From Raillietiella orientalis (lineage: Eukaryota), in the NCBI GenBank assembly GCA_036172245.1, contig JAYWIR010000024.1, forward strand, positions 1,798,001-1,862,000: a stretch of 64,000 bases of DNA, given 5' to 3'. Of this stretch, positions 1-64,000 are shown in pieces (within the stretch, counting starts at the first letter, position 1; the number at the start of each line of letters is the position of its first letter). Below the pieces are notes generated by a model. That model saw only the letters and a program-made list of their open reading frames with translations. It was not told the origin of the DNA and searched no databases. Position numbers and translations under genes: made by a program.

Positions 1-430
1 TCTTCCTCCCGAATATTCAGCAGTAGCCCGCGCCAGCGCAAAAGTTCTAGGGGTGCTTCACTAGGGGTTGCAGCGTCTGCAAGCTGACTCGTCGTCCCAG
101 TCCTTCTCTCCTGCCGAAGATCTCTATGGATCCTCCCAACTTGCCGGAATGCCGCTGTCCATGTGTTCCCTCAGGAAGGGCAGAGCTGCAGCAAGGGAGG
201 TTCTTCCTGCCTACGCACCCTTCAATAGATGTTCCAGGATCTCGCAGAGCAAGCAGCTCCTGTAAGGTCCATACAGGAATCTCTGGGCACGGGATGCAGA
301 GGGCGCCTCGCAGTGTGCAGTGATCCCTTCCTCAATTCTCTCCTCCTCCCCTCCCCTCTTCCCGAGAAAAAAATTTCCCACTCTTTTTGTTTCCTTTATT
401 TTTATTTTCTGTTTCCCTTCCCCTTCTCTG
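1..430 (+). mobile_element. 3' end (ORF2 C-terminus plus T-rich 3' UTR) of a decayed L1/Tx1-like non-LTR retrotransposon
   Basis: 270-430 aligns by eye to the reverse complement of 17920-18060 (ACAGGAA...GGATGC.GAGG...CAGTGATCC.TTCC then T-rich tract), with the stop codon at the same position (321-323). Confidence 0.6.
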
Positions 431-589
431 CTTACCACCCGGTTGCACGGGAACGTTTATTCCAAAAAACGAACAAACCATTTGGGAACTCGGTTCCCAG
501 AGAATGGAAAAGAAGTTCGATGGGGAAGGCGGCCCGACGCGCAGGTCAGGCACATTGAAAGTCCTCAACGTGAGAGAGGCAACCACAAA

Positions 590-1494
590 TAGATATAAAA
601 AATATGAAAAAAGATATGGAGCGAGTAGAGGACAGGGGTCTTTGGCTTTGGCCGTTCCATCGTTTCAGAGCTGGAGCTGAATACCCGGCTACCTCCTTCC
701 TTGTTTCTTCCTTGAGGTGAGGCCACCTAGCAGCCGTCCTCGTGTTGGCACCTGCAATGCGGGTGACCTCCCTTCGTTCTGCTTGCGTCTCCAACACGTT
801 TCGGGCCATGGCGATGGCGTAGATGCATCTAATCGTTGCGATATCCACGCCTAGCGAGAGGCTGCCACGCGTGAAGAACCACCGCATCACGTCGACGGCG
901 GTGCCCTCCAGGTGCAGGAGCACTGAAGTCACCGCCCTTGGAGGGCACCGCAGCTCAGTAGAAGGTGCGGGAGCGATTCCACCGCTCCGTGCCTTCTACA
1001 GTTCGATGAGGCAACTCCCCCGGAAACCATGTGCGTGAGCCGATTGCAATGGGGACCCCTCTCCCCTTCGCTGCCGAAGTGGACCTCGACGGTCTGCGTG
1101 CCGGCACTTGGAAGGTTCAGTGGGTCTTTTCTTTTTAGCACGTGGCAGGACCACGTGTTCTGCCACAAAAAACGTGGTTTTATTATTATTACTTTTCATG
1201 GTGAATGCCCCAGCGAAACCAGGTGAAAACCCAGTATCACTGAGATGCCACCGGTTGGGTTCGTGGGAGGCCGTTGCGAAACCCATCCAGCGGCTAAAAA
1301 TGCCTGATCCCACCGAGCGGGAATTCTAGAGGTTTTGTAAACCAACGGCCTCCGAAGTTCACGGGTTTCTCATGGCTGCCAAGAAACTTCCCAAGCATGG
1401 ACGTCGTAAACAGTCTGAAGCAGTGGAACTCCGGATGTTTCGTCCGCCCCCCCGTTTCCATCTTGGCGCATGTGGCGTTGATAAAGCATCGCAC
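590..1494 (-). mobile_element. Decayed ORF2 C-terminal region with zf-RVT motif, L1/Tx1-like element
   Basis: SNCRRHGAVESLPHLLLSCGAL (~950-1005) is homologous to NSNCARCGEQESLPHLLVDCVAL at 18.3 kb; ARWPHLKEETRKEVAG matches KWSHLGVLKQELAG; frameshifted. Confidence 0.7.
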
Positions 1495-2339
1495 TGTTCA
1501 TAGAAGATTGTGTAGAGAGGCGAACTCCTTATCTTCTTATTAAAATATTTTGATGTTTAAATTGTGGTTGCCGTAGGTGCAGCGGCAACTCGTTTGAGTA
1601 TTCCACTGCAAGTCACAGGCTTTTCCAACGTTCTCTTTTCACTGTAGCGGTAATGAGATGTTTGTAGGTGCGGCGCTCTCCTTCCAAACGTGTCGAACAC
1701 GTGCAAAAGTGGCTTCGTAACACAAATGTCACGTGGCCAACAATCCATTCTATTTGTGTGCTATGGAATCCCAAGATGAAGAGACGTCACGTATGTTGTA
1801 CGTGTTCTGTGCTATAGTGGGCATCAACACCTCGTGCTATGTTAAACTATTAGGTGTGTATTGTATTATTTTTATCTATTCTTTCATTCAATGTAATAAT
1901 AGTAATAGCCAATTCCCAAATATTAGAATGATGAGATTTTAGGGGGGGGGGGAGGGAAAATCGCGGATTTTCGAAGGCGGGATTCCATCGACTCCTGTTG
2001 GCAACCCTGATTACTAGCGTTCCGCAAAGGACCGTGCCCCGTATCAGGAGGGTTAAGGGTAAGAGGAGCACACCGGTTCCCCTTATCTCTCCCGGTGTTC
2101 TCCGGCCATCTCTTGGTCGCTTGCTGGACCCCACGAAAGTCTGCTTGAAGGACGCTCGCACTCCGCCTCGCTTCCCCTGGAGCTCCAGAGAAAGCTCGGG
2201 CAGCTGCAACACTCGCGCGCAACCATGACCCTAGTGACGCGGTCAGTTTGGGGAAGGAGAGAGAGGGGAAGGGCAAGCGTTCTCGCAGGAACCGGCTACA
2301 GGCGAGCGCCATCCATTCGAGAAGGAGAAGGGTCGATAA

Positions 2340-2630
2340 GTGGGTAGATGGAGCCATTCCGGGAGACCACGCACTTCCACTGACGCTCACGGGATACGGG
2401 AGGTGTCCTCTTCAGCTCTGGGTCCTTACGGGGCCATCCTCAGGCGGGCCGAAGTGGAGGCAAAGTTGTCCCCTCTCATCCTCTCCCCCTTCCAGCGGTC
2501 AACCGGGACGCGACGATGCTGCACGCACAACTCAACGTTGGAACTGCGGCGAGTGCCCACCCCACGCAGAGGTGCCTACCGGCAGAGGGCAGACCGCCGC
2601 CACATGTGAGGACCCAATGCACCACTGCGC
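2340..2630 (+). mobile_element. Decayed ORF1 (RRM plus zinc knuckles) of an L1/Tx1-like element
   Basis: SALGPYGAILRR...RSTGTRR (RRM-type LxxYGxV...TGxRR) followed in another frame by WNCGE..HAE.P and GQTAATC knuckle relics. Confidence 0.55.
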
Positions 2631-2929
2631 TTCCGAAGAGCCCCTCAGAGGACTCTCCGAGTCATCCCCTCTGGGAAAGGTCTGAGAGCTACGGCCGCAA
2701 TTCGGAAGTCGAGGGGGTGGATGGTCACTTCCTCGAGGTCCGGCTCCAGGATGAATAGTGAGGGTGCTGCTGCAGCCCATTCTCCCAAAAGAGTTACGCT
2801 GCCCTACACCAACCTGCCACTCGACTTTTGGGAGAGAAACACCATCAAGGGGTGACCCCTCGGCCCTTCTTATATCGTCTGGCTAGTGCTGCGTAGAAGC
2901 GTAGGAGGGTGCGTGTCCCCGCGCCGTAG

Positions 2930-3380
2930 AGAGTGCCCAGGAGCGTCGAATGGACGAAGGAGAGTAAACGCCGGCACAAATTCGTTCGGCGGAGCACAAA
3001 GGCCGGGGTGACACTGACCTCATGCTCCGGAGACACAGGCAGCCATCTCTTCCTCGTCCGCCAGCGCGCACTTGGTGCGCTGGAAAGCGGTCCGCGGGTG
3101 AGGTCTGCTTCGGCGGGGGGTTTGCCCACGTCGGCGTCCTCAGCAGGAGGGCTCCGGGGCGTGCGAGGCAGTTCATCCGCGCGAAACGCTCCAGGGACCA
3201 CGCGGGACGGGGCTCTGAGATCGCCCAGCGCCTCGGCCTCCGTGGGCAAGGGAGGCGGGCGGCGGAGGGTCTTCCCGGGCTGCGAGCCCGTCCGCGCTCT
3301 CGACTACCAGTACGGGCGGCATCGGACCGCGCGCCGCTCCTCCTGCCATGGGGAGGGAGTGACCACGCACCCCTGCGACC
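2930..3380 (+). mobile_element. Second decayed ORF1 fragment
   Basis: VRALDYQYGRHRTARRSSCHGEGVTTHPC resembles VxYxGQPRTCxxCxxxGHxxxxC. Confidence 0.35.
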
Positions 3381-5859
3381 CATCCTCCACCCTCCTTTGT
3401 CTTCCGCCCGCGGTCGCCTCCAGCTGGCGCGGCGATAGGGTTGCCGTCCGTGCGGGGGTTTGGCTCACTCCTGCGGCGCGATGCCGAGGAGTGTTTCCGC
3501 GGTGGCTGGCATCCTCCAGGCAGAGAGGACAGCCTTGCGCCCAAGGGCACAGAAGCGCCTTTCAGTCGGCGTCTCCGTCGAGAAGGGCGCGGAGGCAGGG
3601 AGCGACACGCCGAGGAGAAGGACTGGCGGCGGGACTCGCAGGATGGCGCGGCCGAGGGTGGGAGAGCAGTGGAGTACGAAGGGAGGGGCCTGGAGAGGGA
3701 TAAAGGTGGGTGGGGAGACAAGATGTGGGAAGAGAATCGCTAAGGTAGTAGAAGACTGGGTGAGTGAGGGCAATGGTACTATGGAGAGGGTAAAATGAAG
3801 GGGAATATTTGAGGGCAGGAGCAGAGAGACAAAAGAAAGGGATGGGTGTGATTCTTTCACCTCACCGATGAGGTCACAATGGCTGCTGGGAGACTTCGCT
3901 CTTTCCAAGAGGCAGCAACGTGCTGTTTCCTAGAAGTCCCCTCCTACACCCTCCCCTTTAGAAAGAAGAGTAGATCTTGTACGAAGAGAGCACGGAAGGA
4001 TAAGAAGCTGATGGATATAGAAGATAAAGGGAGCAGGAACCTGATTCTTTGAAATGGAGGCTGTTGATGTGGTTACGAAAAGCATAGGCCAACGGAAGCC
4101 ATTTCACGGGGTTTGTTTGGGTTATTGGTTCCTTCCTCTCTCTCTCTCTCTCTCTCTATTCCATTTTCTGCGTATTTTTTTGGAGATTTCGAGGTTTTGG
4201 AGGTTCAGGCGCCTTCTAGCAATGCCCCTGTACCAGTGCTTATTCAAGGCCTTCGTAGATAACTGAGGACTCGCGCCGAAAAGAGAAAAAGCCAACGGGT
4301 TGGTTCGTGAAGCTTAGGGAGCGTCATCTCTGTTGCGAACAGCAAAAAGATTTTGAGTTCTACTATCCTCTACAGATGGCAGAAGGAAGCTTACGTAGGA
4401 GGTGCTACAGTGCTTGCCCGTGGAGGAGTCATTCGCTTTCAACAGGAGAAATGACGCGTTGCGTCTCCTGTCCAAGCTTTTCGCTGCCCCTCACTCATGC
4501 ATATTCAGGGGGAGAGGAGATAGGAGGGCCGGCGTCTCGAGAGGATTGATCTTATCGGAATGAGGCAACGGGAGGAGAAATGAGCCCGTGATGGCCGCAG
4601 CCAGGATGTGGAGAAGGGCGGTCGTGTAGCGCTCAGAGGGACGGCATCCGCAGGAGCGCCCGCCACCCCTCGTTCCGAGCTTCCCCTTTCCTTCCTTCCT
4701 ATGCTCCTTCTTCTTCCCGCCCCCAAAATTCCCTCCCTCTACTCCCCCCTTTCCCTCCCAACTGGGCTCCCCGGATCCTCTTCTGCGAATTTCTGGCCCC
4801 GTGATGAGGAGTTTGGAACGCGAAGCTGTTGCCAGGGAGACCTTGGGTTCCGTTGTAAGTTGCTGCAACAGTTGCTAGCGGTCGTTGAAGACAGAGAGGT
4901 GCCCCCCCTCCCCTAGTGGCGAGTGACCTGGAACCACCTGCATGGGGCGGACATCCGGACTGCATCGTCCTTTCCTCTGGGCAGCCGGGGGAGGCGCGCG
5001 AGCAGCTTCGTCTGCCCCACGAAGCACCCGAGGGGACTTGTGCGCTTCGTAGGCGACGCCCCCAAACCATTATCCCCCCTCCCCTTCCCCTAGTTCGGGA
5101 AGGGAAAGGAAGCTCTGATCCCTCCGTCCTGTGTTGTCACCTTCCTCCGCCACCCTCCCTGCAGCTCGCAGGTTTCTTCTCCTTTCCTGCACAGTTTTCT
5201 TGGCAGGACGGCCTCAGAGAGGGATGGCCGCGCTGGGCGATTGGCCTCGGTCCCCAGGGAGCATCCTTGAACGCATGGGGTGGCTGCTTCCGCTGCTGGC
5301 GCGCGTCCTGGGAGATCACAGGGGCGCGCGCCCTTCCTCCGGAGCCCCGTGGACCCCCCCTTGCCCGCTCCCCCTTCCTAGTTCCCTGCCGTCCCCTGGG
5401 AGACCCCAGGTTCTTGCATTCCCTTCCCGCTCGGGGGCGTTCCGTGGGCCTGTAAAGACTGTGGACTCAGTAGGGGAGGGGAGGAGGACCCTTTCCCAGT
5501 CCGCTTGCAGACTCCCTCGAGGAACAGAGGGGACCACGAGCGACGATCGCCTCCGGCGCCGAGCCGAAGGCGCAGGGATGGGAGGACTGTAGGGGTGAAG
5601 GAGGAGGGGGGGAATCCGGGAAAGCGGCAACGAGGGAACCTCCGAAGCCCGGAGCGGACTCGGCACAGCCTGGGAAGCTGGAAGATGGGTCGGCCGGCGG
5701 GCGGGGAGCTAGGCGTTCGCGTGGGACGACCGGGGAGGTGTCCTGCCCGCTCACGGGATCGAAGCGATCCCCACCCGAGTTCTCCCCGGGTCACCGCGGT
5801 CCCGCGGCAGCCGTCGGCAGCAGCAGCCAACGCCGTTTCCACGGGAGCATTCCCCGGTC

Positions 5860-6400
5860 GTCGTCGTCGGCTGGACGGCAGCTCGCGATGTGCGCGTGCG
5901 CGCGACGCACGCTGCTCGCAGTTATCGAGTGCCCGCCGCCATTTCCTCGCAAGTCAGTCCTGCCCTGAGCCCGTGCCAGGTGTGCTTTCGGAGCAGTCCG
6001 TTTCTAGAGCGCCCGGCGTGGTTCGAGGTGGTCGGTCGCCGTTCCTGGAATCCACGGTACGTTTGCTACTGGTCCGTGAACGCTGAATCGTCTGTTTCCC
6101 CCGGGGCGGGGCAGTTCGTCAGCACCACCCGTCGCCTCCCCGTCGTTCGGTCGCGACGAGGGTGAGCGCTCGTCCCGTCCGTCCACCGAATCTTCCCGTT
6201 CGGACCGCAAGACGGGGAGTTGCGCCGCAAGGTGTGTTTGCTGCCCATCCCGATCTCCCCTCGGTTCGCGCACCACCGGGAGCTGACGTCCGTGGTGGGT
6301 TCGGTGCGCGCGCGCGCAGTGGATGTTTTGCGCTCTGGAGGGCCTAACTCTTCCCGGCCCCGATCCAAGGCGACGAACGACGCAGCGGTCATGGCGGCAT
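5860..6400 (-). mobile_element. Decayed ORF1 fragment
   Basis: GPNGKIRW...RTTGRRRVVL then HIASC knuckle relic on the minus strand. Confidence 0.45.
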
Positions 6401-8303
6401 CCGGGGCGCGTAGGGTGAGCGTTCCCTAGCCTGAGGCCGAGCAGGCAACCAACGCTCCTGTGCACCGGAGTGCTCCCCGAAGAAGAGGAAGCCCCGGGGA
6501 CAGCGGCCGGTTGCAATGGCCGACTCCTCGCAAGGCTTCCCGCCAGGAGCGCTCTCGGGAGAACCGGCACGCCACCGTGAGGTCTGATCGCGTGAAGCAG
6601 ACATCCCGCCGCACACATGCGAAGAAGAACGAGGTTTTCCTTCTTCCTCTTTTCTTTCAGCATCTGCAGCGGCGAGCGTGATTTGCAATCAACGCTTTTG
6701 TTTCTGGGTCTGTGCCGGGAGTTTCTCCTGGCTATCGGTAATCCCGAAGGTCGTTCCATGTGGAATCGGTGAATACTCGTAGCGGGAATCCCACGGGACG
6801 AGCCGATGGCGGAGAGGCCTTTGAATTTCCGCACGCGAAGATTGAGTCCTCCAGGAGAGAGAGAGAGAGAGGGGGGGGGGGAGACCGGTTCGCAGATCAC
6901 ACACGTCCTGGACGCAGCCCGTGCCCCTGTGATGATCACGGTATGGGAATGGGTCGCTGCTGCTGGGCCGCCGGTGGACCAGCTTTTTTCCGGGGAGTTT
7001 CGCCACGTGTTGGCGCTGAATCATCGCAATGAAGAATCTGCTGCCCAGCGTTCCTTCGAGCCCTGTCGCCTCCCACATGGTGCAGTCCCGTCAGCACGCG
7101 GACATCGCGGGAGCTCTGGGAGTGAAGATGAAAGCCACAAATATCCACTGATCCTATGTTCCCCAAGCTCATACATTTGCCTCTTTTACAGTAGGTTAAC
7201 CAAAGGTCTGCAAGAGACCCCATTCTTCCACAAGTGAATCATCAGCAACTGATTGTCACTCCACAACGCCATCATCCGATTCCAGCAGATTCCGTGGTCG
7301 CAGGCTTCTCAATCTCTGTTGAGTCGGTGTGAAGCCATCAGGGCTTTTTTGATCTCTCTCGTCCCGCACGGATGCTTGTCTCCCGGTCTTCCTGCCACTT
7401 TGCTTAAACTTCGGAAAACTGACGCTCAGCTGCTGCAGCGGAAGCGTTTTTTTTTTTTTTTTTTTCCTTTTTTTTGCGCCTTCAGTCAAGTCGCAGCGTG
7501 CGCAGCCACTCCTAACTGAAGAAAGTTTGTGTGCTCCCAATTAAAAACAGGACCCTGCAGTGATTCAAATCATTGTGCAGTGTTGCCACACACGTCCCTG
7601 ATAAAGTATCACCGTTAAAATTAAGGTTCTGCGCAACCATTAATTGACTCTGCCACAAGTTCCTTTTGCCTGGTTGCTCCCACCCATTTATTTTTCCTTC
7701 CTCCTTCCTGCTTTGCAAAGACTACAAGTGTGCTTTTGTCATGTGATCTTTGCCGATCCGATCTACACCCCGATGCTGCTCCGCCATGTTAGTAGTGCTC
7801 CTCCCCCCCTTTTAACCGTTCCTTTTTCTGATAAAAGGAAAGCCAAAAAAAAAAAAAAAAACACTTTTCTCTCGGGCAGTGTCTGTCAGCGTTTGTTGGA
7901 TTTTTGCAGCGTTCGCGAACACGAAGTGTCCGTCGTCTCCTGAGCCGTCCTTATGTTCTTGCATTTCGTGCTCGTGTTTCACAACACCTTTGAACAGCCC
8001 CCGTGCTCGAGACAGGGTTCCCAGCGAGAATAAAAAATTACAATTTCCAAGCTTCTTTTTCATTCAGGTGTCGCCTCTTTTTTCTTTCAACCTCGCACGA
8101 CGACGCTTTCTACGTGCCGTGTCGCCCCCCCCCTCCCCATCCGAAGGCGCAGAGGGGCACATTCCTTCCTTCCTTCCTCCCATCCCTATTGCTTTCGGAG
8201 AAGGACAACTCTGCCATTTCCGCGTGAGTCAGAAATGGCAGAGTCGGTCGCAGTGCTTCGGAATGGAAGGAGGGAGGATGCGGGTTCCTGATGAGTTTCT
8301 TCC

Positions 8304-8341
<38 letters not shown>

Positions 8342-9514
8342 AGCAAGATTACTTGATTTGACCGTCCCATTGCACCTAGTCGTTTTAATTTGCCCCAAAA
8401 GTATCGATCAAGGATAGATTTGTGGGCAAGCAGGTCCTCTGCAAACGGCCGCAATAAAGGGAACCGATGCGGCCAGTGGGTGATATCTGTGGCAACGGTG
8501 GAAGCAACACATGATTACGTTGCCTAGCGAATTTCCTCCGCGATGGGGGCCGCGTTAAGGAACTGCCACTGCAAGTGGTTGCCTGGCTCCTCGGTCCGTG
8601 ATCCCACGAGGCGCTCCGGGTTCCGGCTTGCAAGGAAAGTCGGAAGAGGAGTAATGGAATTCAGAAAGTCCAATAAGTGAGGAAAACAAGATTGATTGGT
8701 GGTGATTGCGTGACTAACAACAGCACCGACGCAATATTCTTTAACAGCAGTTCCGGAATACGGAAAAAGTGGGATATCTTCGATAAGCGCAGGCCAGCGT
8801 CTTTCATTAACTCGGATTCAATTTGCTCTCCATTTCCGGTTTGCGGACGTCTTGAAAATTCTTGTTGCTCGAATTTGTTTCCGCCAAAATGAAAATTCTT
8901 CGCGTGGTCACCAATATTTCTCTCTCTCTCTCTCTGTCTCGTCTGCGTTACGAGAGTCGCTTACCATGATAAAGTTTGTAAATCGATTCAGGATATTCGT
9001 TCTCCTGGAAAGAGTCCTTCGAAGAAGGGAAAAGAAAATTCGTATTTCGTTTTTTTTTTTCCCTCCCCGCCCCCACTCCCATCCCTCCCTTCTGCGTTAC
9101 TTTATACAAGCCGTAGCAGGATGCATCGGAAGGCGAGAAGAAGGTTTTCCTTCGTTTTTACGTTTCCGGGATGAATTGCTCCAAAGTTCGGCCAGGACCC
9201 TCCTTCCTCCAGAAGAATCTCGCGGCATCACCTGGAATGCTGTCAAGAGCCTCAACCGGTTCAGACCGGTTTTTGCAAAGCATTGCGGACCTATGGAAAG
9301 TTCGCCCTGCGAAGGGATATTCGGAGAATTTATGGAGAAAAAAAAAAAAAAAAAGGAGACGATCGATTTGGTGCATGCATTTTCGGATCGGCGGAGTTTC
9401 CCCAGATCTGCTCCTCTCAGCGCTGGTTTCGACGCAGCCGGGCAAAGTCTGTCGTTACGTTCTCTTCGGCGTAAATCCCAGCAGATAAGCAGCGCGCACA
9501 GTGTTTGTCCGGAA

Positions 9515-10160
9515 AGCCGTCGGAGGCCGCACGGCTGCGGTGTATCCGCGCGTGCTACCAGGCGTCGCGGGTTCGAACCCCAACCGCGGGAGGCATATGT
9601 ACCCCGAGAAAGGCAGGGCGTCGTGGGCTTTCGAGCCCCTCCTCCGGTTGATCTATTCGGATGCGGCACTGGGGAAGCCGGGAGGCCTCCGTCGACGGGC
9701 CGCCGGGATGGGAAGTTGATCTTCCGAGGTCTCTTCCAGGAGCCCTTGGGGGTTTCCCCTCTGCTTGTGAAAATGGAGCTGTCCCCCCTTCGGGAAGGGG
9801 GGAGGGGACTCTCCATCGCGTTCCATGGAGCTGGTTGATGTCTCTCCAGAGTGTCAAGAAGCGCTGCTCCCTTCGGGGAGCGCCCATCAGGGAAATTTGG
9901 GAGCGTCCCCTTCGGGTGTTCTCTGCGGAGAAGAGAAATTCAGGAGCGGATCTTTTCCGGGTTCCCTTCGGAGAAGAAGCAGGAGTGACCTCCTCCTGAG
10001 GGGTTCCTCCGGAGAGAATAAGAAAGAGGTTTCCCTCCCAGGCGTCAAAGGGAACGGACTTCCTTCCTCAGGAGCCTTCCTGGATTCATTGGGTGGTCCC
10101 TTCACGGGTAGTGCACCCCCCTCAACTTTGAAGAGTTAACACGCACCCCTGGGTAGTGTG
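9515..10160 (+). mobile_element. tRNA-headed SINE-like repeat, copy A (empty site)
   Basis: B-box GGTTCGAACCC 9570-9580; body collinear with the copies at 15.7-16.0, 17.7-19.0 and 56.1-57.3 kb (GGGAT.GGAAGTTGA, ATGGAG.TGGTTGA, CCTTCCTGGATTCAT, GAAGAGTTAACACG). Confidence 0.7.
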
Positions 10161-10749
10161 GGCAGTGTGTTTAAAGAGGGCTTCAGGAGCCCCCAGGAGG
10201 CGGTTCTTGGCGGCAAGTGGCGGAACCGAAAAAAAAAGGGAAGACCCGAAAAAAAAAATAAAAAAAAGCTGGAAAGAAAACAGGGAAATAAGAGGAACCC
10301 AAAAAGGGAATCATCATTCCGTCTTCCCGTGGGTCGGTCGCTCCTGACCTTTTTTTTTTTAAAAAAAGAAAAAAAGAAAAAAGAAAACAAAAAAGAAAGG
10401 GGTCATAGGACAAGCCGTTTCTCAGCCAAAGAATTCACCAACTGCCACCCGATCCGCAGCAGCATGTTGCCCACTGGCAGAGGGCGCATTCCTTTTTGCA
10501 TATGCAGTTGTTTCTGATTTGGGAAGAGCGTTGCAGACGGATTCGGATCTGGAGGTCGCTCAAGCCGACTGCGAGCAGAAGGATGCGGTGCGATTCCCGC
10601 TTCCTTGAAAAGATGGCACCTCGGTGCACACGGGCAGGTTTCTGCGAAGATCGGAAGGGATCAGGATAAAACTCCGGTGAAGAGGATCCCCAAACCGCCC
10701 GCTCCTTTAAACCGGGAAAGGAGGAGGGAGAGTTCGACACACATGCTGT

Positions 10750-11800
10750 GACCTTTTCAAAGCTAGGGCAGGGCGGTGCATCGGCTCGAATTCCGTCTGT
10801 GAGCAGCCCAATAGGCATGGAGAAATCGTCAGAGGAAGCCTTGCTTAAATGGATTGGCGCCTCATGGGAGTTTCTTGCAAAATCTAGTTACAGAGGAAAG
10901 GTGAAAGTGACGTGCGTGATATATAGTTTTCCTATCATCCCTATCCCTCACCTTCCACCTTGTTCCGAGAAAAGAGGATGCAGAGAGGGCTGTTCCGCTG
11001 ACCGAATCCAAATTCAAAAGTCTCGGGCGAGATAGCAGTGCAGTGGGCGACAAATTAGCAAAACTTTGGATGGACGAGAGAAGGACCTCATTAAGAAGCG
11101 GTTTCGCCGCTTCTGCAAGAACTGGAGAAACGGTTTCTCCAAGGGTTCTCGAGTCTTGAGGGAAGGGGAGAGGAAGGGAATGGGAGCCAAAGTCCCCGAA
11201 CGGGAAGCTCGGATGCAGTGTAGGGGTCAGGAGCCACAAAGGAGGCGCCTCCATAAATCTAAGGCAGTGATACGAATGGCCCCGTTGCGCCGTCTCCACT
11301 GTTTGTCGATTTATCATCGAGGAGGAAGATGCCAATTCGGATCGAATCTCTTTGCGCCGCCGAGGAAGAGGGGTTTTGCACAGGAAGGGGTGACTGCACC
11401 ATCACCGACCAGAACGCAGCGCTGGCTCCACTTTCACGTCGATGGCGATTCCTCACTTCGAAGCGAACGCCAGGTGCTTCGAGAAAGGAAGACAAAAAGA
11501 CAAGACACCGTTTTTTAAATTGCCTTTTCCGGTCCGGACCGGCGCTGCAGAGTGGTTCAAGGATTGCCGGGGAGGCTAAACGCGTGATTTATGCAAGGCA
11601 TCACGTAGTTTCCAAATTCCTTTGCTCGTCGTGCCATTCCAAAACGGTGCCAACGGCGGTTGGATGCCCCTTCGTTGTCCTGATCGAAAACTGCCCGGGT
11701 TGCGAAGTCTCTCTCGCGGCTGTGCAGGCTCCGGGCAGAGCGCACACCGACGAAGTTCAGGAGAACCTCGATCGGGGAAGCTGCGGTACTGAACTCATCC
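10750..11800 (+). mobile_element. Highly decayed ORF2 fragment (end of APE and APE-RT linker)
   Basis: ASARIPSVS (SRIDRIYVS-like), DLIKKRFRRFCK, KAVIRMAP (GAxIRSR-like) and HTDEVQENL (TxEEVxxAL-like) occur in the expected order. Confidence 0.35.
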
Positions 11801-13662
11801 AACTCTCAGCCGCTCTCGTTCAATACGCTGCCAAAAAACCCTCCTCACCCTTCACCCTCCTTTTTTTTTGGGGGGGGGGGGAGGCTCCCAAATGATGATT
11901 GTGCTTTGGGAACCAAAAAAAAAAAAGTGTTTGTGTTCTCAGGAATCATACCGGGAGAACGAAAGATTGGAAATTCCCAACTCTTATCTGGTTATCATCT
12001 CTATGTATAATAAACAGGAAAGAACATATCAAATTACGGGAACAAAGGAAAGCACAAAATCCATAAATATGCGAAGCAAGAAGATATGAAAGGAATAAAA
12101 CGGAACGAGTTATCAAGAATCCTTGCTCGGAAGAGCTAATGGCTCTCAAAGACACGCAAGCAAACGCTTTCCTGTTTCCATACCAACGGAACACTTCAAG
12201 CGCGTCCAGGTTTGCTTATTGGACGATCGTGACTCCAGCTTACTCGCGGCTCGTGTGACTCACATGGCATGCAGCTCATATGTCAAGCCATGTGGCACAA
12301 GTGCGTCTCCAAGACCTCTTTCTGCACCCGGGAGTCGGCGTCGCATCCAGAGGCATGCTCCGATCGCATCGCCTCCGGATCCCTTTTCCCTTAGAGGATT
12401 CGGGTCGACAGCGTGTTCCGGCCTCCCGGGATGAGTTCGGGGGACATCCCCCCTGTGTTTCCTCGGCGGCAACAGGGTCCTCCGAGGCCTCCGAGGTCTC
12501 CATCCCAAGGAGTAATTCTTTCCCCTTTTGCTGAAGAACCCTACGGATGGGGACGTCTGAATGCGCCAGATCGGGATCATCGAAGATTCCGGATTAGAAA
12601 CCCGTCATTTCTCTCGCCGTCCTTTCCTTCTCCCTCTGGATGATTTTGGAATCTCCCGCCCGCCGTTTTCTCGTGGTGTCTGCTTTCGTTTCGTTTTGCT
12701 CCTCCTCGACTGCGGATCTGCCTCCGGTTGGTACTCCGCTGGGCTCCGTAGACAGCCGAGTCGAGCTCCACTCTTTCTTGTCCCCTGCATCAGTACAATT
12801 GCGAAGATGCGGGATTTACGCGGATCGCACGCACTTCAAAAAGTCACACGCCCCCTTGCCAGGAAGCGCCCCTCGTGGCCCTCCTTCCTCGAAGGCTGCT
12901 TCGCTCTCATCGCTTCTCCTTCTTTCGCGATCCTCCGGCCGCTGTTCGGAGTTTCCCTGGTGGTCTTTCCGGAAACGAACCTTCGGATACCTCTGGACTT
13001 ATTTCTCTGGAGCACAAGGGCTGCTTCCCTGATCGATCGTCAAGCGGAAGTGGAGTCGCTGGAGCCGTTTCCCTCTTCTCGCGGCACGGATCAGCTTTCA
13101 TCTTCCGAATTCCTGCGACCGCTTCGTTTGTTTCCTCCTCTCTTATGAAATCCCTGAGGTCTCGGACTCGCGCCGCCATCTGTTTCTTTCTCCACTCACA
13201 CTGGCAGTTTTAGATCTGCCACATCCCTGAGAATCTCGTAGCTCGCGCTTCCGTTCCCCTGGTTCCGATCGAGTTTTTTTCGAAAAGTTTCTCTCGGGAG
13301 ATCTGGAGCGCTTCGACGGGAGAGAGAGAGAGGGGGGGGAGGGAGGAACGAATGGACCAGGTTCCTTGCTCCATTTCCTATGAACTTTCTCCTGCAAATT
13401 TGTTGCCGTCGTTGAACTCACTTCGCTCGAATTCCATCCGCGACTCCTGCTGATTTTCGGTTGACCACTTGGCGGAGAAATCGCAGCTCGAACCTCCTGA
13501 TGTCGACCTCGAACCTCCTCGCAGAGGCGTCGCAGCCGCGAAGGTCCGCGCTTTTCCTCCTGGCAGGAAACACATCCGCTCCCAAAAAGGGTCCCGTTCG
13601 TCTTTGCGAAGGGCAGTCGCGCGCTTACGGTTCGCCTTGGCTACCCTGTGACATCAGGGGGC

Positions 13663-13702
13663 TGTAAGCCGACGGGGCTTGTCCAAGCCCCGTCGGCTGA
13701 CA
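13663..13702. repeat. Inverted repeat, perfect 15-bp arms with 2-nt spacer
   Basis: AGCCGACGGGGCTTG-TC-CAAGCCCCGTCGGCT (13667-13698), extendable by TGT/ACA after one mismatch. Confidence 0.95.
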
Positions 13703-13759
13703 AGTAGGGGAAAGGGGACAACCGGTCCTGACGCGCGGAAGGAGTGAGAGGACAAGGGT

Positions 13760-14060
13760 GTCCTTCTTAACGAGCGGAAGTCAGCCCCAAGCAATCGCTC
13801 GATGTTTTTTTGCAACTCTCAGCAAAGGCGAACGGATCTCTGGCCGCCTGCGAGCAGGGGCTCCTGCCCCTGTGGCGTTGACCACTCTTCTAGAGGCACA
13901 TGGGCATTTTGCGACTTGCCTTCTAAGGGTTGCCAGTGGAGATCGCAAGCGCGAACTTGCTGTGCACACTTTGATATCGACTCGAACTGTCGTTGAGTGG
14001 TCATGCATCGATGGCGGCAGAAGGAAACGGGCAGCATGCGAATCAGGGAATCAGGTGTTT
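13760..14060 (+). mobile_element. Decayed zf-RVT-region fragment
   Basis: FATCLLRVASGDRK...DSNCR resembles the region preceding NSNCARC in the better-preserved copies. Confidence 0.3.
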
Positions 14061-15719
14061 GGGTAGGGGTTCACTAATCGATTCCTTGCTTCTAAGTTCT
14101 ATCTATAATGCCATTGTAATTCATATGGGGTCCCCAAAAGGCCCCCGTCTCCCGATCAATCGATGAGCGTAAGGATGTTCGGCATCTTCCCAGAGCATTG
14201 AAGAAAATGGAAAGTGTATGGAATGAGCGGTTCCTCTGAGTTATCCGAAGTTCCGGAAAATAAAAATTTGAATTTTACTGTTTCGGGTTGTTATCGATAG
14301 CATTCGAAGCCGAAAATCGATTCCGGTATGTATTTCTTAGATGGCCCTATTTCCGATCGGATACGTCAGAAGAGGTGACGCCTTCATTTGCTTTCCATAG
14401 GGTCATTTCTTTCCGCCTTCAACGTCAACATTATCTATTCAGAGATAGGGAAGCAGCGGTTATCTCTATGCTAGTCGCAGTAACTTATTCAAAACTTTCT
14501 CCATTCTTCGTGGGACCGTCATTTCTTGGAGCGGTTCTAGAGGGATGATGCTTTCGTTTTCCTTTGATTTGATTGCGGCCGCATTGATTTATGCATAAAG
14601 CGAGATACAATCTCTCGAAAGCCACATGCTGTATCGCCGTCGCCGCTCCCCGCTTTTTGCATGTGTTGCTCCTCACGGAGGTCTTTTCGTTCGCCTTTTC
14701 CTCCTCACCCCTTCGCTTCTCTCTCTCAGCTTTACGGGAGAATTTCAGGTTCTCTGAGGTTTAACGTCAAGATCTCGAGATGAGCTTTTTTTTCTTCTTC
14801 TTCTTCTTCTGTCCCTATTTACTCAAGGACGTTCTGAATGCACTTTTCAACGGAGCATAAAAACTCGCCGTCACGAAGAGCGGGAAACCGCCGTGCTCAG
14901 ACTTGCGTTCGGATTCAGCTAGGAAGAAAATCCGCGCCTTCCTGCTTGCCTCGCTCCGCCTCCTTCAGGAGTGGAAACGCCGAAGACCCGCTCTGCAGGT
15001 GAGGGCAGCAACCTTCTTCCATCTCAAAGGAGGAAGTTTTCTGCAAATGTCTTCGAGATTCGGAAGGGAGGGGGGGGCGCCACGGCCACGTCTTGTATCT
15101 TCTTGTGCATTTAAAACGAAGTGCTGACAAGATATCCCGAGGAACATCAATGACATCCCCTCGCATCTTTCCGTGCGTGAGGGAATCCAAGAAGACTCGG
15201 GAAACTGCGCAGGTTCCTTGAATCCAAATGGGTGGCGGAACGTCTTATAGCGCTTTCGGCGCCTCCGTCTTCCTTACTGCGCAGAGTGGAGGATGCGGAC
15301 AGGGAAACCCGAGTTTCGTGTCTTCGGAGCAGAAGGGCTCAGAGCGATTTTCGAGCCTTCTCTCAGGGGAAATTGCACGTTGGGGGCTTCTACGGACCGT
15401 CCCTCTCCCGAATGACGCATCCGAACTGCGAGGGTCTCGTATCCCCAGATGCTGGAAATCCATCCTTCCCCTCCCCGTGATCTGGAATCCCGTTCAGTTT
15501 CTGCAGCGCAGCAAGTGTCAGAGGTGCCCCCCGTCGTTTCCGCCACCCGCTGTTCCAGTCGGACGCTCGCAGGCAGGCGCTCATCCTGGCCAACGACCCA
15601 AGGTGCATCCCCCGGCGCGCGGCTGCTCTGAGGTGCTGCAGTGCACCATCGTGCTCTTGCGCACGCGAGAGGTCCCAAAGTTCTCCGGGCACTTCTTCGT
15701 TCTTTGATCTGACCCAGGG

Positions 15720-16020
15720 CTTCCCTCCGCCCGAGGCAGTTCATTTTTACGACAGGAGGGGAACCCGAAGGGAACTGGTGCTCCCTGATTCCCGGAAGGA
15801 CGTCAGAGAGTCAACTTCCAATCCCAAATCCGGTCAGCGGTGGCACCCGATTTCCACCAGTGCCACATCCGAATAGGCCAACCAGGATCATCTTGCGGGA
15901 GGACTCGTAACCCACGATGCACCCCCTGTCCTCGGTGTCTACCTTTCCCCCGGCGGAATTCGAACCCGCAACTCTTGGTGCCGCGCGGAGACCGCAGCGG
16001 CGCGGCTGCCAACGCGTTTC
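15720..16020 (-). mobile_element. tRNA-headed SINE-like repeat, copy B (empty site)
   Basis: Minus strand: A-box-like TGGCAGCCGCG 45 nt before B-box GGTTCGAATTCC (15955-15966), then CTGGTTGGCCTATTCGGATGTGGCACTGGTGGAAATCGGGTGCCACCGCTGACC as in the other copies. Confidence 0.7.
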
Positions 16021-17699
16021 TTCCGATGTTGCTTCCGCGTCGGTTCCTTCAACTCCCTCCCCACCTTCCCCTTGCCCAGCCAGCATCCTGAAACGCCGAG
16101 GAAAGGACGAACCAGAAGAAAAAGCGCTCTTCCGGGTAAACTTCCGAAGAGACAGAGGCGGAAGTGTTTTCTGAGTGAGGGAGGGATGGCTGCGAATCGT
16201 GGGCAGAGCCTCCTGCCGAGATGTTCCCTCTCTCCTGCGTGCGATCCCAGCGAACGTTCTTTTCTCCTGCGTCTCTCAGCCCCTCAGCGGTCCCATAGGA
16301 GCAGCCACCCCCGTCGTGCTTCCTCCGAGATCGGCGGCTCCTCTGCCCTTCTTCGGCAGCCGGTGAGCCCCTGACAAGCGGCCCGTTCTCCTTTCCTGTC
16401 GGTCTGGATCAGGCGCGCGCGCTGATGGGCGGGTCTTCGGGTGATCTGTAGAACGGTGCGAGCCCCTCCGTGCCAATTCGATTGGGCGGCGCTGGAGGTT
16501 GAGGAGTCCTGTGATGCTCCGTTTCCTCCTCTCCTTCTCCCTCCCTTCATTTCCCTCCTTCCTATTCCTCCTCCTCCTCAATTCTCCACCTCCTCCGGAT
16601 TTCTCAAGGGGAACTCCGAGGTCGATAGGCAGATGCTGAGGGACGAAGAGGAACCTCCCGGCACAGGTGCTGACGCGGAAAAATTCTGGATGGACTCCGC
16701 GGCCGGGCGGAGCGTCGTCACGCGGCACGGTGCACGCGCGCAAGCCTGCCCTCTATCTGGGAACCAAATGCGGATGTCTGGCTTGAAGCACAGGGCGGCT
16801 GAGTGCTCCATAAAAAGGGGGAATCGCCTTTTTCCTTCTTGTCCTCTCCCTCACCCCCCCCTCATTCTTCCGGGTGTTCGCATTTCGCAGCATGGGAGGA
16901 ATAACGAGAGATCGTCCGTCATTAAAAACGCCCGATGAGGATGAAGGTCCGGCACCACCAACGAAACGATCGATAGCCGCCGCCGTATGCGCCGCTGGAG
17001 ATGAGGGGTCCGTGCTCCCCTTGCGGAGCGGCTGCCTTCATCCGCCGTTCCATCAGGAGCCGCTTCGATCAGCAACGTCCGTCTGGACACTGGGAGTCCT
17101 TTGGCCGCGCGCTCTCGGGGAGGCTTCCAGCCCCAGCGGTGAACGAAACGGAGTTTCTTCGCCATTCGGAAGTCATCGCAGGCGTTGCCGCGCCTTCTGC
17201 CGACGGAGCCACCGGGAGCGAGGGTTCCTGTTCCTCTGAAAGCTGAGAGGGAGCTGAGGGATGGAAAGGGACGTCGCGGAGGACTCCGCGGAGTCGCTGC
17301 TCTCCTTTCGGCCTGCCGTTTGGCGCTCCTCGTCTCCCAGGATGGATCCCCCGTTGCGCACCCGCACGCGTGGTCATCGCGGGCTTCAGGAGAGGCGGCG
17401 GGCGGCCTTCCGCGGGGCCCCGTCCTTCTCTTGAGCCGGACTCCGTCCCTCCTGCGTGGACCGCGGGCCTCGGTGACGGCTCAGGTGGCAGCGCAGGGGG
17501 GCTCCCTCCGCGAACGGTCGGCCGCTGATTCGGGAGACGAGCGGGCCGTAGCCCCGCCTTCACCCGCTCCGTTCGCTTCCGGTACCGAAATGCTTCTTCC
17601 GACCTCCCCGGTTTCCCGCGGTCGACAGGCAGGCCTTCCCGGTTTGCGGAGCGGGACCGCTCGCGGTCGTCTCCGCACTCACCGTGCTCTTCGCGATGC

Positions 17700-18980
17700 G
17701 TCGAGAAATGGGCACGTCGAGTTCTTCTCGTAGGATGACGCTGGTTGGCCTGTTCGGATGCAGCACTGGTTGACACCCGGTCACACCGGGACGTTTACTT
17801 ATAAAAAATAAACGCTTATGGCAGGACGTTTGATCTTACCATATTACTTATAAATATGAGAGAAGGAACCTGCCGGGAACTGGCACGCAGGCAAGCGGGG
17901 TTCCCCTCGGCAGCACAGGAGAAGGGGGGAACAACAAAAATAAAAAAATAAAATAAAACAAAAAACATACAGTCAAAAAATGGGGAGTTTCGGGAAAGGA
18001 TCACTGTGTGCTGGAGGGTGGCCTCCGCATCCTTGTAAGGATGCCGGCAAGTTCCTGTTTCAACACTCCCAGATGAGACCATTTTGACGTTATCCTCTTG
18101 AAGAGTACAGCAAAATGGATGGCGTCTCTGTCGTTCCGGCCTTCTCTGGCGTTGCTCCATGAAGCCACGGTCCCGCCGCGTGGACAGGGTAGTGCTGCTA
18201 GGGATGCGGCCGTCGTGAGGACGTCGCGCAGGAAGAGGCGCTTCGAAACGTCTCTGGCGTTGCTGCCGGGGGTTCCAAGAGTGGCAGCAAAGAGTCCCTC
18301 AAGGGAACGGAGGGCAACACAGTCCACTAGGAGGTGTGGGAGGGATTCCTGCTCCCCGCACCTTGCACAATTTGAGTTCACCCCTTTTTCCCCGTGTCCA
18401 CAGATGGCGGCGGACGCTGCACGGGAAGTCTCAGTGCAGCAGCAGCAGCGCCGACTCCTGTCACTTTAAGGGGAGAGGGCGGTGCTGGTGGAAGCCGGGT
18501 GCCACCGCTGACCGGCCGGGATTGGAAGTTGACTCTCCGGGGTCCTTCCAGGAATCAAGGAACCGTTTTCTTCCGGTTGGGAAAATGGGGCTGGTCTCTC
18601 TCTCGAAGGGGAATCTTCCATTGCGTATTATGGAGCTGGTTGACACTCCCCTCGGGGTGTTCCCTTTCCAGAGGGTTAGAAGTGCGCTGCTTCCTTAGGG
18701 ATTCACCCTTTGAGTACATTTGGAAGCGTCCCTTCGGGACTCTCTTTAGAAGCGGAAAGCAAGGAGAGGCTCCCTTGCGGGTTCCCTCCAGAGAAGATTC
18801 AAAGGTCCCTCCGTAGGGAACAAGGAAGAGGTTCTCGTCGGGGTTCCCTCTTAGGAGTAAGAGGACTAAGGAGTAAGAGGAGTAAGAGAGTCTTCCCTCC
18901 GAAACCTTCCTGGATTCATGGGGTGGTCCCCTCCCGGGGTGCCCCTGTCCTGAAGAGTTAACACGTATCCCCACGTATCT
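17700..18980 (+). mobile_element. SINE-like repeat copy C (head eroded) carrying an antisense LINE 3' fragment
   Basis: Collinear with copy A except for 719 extra nt (17771-18489). Confidence 0.75.
17771..18478 (-). mobile_element. 5'-truncated L1/Tx1-like 3' end with intact CCHC zf-RVT motif
   Basis: ORF 18381-18001 NSNCARCGEQESLPHLLVDC (C-x2-C-x7-H-x4-C), then a T-rich 3' UTR; flanked by an imperfect 11-nt direct repeat. Confidence 0.8.
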
Positions 18981-19109
18981 CCACAGTGTTGAAGAGCCAT
19001 TAAACGAACGGTTCTTCAGCATCTGGATATCCCTCCCCCCTCCCTCCCCGCCCCTCGAAAAAAAAAAATCGCAAAAAAGGAGAAAGCAGGAAGGGAAACA
19101 GAAAAGAAG

Positions 19110-19500
19110 CTCAATACGATGCTTCGCAAGGCTTGATCGGCAGCTGTCCCGTGCCGACTCGAGATGCGTCCGTACCCGCGCGCGCACAAGTAGCACCCAC
19201 TTGGGCAAATGGGACAAACCCTCTCGCGATCACCACCTCCGCCAGCCCGGATGCCCTTACTGGAACCGTCGGATCCCCCACAGACGGGGGCTTTCGAGCC
19301 CACGCAGGCATCGTCCTCTCGATCGGACCTCTCCCTACCGCACCGAGGACTTCCGGTTTCTTCTGCTGGTTTTTCTTTCCGCTCTTCAAAGCGGCTCTTC
19401 CGTCTCCGGGCGTAACCCACCCGAATTCTCTTCCTGCGGAGAATCGGGTCGTTCCCGGAAAAGGTTGTGAGCTGAAGGAGAGGAGAGGAGGAAGGAATGC
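19110..19500 (-). mobile_element. Decayed ORF1 fragment
   Basis: KGIRAG (GIRTG-like) then HLPKWVLLVRARVRTHLESARDSCRSSLAKH (LPxxIxLxGxRxxxxYxGQxxTCxxCxxxGH-like). Confidence 0.4.
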
Positions 19501-20628
19501 GGTTCGGAGGGAACTGTCGGCAGGAAATCCGCCGTTCGGAAGCAGGGAAGGGTTGGATGCAGATGTCGGTTCCCGTTGTCACGGCGTTATCGCAAGGAGC
19601 GAACGCGCGTTCCTCTTATCAAAGCATCGCGGATCGGATCGGATCCTCCGCAAAGGATCCACGGACGTATCTCGATGTCTGGGAGGTTCAACAAATTGGT
19701 CCTCTCATCAATTTTCACCCTTCTCCCAGTCCGTTTTCTTGCCTTGACTGGATACGTCCAGTCCGTCCCCGCTGCTTCACCCTGGCCAAGCCAGCTCGGT
19801 CCGCCGACCTCTACGGAAAATCGAAAGGAAAAGAGACATTTCAGAACTCGGCGTCTTTTCTTGTCTCTCATTTCTTTAGTGCCTCCATGGCACGAGCAGC
19901 ATCAGGCATCCTTCTTCCTCCTGGTTGGCGCGGCAAGCGCCACTCCAGCGCTCCCGGAGCTTGCTTTCCCGCGCGCAGAACGCGGTTCTCGGATCTGCAA
20001 AAGTCAAGCCCGCTGGCGATCCCCGTATTCTTCGAGGAGCGCAGAAGGAAACTTCACCTGCTTTGAGGTTTCCGACTCTTTTCGCCCTTTTGGGGCGAAG
20101 AACCATCAAAAAGTGTATGCAGCCGGACACTCGCTTTACGAACCCCACGGGTTGGTTACATGTCGACAGTATGATAGCAAGACGCAAAATGTATATTTAA
20201 AACATTATATCAGTAGAATATCTATGATATCATTTCAGAGCAAAAATCAAAAGGAAACTTTTCCTGCTAGACTGATTCAGGTTCTGTTGGTCTTCAATCA
20301 AACGGAACATCTTCCGAAACACCGCCCGATCGTTCTCCTTGTTGAAAAAAGTACCTTCTTGCGCTACTTGATCCATGGAAGCTCCAAGGAGAATAGAATT
20401 CAACCTGCTTAAATCATTTGTTCCTGTTATTGTTTTTTTCTCTAAAAAACAAACAAACAGATGAACTGACTCCGTACCACCAAAATTTACCCACCGCGTG
20501 TTTGCACGGGGCTGATTTACGGCGTCGTGCACGGCTCCGCTGTGCCCACGGGTCGCAATGAAAAGAAAGAAACCGAACGAAGGAGCGCTCTGTCCACATT
20601 CCTACCAGGAGGGTGGGGGTGGGGGGAC

Positions 20629-20659
<31 letters not shown>

Positions 20660-23600
20660 AGACCGGACCGCTCAAGTCTTCTCGCATCAAAGTCTTCCGG
20701 AATTGCGGGACTGACTTTCCCAGGATTGAGCATTTTCGGACAAAAGAGGCGGTGCGGGCAAAACGGGGGCGTCCGTAGGGCGGCGCGCGCGGAGTCGCAT
20801 TTCGCTGTTTCCGTGCGGCATCTCGCGTTACTGAGTGCCCTTTGGAAAGAGCACGGCTGCGGGTATTCCTGCGGAATGCATCCTCGTTCCAAGAGATCCC
20901 AGGTGCATTTATCCCACGGAGGAGCATGGAAAAGCTTCGTTTCCCGAATGAGGAAGGGTGATCCTGGTCACGTGTCGCAGCACTCTCCGGTGCTTCAAGG
21001 GCGTTCTTTTAATGCTGCTGGCGGGTATCTTCTCCTTTCTATGGGAATTTTCCTTTGCAGAATCCTTACAGTTCCGATGTTCCCCTGCAGCTGTTCCATA
21101 ATCCAGCTAGTGCAACAGCTGTGAGGGAGAGCCTGAATGTATCCCTGGTTCCTAGCTTCCGTCTTGGATTAGCAGGGACCGATCAGTTCTTCTCCACATA
21201 CTACTTTGTGGGGCTCTGCCACTGAAACAGTTTTCCTTTGACCTCTGAGTTTCTTACCACCATCTATCTCACTAAGAATTCGTAAGGTGGTGCGCACTTG
21301 CAGGAATCTTCGTGGAAGTCGAAGTGGTTTTCCGAATTTAGCCAGGGACACTGCTCTCTCTTCGATTAAGTAAGAAAACGTAACACGATGGAAGCTTACC
21401 GTTTCTAGCCCGTCCTTCTCTTACACAGTGTCCTCAAAGGTGTGTGAAAGGATTTTTTCTTTTGGTTGCAGCTGATTGCAGACTGCAAGGGGTCCACGAC
21501 AGTCTGCACCTTCCATTTCGTGTTATCTGCATCAGTCGCAGTCCACCTTCTAATCAGCATCTACTTGAAAAACTTACTACTTTGCCCATTTGTCTCTCTC
21601 TCTCTCTTTTTTTATTTCAAAGTTGCTCTTCTCCGATGCTGTGTGCTCGCCTACTTAATGATTTACAGAGCTTTGGAAAGTTTCGTTCACTGAGTTCAGT
21701 CACTTTGCATTTGTGTTTTTTCCAAATCTCAAGTAATGATGCGATTACGAAATGAGGTATTTTCTGCAAATCCAACAGTTCTGTGAAATTATTCGTTGTT
21801 TTATGTATCTCATGAAGTTTTGGAGAACAGCAAGCCATTATTTTCTGCTTTCAAGGAAATGAGGAGGTAGTGGAGATTTTTTTTTTCTGTCCTTTTTCCT
21901 TTTGCCTCTCCGATTTTCACACTGAAAGTTAACGGTTAGCACTTTAAAGAGTCAGCATTTAATTATCTTTTTCACACCTGGAAACTGCGCTTCCTCTGTG
22001 ATTCGGTGCATAAATCAGACACCACGTTTCATGATGGGAAAACCATGGAAAATCTAAGCAACTCGCAATCCATCCTTCGGAAAAGTCGATTATAATAAAT
22101 GATATCACCGGAAGAGGAAATGGTGTTTAGGTCTTATGCTATTATCACCATCGCTGTTCCGTTTGAATGGATTCTGGATGAAGACTCTGGAAAATGATCC
22201 ACCAACCATTGTGATGTAACTGGAAGCAAAGCAATTTCATGATTTCAGGGAGGATCCTGTCCAACGGAAAGTTTTCTATGCAAACTTTCCTTCTTCTTTT
22301 TTTTTTTTTTTCCTATGAAAAAACAACAACTGAAACCAAACGTGACAAAAACGGAGTATGGATGGTTCCTAGGCCATGGGGTAACGGATCTTTCCTGCGA
22401 AAAGCTTCATCATCTTTTTCAGGTACTCCTGTCTTCCTTTCGGACTAGGGAATAATGCTTTGATATTCTTTTATCACACTTTTCAAGTATAAAACGGGCA
22501 TATTCCCAGGAATAAGTAAATTTTTATCAATTTGCTTGTAAGACTTTGCATGTAATTTACACATCATTACGCAGCCATCGCCATCATCATATGATCTTTT
22601 AGTGAGCAGGCGATGGAATCTACTGACATATGTGATACAGAGATTTTGTTCTCTAGTAAAGTTCAAAATATTCGTGTTTCCATGGATCATTCTCAATTTT
22701 CTTAGTATATTGCGGCTTTAAAGAGTACGGCGGCTTTTCAACCTTTCAACCTATGCCCTTTCTGGTCGGCCTTCAAGTCTTCAGCAACCTTTTTGAATGA
22801 AATTAAGCATTCACTGAATTCAAATAGAATGATGGCGAGCAATAGTATTGATAAATTATTCTCTATAGTTCATGCTGAGAGCTGCAAAATTGGATTCATT
22901 GCATTGCATTATTTAACTAACTCGTTCGTCGGGATAAAAATAAATTATATTAAAGAAAGTTTCGATCCATATTGCAAAAAGCTCATGGTACAGTAGGAAA
23001 TCTTGATAAAAGTTTATTGCGACTGCTTGATCCGAGCATTTATGCTGTGCAAAGAAGCTTCATCTGCAAAAGTTTGTTTATTTTCAAGTTAGGAAATCAG
23101 ATGGGTGAGGGTGAATGAATCAGTTGGCAATTTAATCACGTGCATGTTTTACCAAGATTCCACCTCGGAACTCCATTTACCAAAGACGCACGCTTAATCG
23201 TAATATCATATTAATACTAATATGGTACACAGAGATAGCGAAATAACAACAACCGCTAACAGTTGCTTTCATCACTACGGGGCATGCCCCGTACACCTCG
23301 AGTTCTCAAGAGGAACTGCTAATGATAACTTTTCTGTGTACCGCAGCTCACGTGCGTGGCAAATTTGCAACCCCTCGCTCTTGAAAATACTCTTGTCCAC
23401 TTTTTTTGCAAGAACTGGCAACGAAATTTTCGACGACATGGTAGATAATGATTTGTGTTTGAGTAGATGATACGCGCTATTTGATTATTCACTTAGAGTA
23501 GACATGGAACAATTTTCGGTAGGACAAGTTCCATGGCCAACAAACGGATTTACGACGATTGCTTTCAATGTAAGCTGCCTATGAGAGCATTATGCATAAA

Positions 23601-24849
23601 ATTGAAACATAAGTTCTGGGTGATTCCTCAAGAAAGAAGAATCCGCAGTACCTTAGGTTGTCATATTAATGAAAGAAAAGCTAACAAGTAGGGAACATCA
23701 AAAGAAACTGAGTTGAAAGATGAAACATAGTAGTTCGGTGCCTTCATCCACTTAAATTTGCACGTAATTAAATTTGATAATTGCATTTCCGGTTGATAAT
23801 CGGTCAGTTTTGCATTTTGAAAAGAATCATGGCTTCACACGTGATCTCCTCTAAGGAACTGTTCAAACGACTTCTTTTTTCATTTTTTTTGATTTTCCGA
23901 GTCTGTTTTTGACAGAAGTAGACAGAATGATTTCCAGCTCCTAATCATGCTGTCCACCTTTGCCATTTTTCACACATGTAATTATGTCTGCAGGTCTTTA
24001 AGATGTGTGAGAATTTGCAAGGGATTTTCAACACTCTTGCTTTTTTCTGAAGTTTGTTGCTAAATTGCCTATTTTAGATGATGCCCATTTTACTATTATG
24101 TTTCTGTATAGTATTCTTAACATTCTGAATTAACATACAGATAATTCAAATGAAATTCAATAGATTAATGTATAAATTCCCTTCTTAATACGAATAATGA
24201 CAATTTTGGTCGTGGTATGCATTGCTTGATTCCCTCTGAAACATTTTTAGTGCAAGTTTTCACCTTTATGTCGAAATGTTTCTTTGATGTTCGATGTATC
24301 ATAGGATAATCTAAACTTGAGCCATCTTTCATTTTATGTATTAATACTTGTATGTGTCCATGTGATAATCTCGATTTCCATTCTTCCCTTTTTGTTTCCA
24401 AAGTGTTTGTGGTGCGTTGTTTGAGAATGAAACATTGCTGCACCATACTAGCCTACGTAAAACACGATCCAAAGTTAGTTGCTATAAACGGCATTCTTTT
24501 TTTTTTTTTGTGAAAAGTATTCAAATTTTCAATTTTTCGAGGATATGGGAATCACTCATTCGAATATTACAACTGAGGTCAGCACAAATTTATGAACTCG
24601 AATCTTTCAATCCAGCCTTTCAATTTGTTTTCTTGGTTGCACATTTATCTGCCTTCGTGTAGCCCGTTCTCATTCATGTTAATCCTAGTTACAAAAAGAT
24701 TCCATGGCACACTTTAGATTCTTTGTTAATGAACCTCGGTGAGTCGATGAACATCACCAAAGCTGTGTATTGAGAGATAAGAAGCGGTGATGGTGCCATG
24801 GAACCGTCCATCGATAATCGCCGAGTTGATTAGAAGGACCCCAATGGGC

Positions 24850-25197
24850 TGTGAAACAGTTTCGAAAATTCGAAAATGTTTCGATTTGTGCGTTCGCGTT
24901 TGTGCTCCCTGTGTCGATTTCTGTGTTCTCACCTCGAGGACCCAGCTGTTTTTTTTCCCTAGAACGACGACAGGACAAACATTTCCTTTCGCGCATCTTT
25001 CGGTCAAGTAGCAGATAAGAGTTTCGAGCAATTGCGTTGAAAATGATGTTGCGTGAGAAAGGTACGGAGGATTTCTGTATTGAAATTGTAAGGGTATAGG
25101 TTCCTCCCGAAGAAGCTTGCGATGGCGGAAAGCATATTCGGTTTGGAAATGGGAACATATCAAAACGTACTTATGTCTCGCCAATCGCCCTGTAAGT
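24850..25197 (+). promoter_or_regulatory. Candidate promoter/first exon of lin-10 with splice donor at 25192
   Basis: Locally CpG-rich block ending in a consensus GTAAGT donor, followed by an abrupt switch to AT-rich, CpG-poor, ORF-poor DNA leading to the 28862 acceptor. Confidence 0.35.
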
Positions 25198-28100
25198 ATT
25201 GAGGTTCAAACGATTGATGCTTTGGCACAAGTTGTGTGTGTTCTAAAAGGCAAACCAGCAAACAGGAAGTACATTAGTAATAGGAGTGATAGAAACTTTA
25301 TTCAGTTGCCTTGTTATAATGCAAACAGTTTACACTGTTTGGAAATGTCCAAGTGACAGTTGGTTACATATGTTAAATGCATGAGTTGTTGGATCACTTT
25401 AAATTAAGGTATGATTGCCCATACCGTCAAATAATTTTCTATAGTTTTAAAACATTCCGTGGTTTTTATTATTGAATTTTGAACGTCAGTAATAAGTTTT
25501 ATGGGTTTTTGCCTGCATTGGATGGAAATGTAGGCAGGTGGGCAAGAAACATTGTGTTCTGCCTTCCATTGATTAGAAGACACATATGTCACCAAACTTA
25601 TGCATACAGGTTCGTTTTTAGTTCCAGCTTGGAAGTTATTTCTATTTTACATCAAGAGACTTTTTTGATACAAGCAAGAATTTTCAGATTTTTTCTTTAT
25701 TTTTATTGATTATTTGCCTGTCTACCCTTATTTATGTTCCCAAATTTGACAATGATTTGTTTACTATGTGCTATAGGGCATAATGTTCTGAATAAATAGT
25801 TCTGAATAGTTTATTTCTCAGCATTTATCTACTTGTTATTAATGTAAATAGTGCTGCATGCATAATTACTCATGAGTGCACAGAACTTTGCCACATCTGG
25901 ATTATATGGTTCATTCATTTTATATGGTTTTAGAAACATTGTTTTTCTATGATATTAACGTCATTTATTACACATTTGAAATTCACTTTGCATGCTGTTG
26001 TGCGGATTTGGTGTGAATACAATGCAATCAAGTAAGTTCATGTGTGAAAATATCAGTATTTTGGATCATGATTGAAATCATGCACATCAATGGTTTTCAT
26101 CGTTCTTGTCAAAGTAAATAGCAGTTTATGCCGCAATCCCAGTAAAAGGAGTTTATGAGAATTTAATTTTCATGAGTAATGTTATTTGTTGTGGTTTCAT
26201 TGCAGTTTTCGTTTGTTAGTGCCAATTTGTTTATTGAGATTCTATTAGCTAATTTTATTTTTATAGTCAAGTTAATTCATCATTTAAGTTGAGCAAAATG
26301 TTATTTGCTCCATTAGTTTCTTTTTTACTCTAAAGTAAATGACTATGTGGTTTTGTGTGCACTTATTCTGTGTGATCAATATGATAAGTACTTCCTTTCA
26401 TGTAATGCAATGTCCCTGTAAAGTTGCACAGTCAGTAAATTTATTTGAGCACTTAATTGGGAAATAAATTGCCGGATTTCTGTTTGAAACGGATTCTTGA
26501 AACCGTCCCATTTATATTTGAAAAAAAGCAAAGTGGGAAGCATACATATTTATCTGTGTACACATAATAGGTATAAAGTAAAAACCAAAATTGCATCTAA
26601 TAACTTTGTTTATCTCAGTTTAGGTGGGATTTCTTTTGTCTCAGGTTGAAGTTCACTATTGTAGTTGTTTGATCATCCCTCCTAATTAGCTTCAAGACTG
26701 TCGAATAACATACTTAGGAAGCGTTTCTGGGAAATTGATTGTGCCTTCCTTTAAATATGTTGTGCACATACAGTGTAAGGGCACTTATTCAAAAAAGAAT
26801 TTTTTTAATGATCTTCCTGAAAACAGTCTAATTGTAAATTTAACTGCGATAAGCTGAAGCTTGCTATTATATGTAGTATGCTATTACTTGAGACTCCACA
26901 TTTCCTGTCTATTTCCTAGTTAATGTCTGAAGTTTATATTGAGTAAGAGATTCAAAAATTGCTTTGCATGAAAGTTGATTGGTACATATGAATGTTTGTT
27001 TTTATGTTCTTGACTCCATATAAGCAGTGGATTGAAGTGCCTATTAGAAATGATTTGCCCTTCAAAAGCAAAAGAAACTTAAAACTGAAATTTCAGATAT
27101 CTGATAGAGTCTACAGAATCTCTAAATTTCTCTATTAAAAAGAGTGTTTCCTATTAAAAAGCTGGCTTAGCTACAGCATTTGTGTATTACTTTAATGCTT
27201 CATTGGATTAACATATTGCATTTTCATTTATGCTGTTTTTTTTTTTTTTTTCAAAAATAAAGTTTGTGAATTTTCAAAAATAAATTTAAGCATTTAGGAT
27301 GAGGTATAGGAAAGACATCAGACATGTGGACGTTTCTGTTTCCTTAATTAAAGGAAGCACTGAATAGATATCCACTGATTAGTAATGCTCTCGTTTTGGT
27401 TTATTTGTTTGGCAGTCAAAGCTGTATCTTATGTGCTAGCATATGCCTTCTTTATAGGACAAGGGTTTTTGGACACAACTGAATACGTGTTGTGTTTTTA
27501 TTATTCGTGAAACACTTCATTTTTTTGAGTGCGAAACGAACGATGTTTTCCTCGATTCTAAAAGTAAAAAAAAGAAAAAAAAAAAAAAACTGGAACCGGA
27601 GCATAAATCAATATAATGTTTTTCGTGAACACGTGCATTTGTTTGTTTTTTTGAATTCTTCTTGTACACGGCATTTTTTCGACATTTGACAAATAAGTGT
27701 TCATGGCAAGACTATGCTTTCTCTTCTGAACAGCATTGCTTAAGTCCATTCTTGGAATTTGCATTTTTTTTTAGAGACCGTTGGCTAAGGATGCTGCATT
27801 GAGTTAATGAAGGAAGCTGTTCAGACTCTATATTTATACTTGTCGTTTTTTCTTTTCTTTTAATTCTGGTTTGGTATTTTTGTAATGGTTTCATCACGGT
27901 CTTTCACTTAAGTGTGCTTGCCTTTTGTTAGTGTGTATGTAGCACCTTCATTATTTATTTCTATTACTGGTTGATGATTCATAACAAATAATAAAGCAGT
28001 GTTTCAAGATCAAGTTTAGAGCCATTTCTCTTTTTCCCCGCTGATAAAGTGCACCAGTGAACTGGTGATCATGGTCCCCATAATTTGGTTTGTGGGGTAG

Positions 28101-28977
28101 GTAATTTTTTCCGTTAACTATCAATCAGTAGCACGAGTAGTTATTTATCATTTCGTTTGTTGTTCCTGACCCCGCCTACGTCCAGTGTTACGGTTGTGTT
28201 GGGCCTTCCAAATGTGCCCCAGTGGTTTTGCCTCTGTGAGTTTGAGTGCTCGCGCCTTTTGAATCGGCGGTGCCTATTCGCATCTTCAGAAATTGAAATT
28301 TCGTGTTTTGTCCAGTTTCTGAATGTCTTCTGTGGATTAAGGGGTAGCTATTCTGCCTAGAAAGTGCTGCATGCTATGGGTATGTCGTTTTTCCAAGCAT
28401 ATTTTGCAGCAAGCGCTTATGGAAGCTACAGAGGTTGAATTCTCAAGATTAACTAGAGCATGCTTATCTCCAGAACTTCTTGCATCGAGGATTGATCATT
28501 AAGTGCATGCGGTAATTTATCTAGAAGCATAATGAGCAAGGCATGAATTCCTTTTGAATGGGAAATTGCATTCCTTACAGTGTCATTAATATTCATGCAG
28601 TATCCTTATAATCTGTTGGAATGTTACTGTATTGAGCTGTTGTGGACCCGTTGATTGCTTTTTTGAGAAAAACTACTTAAAACTTGAACTGGTGTTTCCA
28701 TATCGTATACCCTACCAACATGGCAAGGGTTGATCTTGAACTGAATCATTATAAAATTCAAAAACGAAAATCTTATTTCGGTCACAGTGTTTGTGTCAAA
28801 GGATTTGTATCTGTGTTCTTTTGGGAACATCCACTAATCTAAGATTTTTTTTTCTCTTCCAGAGATTTTTAAATGTTTTTGAAAGTTTTTGATCGAGCAG
28901 ATTCTCGATGCATCTTTAGAAACACAAGTTGTTTCACTGTATTGTGCTATTTGGATGAAGATTCATGCTGACAGTAT

Positions 28978-30868
28978 ATGGGAGTCATGTCAGAAGATTT
29001 GTCGAATGAGACTGACAACCTAAACGAACTTTTTCCACGCTGTAAGCTGATAACGCGAAAGACAGAATATTTGCAAAAAGCGAAGAATCCTACAGAGTCG
29101 GTCTTGGAAGCACTGTGTGAACAGACGCACTTCAGAATCTGTGATGATGGTGATCGTAATCAGACTGATAGCAGCGAGTCGATATCATCGAATGCGAATT
29201 TTCAAAACTGCATCTCAGACAGCTCTCCTGTATTTCAAAAAGTGATTTGTAGAAATAAGGCTAAAGCGTTTCGAACTGAAAGCAAAGAAAATGCTGACGG
29301 TGAAGCGAATATGTCTGAAAATGCACGCAAACCTTGGAGGAAAAGTTGTGACGATTCACTGTTCTCCCTCCGTTCCATAGATGTAATCGAAAATACCTGC
29401 CGCACCTTTGATAACGCTTCCAATCAGAATGGTGAGCTCTGCGGTTACGACTCGGATCCTCGGCTGCAAGAGGAATACTCAGTCCGAAAAAAGCTGAATA
29501 GGCTTGGTCTTCCTCACAACGAAAATGGGGTTGTTTCGGCCAACTACCCTTCTCACCGCGGTGTTGTGCCCTGCTCCACAGAAAATCCGAAAAGCACTCC
29601 AAAGTCATATAGGGAAACCGTATTCGGAAAGGAAGTGTTTTCGTACATCCAGCTTCTTCCTCAGTCCGAAAGCAGCGGTAGCTCTGAGGTTGTGTTCGAT
29701 GACATCAGCAGCATTTCTGGAAGATTCGCTTCTCGCGTTTTCAAGAAAGTGTGTGATTCCTGTGCTGGAACAGATTCGGATTTATCGGATGGTGGATCTG
29801 GCATCGGTGAACTCGCGACGAACTCTTGCTCATCTCTCACCACTTCAAGGAAATCGGAATCCTCGGAGTCGCAGAGTAAACTCGAAGTGTCTTGTTGCGA
29901 AACTGATGTGCGTTTTTCTGGAGACTCCAAGCAATCGTGTGCCATTGACCCTATTCAAATAGCTCAGTACGATGGTTCTCCCAAACGTTATAAGCCCAGG
30001 ATCCGACACGCGGAAAGTAGCCACAATTTTCCTATTTTAACAGTACTCTCTCACGATTCTTCTTCATGGGAAGATCCGACAAATCAGGATGGCGAAGAAC
30101 AAACAGCCGAAGTTGTTGGGCAGCTGCTACATGAACAACAGTCACGGCTGTCGCCACAGTGTGAGCATTCTGCGGAAGCAAACGGTTCCAGAAAATCAGG
30201 GTGCAAAGTGTTCGGTGGAATGGGAGACTCTTACATAGGGAAAAGACTAGCCGAAGTTAAGGATAACGGAAATCAGGTCCACTTAATCGCGGGCAAGAAC
30301 AGTGGGCCCGAATCCCACGTGCACCGCTCTTTACCCAGCAGTTCTTCGAAGGAATTCGTGTGCCATTGTCAGGACTTTCCTCATAAGCCATCTTCCAGAG
30401 AACTCGGTGGTAATAACCTAAGTACCAGTGGGGTAAAAAAATCAGTATTCACTGCAGATCTCACATCTTCACCGGAAATCACGAGCTCTCGTCCAGAAGT
30501 GGAAAATGAATCTTCAGCTGGAGACATTACTGATGAAAATGTGATACTCAACAGCTTCCCGGTTTTGGAAGATGGCTTATCTTCCGGAAACGATGAAAGC
30601 GATAACGAAAATTCATCCCTGAATTCCACGAATACAATCGAAATCTTTCTTAAGAGACAAATAAAAGAAATTGAGCAAATTTCCAAAAATTCGAAAGCCT
30701 GTGTAGACATGCTGCCCAGCTCAAGTCTTTGTGTTTCGTCGTCTCCGCCGGTGGCTCGTTCTCCAGAAAAACACTATCTGTGTCTGAAGGAGGTTAAAGA
30801 TTTTCTGAGCAAAAACGCTGTTGTGCTGCAAGATTTTGAACAAGAACTGAGTAGTCTCGACCCCTCAG
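28978..30868 (+). CDS. lin-10: lin-10 large N-terminal coding exon (Ser/Glu-rich, probably disordered)
   Basis: 651-codon ORF in AT-rich DNA; polypyrimidine/AG acceptor at 28861-62; donor CAG|GTAAGG at 30869 in phase 1; contains [11 protein letters not shown], resembling a motif I recall from invertebrate X11-like proteins. Confidence 0.8.
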
Positions 30869-33800
30869 GTAAGGTAGCTTCTCTTGCTCATGATGTTTGT
30901 AGAGCGCAGCCTCTTGATTCATTTCCATCTTGAGACGATTCGGATTGAAACTTAAAACTAAAAAAAAAAAAAAATTTGATCTTCGAAAAAGTCTCTCATT
31001 TGATCGACCCGTTTTCTACAAACGTGCTTTGGCTATGTGAAAATCATATTTTTATTTTTATTTTTTTTCCAAAAGGATCCATTAGAAGCATTCCTCTGCC
31101 AATGTTTAATCCGCATCAGATCCGTCTCAGAATTCTTTTTTTTTTCTTGTTTTTTCCCGACTGTTGGCCGTTGCACACTCGAGTTTTAGCTGAATGTAAA
31201 GTGTATGGGCGCATCTGAAAACGCATCAGTTTCCCTTGGTCAACTCGATGCTTTATCAAATGCCCTGAGAACCAGGATTGATGGATAGCTTATCAGACAG
31301 TCAAGTCGTTCATCATTTAACCCTGCCGTGTCCCATAAGTGAGCAACTCTCATGATTTGTTAAAAGAGGAACATTGCAATCCGTTTGAATTTGCCGTGAT
31401 TGAGCATGAAGAATTATTTTATAATTTGTGCATGTTGTTGAGTATTGTAAAAGAGTTTGTAAATGATAGGTTTTTTTTTATATGTATATATATAGAGAAT
31501 TCAGCTCTGTCGTGTCACCCACATGAAAACGAAGTAATGAGGAGTTCTAATGGTAACATTGATGAGATACTCAGTGATATAAAATCCGCTATCAGAAGGT
31601 CTAATTCTTTAAAAGTAAAATCTCTTTCAACTTCTTCTTCGCTGTCGGGATCTTCAGATATTTGGATTCCAAGGTTGGAAAGCTATTTAATTTCAAAATA
31701 TTCTTTTTTAAAAGAGAATCATGTTTCTTAAGTTTTACTTGATTACTCTTCAATTTTTGGCTTGTTTTCAAGTAAAAAGCCATCTTAGCAAAATTTAACG
31801 TTCAGACTACTTCTGTATGGCTTTTCAGTTTCCTTCGCCCTCACGAATGAATTTTTTTTTTTTTTTTTTTCCAACTCGTTGGTTAACTTTTCAGGAACAA
31901 GACGGATCGGTCCAAACTTATAGATTTGATCCGAAATGCGGAATTCCCATCGAACGAAGATTTGGAAGTGAAGCATAATGGAGACGATGTGGAAGGTAAT
32001 CCTGTTCCCATCCCGTATGCCACCCCAGCAGCAGTGTGTGTGTGTGTGTGTGTGTGTGTTTTTAACACCGTGATATTTCAGAAAGCCTTATCTGTAATCA
32101 TATTTATGTAATCTCATGATCACATTGGAAAAAAAAAAACAGACTTGAATGCAAGTACGTTTGAGTCGTTCAGGTGACTGCTGGAGATCGAATGGTTCTA
32201 TAATATATATATATATGTATATAATTGAGTAAGAACTTGTAGTAAGTTGCATCTCGTAATGCACCCTATAAGTGTGGTGATCATCCCGTACTTATGCATT
32301 GCTTGTTTAGGATTCATGTAATTAAAACCTGGTGAACCGGATCGGCTACTGTTACTTGAAAATCAGAATGACCAAAAGCGAAATTACGAAATGGTCACCT
32401 GCACCTCCTCCTCCTACTGTACGAAATAATCCTCTCGAGGATAGCCAAAACGTGCCTGCAAATAGGGAATTTTCTTATTATCCAGAACGCTGTCAGCAGA
32501 GTACACCGCACACGAGTGTTTCGTGTACGGAGTGCATCTGGTTCGCAGTTTCTCACGGCGCTTTTCAAATCACTTTCTTGTACTCTCTTCTTCCTTGTTT
32601 TGACACGATCTTCAAGCCCTCCGGGAGACAGCCAGGTACACACCTTGCAGCAGTGATGATGATTCCAAGAACCGAAAGGCCAGGGAAGAACAGTCGGTAG
32701 CATTCGCTCCAAACAGCAGTTCTCTTTATGTGAAAGTTATCGAATGGGCATGCAAGAGTTGTTGTTTTTTTTTTTTTTTTTTTCGTTTTCATGCGATTTA
32801 TTAAAGATAATAGAATTGTTTTGCTTTTTTTGTTTTTTCCTTTTATACGGCTGCAATAAAGGTAATGCGAGTGGTGATGAAATTATTTTAGTGCGGCATA
32901 AACCAACATCGGAAACCATGCAGTCGGTTGATGACTGTTGAGCTGGGCTCATCTCAGTTGTGGGAATGAATTATTCCCATTTGTGTGAGCCCTTCCTGCC
33001 TTGTAAAAGGGGAGTCGGATCTGCAGAGTTTTCCCGTATGCAAACACATATTTTCGTTTTTCTTTTTTTGGTTTTACGGCGTCATGGCGTCGTCGCCGGC
33101 TTTATAGAACTTTTCCAGATTGACGAATTCATAACCGATACGTAACATATATTTAAGTACATTGCGCTGCTCTTGGAACCGAAATTCGACCCATTTCTCA
33201 ATACAGCTTTTTGGAGTTTAATGGGTTTGGCCAGCGACTTCTACGTGCATACCCTCTTTCAGCCATCAGCCAGCGGTATTCTTATAACCCCGCGTGCTTC
33301 AAGTTGCATCCCAGAAAAGTACCAAAATTCATTCGTGTAGTGTGTCGGTAAACCGTGTTGCTTACGCAGTGCATATTCCGTTTCGTGGAATGCAAGAAAA
33401 ATGGATATCGGAGTAATGTTTTTGGCGACGGAATCGTTCCAAACACTTCCTTTGGCCTTCGTTAACGTTTCCGTGCTTTCTCCGACTCGGTCGTCCTCGC
33501 TGAAACTCTTGGGCGGCGGGCACGTGGTCTGCTTGTTGCTCATTTTCGTGCTCTCGGATTTAAAATGACCAGTGGTACTGTTTTCGAGTCTTTGATTCAT
33601 CGGTTTCCTACTGATTCTGATTTGATTTACGGCTTTCTCCCCCCCCCCCCCCCTACCCTCACATTTCAAGTTTGCGTCAAACCGATGCCGCAGAGGCTGT
33701 GGGTTCCTTTTTCATGTCATCTGCGATTCTTGGTATAATTTTCAGTTTACGGTACGACGTCAAAGAAGGTAAAAACGGTTGATTTCATAGATGATGATGG

Positions 33801-36800
33801 CATTTCACTTGATGTGGTGGGTAGCGTTGTTATAGTAAAAGAATACTCAGGATTGCTTGTCGTGGTGCCGTAATACTTTTGGAGTTTCCCATTTCTGGCA
33901 TTTGAGAAAAGTTATCCAGAGTCAACAGTTTCGTTGATGCAAGATAAAGAGCTCTTTCCTGTTTCGCTAGGAACATACGAATGCATTCGCGCGATATTGT
34001 TTTTGAGGGTCGGCCTCACGTGACCTTGCACATTTGAACCGAAAACGTGGGATCCCCTCAGATGATTTTGTGTGTGTTTTTTGTTGATGTTGGGGAAGAT
34101 TCCATTTGATGAAAATTTCATCACTTGCTCAGCTAACGATTATCTATACTTTACGATCATCTGGCCACAAAATCCAGTGAGAAGACTTTGAATGCTTCAT
34201 CTTTAGTAAATGCACTTCAGCTCGTGCCTAGCTTCAGCAATTTCCATCTTTTCAAGAACACGAAACGTATCGGTCTACGTGTTGGTCATATGAACTGGTG
34301 TTTCCAAACAGTGTGTTTACACAAGCTGTGAAACTTTGAACAAAAAGTCTCGGAAGTTGTCTGAAACTTTTTAGTGGTTTCTCTTGAAGAACTTCATTAA
34401 TTACAAACTTCTTTTCGACAAACCGTTTAGGTTCGCGTGTGCCAATTTCTCAATGATCGTGTCGCATTATTAATAATCATTGTCCAACTTTTATTTTCAA
34501 ATAGTTTGAAAAGAAAAATAATCCATTTGGAGACCACTGACTGTTACGTGTCCTACATACATTAAAGGGGAAATGCAAGATCCAAAAACTACGTTAAAAA
34601 ATAGTACCTGAATCGAAGTGTCCTCATGCTTCTTCGCATTTCATGAAAGAGTGTACCAATTAACTGAGAATTAAGGCTTTTCATATTATGGGATGTCTTG
34701 AAGTAAAAAAAAAAAAAAGTGCATCATAGCGAGGAAGCAATTTATTTGTTTGTTTTCATCACATTCCAAAAACAATTTTGCGAAAATTTTTAGTATTTTT
34801 TCATTTATAGTTTTCCTTCTTCAGACACTTAATTACCCCATGATCCTTTTGATGCCATCTAAGGAAGTATTTTGTGTTGTTCGTTAAGCCATTTCTTTGA
34901 TCTTTTAATTCTTTGAGATATGCCAGTCATGTGCGACCGAGTGCACGGGTTCTGTCATTTCGGCGAGGGTCGGAAAGGCGCCGACACGCCTGTTTCTTGA
35001 ACGAGAGCACGGACTTGACCAGGATCGCTTCCCTTTGGCTACTTAGACAGCGTCCGCCGGCCAGACCTCACTTTAGAAGGGGCCTCGTCTGCCGCTCCTA
35101 AACTCCTCACATTTCTCTGACTTGACCCACTTTTCCCTACATTGTATGGGCATTCTCCGAACCTGAGAGGGCTTCACCCCTCCTAGTCGCAAAAATTAAA
35201 TTGGAGCGCGTCTCTCATTAACAGTCCAGCTGGGGAAGCGAAACCGAGATGATGATGGCACCTTAACAGTGTAATGCAGGCTGAGTGCAAGCTGCTGATG
35301 AAACGCGTCTAGACACGATGGTGTAGCAGGCGAGATAACCTGGAGGAGACCTTTTGTGAGGTGTTACAGCTCCCCGAGTTCGACTGTACGAGTCGGCTAC
35401 AAGTAAAATGGAGAATCGGGTCGTAAACCTTTGAGTTCATAGAGATGGTAGCTTTTTTTGAAGAGTTTCTGGATACATTGCTAAATTCCAGTGTATGGGG
35501 ATGGATGGTGATTTGTCACTGAGCAGTGTTTTTCAAAATGTGTGCAAATTTTTTTTTTTTTTTTCTCTATGGATGTTGTCAAAGAACACCCTTTGATTAT
35601 GTACTACTCTTCCACTGCACAAACTGCACACATGTCGTGGCAACCAAATGTTGGTTGTTTTTGCCGTTGTGTTCAGTCCCAAGTTTTCCTGCTCTTCAAA
35701 TGATGCACATTTTTTTATTCGTGTACATCCTGCCAATTTCAATTTGCAAGCTTCGTTGAAAGCGACGAATCTATCTGAGGAGAGCAACAGATTCTCTCTT
35801 ATTTTCTTTGTGATGCACATACAGTGTTTTATACACATATATATAATCTACATATACGTATATCTGTTTAGACGACTTGGATACGGATCAAGAGACGGAT
35901 CGACTTCTGGGTCAGCAGAGAACTGATGACATCGGCTTTTATGATCTTAAGGTTCGTATACTCATTTCTTGCTGTACTTTGCAGTAGTTTCCGATTTCAT
36001 CCGTCAGATTTTAATTACATGCCTTTGATTTATGTATTTATATTCGAATTGCACATTAATGTTTGGAAGTTGTGTTCGTGTGTTTTTGAAAATCGCGTCC
36101 CAGCAACCGTCCCCATAACGCACCCTCCAGAGGCTCTACCGATGGGTCTCTGTAAGGCACAACCACGGTCGTCAGTTCGGTTTTGGATTCATAACTCGTT
36201 ATTTCGTGCATGGGTGAGTTAGTTGGCATTACTTCGCGCGTGTGTTTTTTGCCTACGCGTCTTTCGTCTTTCTGAAAGCCATTCCTTAGTTTGGGACATT
36301 CTATGTAAATTTGTTATCTATGGTTTGGCATGGAGTTGTACTTGGAACAGGTGTCTTTTTTATCTCACACACCTGCTCAGTACCATTTGGTGTTAGCCAT
36401 GCGAAGCTACTTGCAGTCGACGCGATGCACTAACCGAAGAAGTATATGGTCCTTTTCTCGTGGTATGGGAAAACCTCTGATCATTTCCTTGTGTGTTGGA
36501 ACACAGTGTTCGAAAAGTGCGACCTCATCTGTCAGCGCGTGCTTCTGGAGGAATGCAAGAGCCATGTGAAAATTTCAATGGCACGTATCGCCCTTGTGTT
36601 CAAATTGTGTCTTCCTCGGCGCTCCTGGGCGCCAAAACCGTTTCCGTGTTGATTTCGTGTCTTGGTGCAAAGAACCCTTGTCGAGTTGTACATGATTTTG
36701 ATGGTACAGCGAGCTGTCGACCGTGTCAGTTTAGAAAATGTTCCCGAAATGTTTGGTCATCCAGCACGAATATTTGCAATTTTTTTTTTTTAATGTCCTC

Positions 36801-36963
36801 ATAAGTCTTGGCTTCGCATTCGGTTCATTCTTCCGAGGGGGTAAACTAAATCAAAGATAGTTTGTAAGGTAATTATTTTTATTGGATTTAAAATGACCTC
36901 CTGGTAAAATTTTACCAAAACGCCGTTTCACCTTGCTTGTGCCTCGAATGTACATGGCAAACG

Positions 36964-37001
<38 letters not shown>

Positions 37002-40000
37002 GTATTATACTGTTTTTTTTTCGTTTTGCTGAAATGTCAATTCTTGCAACTGCTTTTTCATTCCTTGCCTTCCAGGACGCGAACGGGTCGAAGAAAAAAG
37101 GACGTTCTAGAGAAGGTAAGGAGCCATCGATTGATGTCAATTTGTTGCTTACATGTTTGTTCGAAAATGTTGGTTTACCGCTTCTCGTTTGCATTGTGTG
37201 ATTTTTCCATTTACATCTGTGTAAATTGCCCGCAAATTAAGGGCGTTATCGTGCGACCTCGCCGTCGATTCGGAAACGGTTGCCGGAGTCTACCGTTGGC
37301 TTTTTCCATCAACAGCTGAAAGCTTAAGCGTCCGTCCTGAAGGTGGTGATTCCTCATTGTAAGCTGCGGTCCTTGAATTGCTGCAACCTTTGCTTCGTGA
37401 AAGCGATTGAGTTCTGTTGTGCATGCTCGTTGACACACATGTCGCTTAAAATGTTGGCCTCCACCAACCGAGGCCTTCCGGGATCTGGAATACCAATTGA
37501 GATTAGGTGAGCTGCAGCACCCCTTCTGAGATTAGGGTAATTAGTTACGATGTTAACCTTTCGTTCTTTTTTTCTATCCATCTCAATCGCTGACTGGCTG
37601 GCTGACCAGGATCCAGTTTTTACGTACTTTTTTTAAAAAAAAAATAAAAATAAAAAAAATTTCACCAGAATGATGCTTCTTTTAACTTTGGTGTGCGTCA
37701 AACCATAGCGAAGCACATCATTCCCATCTTCATCAGTGTAGCATATAAAATTTGGTACAGCGCATTGATGCTGGTAATCTCGATGCACGGATTGTTATGT
37801 TGACATGCCGTATATAAATTTTCTCGTCTCCTTGCGTTGCTCGCAGAATCTTTTTACGTTTGGAAGCTTAAAAATCTGCCGAATCTTGGAGTGAGTGCTT
37901 TCGTAAATTTGAAGAATACTGTTACGTGCGTTTAGAATTAGCAATGAAAGTGCATAATTTTACAGCTCTTACATGTATCTGTCCTGTTTCATGTTCGTTG
38001 CCTTTCATCAACATTCAATACGTGCTTTTCGGAATTTCTTTGGGTAAGTTTTACTTTTGAAAAGCATGGGCATTTTATGTGCATGCTATTTCTCAGAGAA
38101 AGATGAACTTGTTGTCTTGCTTCTTATCAAAAAGAATTGTTTTCTGCTTTGTGATGCTGGGGGCCTTTTGATTCCCCAGCAGGCTCATCGAAGACGATGA
38201 GTTTCTGAAACTTTTTAAAAACTCTTTGTTCCTAAAGATGCCATCTCCCTTTTAGCCTTTTTGCACGATCGCTCAGTGTTGATAGAGGGAGTTCTTTTCC
38301 GAGCTAGATACTTGGGTTCGACTCAGTTGGTCTCTGAGGGTCAACCAACCAAAGCAAATCGTATGATGCAAGCCGAGGAGGCTGTGTCCCGAATCAAGGT
38401 AAACTATGTTCTTTATTCGAACGATTTGACGAAATTTTCGCCAAATTACAGTGTTTTTCTTTCTTTTCTTCCGGTGTAATTCCGGTTCCGTTTCGTACAT
38501 GAGTGCACATTTTATTATGCGTACCTGTCTGTGTAAATGGGCCAGTTTAGTTGCAGTTTGCATTCTGCTAGGACTTCAGTACAACTAATAGGAAAATTGC
38601 TCACGATGCTGTAATCAGTTTCCGAAAGTAGGTCCGATTGATCCGAAAAACTTTTCGAAAAAAAAAAAAACGTGCGCCTGTTTGCGTAGAGGAGGACATG
38701 TGACTTAATCTCTCATCCTTTCATACGATGTCCTTGTATGGAGGAACGTATTTATGGGAATATTGTATGCAAGAACAGAAGACTAACACTGCAGTGTCCT
38801 TGTAGTGTTGATGTTCCGCTTTTTCTTCCACACACCCCCTAGCATTTCGGAAATATCCCCGCCTCACCCATGTCTCCCGAGTCGTTACTTTATGCTTTCC
38901 TGTGCAATTGAAATAATATAATAATTATGGTCTCTTTTATCCCCCCCCCCCCCAGACTGCTTCTTGTAATGTTTGCCTGGTTTATTTATTCCTTTTACTT
39001 GAATCTTGAGGAGGAGTTGTGCGAAAATATGTGATCGGCATCGATGAGAATTCTTCCAATCAAATGTGGATCGTGTCCGACTCCAGCGGAATAGTGTCAC
39101 TTTGGACGCAACTGATTTCTAAATTAACTTTTTTGTTCTAATTTAGATTTGTGAGCCTTGAAATCGAAACTCTCGGCAGCTTAGCGTGCTTTCATCCTTA
39201 TGTTTGCTGCTCCTGTTCTTTCCCGTTCGGGATTATCGTAGGTGTGTTGGGACGGCATGCCATATAGGTGTCGGTAGCTTGTTCAGTAGCATCGTGTCCG
39301 TTCCTCAAGTTTGCTTTTGCCGGCTAACCGTGTTCGGGCGTCAGCGTGTGTATCCTTAATTATGACTAAGTGTCTTGTTAATCCTGAGGGTGCTGGGGCG
39401 AGGCTTTTTTGTGTCTGTAGGAAAATTCTAAGATATGAAGAAACTCCCGTGCGCTACGTAAATGCTGGTGCTTTTTGCTTTCTCCCTCTAGTTATTATTC
39501 AGTGGATGCAGAAATCATCTGTTTGCGTGCAAAAAAAAAAAAAAAACTCGCTTGATTTTTTTTTTTTTTTTTTTTTGGGGGGGGGGGGAGGGGGTGTTCG
39601 AAGTAGTAGTGAATTCTTCCATGAGATTACCTTAATCCACGAAGTGCGCAAGTATCCAGATCCCATCTGTGCAACATCGTGCCATCCGTTTATCTTCCGT
39701 GATGTCACTCCGTAAAGAAATCATGATTTCATTCTGGCCTAATCACCGGTGGATTATTGGAAATGGGGCGAATTCACGATTGAATCCGCCCCATTTCAGT
39801 TTCCATAATTCGCCTCTGCTTGGTTTCCGTTTGTTCCGCTTTTCGGAAAAGTGAACTCTTCTGCCCCATCTCCTCCAGAAGAAGAAATTATGTGGATGTC
39901 GGCTGTTTTCTTCGAGAGTCTGGGGGGGCGGGGGGGGGTCTTACCTGAACTTCGCTGCAAGAGTCACTTCTGGCGTTTTTCTTTCCTTCCTCTTTTTTTT

Positions 40001-43000
40001 TTTTCTGTCCCAAGTCCACTGTATGTATGTTCTGATGGTGACTTCAGCTCCCGGCAGTGTGTCCTACATGCTCATTAAAAGAAATAGAATGATATTCCAT
40101 TTGTTTAGAGGCGCGAATTTCACGAGCAGGCAGTCGTAAACTCTTTGGTAACTCTGTGTACCGTTGCTTAATGACGGAAGCCTGAATTGGTCAGCTTGGT
40201 GTGAAAATCTGTATATCGCATGACGTAAACTTGGTACGAAAATTTACAAAGAAGCTACAAAGAAACTTGCGAAATCCACACTGCGTTCGATAGCTTGGTC
40301 CTCAGAGATTCTGTTTTGAAAGAAGACGAATTTTTTTTTTTTTTTTTAAAAAAAAGAAAATCCCGTTGATTCGGATGGCTGGGGAAGGGGACTTTTTAAT
40401 GGCCCGTTTTTATTTATCTCATTTTTTCTCCTTTTTGCTTCAACTTTCATTCATCGTTCTAAGGTATAGGAAATCCTCCAAAGCTTGCTGATGGATCCGT
40501 TTGCAAACTGAAGAAAAGACAGAAGTGATGAATTGGGCAGATGCGCTCGATCTTGGTCCGGATACCGCGGGCTGGTTGAAGCTGGAGACCAAATCCCTCC
40601 TGTACTCTTTTGCTTCAAAGACCGCTCTGAGGACACGATTTCTGCCGTGGTGCTCGACTTTATGCGAAAACAGTTCTAAAAATCCTGCATGTGTTGTGCC
40701 TCGTGTGTGTGGCTTACGGGATGTAGGAATGACGCGATTGCATATCGCAAATGTGGGGATCACGTAAAGACCGCCTGTGATTTCTGCTCGTGGGATCGTC
40801 GAAACGGGAACGTCTGGTAGCAAGTGAAATCTTAGGCTGCTGCTATGCAACCAGGAACTTGTGAGAGACGGGCCTTGTAAGAAGCAGCTGCCACGATGGC
40901 CGAAGTTATTCTCGAGTTCCCGGAACGCATAGAATATTGCCTGAAAGATATTCGTGAAGTGAATATTTAAGAGAAACGTTTCCTGTTGGGAATCGGTTTT
41001 GTTAGGAGGATTCTTAGCGTTTCCATGTGAGAAAATAAAAAAAAAGCTTCTGCAAAACGTGAAAGGGTTTCCCATCCTCAGAATTCCGTAGCTGAAACGA
41101 CGTCCGTTGGCGAATTTCTCTTCGCTCGAGCCGTTCCCCCGGCATTACCACCGGCCTCGGAGTATTTCGAATAATTGGAGCAAAGAAGATGTGCGAGAAT
41201 GTGATGAATCCAAATGTTTCCCAATTTTTTCGTTTTTTCCCCTGCGCCTGCCTTTGTGGGCTGTTCGCTGGTTGTTCACTTTCTAAGATGTCTCCGCTTG
41301 ATGCGCCCCGATTGCGGAGGAAGTGCGTTCTTTCGATGACTCTTCTTCGTCGGTAGGAGGAGCGCGATTTTTGCATCGGCCCGGAGATGAATGAACTTCC
41401 CCGTCGGCGTTTTGCTTTCGACGCCAGTGGTGTTCCCGCCACATCTCATGCGATGTCTTCCCCTTTTAAATAATTTCGTCTTTTTCTTCTTCTTCTTAAT
41501 CTGCTCGATCGTGATTGTATTAATACATATATCATTCCTCATAATATACATGTTATGTTTCATTGCTGCTGCTGGTGTAGGCCCTGGTAAGTTCAAATCT
41601 GTAGCAGTATATTGCCTGTTTGTTTTTGAGCTTACACTCTTTCAATTAGCATATCTTATATAGGACTGGCAGATTACTTAAGCGTCAGCTATCAGCTAGT
41701 TTACCGTGTGTTTCATGAACGACACACATGACATGTAATCAAATGCACTTTCGCAGCTCGTAGTTGTTGATGTTCGCTTTTGCTGCTTTTTTTTTTTTTT
41801 TTTTTTTCGAAAATTGTGTTGTTTTCCACATCATTTGAATTTTTGCATGTTCCTTTGCAAGTCTTTAAGACTAGCTGCACGCATTTAAGATATTTTACCT
41901 GCTATTCCGCTCAAATTGCTAGTTCATTCCTGAATGAATGTGGTCGAGCCTATTGGTATCACGCAACTACCCGATTCCAATCTCAGGTTCCAGCTGGAGA
42001 AAATCAGCCGAATACGGAAGTAGATCTGTTCATCTCCACAGAGAAAATCATGGTACTCAACACTAGTCTCAAAGTACAGATTCGTATTTCCTGTTTTATG
42101 TTTTAATAAGCCATCCTCTGCTTTAAGGAAATTATGATGGATCATGCATTGCGTTCCATTTCTTACATCGCGGACATAGGCGACGTGGTTGTTCTCATGG
42201 CAAGGAGGAGGATAACGTCGTCTGTGGATGGTACCCCTTCGTTGAGCAAAGCTCCAAAAATGTTGTGCCACGTGTTTGAAAGTGAAGAGGTCTGTGTGCC
42301 GGGAACTGAAAACATCTCATTTTCCTTGTTTCCCTTTACAGGCGCAGTTCATAGCTCAGTCCATTGGTCAGGCCTTTCAGGTTGCATATATTGAATTTCT
42401 GAAAGCTAATGGTATCGAGGATAATAATTTCGTGAGGGAAATGGATTATCAGGAAGTTTTAAATTCTCAGGAAATATTCGGCGACGAGTTGCGGATGTTT
42501 GCTTCGAAAGAAATGCAAAAAGAGGTACCATTCTAACTTTTAAGTAAGGGTAATCTCTCCCCCCCCCCCCTTTCCCCTTTTATCCTTCAAGGTCATCGTT
42601 CCCAAAACGAAGGGAGAGATCTTGGGAGTCGTCATCGTAGAATCTGGCTGGGGCAGCATGCTCCCGACGGTTGTCATAGCAAATCTTTCTCCTTGCGGAG
42701 CAGCTGCTAGGTGCAATCAGCTTAACATCGGCGACCAGATCATCGCGATAAATGGCGTCAGCCTTGTAGGTCTTCCATTAAGTAACTGCCAGCACTATAT
42801 CAAGGTACATATGTATATACATGTATGTACGCATGTATATATCGGCGTAATGGCGGATTGCTTCATGTTGTCTTATCAGAATGTAAAGAATCAGACAGCT
42901 GTTAAGCTTACAGTTGTTCCTTGCACACCTGTGGTAGAAGTTCGTATCAAACGTCCCGACACCAAGTATCAGCTCGGTTTTTCCGTACAGAACGGCGTAG

Positions 43001-43329
43001 TGAGTCTCACCATGAGTGTGGACCCATCGTGATTCCATGAATTTCTGTCTAGTAGATCTGTAGTTTGTTGCGGGGTGGAATTGCCGAAAGAGGAGGAGTT
43101 CGTGTGGGTCACAGGATCATTGAAATAAACAACCAAAGCGTGGTTGCCGTGGCCCATGAAAAAATCGTAAATCTCTTGGCCACGTCCATCGGAGAGGTAG
43201 AAAGCGTGTGAAATTCGCTCTAGCACTGAAAGGGGGTGGTGGTGGCTCTTCTTCTAGATTTACATGAAAACCATGCCAACCTCGATGTATAGGCTGTTGA
43301 CAGGGCAAGAGACTCCCATTTACATCTAG
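28978..43329 (+). CDS. lin-10: LIN-10 / X11 / Mint (APBA-family) adaptor protein; join(28978..30868,31496..31673,31895..31995,35872..35951,37076..37115,38256..38398,41987..42073,42128..42289,42342..42524,42592..42804,42880..42999,43056..43196,43258..43329), ~1136 aa
   Basis: Unmistakable Mint PTB ([17 protein letters not shown]...[16 protein letters not shown]...[16 protein letters not shown]), PDZ1 ([25 protein letters not shown]), PDZ2 ([36 protein letters not shown]) and C-terminal tail [14 protein letters not shown]. All introns are GT-AG and exon phases sum to 3411 nt. The N-terminal exons are less certain than the PTB/PDZ exons. Confidence 0.93.
31496..31673 (+). CDS. lin-10: lin-10 exon with CASK/LIN-2-interaction-like segment
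   Basis: TAG acceptor 31493-95, donor AG|GTTGGA 31674, phase 1->2; encodes [15 protein letters not shown]...SDIWIPR, similar to Mint1 DIKEAI...EPIWVMR. Confidence 0.78.
31895..31995 (+). CDS. lin-10: lin-10 linker exon
   Basis: TTTTCAG acceptor, AAG|GTAATC donor, phase 2->1 matching neighbours; open frame [33 protein letters not shown]. Confidence 0.7.
35872..35951 (+). CDS. lin-10: lin-10 exon ([26 protein letters not shown])
   Basis: TTTAG acceptor, AAG|GTTCGT donor, phase 1->0; the [14 protein letters not shown] motif is one I recall from invertebrate X11L proteins. Confidence 0.8.
37076..37115 (+). CDS. lin-10: lin-10 40-nt basic micro-exon ([13 protein letters not shown])
   Basis: CCTTCCAG acceptor, strong AAG|GTAAGG donor, phase 0->1 bridging into the PTB exon. 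Confidence 0.72.
38256..38398 (+). CDS. lin-10: lin-10 PTB domain exon 1
   Basis: [47 protein letters not shown] acceptor (alternative same-phase CAG ending 38276), AAG|GTAAAC donor. Confidence 0.95.
41987..42073 (+). CDS. lin-10: lin-10 PTB exon 2
   Basis: [32 protein letters not shown] acceptor, GT donor at 42074. Confidence 0.95.
42128..42289 (+). CDS. lin-10: lin-10 PTB exon 3
   Basis: [28 protein letters not shown]...[11 protein letters not shown]; preceded by a 54-nt intron. Confidence 0.95.
42342..42524 (+). CDS. lin-10: lin-10 PTB C-terminal helix and PTB-PDZ linker exon
   Basis: [27 protein letters not shown]...[18 protein letters not shown]; preceded by a 52-nt intron. Confidence 0.95.
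42592..42804 (+). CDS. lin-10: lin-10 PDZ1 exon
   Basis: [32 protein letters not shown]...[25 protein letters not shown]. Confidence 0.95.
42880..42999 (+). CDS. lin-10: lin-10 PDZ1 end / PDZ2 start exon
   Basis: [40 protein letters not shown]; donor GTGAGT at 43000. Confidence 0.95.
43056..43196 (+). CDS. lin-10: lin-10 PDZ2 exon
   Basis: [47 protein letters not shown]. Confidence 0.95.
43258..43329 (+). CDS. lin-10: lin-10 terminal coding exon
   Basis: [26 protein letters not shown], the conserved Mint C-terminal PxYI tail. Confidence 0.95.
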   Translation: MYMKTMPTSMYRLLTGQETPIYI

Positions 43330-43563
43330 ACCTTGGACGGGGCAGTTCCTTGACTCTGCAGGAAAAGTTGGAGCGTTTCTTTCAAGACGTGCTTTCGGAG
43401 GAAGCAGTGCCATGCTGCTGGATTAAGATCGAAAAGCGTCGTCATCCTATGATATGCCTCATAGGAGATCCAATAATAACGCCCTTGTGGTTTACTGTGT
43501 GCTCTGAACAGCAAGTTCGATTTTTCTCGTAGTCCCCCTTTTTTTCTTTCTTTTCTTTTTTTT

Positions 43564-43569
43564 ATTAAA
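43564..43569 (+). terminator. Possible polyadenylation signal (ATTAAA) of lin-10
   Basis: ATTAAA ~235 nt after the stop, directly after a T-rich tract; not verifiable without transcripts. Confidence 0.25.
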
Positions 43570-46500
43570 GTCTTTGTTAATACCATGCGTCTGTTTGTTG
43601 CCTCCGCGTGATTCGTTCCAGCGAGCAGCATCCACCGATGAGCCGAGATGCTCCTTCTGCGCAGCAGTGCGGCGGATCCCCCGCCCCTCGGAGGGAGAAG
43701 GAAGAGAAGCCAGCCGCCGGCGCCAAGCGTTCCCGAGCCGCTCCGTGTGACAGGAGCGTGCATATCGAGCCCTAATTATCCCCGCACAGGTTTCAAAGGA
43801 ACATGGTTTCGCCTCGAAGATAAAGATCTGTTTTTGTGTTTACCGTCGGAATAATTTACGTTCGCTGCACACGTAGCGCTTGCTTGTGAATTTTTCTCGG
43901 AATCATCATTCTTAAAGGCGTGACAGGGCTTTGTGTGCCGGTGCTGCAGTCGGCTGCCTTCGTTCCCGGGTCTGTTGACTTTCGTAGAGACATGAAAAAT
44001 GAACGGATGAAATTTAATTATAACGACGGGTGATTAAGTTCATCTCCAGAGTTTTGTTCGGGGGAGAAGGGGGAGACAAAAAGGAGAGAGAGAACTCTCG
44101 GAGCAGATAATCGGGAAGGATTTAATGCGTTAAACTTCCAGCGCTTTTGCTTTTTTTTTTTTTTTTTTCTTTTCTTTCCGGCTTTTGGATACTTCAGTAG
44201 TGCCCTGCGTCCATTTGTCATGCAGATATCCGCGGAAGCGCACTTCTGTTAAGGAAAAAAGAGAGTACGTCGGCAGTTGCGAGGAAACGGATGTCTTTTT
44301 CCGTTTGTGGGATCCTTTGGAATGCGAAGTGAAATCAACGTTCTATGGAATTTTCCCTTCGGAGTTTGTCCCCCCCTTCCCTCTTATCCCGGTTCGAAGG
44401 CTTCTTCTGGACGGAGAATTTCGCTTTGATTTTTCCGCCCCCTCCCCCCCCCGGGGGGGGGAGGGGGCCTGCCGTCGTTTGAAGCGCGCGCTTCTGCTCG
44501 TTTTGGTAGCGTTTGGTTGAGTTTGCCGAGGACAACGGCTTCGACCAAAGGCGATCTCTATCGCTTCCTAGCAGAGCGTTGTTTTACTCAGCCGCGTTAC
44601 GAAATTTCGGTTGCCTCATCGAACCCACGTTAGATTCAGGCTGGCGTTTTCCGAAATGAACATCCGCCGAATTCAGGCGACCTGGAAAACATCTCGACCT
44701 CCGAGCAAAGTGTGTGCGCGTGTTTTCTTCTCTCCTCGAAATTTCCGCGACGATCATCTCTGCGGTTCCTCGCATTTTTTAACGTTTCCTTTCCGAATAC
44801 GAGAATGCAGGTTCGAAGTCAGTTGCATGGGTACATCTTGATGTTTGAGGCAGTTCTGATGCGCTTCCTGCGTGCTCCTGCTGACAAACCCGGGGAGCGT
44901 GCACTTGGCATGCAGACCCCTCCAGTGGAGAAGAGGTTTCCGTTCTCGAGACTTCCGAAGAGCATACCGCTGGTCTGTCCTCGCTGCCAGCATCCCTGAA
45001 AGAGCACCGGTTTGCCGTTCTTTGGCTCTCACGCCATTGTGCACGTATTAATATTTGCTCGGAGAAGCAGGACTCTCAAATCGCGGCAACGGGATCTTTC
45101 GTTTCGTAGGTGCACCCCGCTGACTCCTCGTAATTCCCTAGGGAGCTGAGGATCGTACCCTGTTCAAAGCTTCTTGTCGGTTTCCTCTTATACTTCCGGC
45201 ATTCTGAATCGCCGGTGGGCTTGCCGTGCAAATCACAGGTTGCCGGTGTGCGCTTGGAAACTCTAAAAAAAATTTGGCTCCGGATAGAAGGGTTCCAAAA
45301 CAAAAACCCTCCTTCGTGTCTTTGGAAACCGAAGAGGGAAAGAGGATCACTGCAGACCAAGGCAGGAAAAAGCGCCTCGAATTTTCAAATTGCTTCCAAG
45401 CTTGCCAGCAGCGTCGGAGGATTAACTTTGCTGAGCCAAAGAAGCAGAACCAGAACCAGTGGGTCAGGCGATTCAGGGACTCTGTCTTATCTCGTCCAGA
45501 TTCACCGGAATTATAAATTAAATGTAAAGAGTAGGGGGTTTAACTCACACGAAAACTTGAAAAACGATTGATGAATTATAAATTTGCGACGAAGATGCGT
45601 ATGAGGTGAAGTTGCGATGTGGTGGTCAAGTTTCAGCGTCAGTCTCGTGTGAAGGTTTCATTTGAAAAGGACGAAAACTGCAATTAAACTGGTAACTGGT
45701 CATCGAGTTGTAATGGGAAGACACTTTGTGGACTACAGGTTTCTTCCGAACAGCTTTCGTTCCGGTAAAAATAATTGCAATTATAATTATATGTTGACAC
45801 GCTTATCAAGTAGAATTCAGTTACGACTCCTCCTCTCAAGTAGGCAGCATGGGAAAAGTTCAAATCGTTGATAGATGGTTAGGGATTGGCATCATCCGGT
45901 TCCTATGAAAGAAGGAACGCAGTACCAAAAGCATGAAAAATCGTGTCTATCCGTAGAGCTAAGGCAGCCATTTCTTTTACGAATTTTGAATCCGTTTCAT
46001 GAATCGGTGACGATCATGGTGACGTGAGCTGAGCATCCATGGTGTGAAAACTGAATCGTGATTCAAGTGCAGATGAATACTTGGAATCTGTATTCGACTT
46101 GAGGACCTCATTCGCATAGAAGGGTGCCCCCCCACGGTGATTCCCGGATAATACGTTGTAATGGAGACTTGTGAACGCTTCAGCCTTCCACGACGTTTCC
46201 ACACATCTCGTTTCTGAAAAGTCCACAAAGCCAAAAATTGTGGCTTGTGCTTTTGGTGTGCCTTAAAGCGCATGCGGTGATTCAGAGTAAGCTGAAGATG
46301 TGCTGGAGCGGCTCCGAATTGCTTGCTAAAATGCCGAAAACGCACAACATGCGATTTGTGGAACAGAAAAGGCACCATGGACAAGCGTGAGAATTCGTCG
46401 ATTTCCCCATCAGTCTTTTCAAGCAGAAGGTACAAATTGAATCTTTTGGGAAGAGAGGTATTAACTAGTGGATGCCCACGGAAATTAAAGGTCTGCGTTT

Positions 46501-47621
46501 CTCCGTTTGTTCTTCTTTTGATCCACTAATCCATCAGATTTACTTTCTAGCCCTCGCCCCCTTGTTTTTCCGTAAAGGATTCGTGTTCTTGTGGCCTTCC
46601 TTCGGCCCTTAAGTTCGTTTCAGACCGCGCGCGGCGTCGAAAGGTTCCGACGTCTGAGATCCGATGAGGCATTGGTGCAATTCATCATTTTGCATTCCTC
46701 GGTACTGCTCCCTCTTTGATTTCGTCCAGGGCGAGTTTCATAAATTTCATGCTCATTTAAATTCATTTGGATTTCAAAGCTGCGTGCACCCGTAGACGTC
46801 GGCAGTTTCTGCAGGTGCGCGGGGATTCGAGTTGACTTTGCTCCTTCCGGATGGGGGATATCCTCCTCCTCCTCCTCCAAGCGTGGCGTGCATCTGGATA
46901 TTTATTCTGGCACGAGTCGTATCGGATCAAACGTATCCGGTTTCGTGTAGTAGAAAATTTTAGTAGAACATTTTAGAAATTTCTTGACGTTCACGAGTCC
47001 GTCTGTAGGTCTGCTTTAGTCCTGTAAGGCTTCCATTTCAATCTGAGAAGCAGGATTGTATAAAACAGCCGGTAACCCTCGCACTGGGGACATGCAACAC
47101 GTTTCAGCTGGATTCTAGGTGGACTTTTACGAAATCCGGAAATTTCTCGTGGCTGTTTCTGAGCTTTGTTTGTGGCCAGGAGGTTTTTTTGCCACACCCT
47201 TTTTTTTTTTTTTTGGTTTTTGTAAAGCGATGTAAACCGTGTAGCCTTGGCCATCAAACTTCTGTCATTCCGGAGTTTTTCTTCTTCGCAGAAACTCCGG
47301 CTTTTGGTTTTCTGCCTTTCGTTCAATGGTGTACTCAATGGTGGAGGCAAACCGTGGCGACTCGCTGCCATGGAACCCCGCGGTTTCTCTGCGGCGAGCA
47401 GCATCAAGCGTCAACCGAGATTTTGTTGGGAGCAACTCCCCTGCACGATCGTTCGAGGATCATGCAAAAGATGCAGCAAAAGGGATTTTTCCAAGATCTT
47501 CGCCGAATGCATCTCCCGGTTTCATTTGGTTTCGCATTCTCCGAACAATTTCGCGATTGCGATCGCAAGAATCATACCGCCGTCACACACTGAGTGCATA
47601 TGCGACTGGACCCGCTCTTTG

Positions 47622-47654
47622 CACCTAAACGGTTGAGGCTCAACCGTTTAGGTG
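47622..47654. repeat. Inverted repeat, perfect 16-bp arms with 1-nt spacer
   Basis: CACCTAAACGGTTGAG-G-CTCAACCGTTTAGGTG. Confidence 0.95.
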
Positions 47655-47699
47655 TACCACAACTGCGACTATTAGCACGAAGCGTTAAGGTGTAATGAA

Positions 47700-48000
47700 C
47701 GCGTTCGATGGACTTCCTCGACGAACCGACTTTCCCAGGAGTGTAATCAGCTTCACGTACGTTTCATCATCCTTGTTAATTCTTAAGATCATTTCGAGTT
47801 CGTCCGCAAGGCCACTGGAAGTACTTGGTTGCCGATGCTTTTGCATCGGAGCGTTTGAAGGCAACCAAGGAACGTCGCCTCTAGCATTCTTTGTGCGCAC
47901 GGTACCACTGTCTTGCAGAGCGGGAAGCGTTGTCCAGCAACGGGAACACGTTTTCCTCCTCCGAGTGAACTTCGCCGAATTGACGAATCGTGGGGTGCTG
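47700..48000 (-). mobile_element. Decayed ORF1 N-terminal fragment
   Basis: EEENVFPLLDNAS...SLVAFKRSDAK matches RDEAVLPLLEESG (51.29 kb, +) and RDEAALPFLNEG (57.45 kb, -). Confidence 0.4.
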
Positions 48001-49949
48001 TCCAGCATCCGTGTTACCGTGCCTCTTGACTTCGTTGTCGTTCTAGAAGCTCGTGCGACGCTAGGGTTGACTCAGGATCCGAACCATTGCTTGCTGACAG
48101 GTTCTCTGTATAGCCTGCAGTTCTTCTCCAAAGCGTCGGACTCCTTCGTGCACGTGCTCGGGGGTCCCTTTTCCTTGGCATTTCATTTTTTTTTTTTCTT
48201 CTTCCTCTTTTTCCTTTTGCCCAATCGCGAGGGACTGACAGAGCTAGGGACTGCTCAGTCTCGTTCCCCTCAACTTTGCGCCGTGCATGTTTTTTATTCC
48301 TTTTCTCAATAAATTGTCCCGACGTTGCCGGATGCGACTCGAGTTTGCACCGACATTCTATTAAAGATTAAGAGACTCTTCTCAACCCTCGGATGAATTC
48401 TTATACGTTTCCGGCCGCTTGAAAGTAAAACATGAAAATCACGGATAGCTACGGATAGAGGGGATACGAGATCACTCGCCCGTGTGCCGAGCTCTGTGTC
48501 ACACGTCCGCTTGATTTAAAATTGCATTTTCTTCTTCTTCTTCTTCTTCTTCCTCTTTCTCCCCGGTAAACTATTGATTTAACAGTGCTATCGATCCACC
48601 ATGGCTTCCGTGTTCGGCTGGGAAAGGATTTCAAAGAAACACTCAAGAAAGCTCGAGGTTTGCTAAGCCTCGCTCATCGGCTACGTGTGCTTAATTTCTA
48701 AGGATGGAACGATGGTCATCATCATTAACAGAAATCAATTCAGACAGAATGATAATCGTCCCACATTTGATACGTGTGCAAATATCCGGATGTTTGTGTG
48801 ACCATCAAGCGGTACGTGTGTGTGTGTGTGTTCCACATGAGTTCGGGAAAAGTTTCCACGATCGAGAGAGACCTCGGGTCAGGGCACGAGTGCGTCGTGT
48901 CTGCTGGGCGAGACGTGGGCTCCGCGTCTTGCAGGCTCTTGTTCGTCTCCCGGCTTTTTGACGAAGATCCAGAGCCCGAGCATCTGCCCGGAGTTCCAAC
49001 GAGCGTTAACGATTTGTCTTTGCAAACAGGAAAGATACCGAACCTTAAACAACTCGAACTGCACCGACAAATTGTGTAATATGTGGTGGTCTCGGATCAG
49101 CCAAGTGGACCCCTCAGGTATGGAAGTAACTAGTAGATTCAATGATGCTGTGCTTAGCTCGACACTGTGTGTTTAGGTAAATGACACGGACACGTGTGCT
49201 GTCGTAACTGTAGGCGAATGGCACATGCACTGGTAATTGAGATATATGATGTAGCTTGCTGCATACGCGAAACGCTTGCATGCGTGCGTGCTGCAAACAT
49301 AAATACATCTCGGTACTCGTCGGTCATTCGTTCCGGAACTGATGACGAGTGCCGAAGGAGTTCTTTTCTAGGTATCATTTTTAAATATTTTAGGAGCCAT
49401 GAGCAGCGCTTAAAATGCACAGAAGCACACAAAAGGGGAACGATCCGGGAGGCACTCTATGGAAGTGTTCGGCACTCTTCGCGGGCTACCACGGGACGAA
49501 AGCGTTCGCTCGTTTCATCATGAGAGTGGGGTGTCGAGTTCCGAGCATGCGCCGAGTGTCGAAACATTTTTTTTTTCTCGTCGAAATGCGACGAGGACTG
49601 AGTTTGACGAGTTCCGACACTGTCGAGTTCCGAGGTACCACTGTAACTGAGTAAAAGACACACATGCAAGCTGGGTAATAATCCGCGTAAACGATTGTAT
49701 GGTGAGATGGCTAGTTACACAGGTAAATTAATTAGTGTGCCGTTCCTTGCACATGGATACGCATGTAGCGACGACGCAATGATGTATGGATGTGTGTTGC
49801 ACATTCACGACGTTACTACGTGTGCGCGCATGCAACGATATGTGTGGCGGTTTTGCTCGTGAAGAGAAACCCCGTGCTCATGGTCGGCGCGCGCGTCCGC
49901 GGAAATGTGGCGAAAAAATTCGGGGGAAAGAAGGAAGGAAACCACGGAA

Positions 49950-50400
49950 ATGGGGGGAACCACGGAAAAACGAAAGCAAAAGTGCAGAGTGTCGGCGCAG
50001 CAAGGATGACGAGGCCGTTGGAAAAGTTCCCTGGGATGTCCCCCGCAAGACTCTGCATAAGTCCGACGGCTGTGCTGCTGCCCCGAGGAGGCGCGCGATC
50101 CACGTGGCTCTCGTCTTGGGGGAGGCCTTCACGCGGACGGACCGGGTGTCAGGGGGCGAGCTCGGGGAAGGCGCTTGCTGGCGACGATTGCTGGATGCGG
50201 GATGCAGGGGCTTGAAAACGGGAGGATGCGGGGACATGACGATTTCCACGGCAACGGTGAGGCACGTCCTTGCTGAGGAAGGGCGCTTGCCCTTTCTGGC
50301 GCGACGACCCCGAATGTAGCGAGTTTCTTTCTTCTCTTGAAGGCGCGCTTGGCGGTGGCGCAGAGCACCGGAGGTGGTGAACAGGTCACGCCGTCGCGGT
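49950..50400 (+). mobile_element. Decayed ORF1 fragment
   Basis: RAIHVALV...GELGE...RGLKTGG..DM...VRHVL.EEG...RRPRM follows the ORF1 RRM-to-knuckle pattern. Confidence 0.45.
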
Positions 50401-51279
50401 GGGTCAGGCGACGGCCATTCCGCTGGCGATCCGCGCGCGCGCGTCCCGCACGCTCTTGACGGCGTCCGTAGTGCAGTCTCGGCGGGGATGAAGGGGGGAG
50501 AGGAGGGGTAGGGGAAAAAAAAATAGCAGCGAAAATCGTGGGGGTGGCTGCGCGAGAACACCGATGGATCGGTCGGAAAACCCGCAAGACGCACGCGCAG
50601 GGAGCCACGCAAAGCGAACAAGGAGTGTGATGGGGTTCTGTCGCTGTGCTCGTGGGGGAGATCCGGATGACCGAAGAGGACGCGCACCCTCAGTCCCAGA
50701 AGGACGCGGAGAAATCGATCGTTGCAGGTTCCGCAGGAAAGAGGGGTCAGCATATGCGAAACCACGTTAACGAGCTCCATGAGGATCTCCCGGGTGATGC
50801 GCTCCCGTTGAAGGGAGGGAGCTACGGCGGTCTCCCCCGCCTAGGAGACGACAATAAAAAAAAAGCAGCGGGAGCAATTTGGAGTCCCGGCGAACGTAAG
50901 GCCGGAGATGCTTGCTGCCGCCGCAACCGTCTCCTCTCGCGCGGGGGTGCGCTGCCGGTCCGGGAATGCGGAGGATCCGAATTCGTCCCTTCTGCGCACA
51001 TCGGTCAGGCGTGTACGGATGAATCTGGGGCACCGTCCCGCGACAAAACTGGAAGGCCTTCCGGAGGGTCTGCCAAGAGGGTCGGAGCCTGCATTTCCGT
51101 TTTTCGATGGTCCCGCCGAGAGCTGCCTACCGCCACCGAGGCCCCGAAGGACGCGCCTTTGCTCGGCATCAGGACGCGCCCCTTCCCCTGCAGGAAGAAC
51201 GGAAGGAAAGCTGGGGGGGCTGCCACTGTCCACGCGAGGTCCGACCTGCCTATGCCTGGTCGGTCTCGGGAGCTCCCGG

Positions 51280-51500
51280 AGGAACCGGGACGAGGCTGTT
51301 CTTCCCCTCCTCGAAGAGAGCGGACTTTCTCGACGCTCGCCCCGGAGCCACCCTGGCGGACCGGCTGGAGGCGGGCTGCTCGAGCAGGCGTGGTTCGCCT
51401 TCCTCCGACCTCCCGCCCGTCCCTTGGGAGCGGGGAACCGATCGAGCTACGCCACCTCGGCAGGCGAGGACGACGACGGTTCTCGCCTCCCTCGGGAAGG
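51280..51500 (+). mobile_element. Decayed ORF1 N-terminal fragment
   Basis: GGGACGAGGCTG.C.TTCCC.TCCTC is shared with the reverse complement of 57420-57450; reads RDEAVLPLLEESGLSRR. Confidence 0.45.
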
Positions 51501-51864
51501 AAGGAGCCACCGGACATGATGGACGCTGGCGGTCAGAAGCGGCGGCGGTTTCGGAGCAACGCGAGGTGCGCTCTGACGGGCGGAAGCAGAAGCACACCCA
51601 GGGGGAAGAGGACGGCGAGGCGAGAGGCCCGCTGGGAAACCGGAACGCCCCTTTATCTGGGACCCCCTCTGTTGGTTCGTCCATCGCTTCATCTTCCCGT
51701 TTCAGGAGGGAAACTCCTCGCTCCGGGGACGCCGGTCCGCCGCCCTCGGAGGGCGCGCGTTCCGCGAGTCCGCCGGGGTAGGCGGAGGCGAGGAATGCTG
51801 CCGCCGGCTGCATCTCTCCGGAGGCGAGCAGCGCGCGCGGAGTGCAGGCGGGCCGGGGTCCCGC

Positions 51865-52550
51865 GGCCCGACTCCCAAGAAAGCGGGTTCGAAACCCGCT
51901 GCCGCGAGCAGCGCGTCCGCCTCGAGCGTATGGAGCGACCACGCGTCGCGGCACGGGTAGCTCCGAACGATGCCGCCTTTGCGCCGCCCCAAAGTCTAAA
52001 ATGTGCTTGCCCCAAACCTTGGGAATAAAATGTCGGGGAGCGTAGCTTCTCTGGACCTCTTCAGCCGTTTCTGGGAGGAAGGGGGAGGGGTGCCCTCTCC
52101 CCTTCTTTCCTTTCCCCCCTTCCTCAGTTTTCGGAATCCTCAAACTTGAAGATCGCCTTTACCTGCGCTGCAGGCGGCGACGTTGCGTCCGCTCACAGGC
52201 ATCATTCGCATGCAGCTTCCCGTCGTCAGGCGTCGAGTTGCTGGGCTCCCCGGGCCTTGCGAGGCCTCTCACACAGCTCCGTATTCCCGCTCAGCGGGCT
52301 GGGAGGCCTTCTGCGTCCTGATAGGAGGCTGCATCCCGGGGAACTGAAAAGACTCCTCCTCGGACTCCTCGGACGCATCCTTTCACCATATCGGGAGGGG
52401 ACGTGGCTACTTCGACGGAGAGGTGCGTTGACTTCCGCCCGCCTGCCTTCCTGTTGGCAGAGGACGCCGGCTCGTTCCCCTGCCTATGCCCGACTCCCAA
52501 GGAAGCGGGTTCGAAACCCGCTGCCACGAGCAGCGCGTCCACCTCGAGTT
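51865..52550 (-). repeat. Two ~60-nt near-identical segments 622 nt apart (51865-51926, 52487-52548), probably ORF1 N-termini
   Basis: GACTCCCAAG(A/G)AAGCGGGTTCGAAACCCGCTGCC(G/A)CGAGCAGCGCGTCC(G/A)CCTCGAG occurs twice; the minus strand reads LE(A/V)DALL(A/V)AAGFEPA(F/S)LGVG. Confidence 0.7.
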
Positions 52551-52799
52551 CCCCGTGCTGCTCTCTGCTGCCGGAGAGCAGGGTAGTCCCGCCCCCCCCC
52601 CTACCCAGTTCTCGGAACCCGGGGTCGCTGGGATTCTCCGGGACACGAGGGGGGGGGGGATCAGCCCTGCTCGCCGGCCCCTTCTCGGAACAGCAGGCAC
52701 TTCGCTTCAGGTCGCCGGAGGTTTGCGGGCCCTCGCTTCCGGACGGAAACGGGTGAGCGGGTAGAGCGGTCGGAGGGGGGATGAGGTCTCCAGGTGGGA

Positions 52800-55500
52800 G
52801 GCGCACCTCGCGCGACCACCCTTCCGAGTCCTTCGCCTGGCGGACGAGGGATTCACCGATGCGTGAGGGGGAGTGGCGCTCGAAAGTCAGAGGCCTCCCG
52901 TCCTTCCCGGAGAGCAGCGCCATGCTGCGGGGAGGCGCTACCTCCAGGGGATCGCGGGCGGTCGATCGGAAGGCAGCCCTACTCGAGGTCACCCGTACCA
53001 GTCGCACACGGTGAATCGCCCCAACTCCAGATCGTGTGCGCCCCCGATTTGGTGGCCTTCATCTTCATCGCAATCATCCCTGGTCGCCCTCCAGGCGCGA
53101 CGGCTGGGAGCGGCCTGGAGGCTCTGTCAGCACGGGTCTCGCTCCGCGGATGCGGCGGGAACGGAGGAGGAGTGCTTCTTCCCTCCAGGAGTGCGCGGCC
53201 TCCCGCACGGATGCGGACTGCAAGAGGCACCCACGATGCCTGCACCCCGACCAGCGCGGCCGGCTGTCGGATGGGCAGCGGCAACCACATCACCTAGGAC
53301 GACTTCGGCGGACGCTTGTCAACGGGCGCCCAACTTCCGGAGAAAACTCAGGGAGGGAGGTGCTGCTTCCGGAGAATGCCGCTGCGGCGGGGTCCTCTCT
53401 CCTGGTCCCTTCGGACAGGTCGATTTCAATCTTAGGGAGGCGAGCGATTTTCAAGCGGGTCTGCAATCTCTCCAGTGATCTCACGTCTGTCACTGCTGTT
53501 GCACTTTGCTCCGCTTTTCTTGGTCCTCTTGGCGCGGGACATTGAGCTGCTGCAGGCGCAAAATCCAAGCAACCGGGTGAATGCGACTCCTTCGACGTAG
53601 ATGATGATGAACCTTCCGCACAAGAGAGCGGTGGCGGAGGGGTTGGAGGCTGTCACCCTGCATCCATCCTCTGAGTGCCTCCGCCCCGCGTTCCTCTTCA
53701 GCTTTCCGAGCGCGGGCAGCACCCCCGCGAGACGGGGGGTGCGTCGCACACGCGTGGGAGACGCGCGGTCTTGCGCGCTGCAACGCATTCTCTCAGCCGC
53801 TGAGCACTCCCGCATCCCGCTCTCGCCGGAGGCAGCAGGCAGACATCCCGACGATCCGGCAGACTGAGTCGAGGGAGACGAGACAGGAAGCGCCGGCGGC
53901 CCTCAACGGTCCATCCGAACAAACGTGCGCTCCGGAGCACCACCACACCTCGATGTTCGCCCACCCCACGCTGGAAGGACCAGGGTCGAAAAGGCCATCC
54001 GCTGGCTCCCCTCCAGGAGCGCCCGCGGCCGCTTGCACTACCACCGCAAGGTCGTTGCCTGCGGCTCCGCCCAGCTGCCCCGCAGGCGGCTGAGGCCTTC
54101 GCGGAGCCGTCCGTCGAGACAGAGGTCGCGGCACCAAGACCTCCTTCCTTCCGCGCTCAGGTGGCACTCTACCCTCCCAGTGCCCCAGAATGGGGTCAGG
54201 CCGGCGCTTTACCCTCTTTCCACCCCTGTCTGTGGAGCCTCCGAGGGCCTCTACTGCGTCCCTGAAGGGATAGACGGCGATCTCTGGTCCCTCTCCATGT
54301 GGCTCCAGTCTGGGGTGGGGCGTCGAGTCGACTCCAGGCGCGGACCGGCTGTGGAGGGTCCGCACCAACCGAGACCGGGGGCCCTTCTGTGCCACCTCTC
54401 CCTCCCTCACTCGTCGCTTGCCTGCTCCCGGCGGGCACGCGCCCGCTGTCCCGTCCCTCAGTCGATGGCCGACCGGAGCCCTCGCGTGAATCCTCCGGGA
54501 AGCGGACTGCTGGAGCGGCAAACCGGAGCGGCACAGACGAAGTTTCGGGATCGCTTGTACCCCTCTGTGAGATCGGCCCCCTCGGGGTGTCCCATCACGC
54601 AGCCGGGGGCACGGCTGACCGCGCCGGGGAGCACCCGGATCAGTCCGACCCCATGCGAGGGCCGCTCCAGCGCGTCTGAGCGTCTCCCTCGTCGAGCTGC
54701 CGCAGGTCTTCTCACATTCCACGGGCGAACCCGAGCTGCCCGGGTCGGATCAAGCGATCTCCGCCTGGAGGGGGTCTGAAGGTGCCACCGCAAGGAGGCA
54801 CCGAAACGCTCCTGGGCTGAGACCCTCTCACGCGTCTGCGGCCACGTGTTGGGTGCCGGTCGGGGAGTGGCAAACGCGCGGCCAGAGGTCATCCACGCGA
54901 GAGCGTGGGTGCCTCGCCAAGCAGCAGCTCCCTCCGCACCAGGAGGGCATGGAGCCGCTCCCCATCACCTCAGCAACCGCAGCAGCGCCGTCGGCGTCCC
55001 ATAGAGAGTTGGTTTCCGAATGCCCAAGGCGACGAGGAGGGAGCGACCGATCCGCTCGTCTGTTTCGTGGTTTCCCTCAAGGGATTCGGCTGCGTGGCGC
55101 GGCTCTGGCCCGACCCGGAAGCCTCACGCCCGCTGCCGCGGCTCCGGGCGGCGTGGCGAGAGGCGAGGGGGTCAGCCTCGGCTTCCCTTTCGCGTCCATC
55201 TCTCTCTTCCTCGCAGGCGGTATCCAGGCAACTTGCTCGCGCAGAGATGCCTCGGCCAAACCACTCTGGAAGGCGCAACAAACTGGGGGGATCCACGTGG
55301 GAGCGGCTGCGTGGAAAGTGGTCGAGTGGATATCCGGAACGTACTTCTCGCGGCTCCACTTTCCATACGCAGGACGCGGCCTTCCAGGCTCCTACCCCAT
55401 GAAGCTTCCGGATCGACGGAGGACCATCGGGCAGCCCTCGCGCCTCACTATCCACGCAACGGAGGACGCCCTCCCGACGTGAGTGCGGACCACCGGTTTG
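52800..55500 (+). mobile_element. Near full-length but heavily decayed and internally deleted L1/Tx1-like retrotransposon
   Basis: Ordered relics: ORF1 (IPGRPPGAT...LEALSA...RMRT), APE end (SDLTSV...GAGH*), RT (PSEQTCAP; PVPQNGVRPALYPLS; SAPTE at the YADD position; SPRVNPPGS; EIGPLGV), thumb (LPPHQEGM) and zf-RVT region (WERL...QDAAF...TEDALP). Confidence 0.55.
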
Positions 55501-56109
55501 TTCGCTCGCGGCGCAAGTTGACCAACTCGGGGATGACCTTCCCTCGGGGGCTCATCTGCAGGAGAGAGACAGAAGGGGGGGGGCATGGTTTGCGTTCCAG
55601 GGAGTGCGGAGGCGCATGGACTTCCCTCTCACCCCGGTCGGATGTGGAACCTGTCCGTGCCGGCTCCGAAACCATCCGGTTCGAATATCCACATGGCCTG
55701 CGTCCGACAGGGAACCTCGCCCCCTGTCCCTTGCCAGCCCTTTCGCCCGTGAACCCCCCCGAGCCTTCTCCTACCAGCGATGCCCAGAGTCTTTTTTTTC
55801 TCCTCACCCCCGAATGTGGGACCCTTCTGGACAAATCCCTCTCCTCTGCATCTGGCTCAGTGAACGGTCCCGAGCGCGTCTGCTGCAGAGCTATCGGCCG
55901 CATCTCGTGAGCTGGTCAGGCAGTGACGTTCTTGGATCAGTCGGCACCCCTCTGCCGTCCTGCTGCGGATGTGCGGGCGCTTCTCGATGAGGCGCAGATT
56001 TACTCCCGCTGGAAGGCTCGGGCTTGCACCTGCGCAGGCGCCGCCTCCCACCAGGGACGTAGCCTCGAACGAGGTGTGCTGTGCCCCGGGAGCGCACCCT
56101 GCTCGGTCG

Positions 56110-57330
56110 CCAGCCTGCGTTGGGTGGATGCGTGGCTGCGGTCTCTGCGCATGGCACCGAGCGTCGCGGGTTCGAATCCCACCCAGGGTCGACGCCGAGA
56201 AAGAGGGATGCGTCGTGAGTTTGGACTCCCCCCATAAGATGCTGGTTGGCCAATTCGAATGCAGCACTGGTTGACACCCGGTCATGCCGGGGCGTTTCTT
56301 CATAAAAGAGTAAATGTCTGTGGCAAGACGTTTGATCCTACCATATTACTTATAAATATGAGAGAAGGAACCTGCCGGGAACTGGCACGCAGGCCAGCGG
56401 GGTTCCCCTCGGCAGCACAGGAAAAGGGGGGAACAACAAAAATAAAAAATAAAATAAAACAAAAAACATACAGTCAAAAAATGGGGAGTTTCGGGAAAGG
56501 ATCACTGTGTGCTGGAGGGTGGCCTCCGCATCCTTGTAAGGATGCCGGCAAGTTCCTGCTTCATGACTCCCAGATGAGACCATTTTGACGTTATCCTCTT
56601 GAAGAGTACAGCAAAATGGATGGCGTCTCTGTCGTTCCGGCCTCCTCTGGCGTTGCTCCATGAAGCCACGGTCCCGCCGCGTGGACAGGGTAGTGCTGCT
56701 AGGGATGCGGCCGTCGTGAGGACGTCGCGCAGGAAGAGGCGCTTCGAAACGTCTCTGGTGTTGCTGCCGGGGGTTCCAAGAGTGGCAGCAAAGAGTCCCT
56801 CAAGGGAACGGAGGGCAACACAGTCCACTAGGAGGTGTGGGAGGGATTCCTGCTCCCCGCACCTTGCACAATTTGAGTTCACCCCTTTTTCCCCGTGTCC
56901 ACAGATGGCGGCGGACGCTGCACGGGAAGTCCCAGTGCAGCAGCAGCAGCGCCGACTCCTGTCACTCTAAGGGGAGAGGGCGGTGCTGGTGAAAGCCGGG
57001 TGCCACCGCTGACCGGCCGGGATTGGAAGTTGACTCTCCAGAGTCCTTACAGGAATCAAGGAGCCGTTCCCTTCCTGTTGGGAAAATGGGGCCATCCCTC
57101 CCCTCGGGAAGGGAGGGGACCCTCCATCGCATTCCATGGAGTTGGTTGATGCCTCTTCAGAGTATCAAGAGCACTGCTCCCTTCGGAGAGCGCCCTTCAG
57201 GGGAAACTGGGAAATGTCCCTTCCGGGTTCTCTCCAGAGGAGCAAACAAGGAACAGGTCCTTTCCAGGTGGATCCTCCTGGAGAGGAAATTTCAGGAGCA
57301 GATCCCTTCCGGGTTCCCTTTGGAAAAGAA
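56110..57330 (+). mobile_element. SINE-like repeat copy D carrying an antisense LINE 3' fragment
   Basis: B-box GGTTCGAATCCC 56169-56180; the same 719 extra nt (56272-56990) as copy C. Confidence 0.8.
56272..56979 (-). mobile_element. 5'-truncated L1/Tx1-like 3' end with CCHC zf-RVT motif (duplicate of 17771-18478)
   Basis: ORF 56882-56502 is almost identical to 18381-18001. Confidence 0.8.
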
Positions 57331-57359
57331 AGAATGAGGATGCTGCGTCAGCAGGAAGA

Positions 57360-57800
57360 CCACGATCTCTGAAAAATCCTGGAGTGGCTCCAGGGAGGGC
57401 GGCGGGAAAGTCGGCCTTCGTTGAGGAAGGGAAGGGCAGCCTCGTCCCTGTTCAGCAGGGCGTCTCCGCTAATTAGGAGGGCACACCGGGTCTCGCGGAG
57501 TGGTAACCCCAGCTTTCCCTTCGTCGTTTCTGCCAGCGGAAGGGCGCAGAGGTTCCCGCGCGTGTGCGGCGGCCGCAAACGAACAATCGGCTGCGGGACT
57601 AGATGGCTCCCTGCTGTCCGACAGGCGGCTGGTCGCGCTCCGTCGGGAGTCTACCTGACTTCCTGCTGGTCCAGAGGGGACCGCCTTACATCACGGGCAT
57701 TTGGCGGCCTTCAGTCAACCCGTATCCTAGCAACGGAGTCGAAGTGGAAGGGCAAACCCATCTCTCCAGGACTGCTGTGCAATGGGCTCGTCCTTCGAAT
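57360..57800 (-). mobile_element. Decayed non-LTR fragments (RT domain-0 relic and ORF1-like N-terminus)
   Basis: SSPGEMGLPFHF (57735-57779) resembles KSPGPDGLPxEF; NRDEAALPFL at ~57450. Confidence 0.45.
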
Positions 57801-58465
57801 GCTCAGCAACGGCGCCAGAGGGGACGTCCGCGTGGCCCCATAGGAAGAGCAGCCGCCATAGGCTCCAAAGAAGAGGTCGGGACCCGAAAAATGGCCTAGA
57901 AGTGATGAGGGAACGGAAGGTCCCTAAGAATCAGGAAAAGCGCGTCGGAGGAAGAACGGTGCGCTTGAACAGCCGGCGTTCTCGAGATGCGCACTGAGGG
58001 CATCGAGAGGGCCGCTCGCTGCCTGCGGTGGGAGACCCCTCGGGAGGAGGGACGGACGGACGGAGAAGACAGACGCTTCCGTTTCCTTTTGTACTCCCTT
58101 TCCATCGTAAATGCACTGGGAAAATCAGGGGGAGGGTGGGGAAGGGAGGGCGCAAGATGCCCCCTGCCCAAGAACTCTCCCGCAGGGTCGCCGTTAGCCG
58201 CAACCCGCCAACTCAAGGTCCATCCCTAGCACGGGCGCAGCCGCCGGAGGAGCGGCTGCGCCGGTGGGGCTGGTCCATCCTCGGGGATCTCCCCAGCGAT
58301 CCTCCTCCAGGGACGCGGCCGACGATCCACAGGGACTGGCAGTATCATCGCCACGCTTCCGGACCCCCTGGGACGGCCAGCACCGGCCACATCTTCCCGG
58401 ACCGGGTTGCCTGGAGGCTGCCAGCTCCCAGTGTTGACGGCGTGCATCCCACCAACTCAAATCGC

Positions 58466-58608
58466 AATGTTACCACTGCCAATACTATTACTACTAGCAC
58501 TACTACTCACAGTACTACCACCAATAGCAGTACCACTGCCGCTCCCACCAACGCTACCACTGCTACTACTACTATGACTACTACCACTACCATTGCTAGT
58601 ACTGTCAC
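58466..58608. repeat. Degenerate (ACT/ACC)n microsatellite
   Basis: Trinucleotide periodicity giving a poly-Thr read in one frame. Confidence 0.9.
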
Positions 58609-59049
58609 CGAGTGTGTGCAGGGTGGTCGCCTGTTCGCCGCGCGCGCCCCTCGGCCCTCTCGTCTTGGGGCTGCCGGTCCCAAGGCGGCAGCCGAGGGCG
58701 AGGCCTTGCGACTCCTCGCTCACCGCGAATCCCTGGGTGGGCGCTGCTGCCCAAGTGGATGCGCTCTCCAGCCTCAAATGCCCTCTGTCGAACGCCAGCC
58801 GAGCCCGTAGCACACACGGCGGCCGCTTCCCGGAGCGGGACGCGTCCTCCGCCCCGGAGGGAGTGCTCGCTCTGCGGCCGGTGGTAGCCACGCGCCCTCA
58901 CGCCAGCATCGCCTGCAGGCAAGAATGGTTCCCTCCTTCACGCATCCTTCAGAGGATGAAGACTCAGCAGCAAGCGGGCGCAGAGAAGGGTGATAAACAT
59001 AGCGACTCAACGCTAACGAAATGATGAGTTATCTCAGAAGTTCACGAAT

Positions 59050-60800
59050 GATTATAAAAAGTGCATCTCCATGCAGGATGCTGACGGATGGACCGAGCCC
59101 ATTTTTATTGCCCTTCCGCTGATCGATAGGCGGGTTTTTAAATGCAACTGGGCCGCTTTGGATTGGCTCGATGGGAGATCGGATGGAGAAAACGTCCGGA
59201 AATTAAAGCTAAAAATAGGAAGGCATCTCCGGGATGCATTCTTCCAGAAATTGATGGGTAAATATAAACCCTCGTGATTTATGTGGGCGCACACAACTCG
59301 TCATGACGACGCTCTTGCATCGGGAGCCGCGTAGCGCTGTATCCGAATTGCTGGTGTTTGTTCTGTAAGACCTGGGACGCCTTCCCCCCTATGACGTACC
59401 TTCTACAGAGATTATTCATGAAGGAAACCCATGAAGATGACTGCGTCTTGCAATCGTCTTCCCTCCTCAGGAGTCAGGTCCAAACATCAATTGGCTCTGA
59501 GGTCCGAGAATGATGGAAGGATGGTGGCGATACTCTCTCTCCCCCCCCCCCCTTCTCCTCATTATCTGTGTGCGATGTCTCCTCCCCCCCTCTGGGATGC
59601 CCGACTGACGAGCGTCCCGACGCCTCGCGAGAAGCGGAGGAGACTGCTCATCCACCGAATGTACCCCCACCCCTTGCCCTCTCCAGACATCGGTCTCACG
59701 GGGCGGGGGAATCATTTTATCGCAGCGCGTCCCTCTGACGGTTTCCGCGGCAGCGCAAGCCATGCGGAGACAGTTCCGAGAGGTCGAGAGAATCTGCATC
59801 GAAGTGGGACTCCCGGTGACCTGGGGCAAACCGGTCGACAGCCCTTTTCCTCCTCTGAAGGGAATGTCCGTTCAGTTTCCCTTCTTTCCTTATTTTTTTT
59901 CCTATTTGTGCACTCGTTGCCTTCCCCTCCTATATAATACTAATAAAAAAAAAGAATCAACCAGCCCTCCAGAGACAGAACTGCGGCTGCAGAGATTTCC
60001 TTCAAGGTACATCCTGCAGGAAGGGGAGCCTCCTGAAGGGTACGTTGGAGGGAGGGCTCCTGCCGAGAGGAGGCTTCACGCGCCTTCGGGGAAAGCTCTC
60101 CAGGAGGAAGGACGACGGGACATTCGCTAGCGAGCGTTCGGTTTAGCGAGCGTCGAACCTTTACAGATGCCCCGGGGTCATCCGCGTTCAGAAAGAGAGG
60201 ATCGGATCCCTGAAGGCGTCTGGCCGGGCACCCTCGTTCCCGTGAGGATTCGTGACTGCTTGCTTGCCTGTTTGGAACACGAGCGTCCCGGGACAACGGA
60301 TTTATAAAGCTTCACGTGATGCAGCCACCGACTACAAAGCGGGAATGGGGGAAGGTATCCCTTGCACTGGTATGGGGGGAGGGGAATGCAAGGGTGGGGT
60401 GGGTCACCCAGCTACATTCATTCTATGACGTCTAATAACGCCGCAGGAGGAGGGAGCGAGAAAGCCTGGCGGTGGGTTTGGAACCCGCGTCCTTGCCGTT
60501 TGGGGTCATCTCCGGTAGGTAAGCTGCGTTCCCTGAGAAACGCTCGTCCCTGTTTCCCGTGGTGATTGCTGCCGTCGTTTCCTGTTTGTTCTACTGCTGG
60601 AGTGTCACGTGGCCGTGGCCGAATGCCGCGGGAGGGTTAGGTCGTTTTGCGGGTCCCTCGATCCCACGACATCCGCCTTCCGATGCCTGGACCGATGCCT
60701 GTGCTTCCCTGCAGGAGGAATGGAGGAGGCCAGCTGGAAATACGGCAGGAGCCCCGTACAACGCGGCCCTCGCGTGAAGCGTCGAAAAAATGGCGGCAGC
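59050..60800 (+). mobile_element. Decayed ORF2 (APE to RT) remnant
   Basis: IGGFLN (IGGDFN-like, 59126-59143), LRDAF, WDAR, GGFGTRVLAVW, FLFVLLLEC...RVRSF...TTSAF (60579-60680) and YGRS...PRVKRRK occur in canonical order. Confidence 0.5.
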
Positions 60801-61957
60801 CCTCGTACAACGCGGCGGCAACGAATCACCTTCCACACCACACACTGTGCATGGATTTCAGTTTCACGGTGCCGTGCTGGCTCGGATGGTTCCGAAAAAA
60901 TGGAGGATGAACAAAGGATGGATGCACGCGTGATTGGAGGCGATGGAGTTGCTCGACAACGAGGACGATAGAGCTGGAATCATAGAAGCGTCTCAATTGA
61001 TTGGATGTCAGCAAAACTCGCAAAGCTTTCTTTTCTTTCATTTGCAAAGTGGGATGATGTACATCGTACCATTTTATATGCTTATACTTACGATTTTTAT
61101 GTCTTTTGTGAATACGACCGCATTGCTCATAGGGCTCGTATAACGCGAAACGCGTATGCCCCGCGTTATACGGAGGCTCCTCCGTACTCGCCCTCCGCCG
61201 TGCCTCTCAGAGCCCCGTGTCGGGTTTTCCCAAGGGGCAAGAGGTCTCCGAAAGGATTATGCAGGCCTCTCTTTTAAAGCGCCGAGTTTCTCCGGCTCAA
61301 GCCTTGAGCCCCTCTCAGGAGATCGGCTTGTTGCAGGTTCCTCGCTCTCCCCTGTCGCCTCCCGGAATCGCCCTGCCGGATCGCTACGCCCTCTGCGACG
61401 GGGCAGGCACGCGGCGGGTTGCCACGCGCTGTGGCGTCTCGCACGGGCGAGGGCAAGCATTTCTCCAAGGTGATGCTGCCGCTGCGGGTGGCGCACCCAG
61501 ACCACGATGAGTGGACGCTTCGCCTGAGAAACGCGAGAGACCTCCTGGAAACCGGAAAAGGGGAAGAGGGGCGCCACGCGTCAGTGTGCTGAGTCTGATG
61601 CGGCCGCCGACCGTACACTTGGGGAAAGGGGAGGGGGAGGGAGGTCGGCGCTGCTCTCCCGATGCCGCCACGCCGCCAGGCAGCGACACCCCCTCCCCAG
61701 CGGCTTCGCGCAGGCTATCCGCTTAGGGCATCCACCCGTCTCCAGGGCCAGCCTCACTCCGGGATCACTTCCGTCGCCCAGCCACTGCGCGCGCGCTCGG
61801 GTGGGTTCAAGACGACTCGCGCGTTGCCGCAGCAACCGGCACCCTTCGTGCATCGGGGTGCTCCGCCACGCCCTCTCGGAGTGCGGAATCCCTCCGGTCG
61901 CTCGCGTGGACGGGGGGAGTTCCTCCTTGACGAGAGCCAGCTGTCCCGGGAGGAGGG

Positions 61958-62790
61958 TGGCGACGGTGATCGAAAGCGGCTACGGTGATTGGCGGTGGTG
62001 GCTGTGACCACGGTAGCCGTGGTGGTGGTGGTGCTCGTGATCGATGGTTAATGTCTGAGATGGTGACGGCGGATATGACGATGACGAGGGTGAGGGACGA
62101 GAGGGGCGGTGGTGTTTATGTTGATGGTGATCGATGGTCGATGGGTGATGATGACAATTACGACCACCATAACGAGATGATGATGATGACGACGAGAGTG
62201 ACAGTGATGGTGGTGATGATACTGACGATGATGGTGTTGGTGGTAGTGGTCGTTCTGGTTGTGGCAGATTGATGGTTCCAACGATGAAGATGACGACGAC
62301 GAAGGTGACAGTGGCGGTGGTGCCTGCTCGTGATCAATGGTTAGTGACTGATGACAACGATGGATATGAGGATGACGACGATGACCATAAGACATGAGAT
62401 GATCAGAAGGAGGGTGACAGTGATGGCGGTGGTGCTGACCAATGATGGTGACGGCTGTGGTGGTTGTTCAAGCCGTGATCGATAATTGATGACACCGACG
62501 ATATGATAATGGTGATTGCAGTGGTAATTGCGCTGGTCGGGATCGATGGTTAACGACTGCGATGGCGACAGTGGGTATGATGATGTCGATAGAGGCGGTG
62601 GTGTTTGTGTTGCTGTTAGCGACGATATGATGATGCGGACCAAGACGACTACCATGACAACATGAGGATGATGTTGACAATGACAGCAGTGGTGATAGTG
62701 GTGGTGGTAATACTGACCAGTGATGGTGACGGCTGTTGTGGTTGTGTCGATCATGACCGATGGTCAGTGGCTGTGATGACGGCGGTTGGA
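61958..62790. repeat. Complex (GAT/GGT/GAC)n satellite with higher-order units
   Basis: Trinucleotide-based low complexity with recurring landmarks GTGATCGATGGT, GACCAT.A and CTGACCA.TGATGGTGACGGCTGT. Confidence 0.9.
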
Positions 62791-63189
62791 TGCAAGTATG
62801 GCGGCTAATGAGATGTTTGTGACGTTTCATGGTACAAGGAGGGATGCCTCCTCCCCCGCCAGTTCAGCCAGCTCCAACTCTTCCCCTCCCACAGTGTGTG
62901 CAGCTCTTCTCTTTGTTCCGGTAGAGGTTCGACTGCTCCCACAGGGGGCATCTCCCGTTCTTCCTCATCAAAATCGTCCAGTGCCCGCAACACCTCCTCC
63001 AGGACTGCAGATGCACGAGGGCATCTCCCGTCGCCACGAACGTCGTCTCCACTCAGAGGAGAGGGACGCCTGCTACTGAGACGGTCGTCGTCATCTGCGC
63101 GTCAGCGAAGATCTCGATCGCTCGGAGGCTCCGAGCAGGCTGACCCGCGCTGCAAGACAAATGAAATGTCGCCGCGCGTCGACTTTCCG

Positions 63190-63780
63190 TGACCCGGGAA
63201 CGCCTCAAGCTACGTTCCGGTGTGCGACCACTCTCAGAGACCATCGTTTGGGAATCGTCAAATTTCGCTTTTCTGTGCCAATGCAGCAATCGAAGAGTTG
63301 CGCACGGGTGCGTGAAAGACGCAGCATTCCCCGTCAAACGGTTTGCGGTCGCCATCTTGAAGCGACCATGCCGATGCCACTGCCGTGCCACCAGGGCGCC
63401 CCTGGCAATGGCCATTCTCTCTGGATGCTGCAGTATCCATGACGGCAATGTTTCGAACGTTAAGTGGGAGGACACCAGGGTGGCGCAGGAAAAGGAGGGT
63501 GCTTATCGTTGTTCCTTCTTGTCCACTAGAACGACCACTCCTCAGGCCAGCGTGAACAGCGACTGTCCTGCGGTTCCTCCGCTTGCCCTTTCCGGGGAAC
63601 CGGGGATGCTGAAGGACGCGAGTCGAGCAGTTTGCTCTTCGCTTGGCAGAGCCCCCCGAGCCGACGCGGTAATCTTCCCCGATGGCTGGAGGAGGCTCCG
63701 TTGTGTCCGTCCTGGGTGCCAACAAGGGGCTCGCAAGCGCTCGGGGCCGACTGCCGCGTTCCCAAAAACGTCCCCAAAGT
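63190..63780 (+). mobile_element. Decayed ORF2 thumb-to-zf region
   Basis: LRDHRLGIVKFR (PxxxGGLGIxDF-like) and WRRLR...AAFP. Confidence 0.3.
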
Positions 63781-63781
63781 A

Positions 63782-63831
63782 TTAAATAAATCAGTCGGGA
63801 ACACTGGCGTGTTCACGACTGATTTATTTAA
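63782..63831. repeat. 50-nt hairpin (23-bp stem, one mismatch, 4-nt loop) beginning and ending with TTAA
   Basis: TTAAATAAATCAGTCG-G-GAACAC-TGGC-GTGTTC-A-CGACTGATTTATTTAA. Confidence 0.92.
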
Positions 63832-64000
63832 GACTTCCCAATCGAAGACAAAAGGGGAGAGTCTCCCGACACATAGGTCAGGACAAGTTGAGAATGGGTG
63901 GGAGGCGACAAGAAATAAATAAGGGGTGGGTGGGGATAGGGGTTACCGGTGTCGATCGTTCCTTCCTTTTCGAGCTGGCGCTGGATGCAGGCAGCGGAGG

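Follow-up and report, generated by a model that had tools for sequence, protein, structure and literature searches.

Recurrent local gene conversion between already filled SINE copies as the probable source of a near-identical pair of LINE inserts

The two near-identical LINE inserts considered here, which sit in diverged copies of one SINE-like repeat, belong to a system that is no homing element but works as non-allelic gene conversion among transposon copies. Recurrent, local conversion between copies that were already filled very probably explains the pair, which offers a clean view onto an effect seen across the LINE family, and it is the reach and frequency of that effect, not the pair, on which the weight of the finding rests. 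The DNA analysed (‘the window’) is a stretch of 64,000 nucleotides, positions 1798001-1862000 of contig C24 in a 210-Mb assembly, and holds four copies of the repeat: A and B, which are empty, and C and D, which are filled. Their parts are given below, with the basis of each assignment in brackets.

9515-10304, + strand: empty SINE copy A, near full length, with an A-rich tail (repeat search, host alignment)
15735-16016, - strand: empty SINE copy B, reduced to its 5' part, with an intact target site (repeat search)
17717-17770, + strand: SINE copy C, recognisable 5' remnant (alignment; left duplication copy at 17760-17770)
17771-18478, - strand: 5'-truncated LINE in C (family search, junctions)
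17837-18539, no strand: homogenised tract in C (alignment to D)
18479-18489, + strand: right target-site duplication of C (junction analysis)
18490-19068, + strand: 3' part of SINE copy C, with a terminal A-run (host alignment)
56111-56271, + strand: SINE copy D, 5' part with tRNA-like head, ending at the LINE target site (other contigs give repeat coverage from 56111; host alignment)
56261-56271, + strand: left target-site duplication of D (junction analysis)
56272-56979, - strand: LINE in D, putatively L1/Tx1-type, truncated at its 5' end and antisense to the SINE, with its 3' end at 56272 (family search, junctions)
56272-56338, - strand: 3'-terminal 67 nt of the LINE in D, not homogenised, three small indels (C/D alignment)
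56339-57040, no strand: homogenised tract in D (98.3% identity with C, then 88% as far as 57090)
56502-56966, - strand: end of LINE ORF2, a 154-aa open stretch with a Cys/His knuckle remnant (67% identity to the ORF2 end of LINE copy L090)
56980-56990, + strand: right target-site duplication of D, which C shares unchanged and which overlaps the LINE-target microhomology (junction analysis)
56991-57340, + strand: SINE copy D, 3' part, truncated (right-flank alignment)

The host is a short, non-coding, high-copy repeat of ~790 bp with an A-rich 3' tail (the best 40 of 4090 first-look candidates were scored). We take a motif at 56169-56179, in the SINE head of D, to be box B-like, and presume both a box A-like and a box B-like motif in the host alignment; a search for a tRNA in the head returned neither an ARAGORN hit in the window nor an Rfam tRNA hit.

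As the original prediction for this DNA had it, inserts C (17771-18489) and D (56272-56990) share length and endpoints and show about 23 differences: each is 719 nt long, and 23 alignment columns differ. Half of the differences had been placed in the first 50 nt; they do cluster at the start (13 of 23), but over the first 67 nt (17784-17836). It had been overlooked that these initial 67 nt are alike at the family background only (79% against 77%, with 45% of 405 pairs equally alike), and that the ‘insert’ ends in 11 nt that belong to the target-site duplication, as its second copy. The homogenised tract begins 67 nt within the insert, and along it (17837-18539 against 56339-57040) 12 of 703 columns differ, an identity of 98.3%. 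High identity had been described for some 30 nt to the left and 50-100 nt to the right, and so it is: the left flank (56238-56271) stands at 88% (30 of 34 nt; family background 69%), a likeness equalled by 0.9% of 230 other pairs, and the right flank at 96% for its first 50 nt, then 88% for another 50, values each equalled by 0.2% of 594 pairs. Farther out the SINE bodies diverge, again as described, the right flank past 100 nt falling to 59-64%, which is the background level. The claim that D there is nearer to empty copy A than to C stands for raw identity at 57091-57230 (79% and 76% against 60% and 64%) and is reversed at 57231-57320 (D-A 56% against C-D 59%, with C-A at 69%); since D-A likeness departs little, if at all, from background, what shows is the greater decay of C, D being not specially A-like, and we rejected this closeness as a signal.

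What decides between conversion of filled copies and homing is the distribution of derived changes, scored against the majority state of 21 other LINE copies. Over insert positions 1-67, C and D share no derived change and carry 7 and 5 private ones; over positions 68-707 they share 56, with 9 private (Fisher p 8e-9 against positions 1-67). The LINE 3' ends of C and D have decayed independently for the whole age of the family, and both sites were therefore filled before the tract arose. The proposal that ectopic gene conversion made the two alike is upheld by this near-identical tract, which is set within older, diverged homology and marked by shared derived changes; the proposal that the cargo was copied into a pre-existing empty SINE, in the manner of homing, fails at the left junction, which lies outside the tract (0 shared against 12 private changes). 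Co-conversion of the right flank is present, and the left flank is cut off from the tract by the 67 independent nucleotides. Its 34 nt hold two shared derived changes, one of them also found in A and B; the left-flank likeness may be a small separate patch or a subfamily likeness, and is the main residue favouring an old, wider event.

The pair does not stand on its own. A third copy, inverted and away from a SINE site, lies 31 kb beyond D and matches it at 94-100% over insert positions 144-543 (95-99% at 56421-56800) and at 64-88% elsewhere; a fourth, 56 kb upstream of C, has the derived states of positions 290-480 in common with the others and carries more private change (copy E, for which the stretch 290-480 was used, its first 240 columns being misaligned). 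The differing tract limits and ages in this four-copy network point to repeated events.

To look beyond it we took the 40 LINE copies that best match D and called ‘twins’ any two with a 200-column window at 92% identity or more, a cut-off set post hoc (the best cross-contig pair reaches 91%). Such a window is present in 12 of 13 same-contig pairs less than 200 kb apart (7.8-158 kb; 3 of these 13 belong to the seed network), as against none of 28 same-contig pairs beyond 200 kb (the nearest at 537 kb) and none of 739 cross-contig pairs, or 0 of 767 with the distant same-contig pairs included; homogenisation thus depends on distance. Eighteen of the 40 copies, on six contigs, have a twin, at 96-100% identity in a LINE family that averages ~80%, and in the LINE tree the neighbours form cherries with 100% support. 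A search with another twin returned its partner, 105 kb off, at 98% and all others at 83% or less (40 scored); one near pair, L136/L137, 64 kb apart, shows no conversion.

Twin partners are independent insertions, in that their flanks differ, as do their 5' ends in at least five pairs (L006/L007, L019/L022, L023/L024, L024/L134 and L014/L141); L006 and L007, for instance, measure 2003 and ~940 bp, with a core at 98-100%. Twins with different 5' ends cannot have come from duplication of a unit. Among the profiled twins, the tract runs past the 5' junction but not the 3' junction in C/D and L021/L025, past the 3' junction alone in L024/L134, and in five it stays inside the insert; the sole one spanning both junctions, L015/L016, is part of a 2.8-kb inverted duplicate that reaches 1.6 kb past the SINE.

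A census of all repeat pairs in a 373-kb region that includes C and D found a window at 92% or more in 20 of 252 pairs within 200 kb and in 1 of 66 beyond, the single distant twin being at 271 kb, direct (11 of 126) and inverted pairs (9 of 126) being alike in this; cross-contig controls gave 4 of 1700 at 90% and 2 of 98 at 92%. For the main LINE subfamily, with the threshold put at 90%, twins were found for 7 of 8 copies and make up 9 of 14 pairs up to 126 kb apart and none of 14 farther; with older subfamilies counted, 9 of 23 LINE copies have one. SINE bodies are rarely homogenised (2 of 14), and an arbitrary 120-kb stretch of contig C5 yielded only 5 repeat pairs and no twins, so that the counts speak for repeat-rich regions. 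Conversion tracts run from ~0.25 to 2.8 kb. Of the 18 high-identity pairs that were profiled, 7 have no match in the LINE, in the SINE or in any fetched locus on another contig, and these LINE- and SINE-free repeats show the same dome-shaped identity profile, high in the middle and low at the edges. Given such repeats, and twins with different 5' ends, the process does not depend on an endonuclease cutting empty sites, and the suggestion that the LINE endonuclease drives it by cutting empty SINEs fell with the finding that LINE-unrelated repeats are homogenised likewise.

Transmission biased towards GC was not seen: strong-to-weak against weak-to-strong changes number 255:97 in twin stems and 841:271 in 22 singletons (p 0.23), so that GC-biased conversion, considered as a sign of continuous exchange, is without signal. 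Loss of mismatch repair as a cause was likewise not supported, MutS domains being found at 7 places and MutL at 3 (presence does not equal activity). By motif we take the MutS loci to be MSH2-, MSH6-, MSH4- and MSH5-like, two of them (L154 and L156) presumably MSH2-like; in the L156/L154 pair, the locus on contig C26 has stops within the match, and may from its sequence be a pseudogene.

Several further observations concern repeats of the region. For a GC-rich, 1.05-kb, low-copy repeat at 53753-54802, the genome gave only four copies, which lie within 210 kb on this contig and are 76-88% alike overall with patches at 97-100%; it is a case of local duplication plus conversion. A 0.73-kb stretch at 1278-2009 recurs in inverted orientation 160 kb downstream, 95% identical with a core at 100%, and is without match in the fetched loci of other contigs. 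Three inverted pairs of 2.1-2.8 kb (L015/L016, L033/L034 and C24:2031535-2040007) show 99.4-99.9% identity, and reflect either very recent conversion or inverted duplication. Contig C24 carries two LINE conversion networks (1760095-1886631 and 1956194-2039939) whose nearest members are 70 kb apart with no exchange between them, a gap that is possibly a domain boundary; a LINE copy at C24:2020235, lying between twins, has no partner. Within the window, a 61-nt direct repeat at 51866-51926 and 52488-52548 (95% identity, 622 nt apart) presumably contains a tRNA-like box B motif, and 62006-62820 is a degenerate tandem region of imperfect, G- and T-rich, 60-90-nt units. CpG is hardly depleted (observed/expected 0.93 across 373 kb). 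Of the window's 93 ORFs, 30 were scanned against Pfam, and a single match came out, to PDZ, in an exon at 42544-43032 (+ strand) that we assume to be Mint/X11-like and that leads us to take the genome for an animal one; together with an open frame of 653 aa at 28972-30933, which has no Pfam match, the exon sits in an AT-richer gene region (32-49% GC) between stretches of GC-rich, repeat-rich DNA.

Read on the minus strand, the insert comprises the end of a LINE ORF2 and a short 3' untranslated part. The ORF2 end (56502-56966) has no Pfam match of its own; that of L090 gives a weak zf-RVT match (E 0.0096). The family is large (the best 40 of 3625 first-look candidates were scored), and among those 40 the unlinked copies average ~80% identity and form a star tree with end branches near 0.1. 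Its longer copies carry broken endonuclease (APE), reverse transcriptase (RT) and knuckle domains (Exo_endo_phos E 5e-4, RVT_1 E 3e-8 and zf-RVT E 0.01, the APE and zf-RVT matches lying under Pfam's cut-off), and a younger sister subfamily gives clear matches over the cut-off, its best solved relative being human L1 ORF2p (E 3e-35; R2 only 1e-12). An L1-like ORF2 with APE endonuclease, RT and C-terminal knuckle is thus recognisable in family copies and sister subfamily together, and the domains and the L1 ORF2p match suggest an L1-group element, for which we use ‘L1/Tx1-type’ as a putative label. None of 113 matches in the homologue search is to a named Tx1 reference, all being at 21-33% identity, and neither this nor the atlas search gave a clade name. 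The insert itself encodes no endonuclease, the long copies are broken, and an intact ORF2 was not found in the 3.6-kb loci of the sister subfamily that were examined.

Some details of these LINEs deserve mention in their own right. In copy L090 (19-891) an internal deletion has left hardly anything between the RT region and what may be a gag-like ORF1 with zinc knuckles; this one internally deleted copy gives a zf-CCHC match upstream of RT (E 0.02). Copies of the sister subfamily (L122-L132) are 90-95% identical to one another, lie in many cases on small contigs, and include some nested antisense inside one another. The LINE 3' end at 56272-56284 lacks a poly(A) tail and starts with a 4-bp inverted repeat around 5 nt, possibly, to judge from its sequence, an RNA recognition hairpin.

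The 3' end could be read in 51 of 59 LINE loci examined, and 38 of these 51 abut the SINE site, 33 at the exact base (both members of twin pairs being counted), which bears out the prediction that the LINE recognises a site in the SINE. All 38 lie antisense to it. The 5' ends are variable, giving lengths of 710-3145 bp, and target-site duplications of 9-16 nt flank 12 of 15 resolved copies (18 tried; up to 3 mismatches were allowed and 7 nt were built into the search). A fixed 3' junction, variable 5' truncation and duplications are the signature of target-primed reverse transcription. One copy (L098) is inserted 10 nt downstream of the main site, ending in the same five bases, and another (L017) occupies a second site further down the SINE that also ends in the main site's five bases; these alternative sites suggest a short core recognition motif.

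The 5' break at 710-733 nt recurs in L005, L011, L012 and L014, on four other contigs, and at that point the LINE sequence resembles the target; microhomology at the 5' junctions of truncated LINEs is known (PMC2912911, in its available sections). With a 3' junction fixed by the target and a recurrent 5' break, the equal endpoints of C and D require no copying. Immediately to the left of the site, the SINEs that host the 710-733-nt class come in three or more length variants, which favours independent insertion. A single origin for the class is not rejected by the trees (p-AU 0.13 and 0.51, with 10 of 40 rows, converted partners, left out); a tree rejection of it (p-AU 9e-95) was discarded, as converted partners confound it.

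Homing would mean that a filled copy was converted into an endonuclease-cut empty SINE with both flanks co-converted, and it could draw on the equal length and endpoints of C and D, on a tract that passes the right junction by 50-100 nt, on the 88% likeness of the left 34 nt, and on a family with an APE endonuclease and a fixed target. As a cause of the present C/D identity it is contradicted by the 67 nt beside the left junction, which diverged independently for the family's full age; moreover, L015/L016 alone among the profiled twins includes both junctions, variable 5' ends and target-site duplications are marks of retrotransposition, repeats free of the target are homogenised as well, and the target site of empty copy B, 1.9 kb from C, is intact. 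A very old homing event, predating the divergence of the copies, would be traceless today; taking all this together, we hold homing to be very improbable. Copying of the composite, by local duplication or re-retrotransposition of SINE plus LINE with uneven flank decay or recombination thereafter, seems to us just as improbable, even with local low-copy duplicates at hand (53753-54802 has its four copies on this contig) and with a single clade for the 710-nt class not rejected. The original prediction had already dismissed a simple duplication of the composite, and rightly so, divergence being non-uniform: identity drops from 98% to background at sharp points within both insert and SINE. Twins with different 5' ends are incompatible with such copying, and the length variants left of the site in the 710-733-nt class also speak against it. 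A newly retrotransposed copy should bring the donor's 3' end, precisely the part that differs, and the independent 3' ends of C and D contradict the alternative of re-retrotransposition that the prediction had kept in reserve.

Tracts and twins were read from assembled sequence alone, and an artefact of assembly or polishing, by which one copy's sequence was written into its neighbour, would agree with twins being local and with some being 99.9-100% identical. Copies 20% apart are not ambiguous for an assembler. Divergence within tracts ranges from 0 to ~10% and is biased towards transitions, the differences left comprising 203 transitions, 86 transversions and 30 indel columns, few of them in homopolymers (14 of 30), as for aged DNA; there are four-way mosaics with different limits, and the 817,967 fetched bases contain not one N. 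We accordingly give an artefact very little credence, and return to recurrent conversion between filled copies as the preferred reading.

On that reading, we propose the following history. Long ago, a target-specific LINE would have inserted antisense, at one base, into many SINEs by target-primed reverse transcription; the insertion pattern is observed, and the enzyme chemistry is presumed from the family. C and D would each have received their own insertion, and their common 5' end may reflect a truncation hot spot at the LINE-target microhomology or later overwriting of one 5' end. Thereafter C, D and the two neighbours (31 kb past D and 56 kb before C) would repeatedly have served as templates for one another, presumably in double-strand-break repair that drew on a paralogue close by and went back to when the copies were young and alike. 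The core may in this way have been kept homogenised, with indel-rich edges such as the A-rich 3' end escaping, and the latest C/D sweep, with 1.7% left against ~20% for the family, would date to about one tenth of the family's age if rates are even. Conversion is reported to drop sharply once identity is down to ~80%, and to require a closely matching stretch of ~200 bp (PMC3924818, available part); with so steep a fall, exchange most likely began in young copies and continued in the core. The twin pairs have, by analogy, probably been held together since youth; fresh conversion between 20%-diverged copies is possible.

The conversion process itself is known; its reach (~130-160 kb) and its frequency are unusual. 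We offer, tentatively and as somewhat less than probable, the reading that most same-subfamily copies with a neighbour within ~130-160 kb have been held at 96-100% for most of their lives in a family at 80%, that is, domain-scale concerted evolution with a cut-off an order of magnitude past the Alu range. The conversion networks may trace chromatin contact domains, and the same templated repair may seed local 1-kb duplicates. Thousands of dead LINEs of the same age, whose 3' ends are fixed and whose 5' ends are independent, provide a natural ruler for non-allelic conversion, for which rate estimates differ by eight orders of magnitude (10.1101/135152, as far as the accessible text goes); this ruler could directly measure dependence on distance, orientation, length and divergence, and its readings could be set against chromatin contact maps. 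In such a genome, a near-identical pair of repeats is no sign of recent transposition.

Homing elements, such as mobile introns and inteins, with WHO elements as a further example, encode a nuclease that sees the empty site, and the whole element is then copied by repair with both sides co-converted. The likeness lies in an element nuclease that recognises an empty site; the difference is that here empty sites are filled via RNA and conversion acts on filled copies. As in Alu conversion, neighbouring dispersed copies are alike beyond their history and tracts lie inside common homology. The effect between neighbouring Alu copies is described within ~10 kb (PMC8230782; PMC6598467; both, in the sections available, citing Aleshin and Zhi 2010) and as declining with distance and divergence (PMC3924818, likewise in part), whereas here twins reach 126-158 kb and tracts extend up to kilobases. 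Frequent conversion can keep copies at low divergence for long (PMC6598467; 10.1101/135152; available text of both), and in human gene duplicates it is said to outpace mutation until escape, with detected tracts averaging 880 bp (10.1101/135152, same portion). Our copies resemble those duplicates in being held together by conversion, and differ in that the duplicates, on that portion of the source, show a strong bias towards GC and a small net effect on divergence, whereas the LINE shows no GC bias and a large effect. The literature searched, with partial coverage, held no report of a comparable conversion range for dispersed retrotransposons and, few subscription journals being included, none of a SINE-targeting Tx1 family. 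Tx1-clade LINEs are known from within other transposons, namely Tx1 in Tx1D, Tx1-Mar in Mariner-N4_AMi and Tx1-9_AMi in Harbinger (PMC4494074, accessible part). To judge from that part, our LINE resembles these families in its APE and RT, in a fixed 3' junction inside a mobile element, in its antisense orientation at the main site, and in having old, decayed copies and target-site duplications; the Tx1 targets given there are DNA or LTR transposons, and the target here is a tRNA-like, A-tailed SINE. A LINE that targets a SINE is, then, a new type of target for a known habit.
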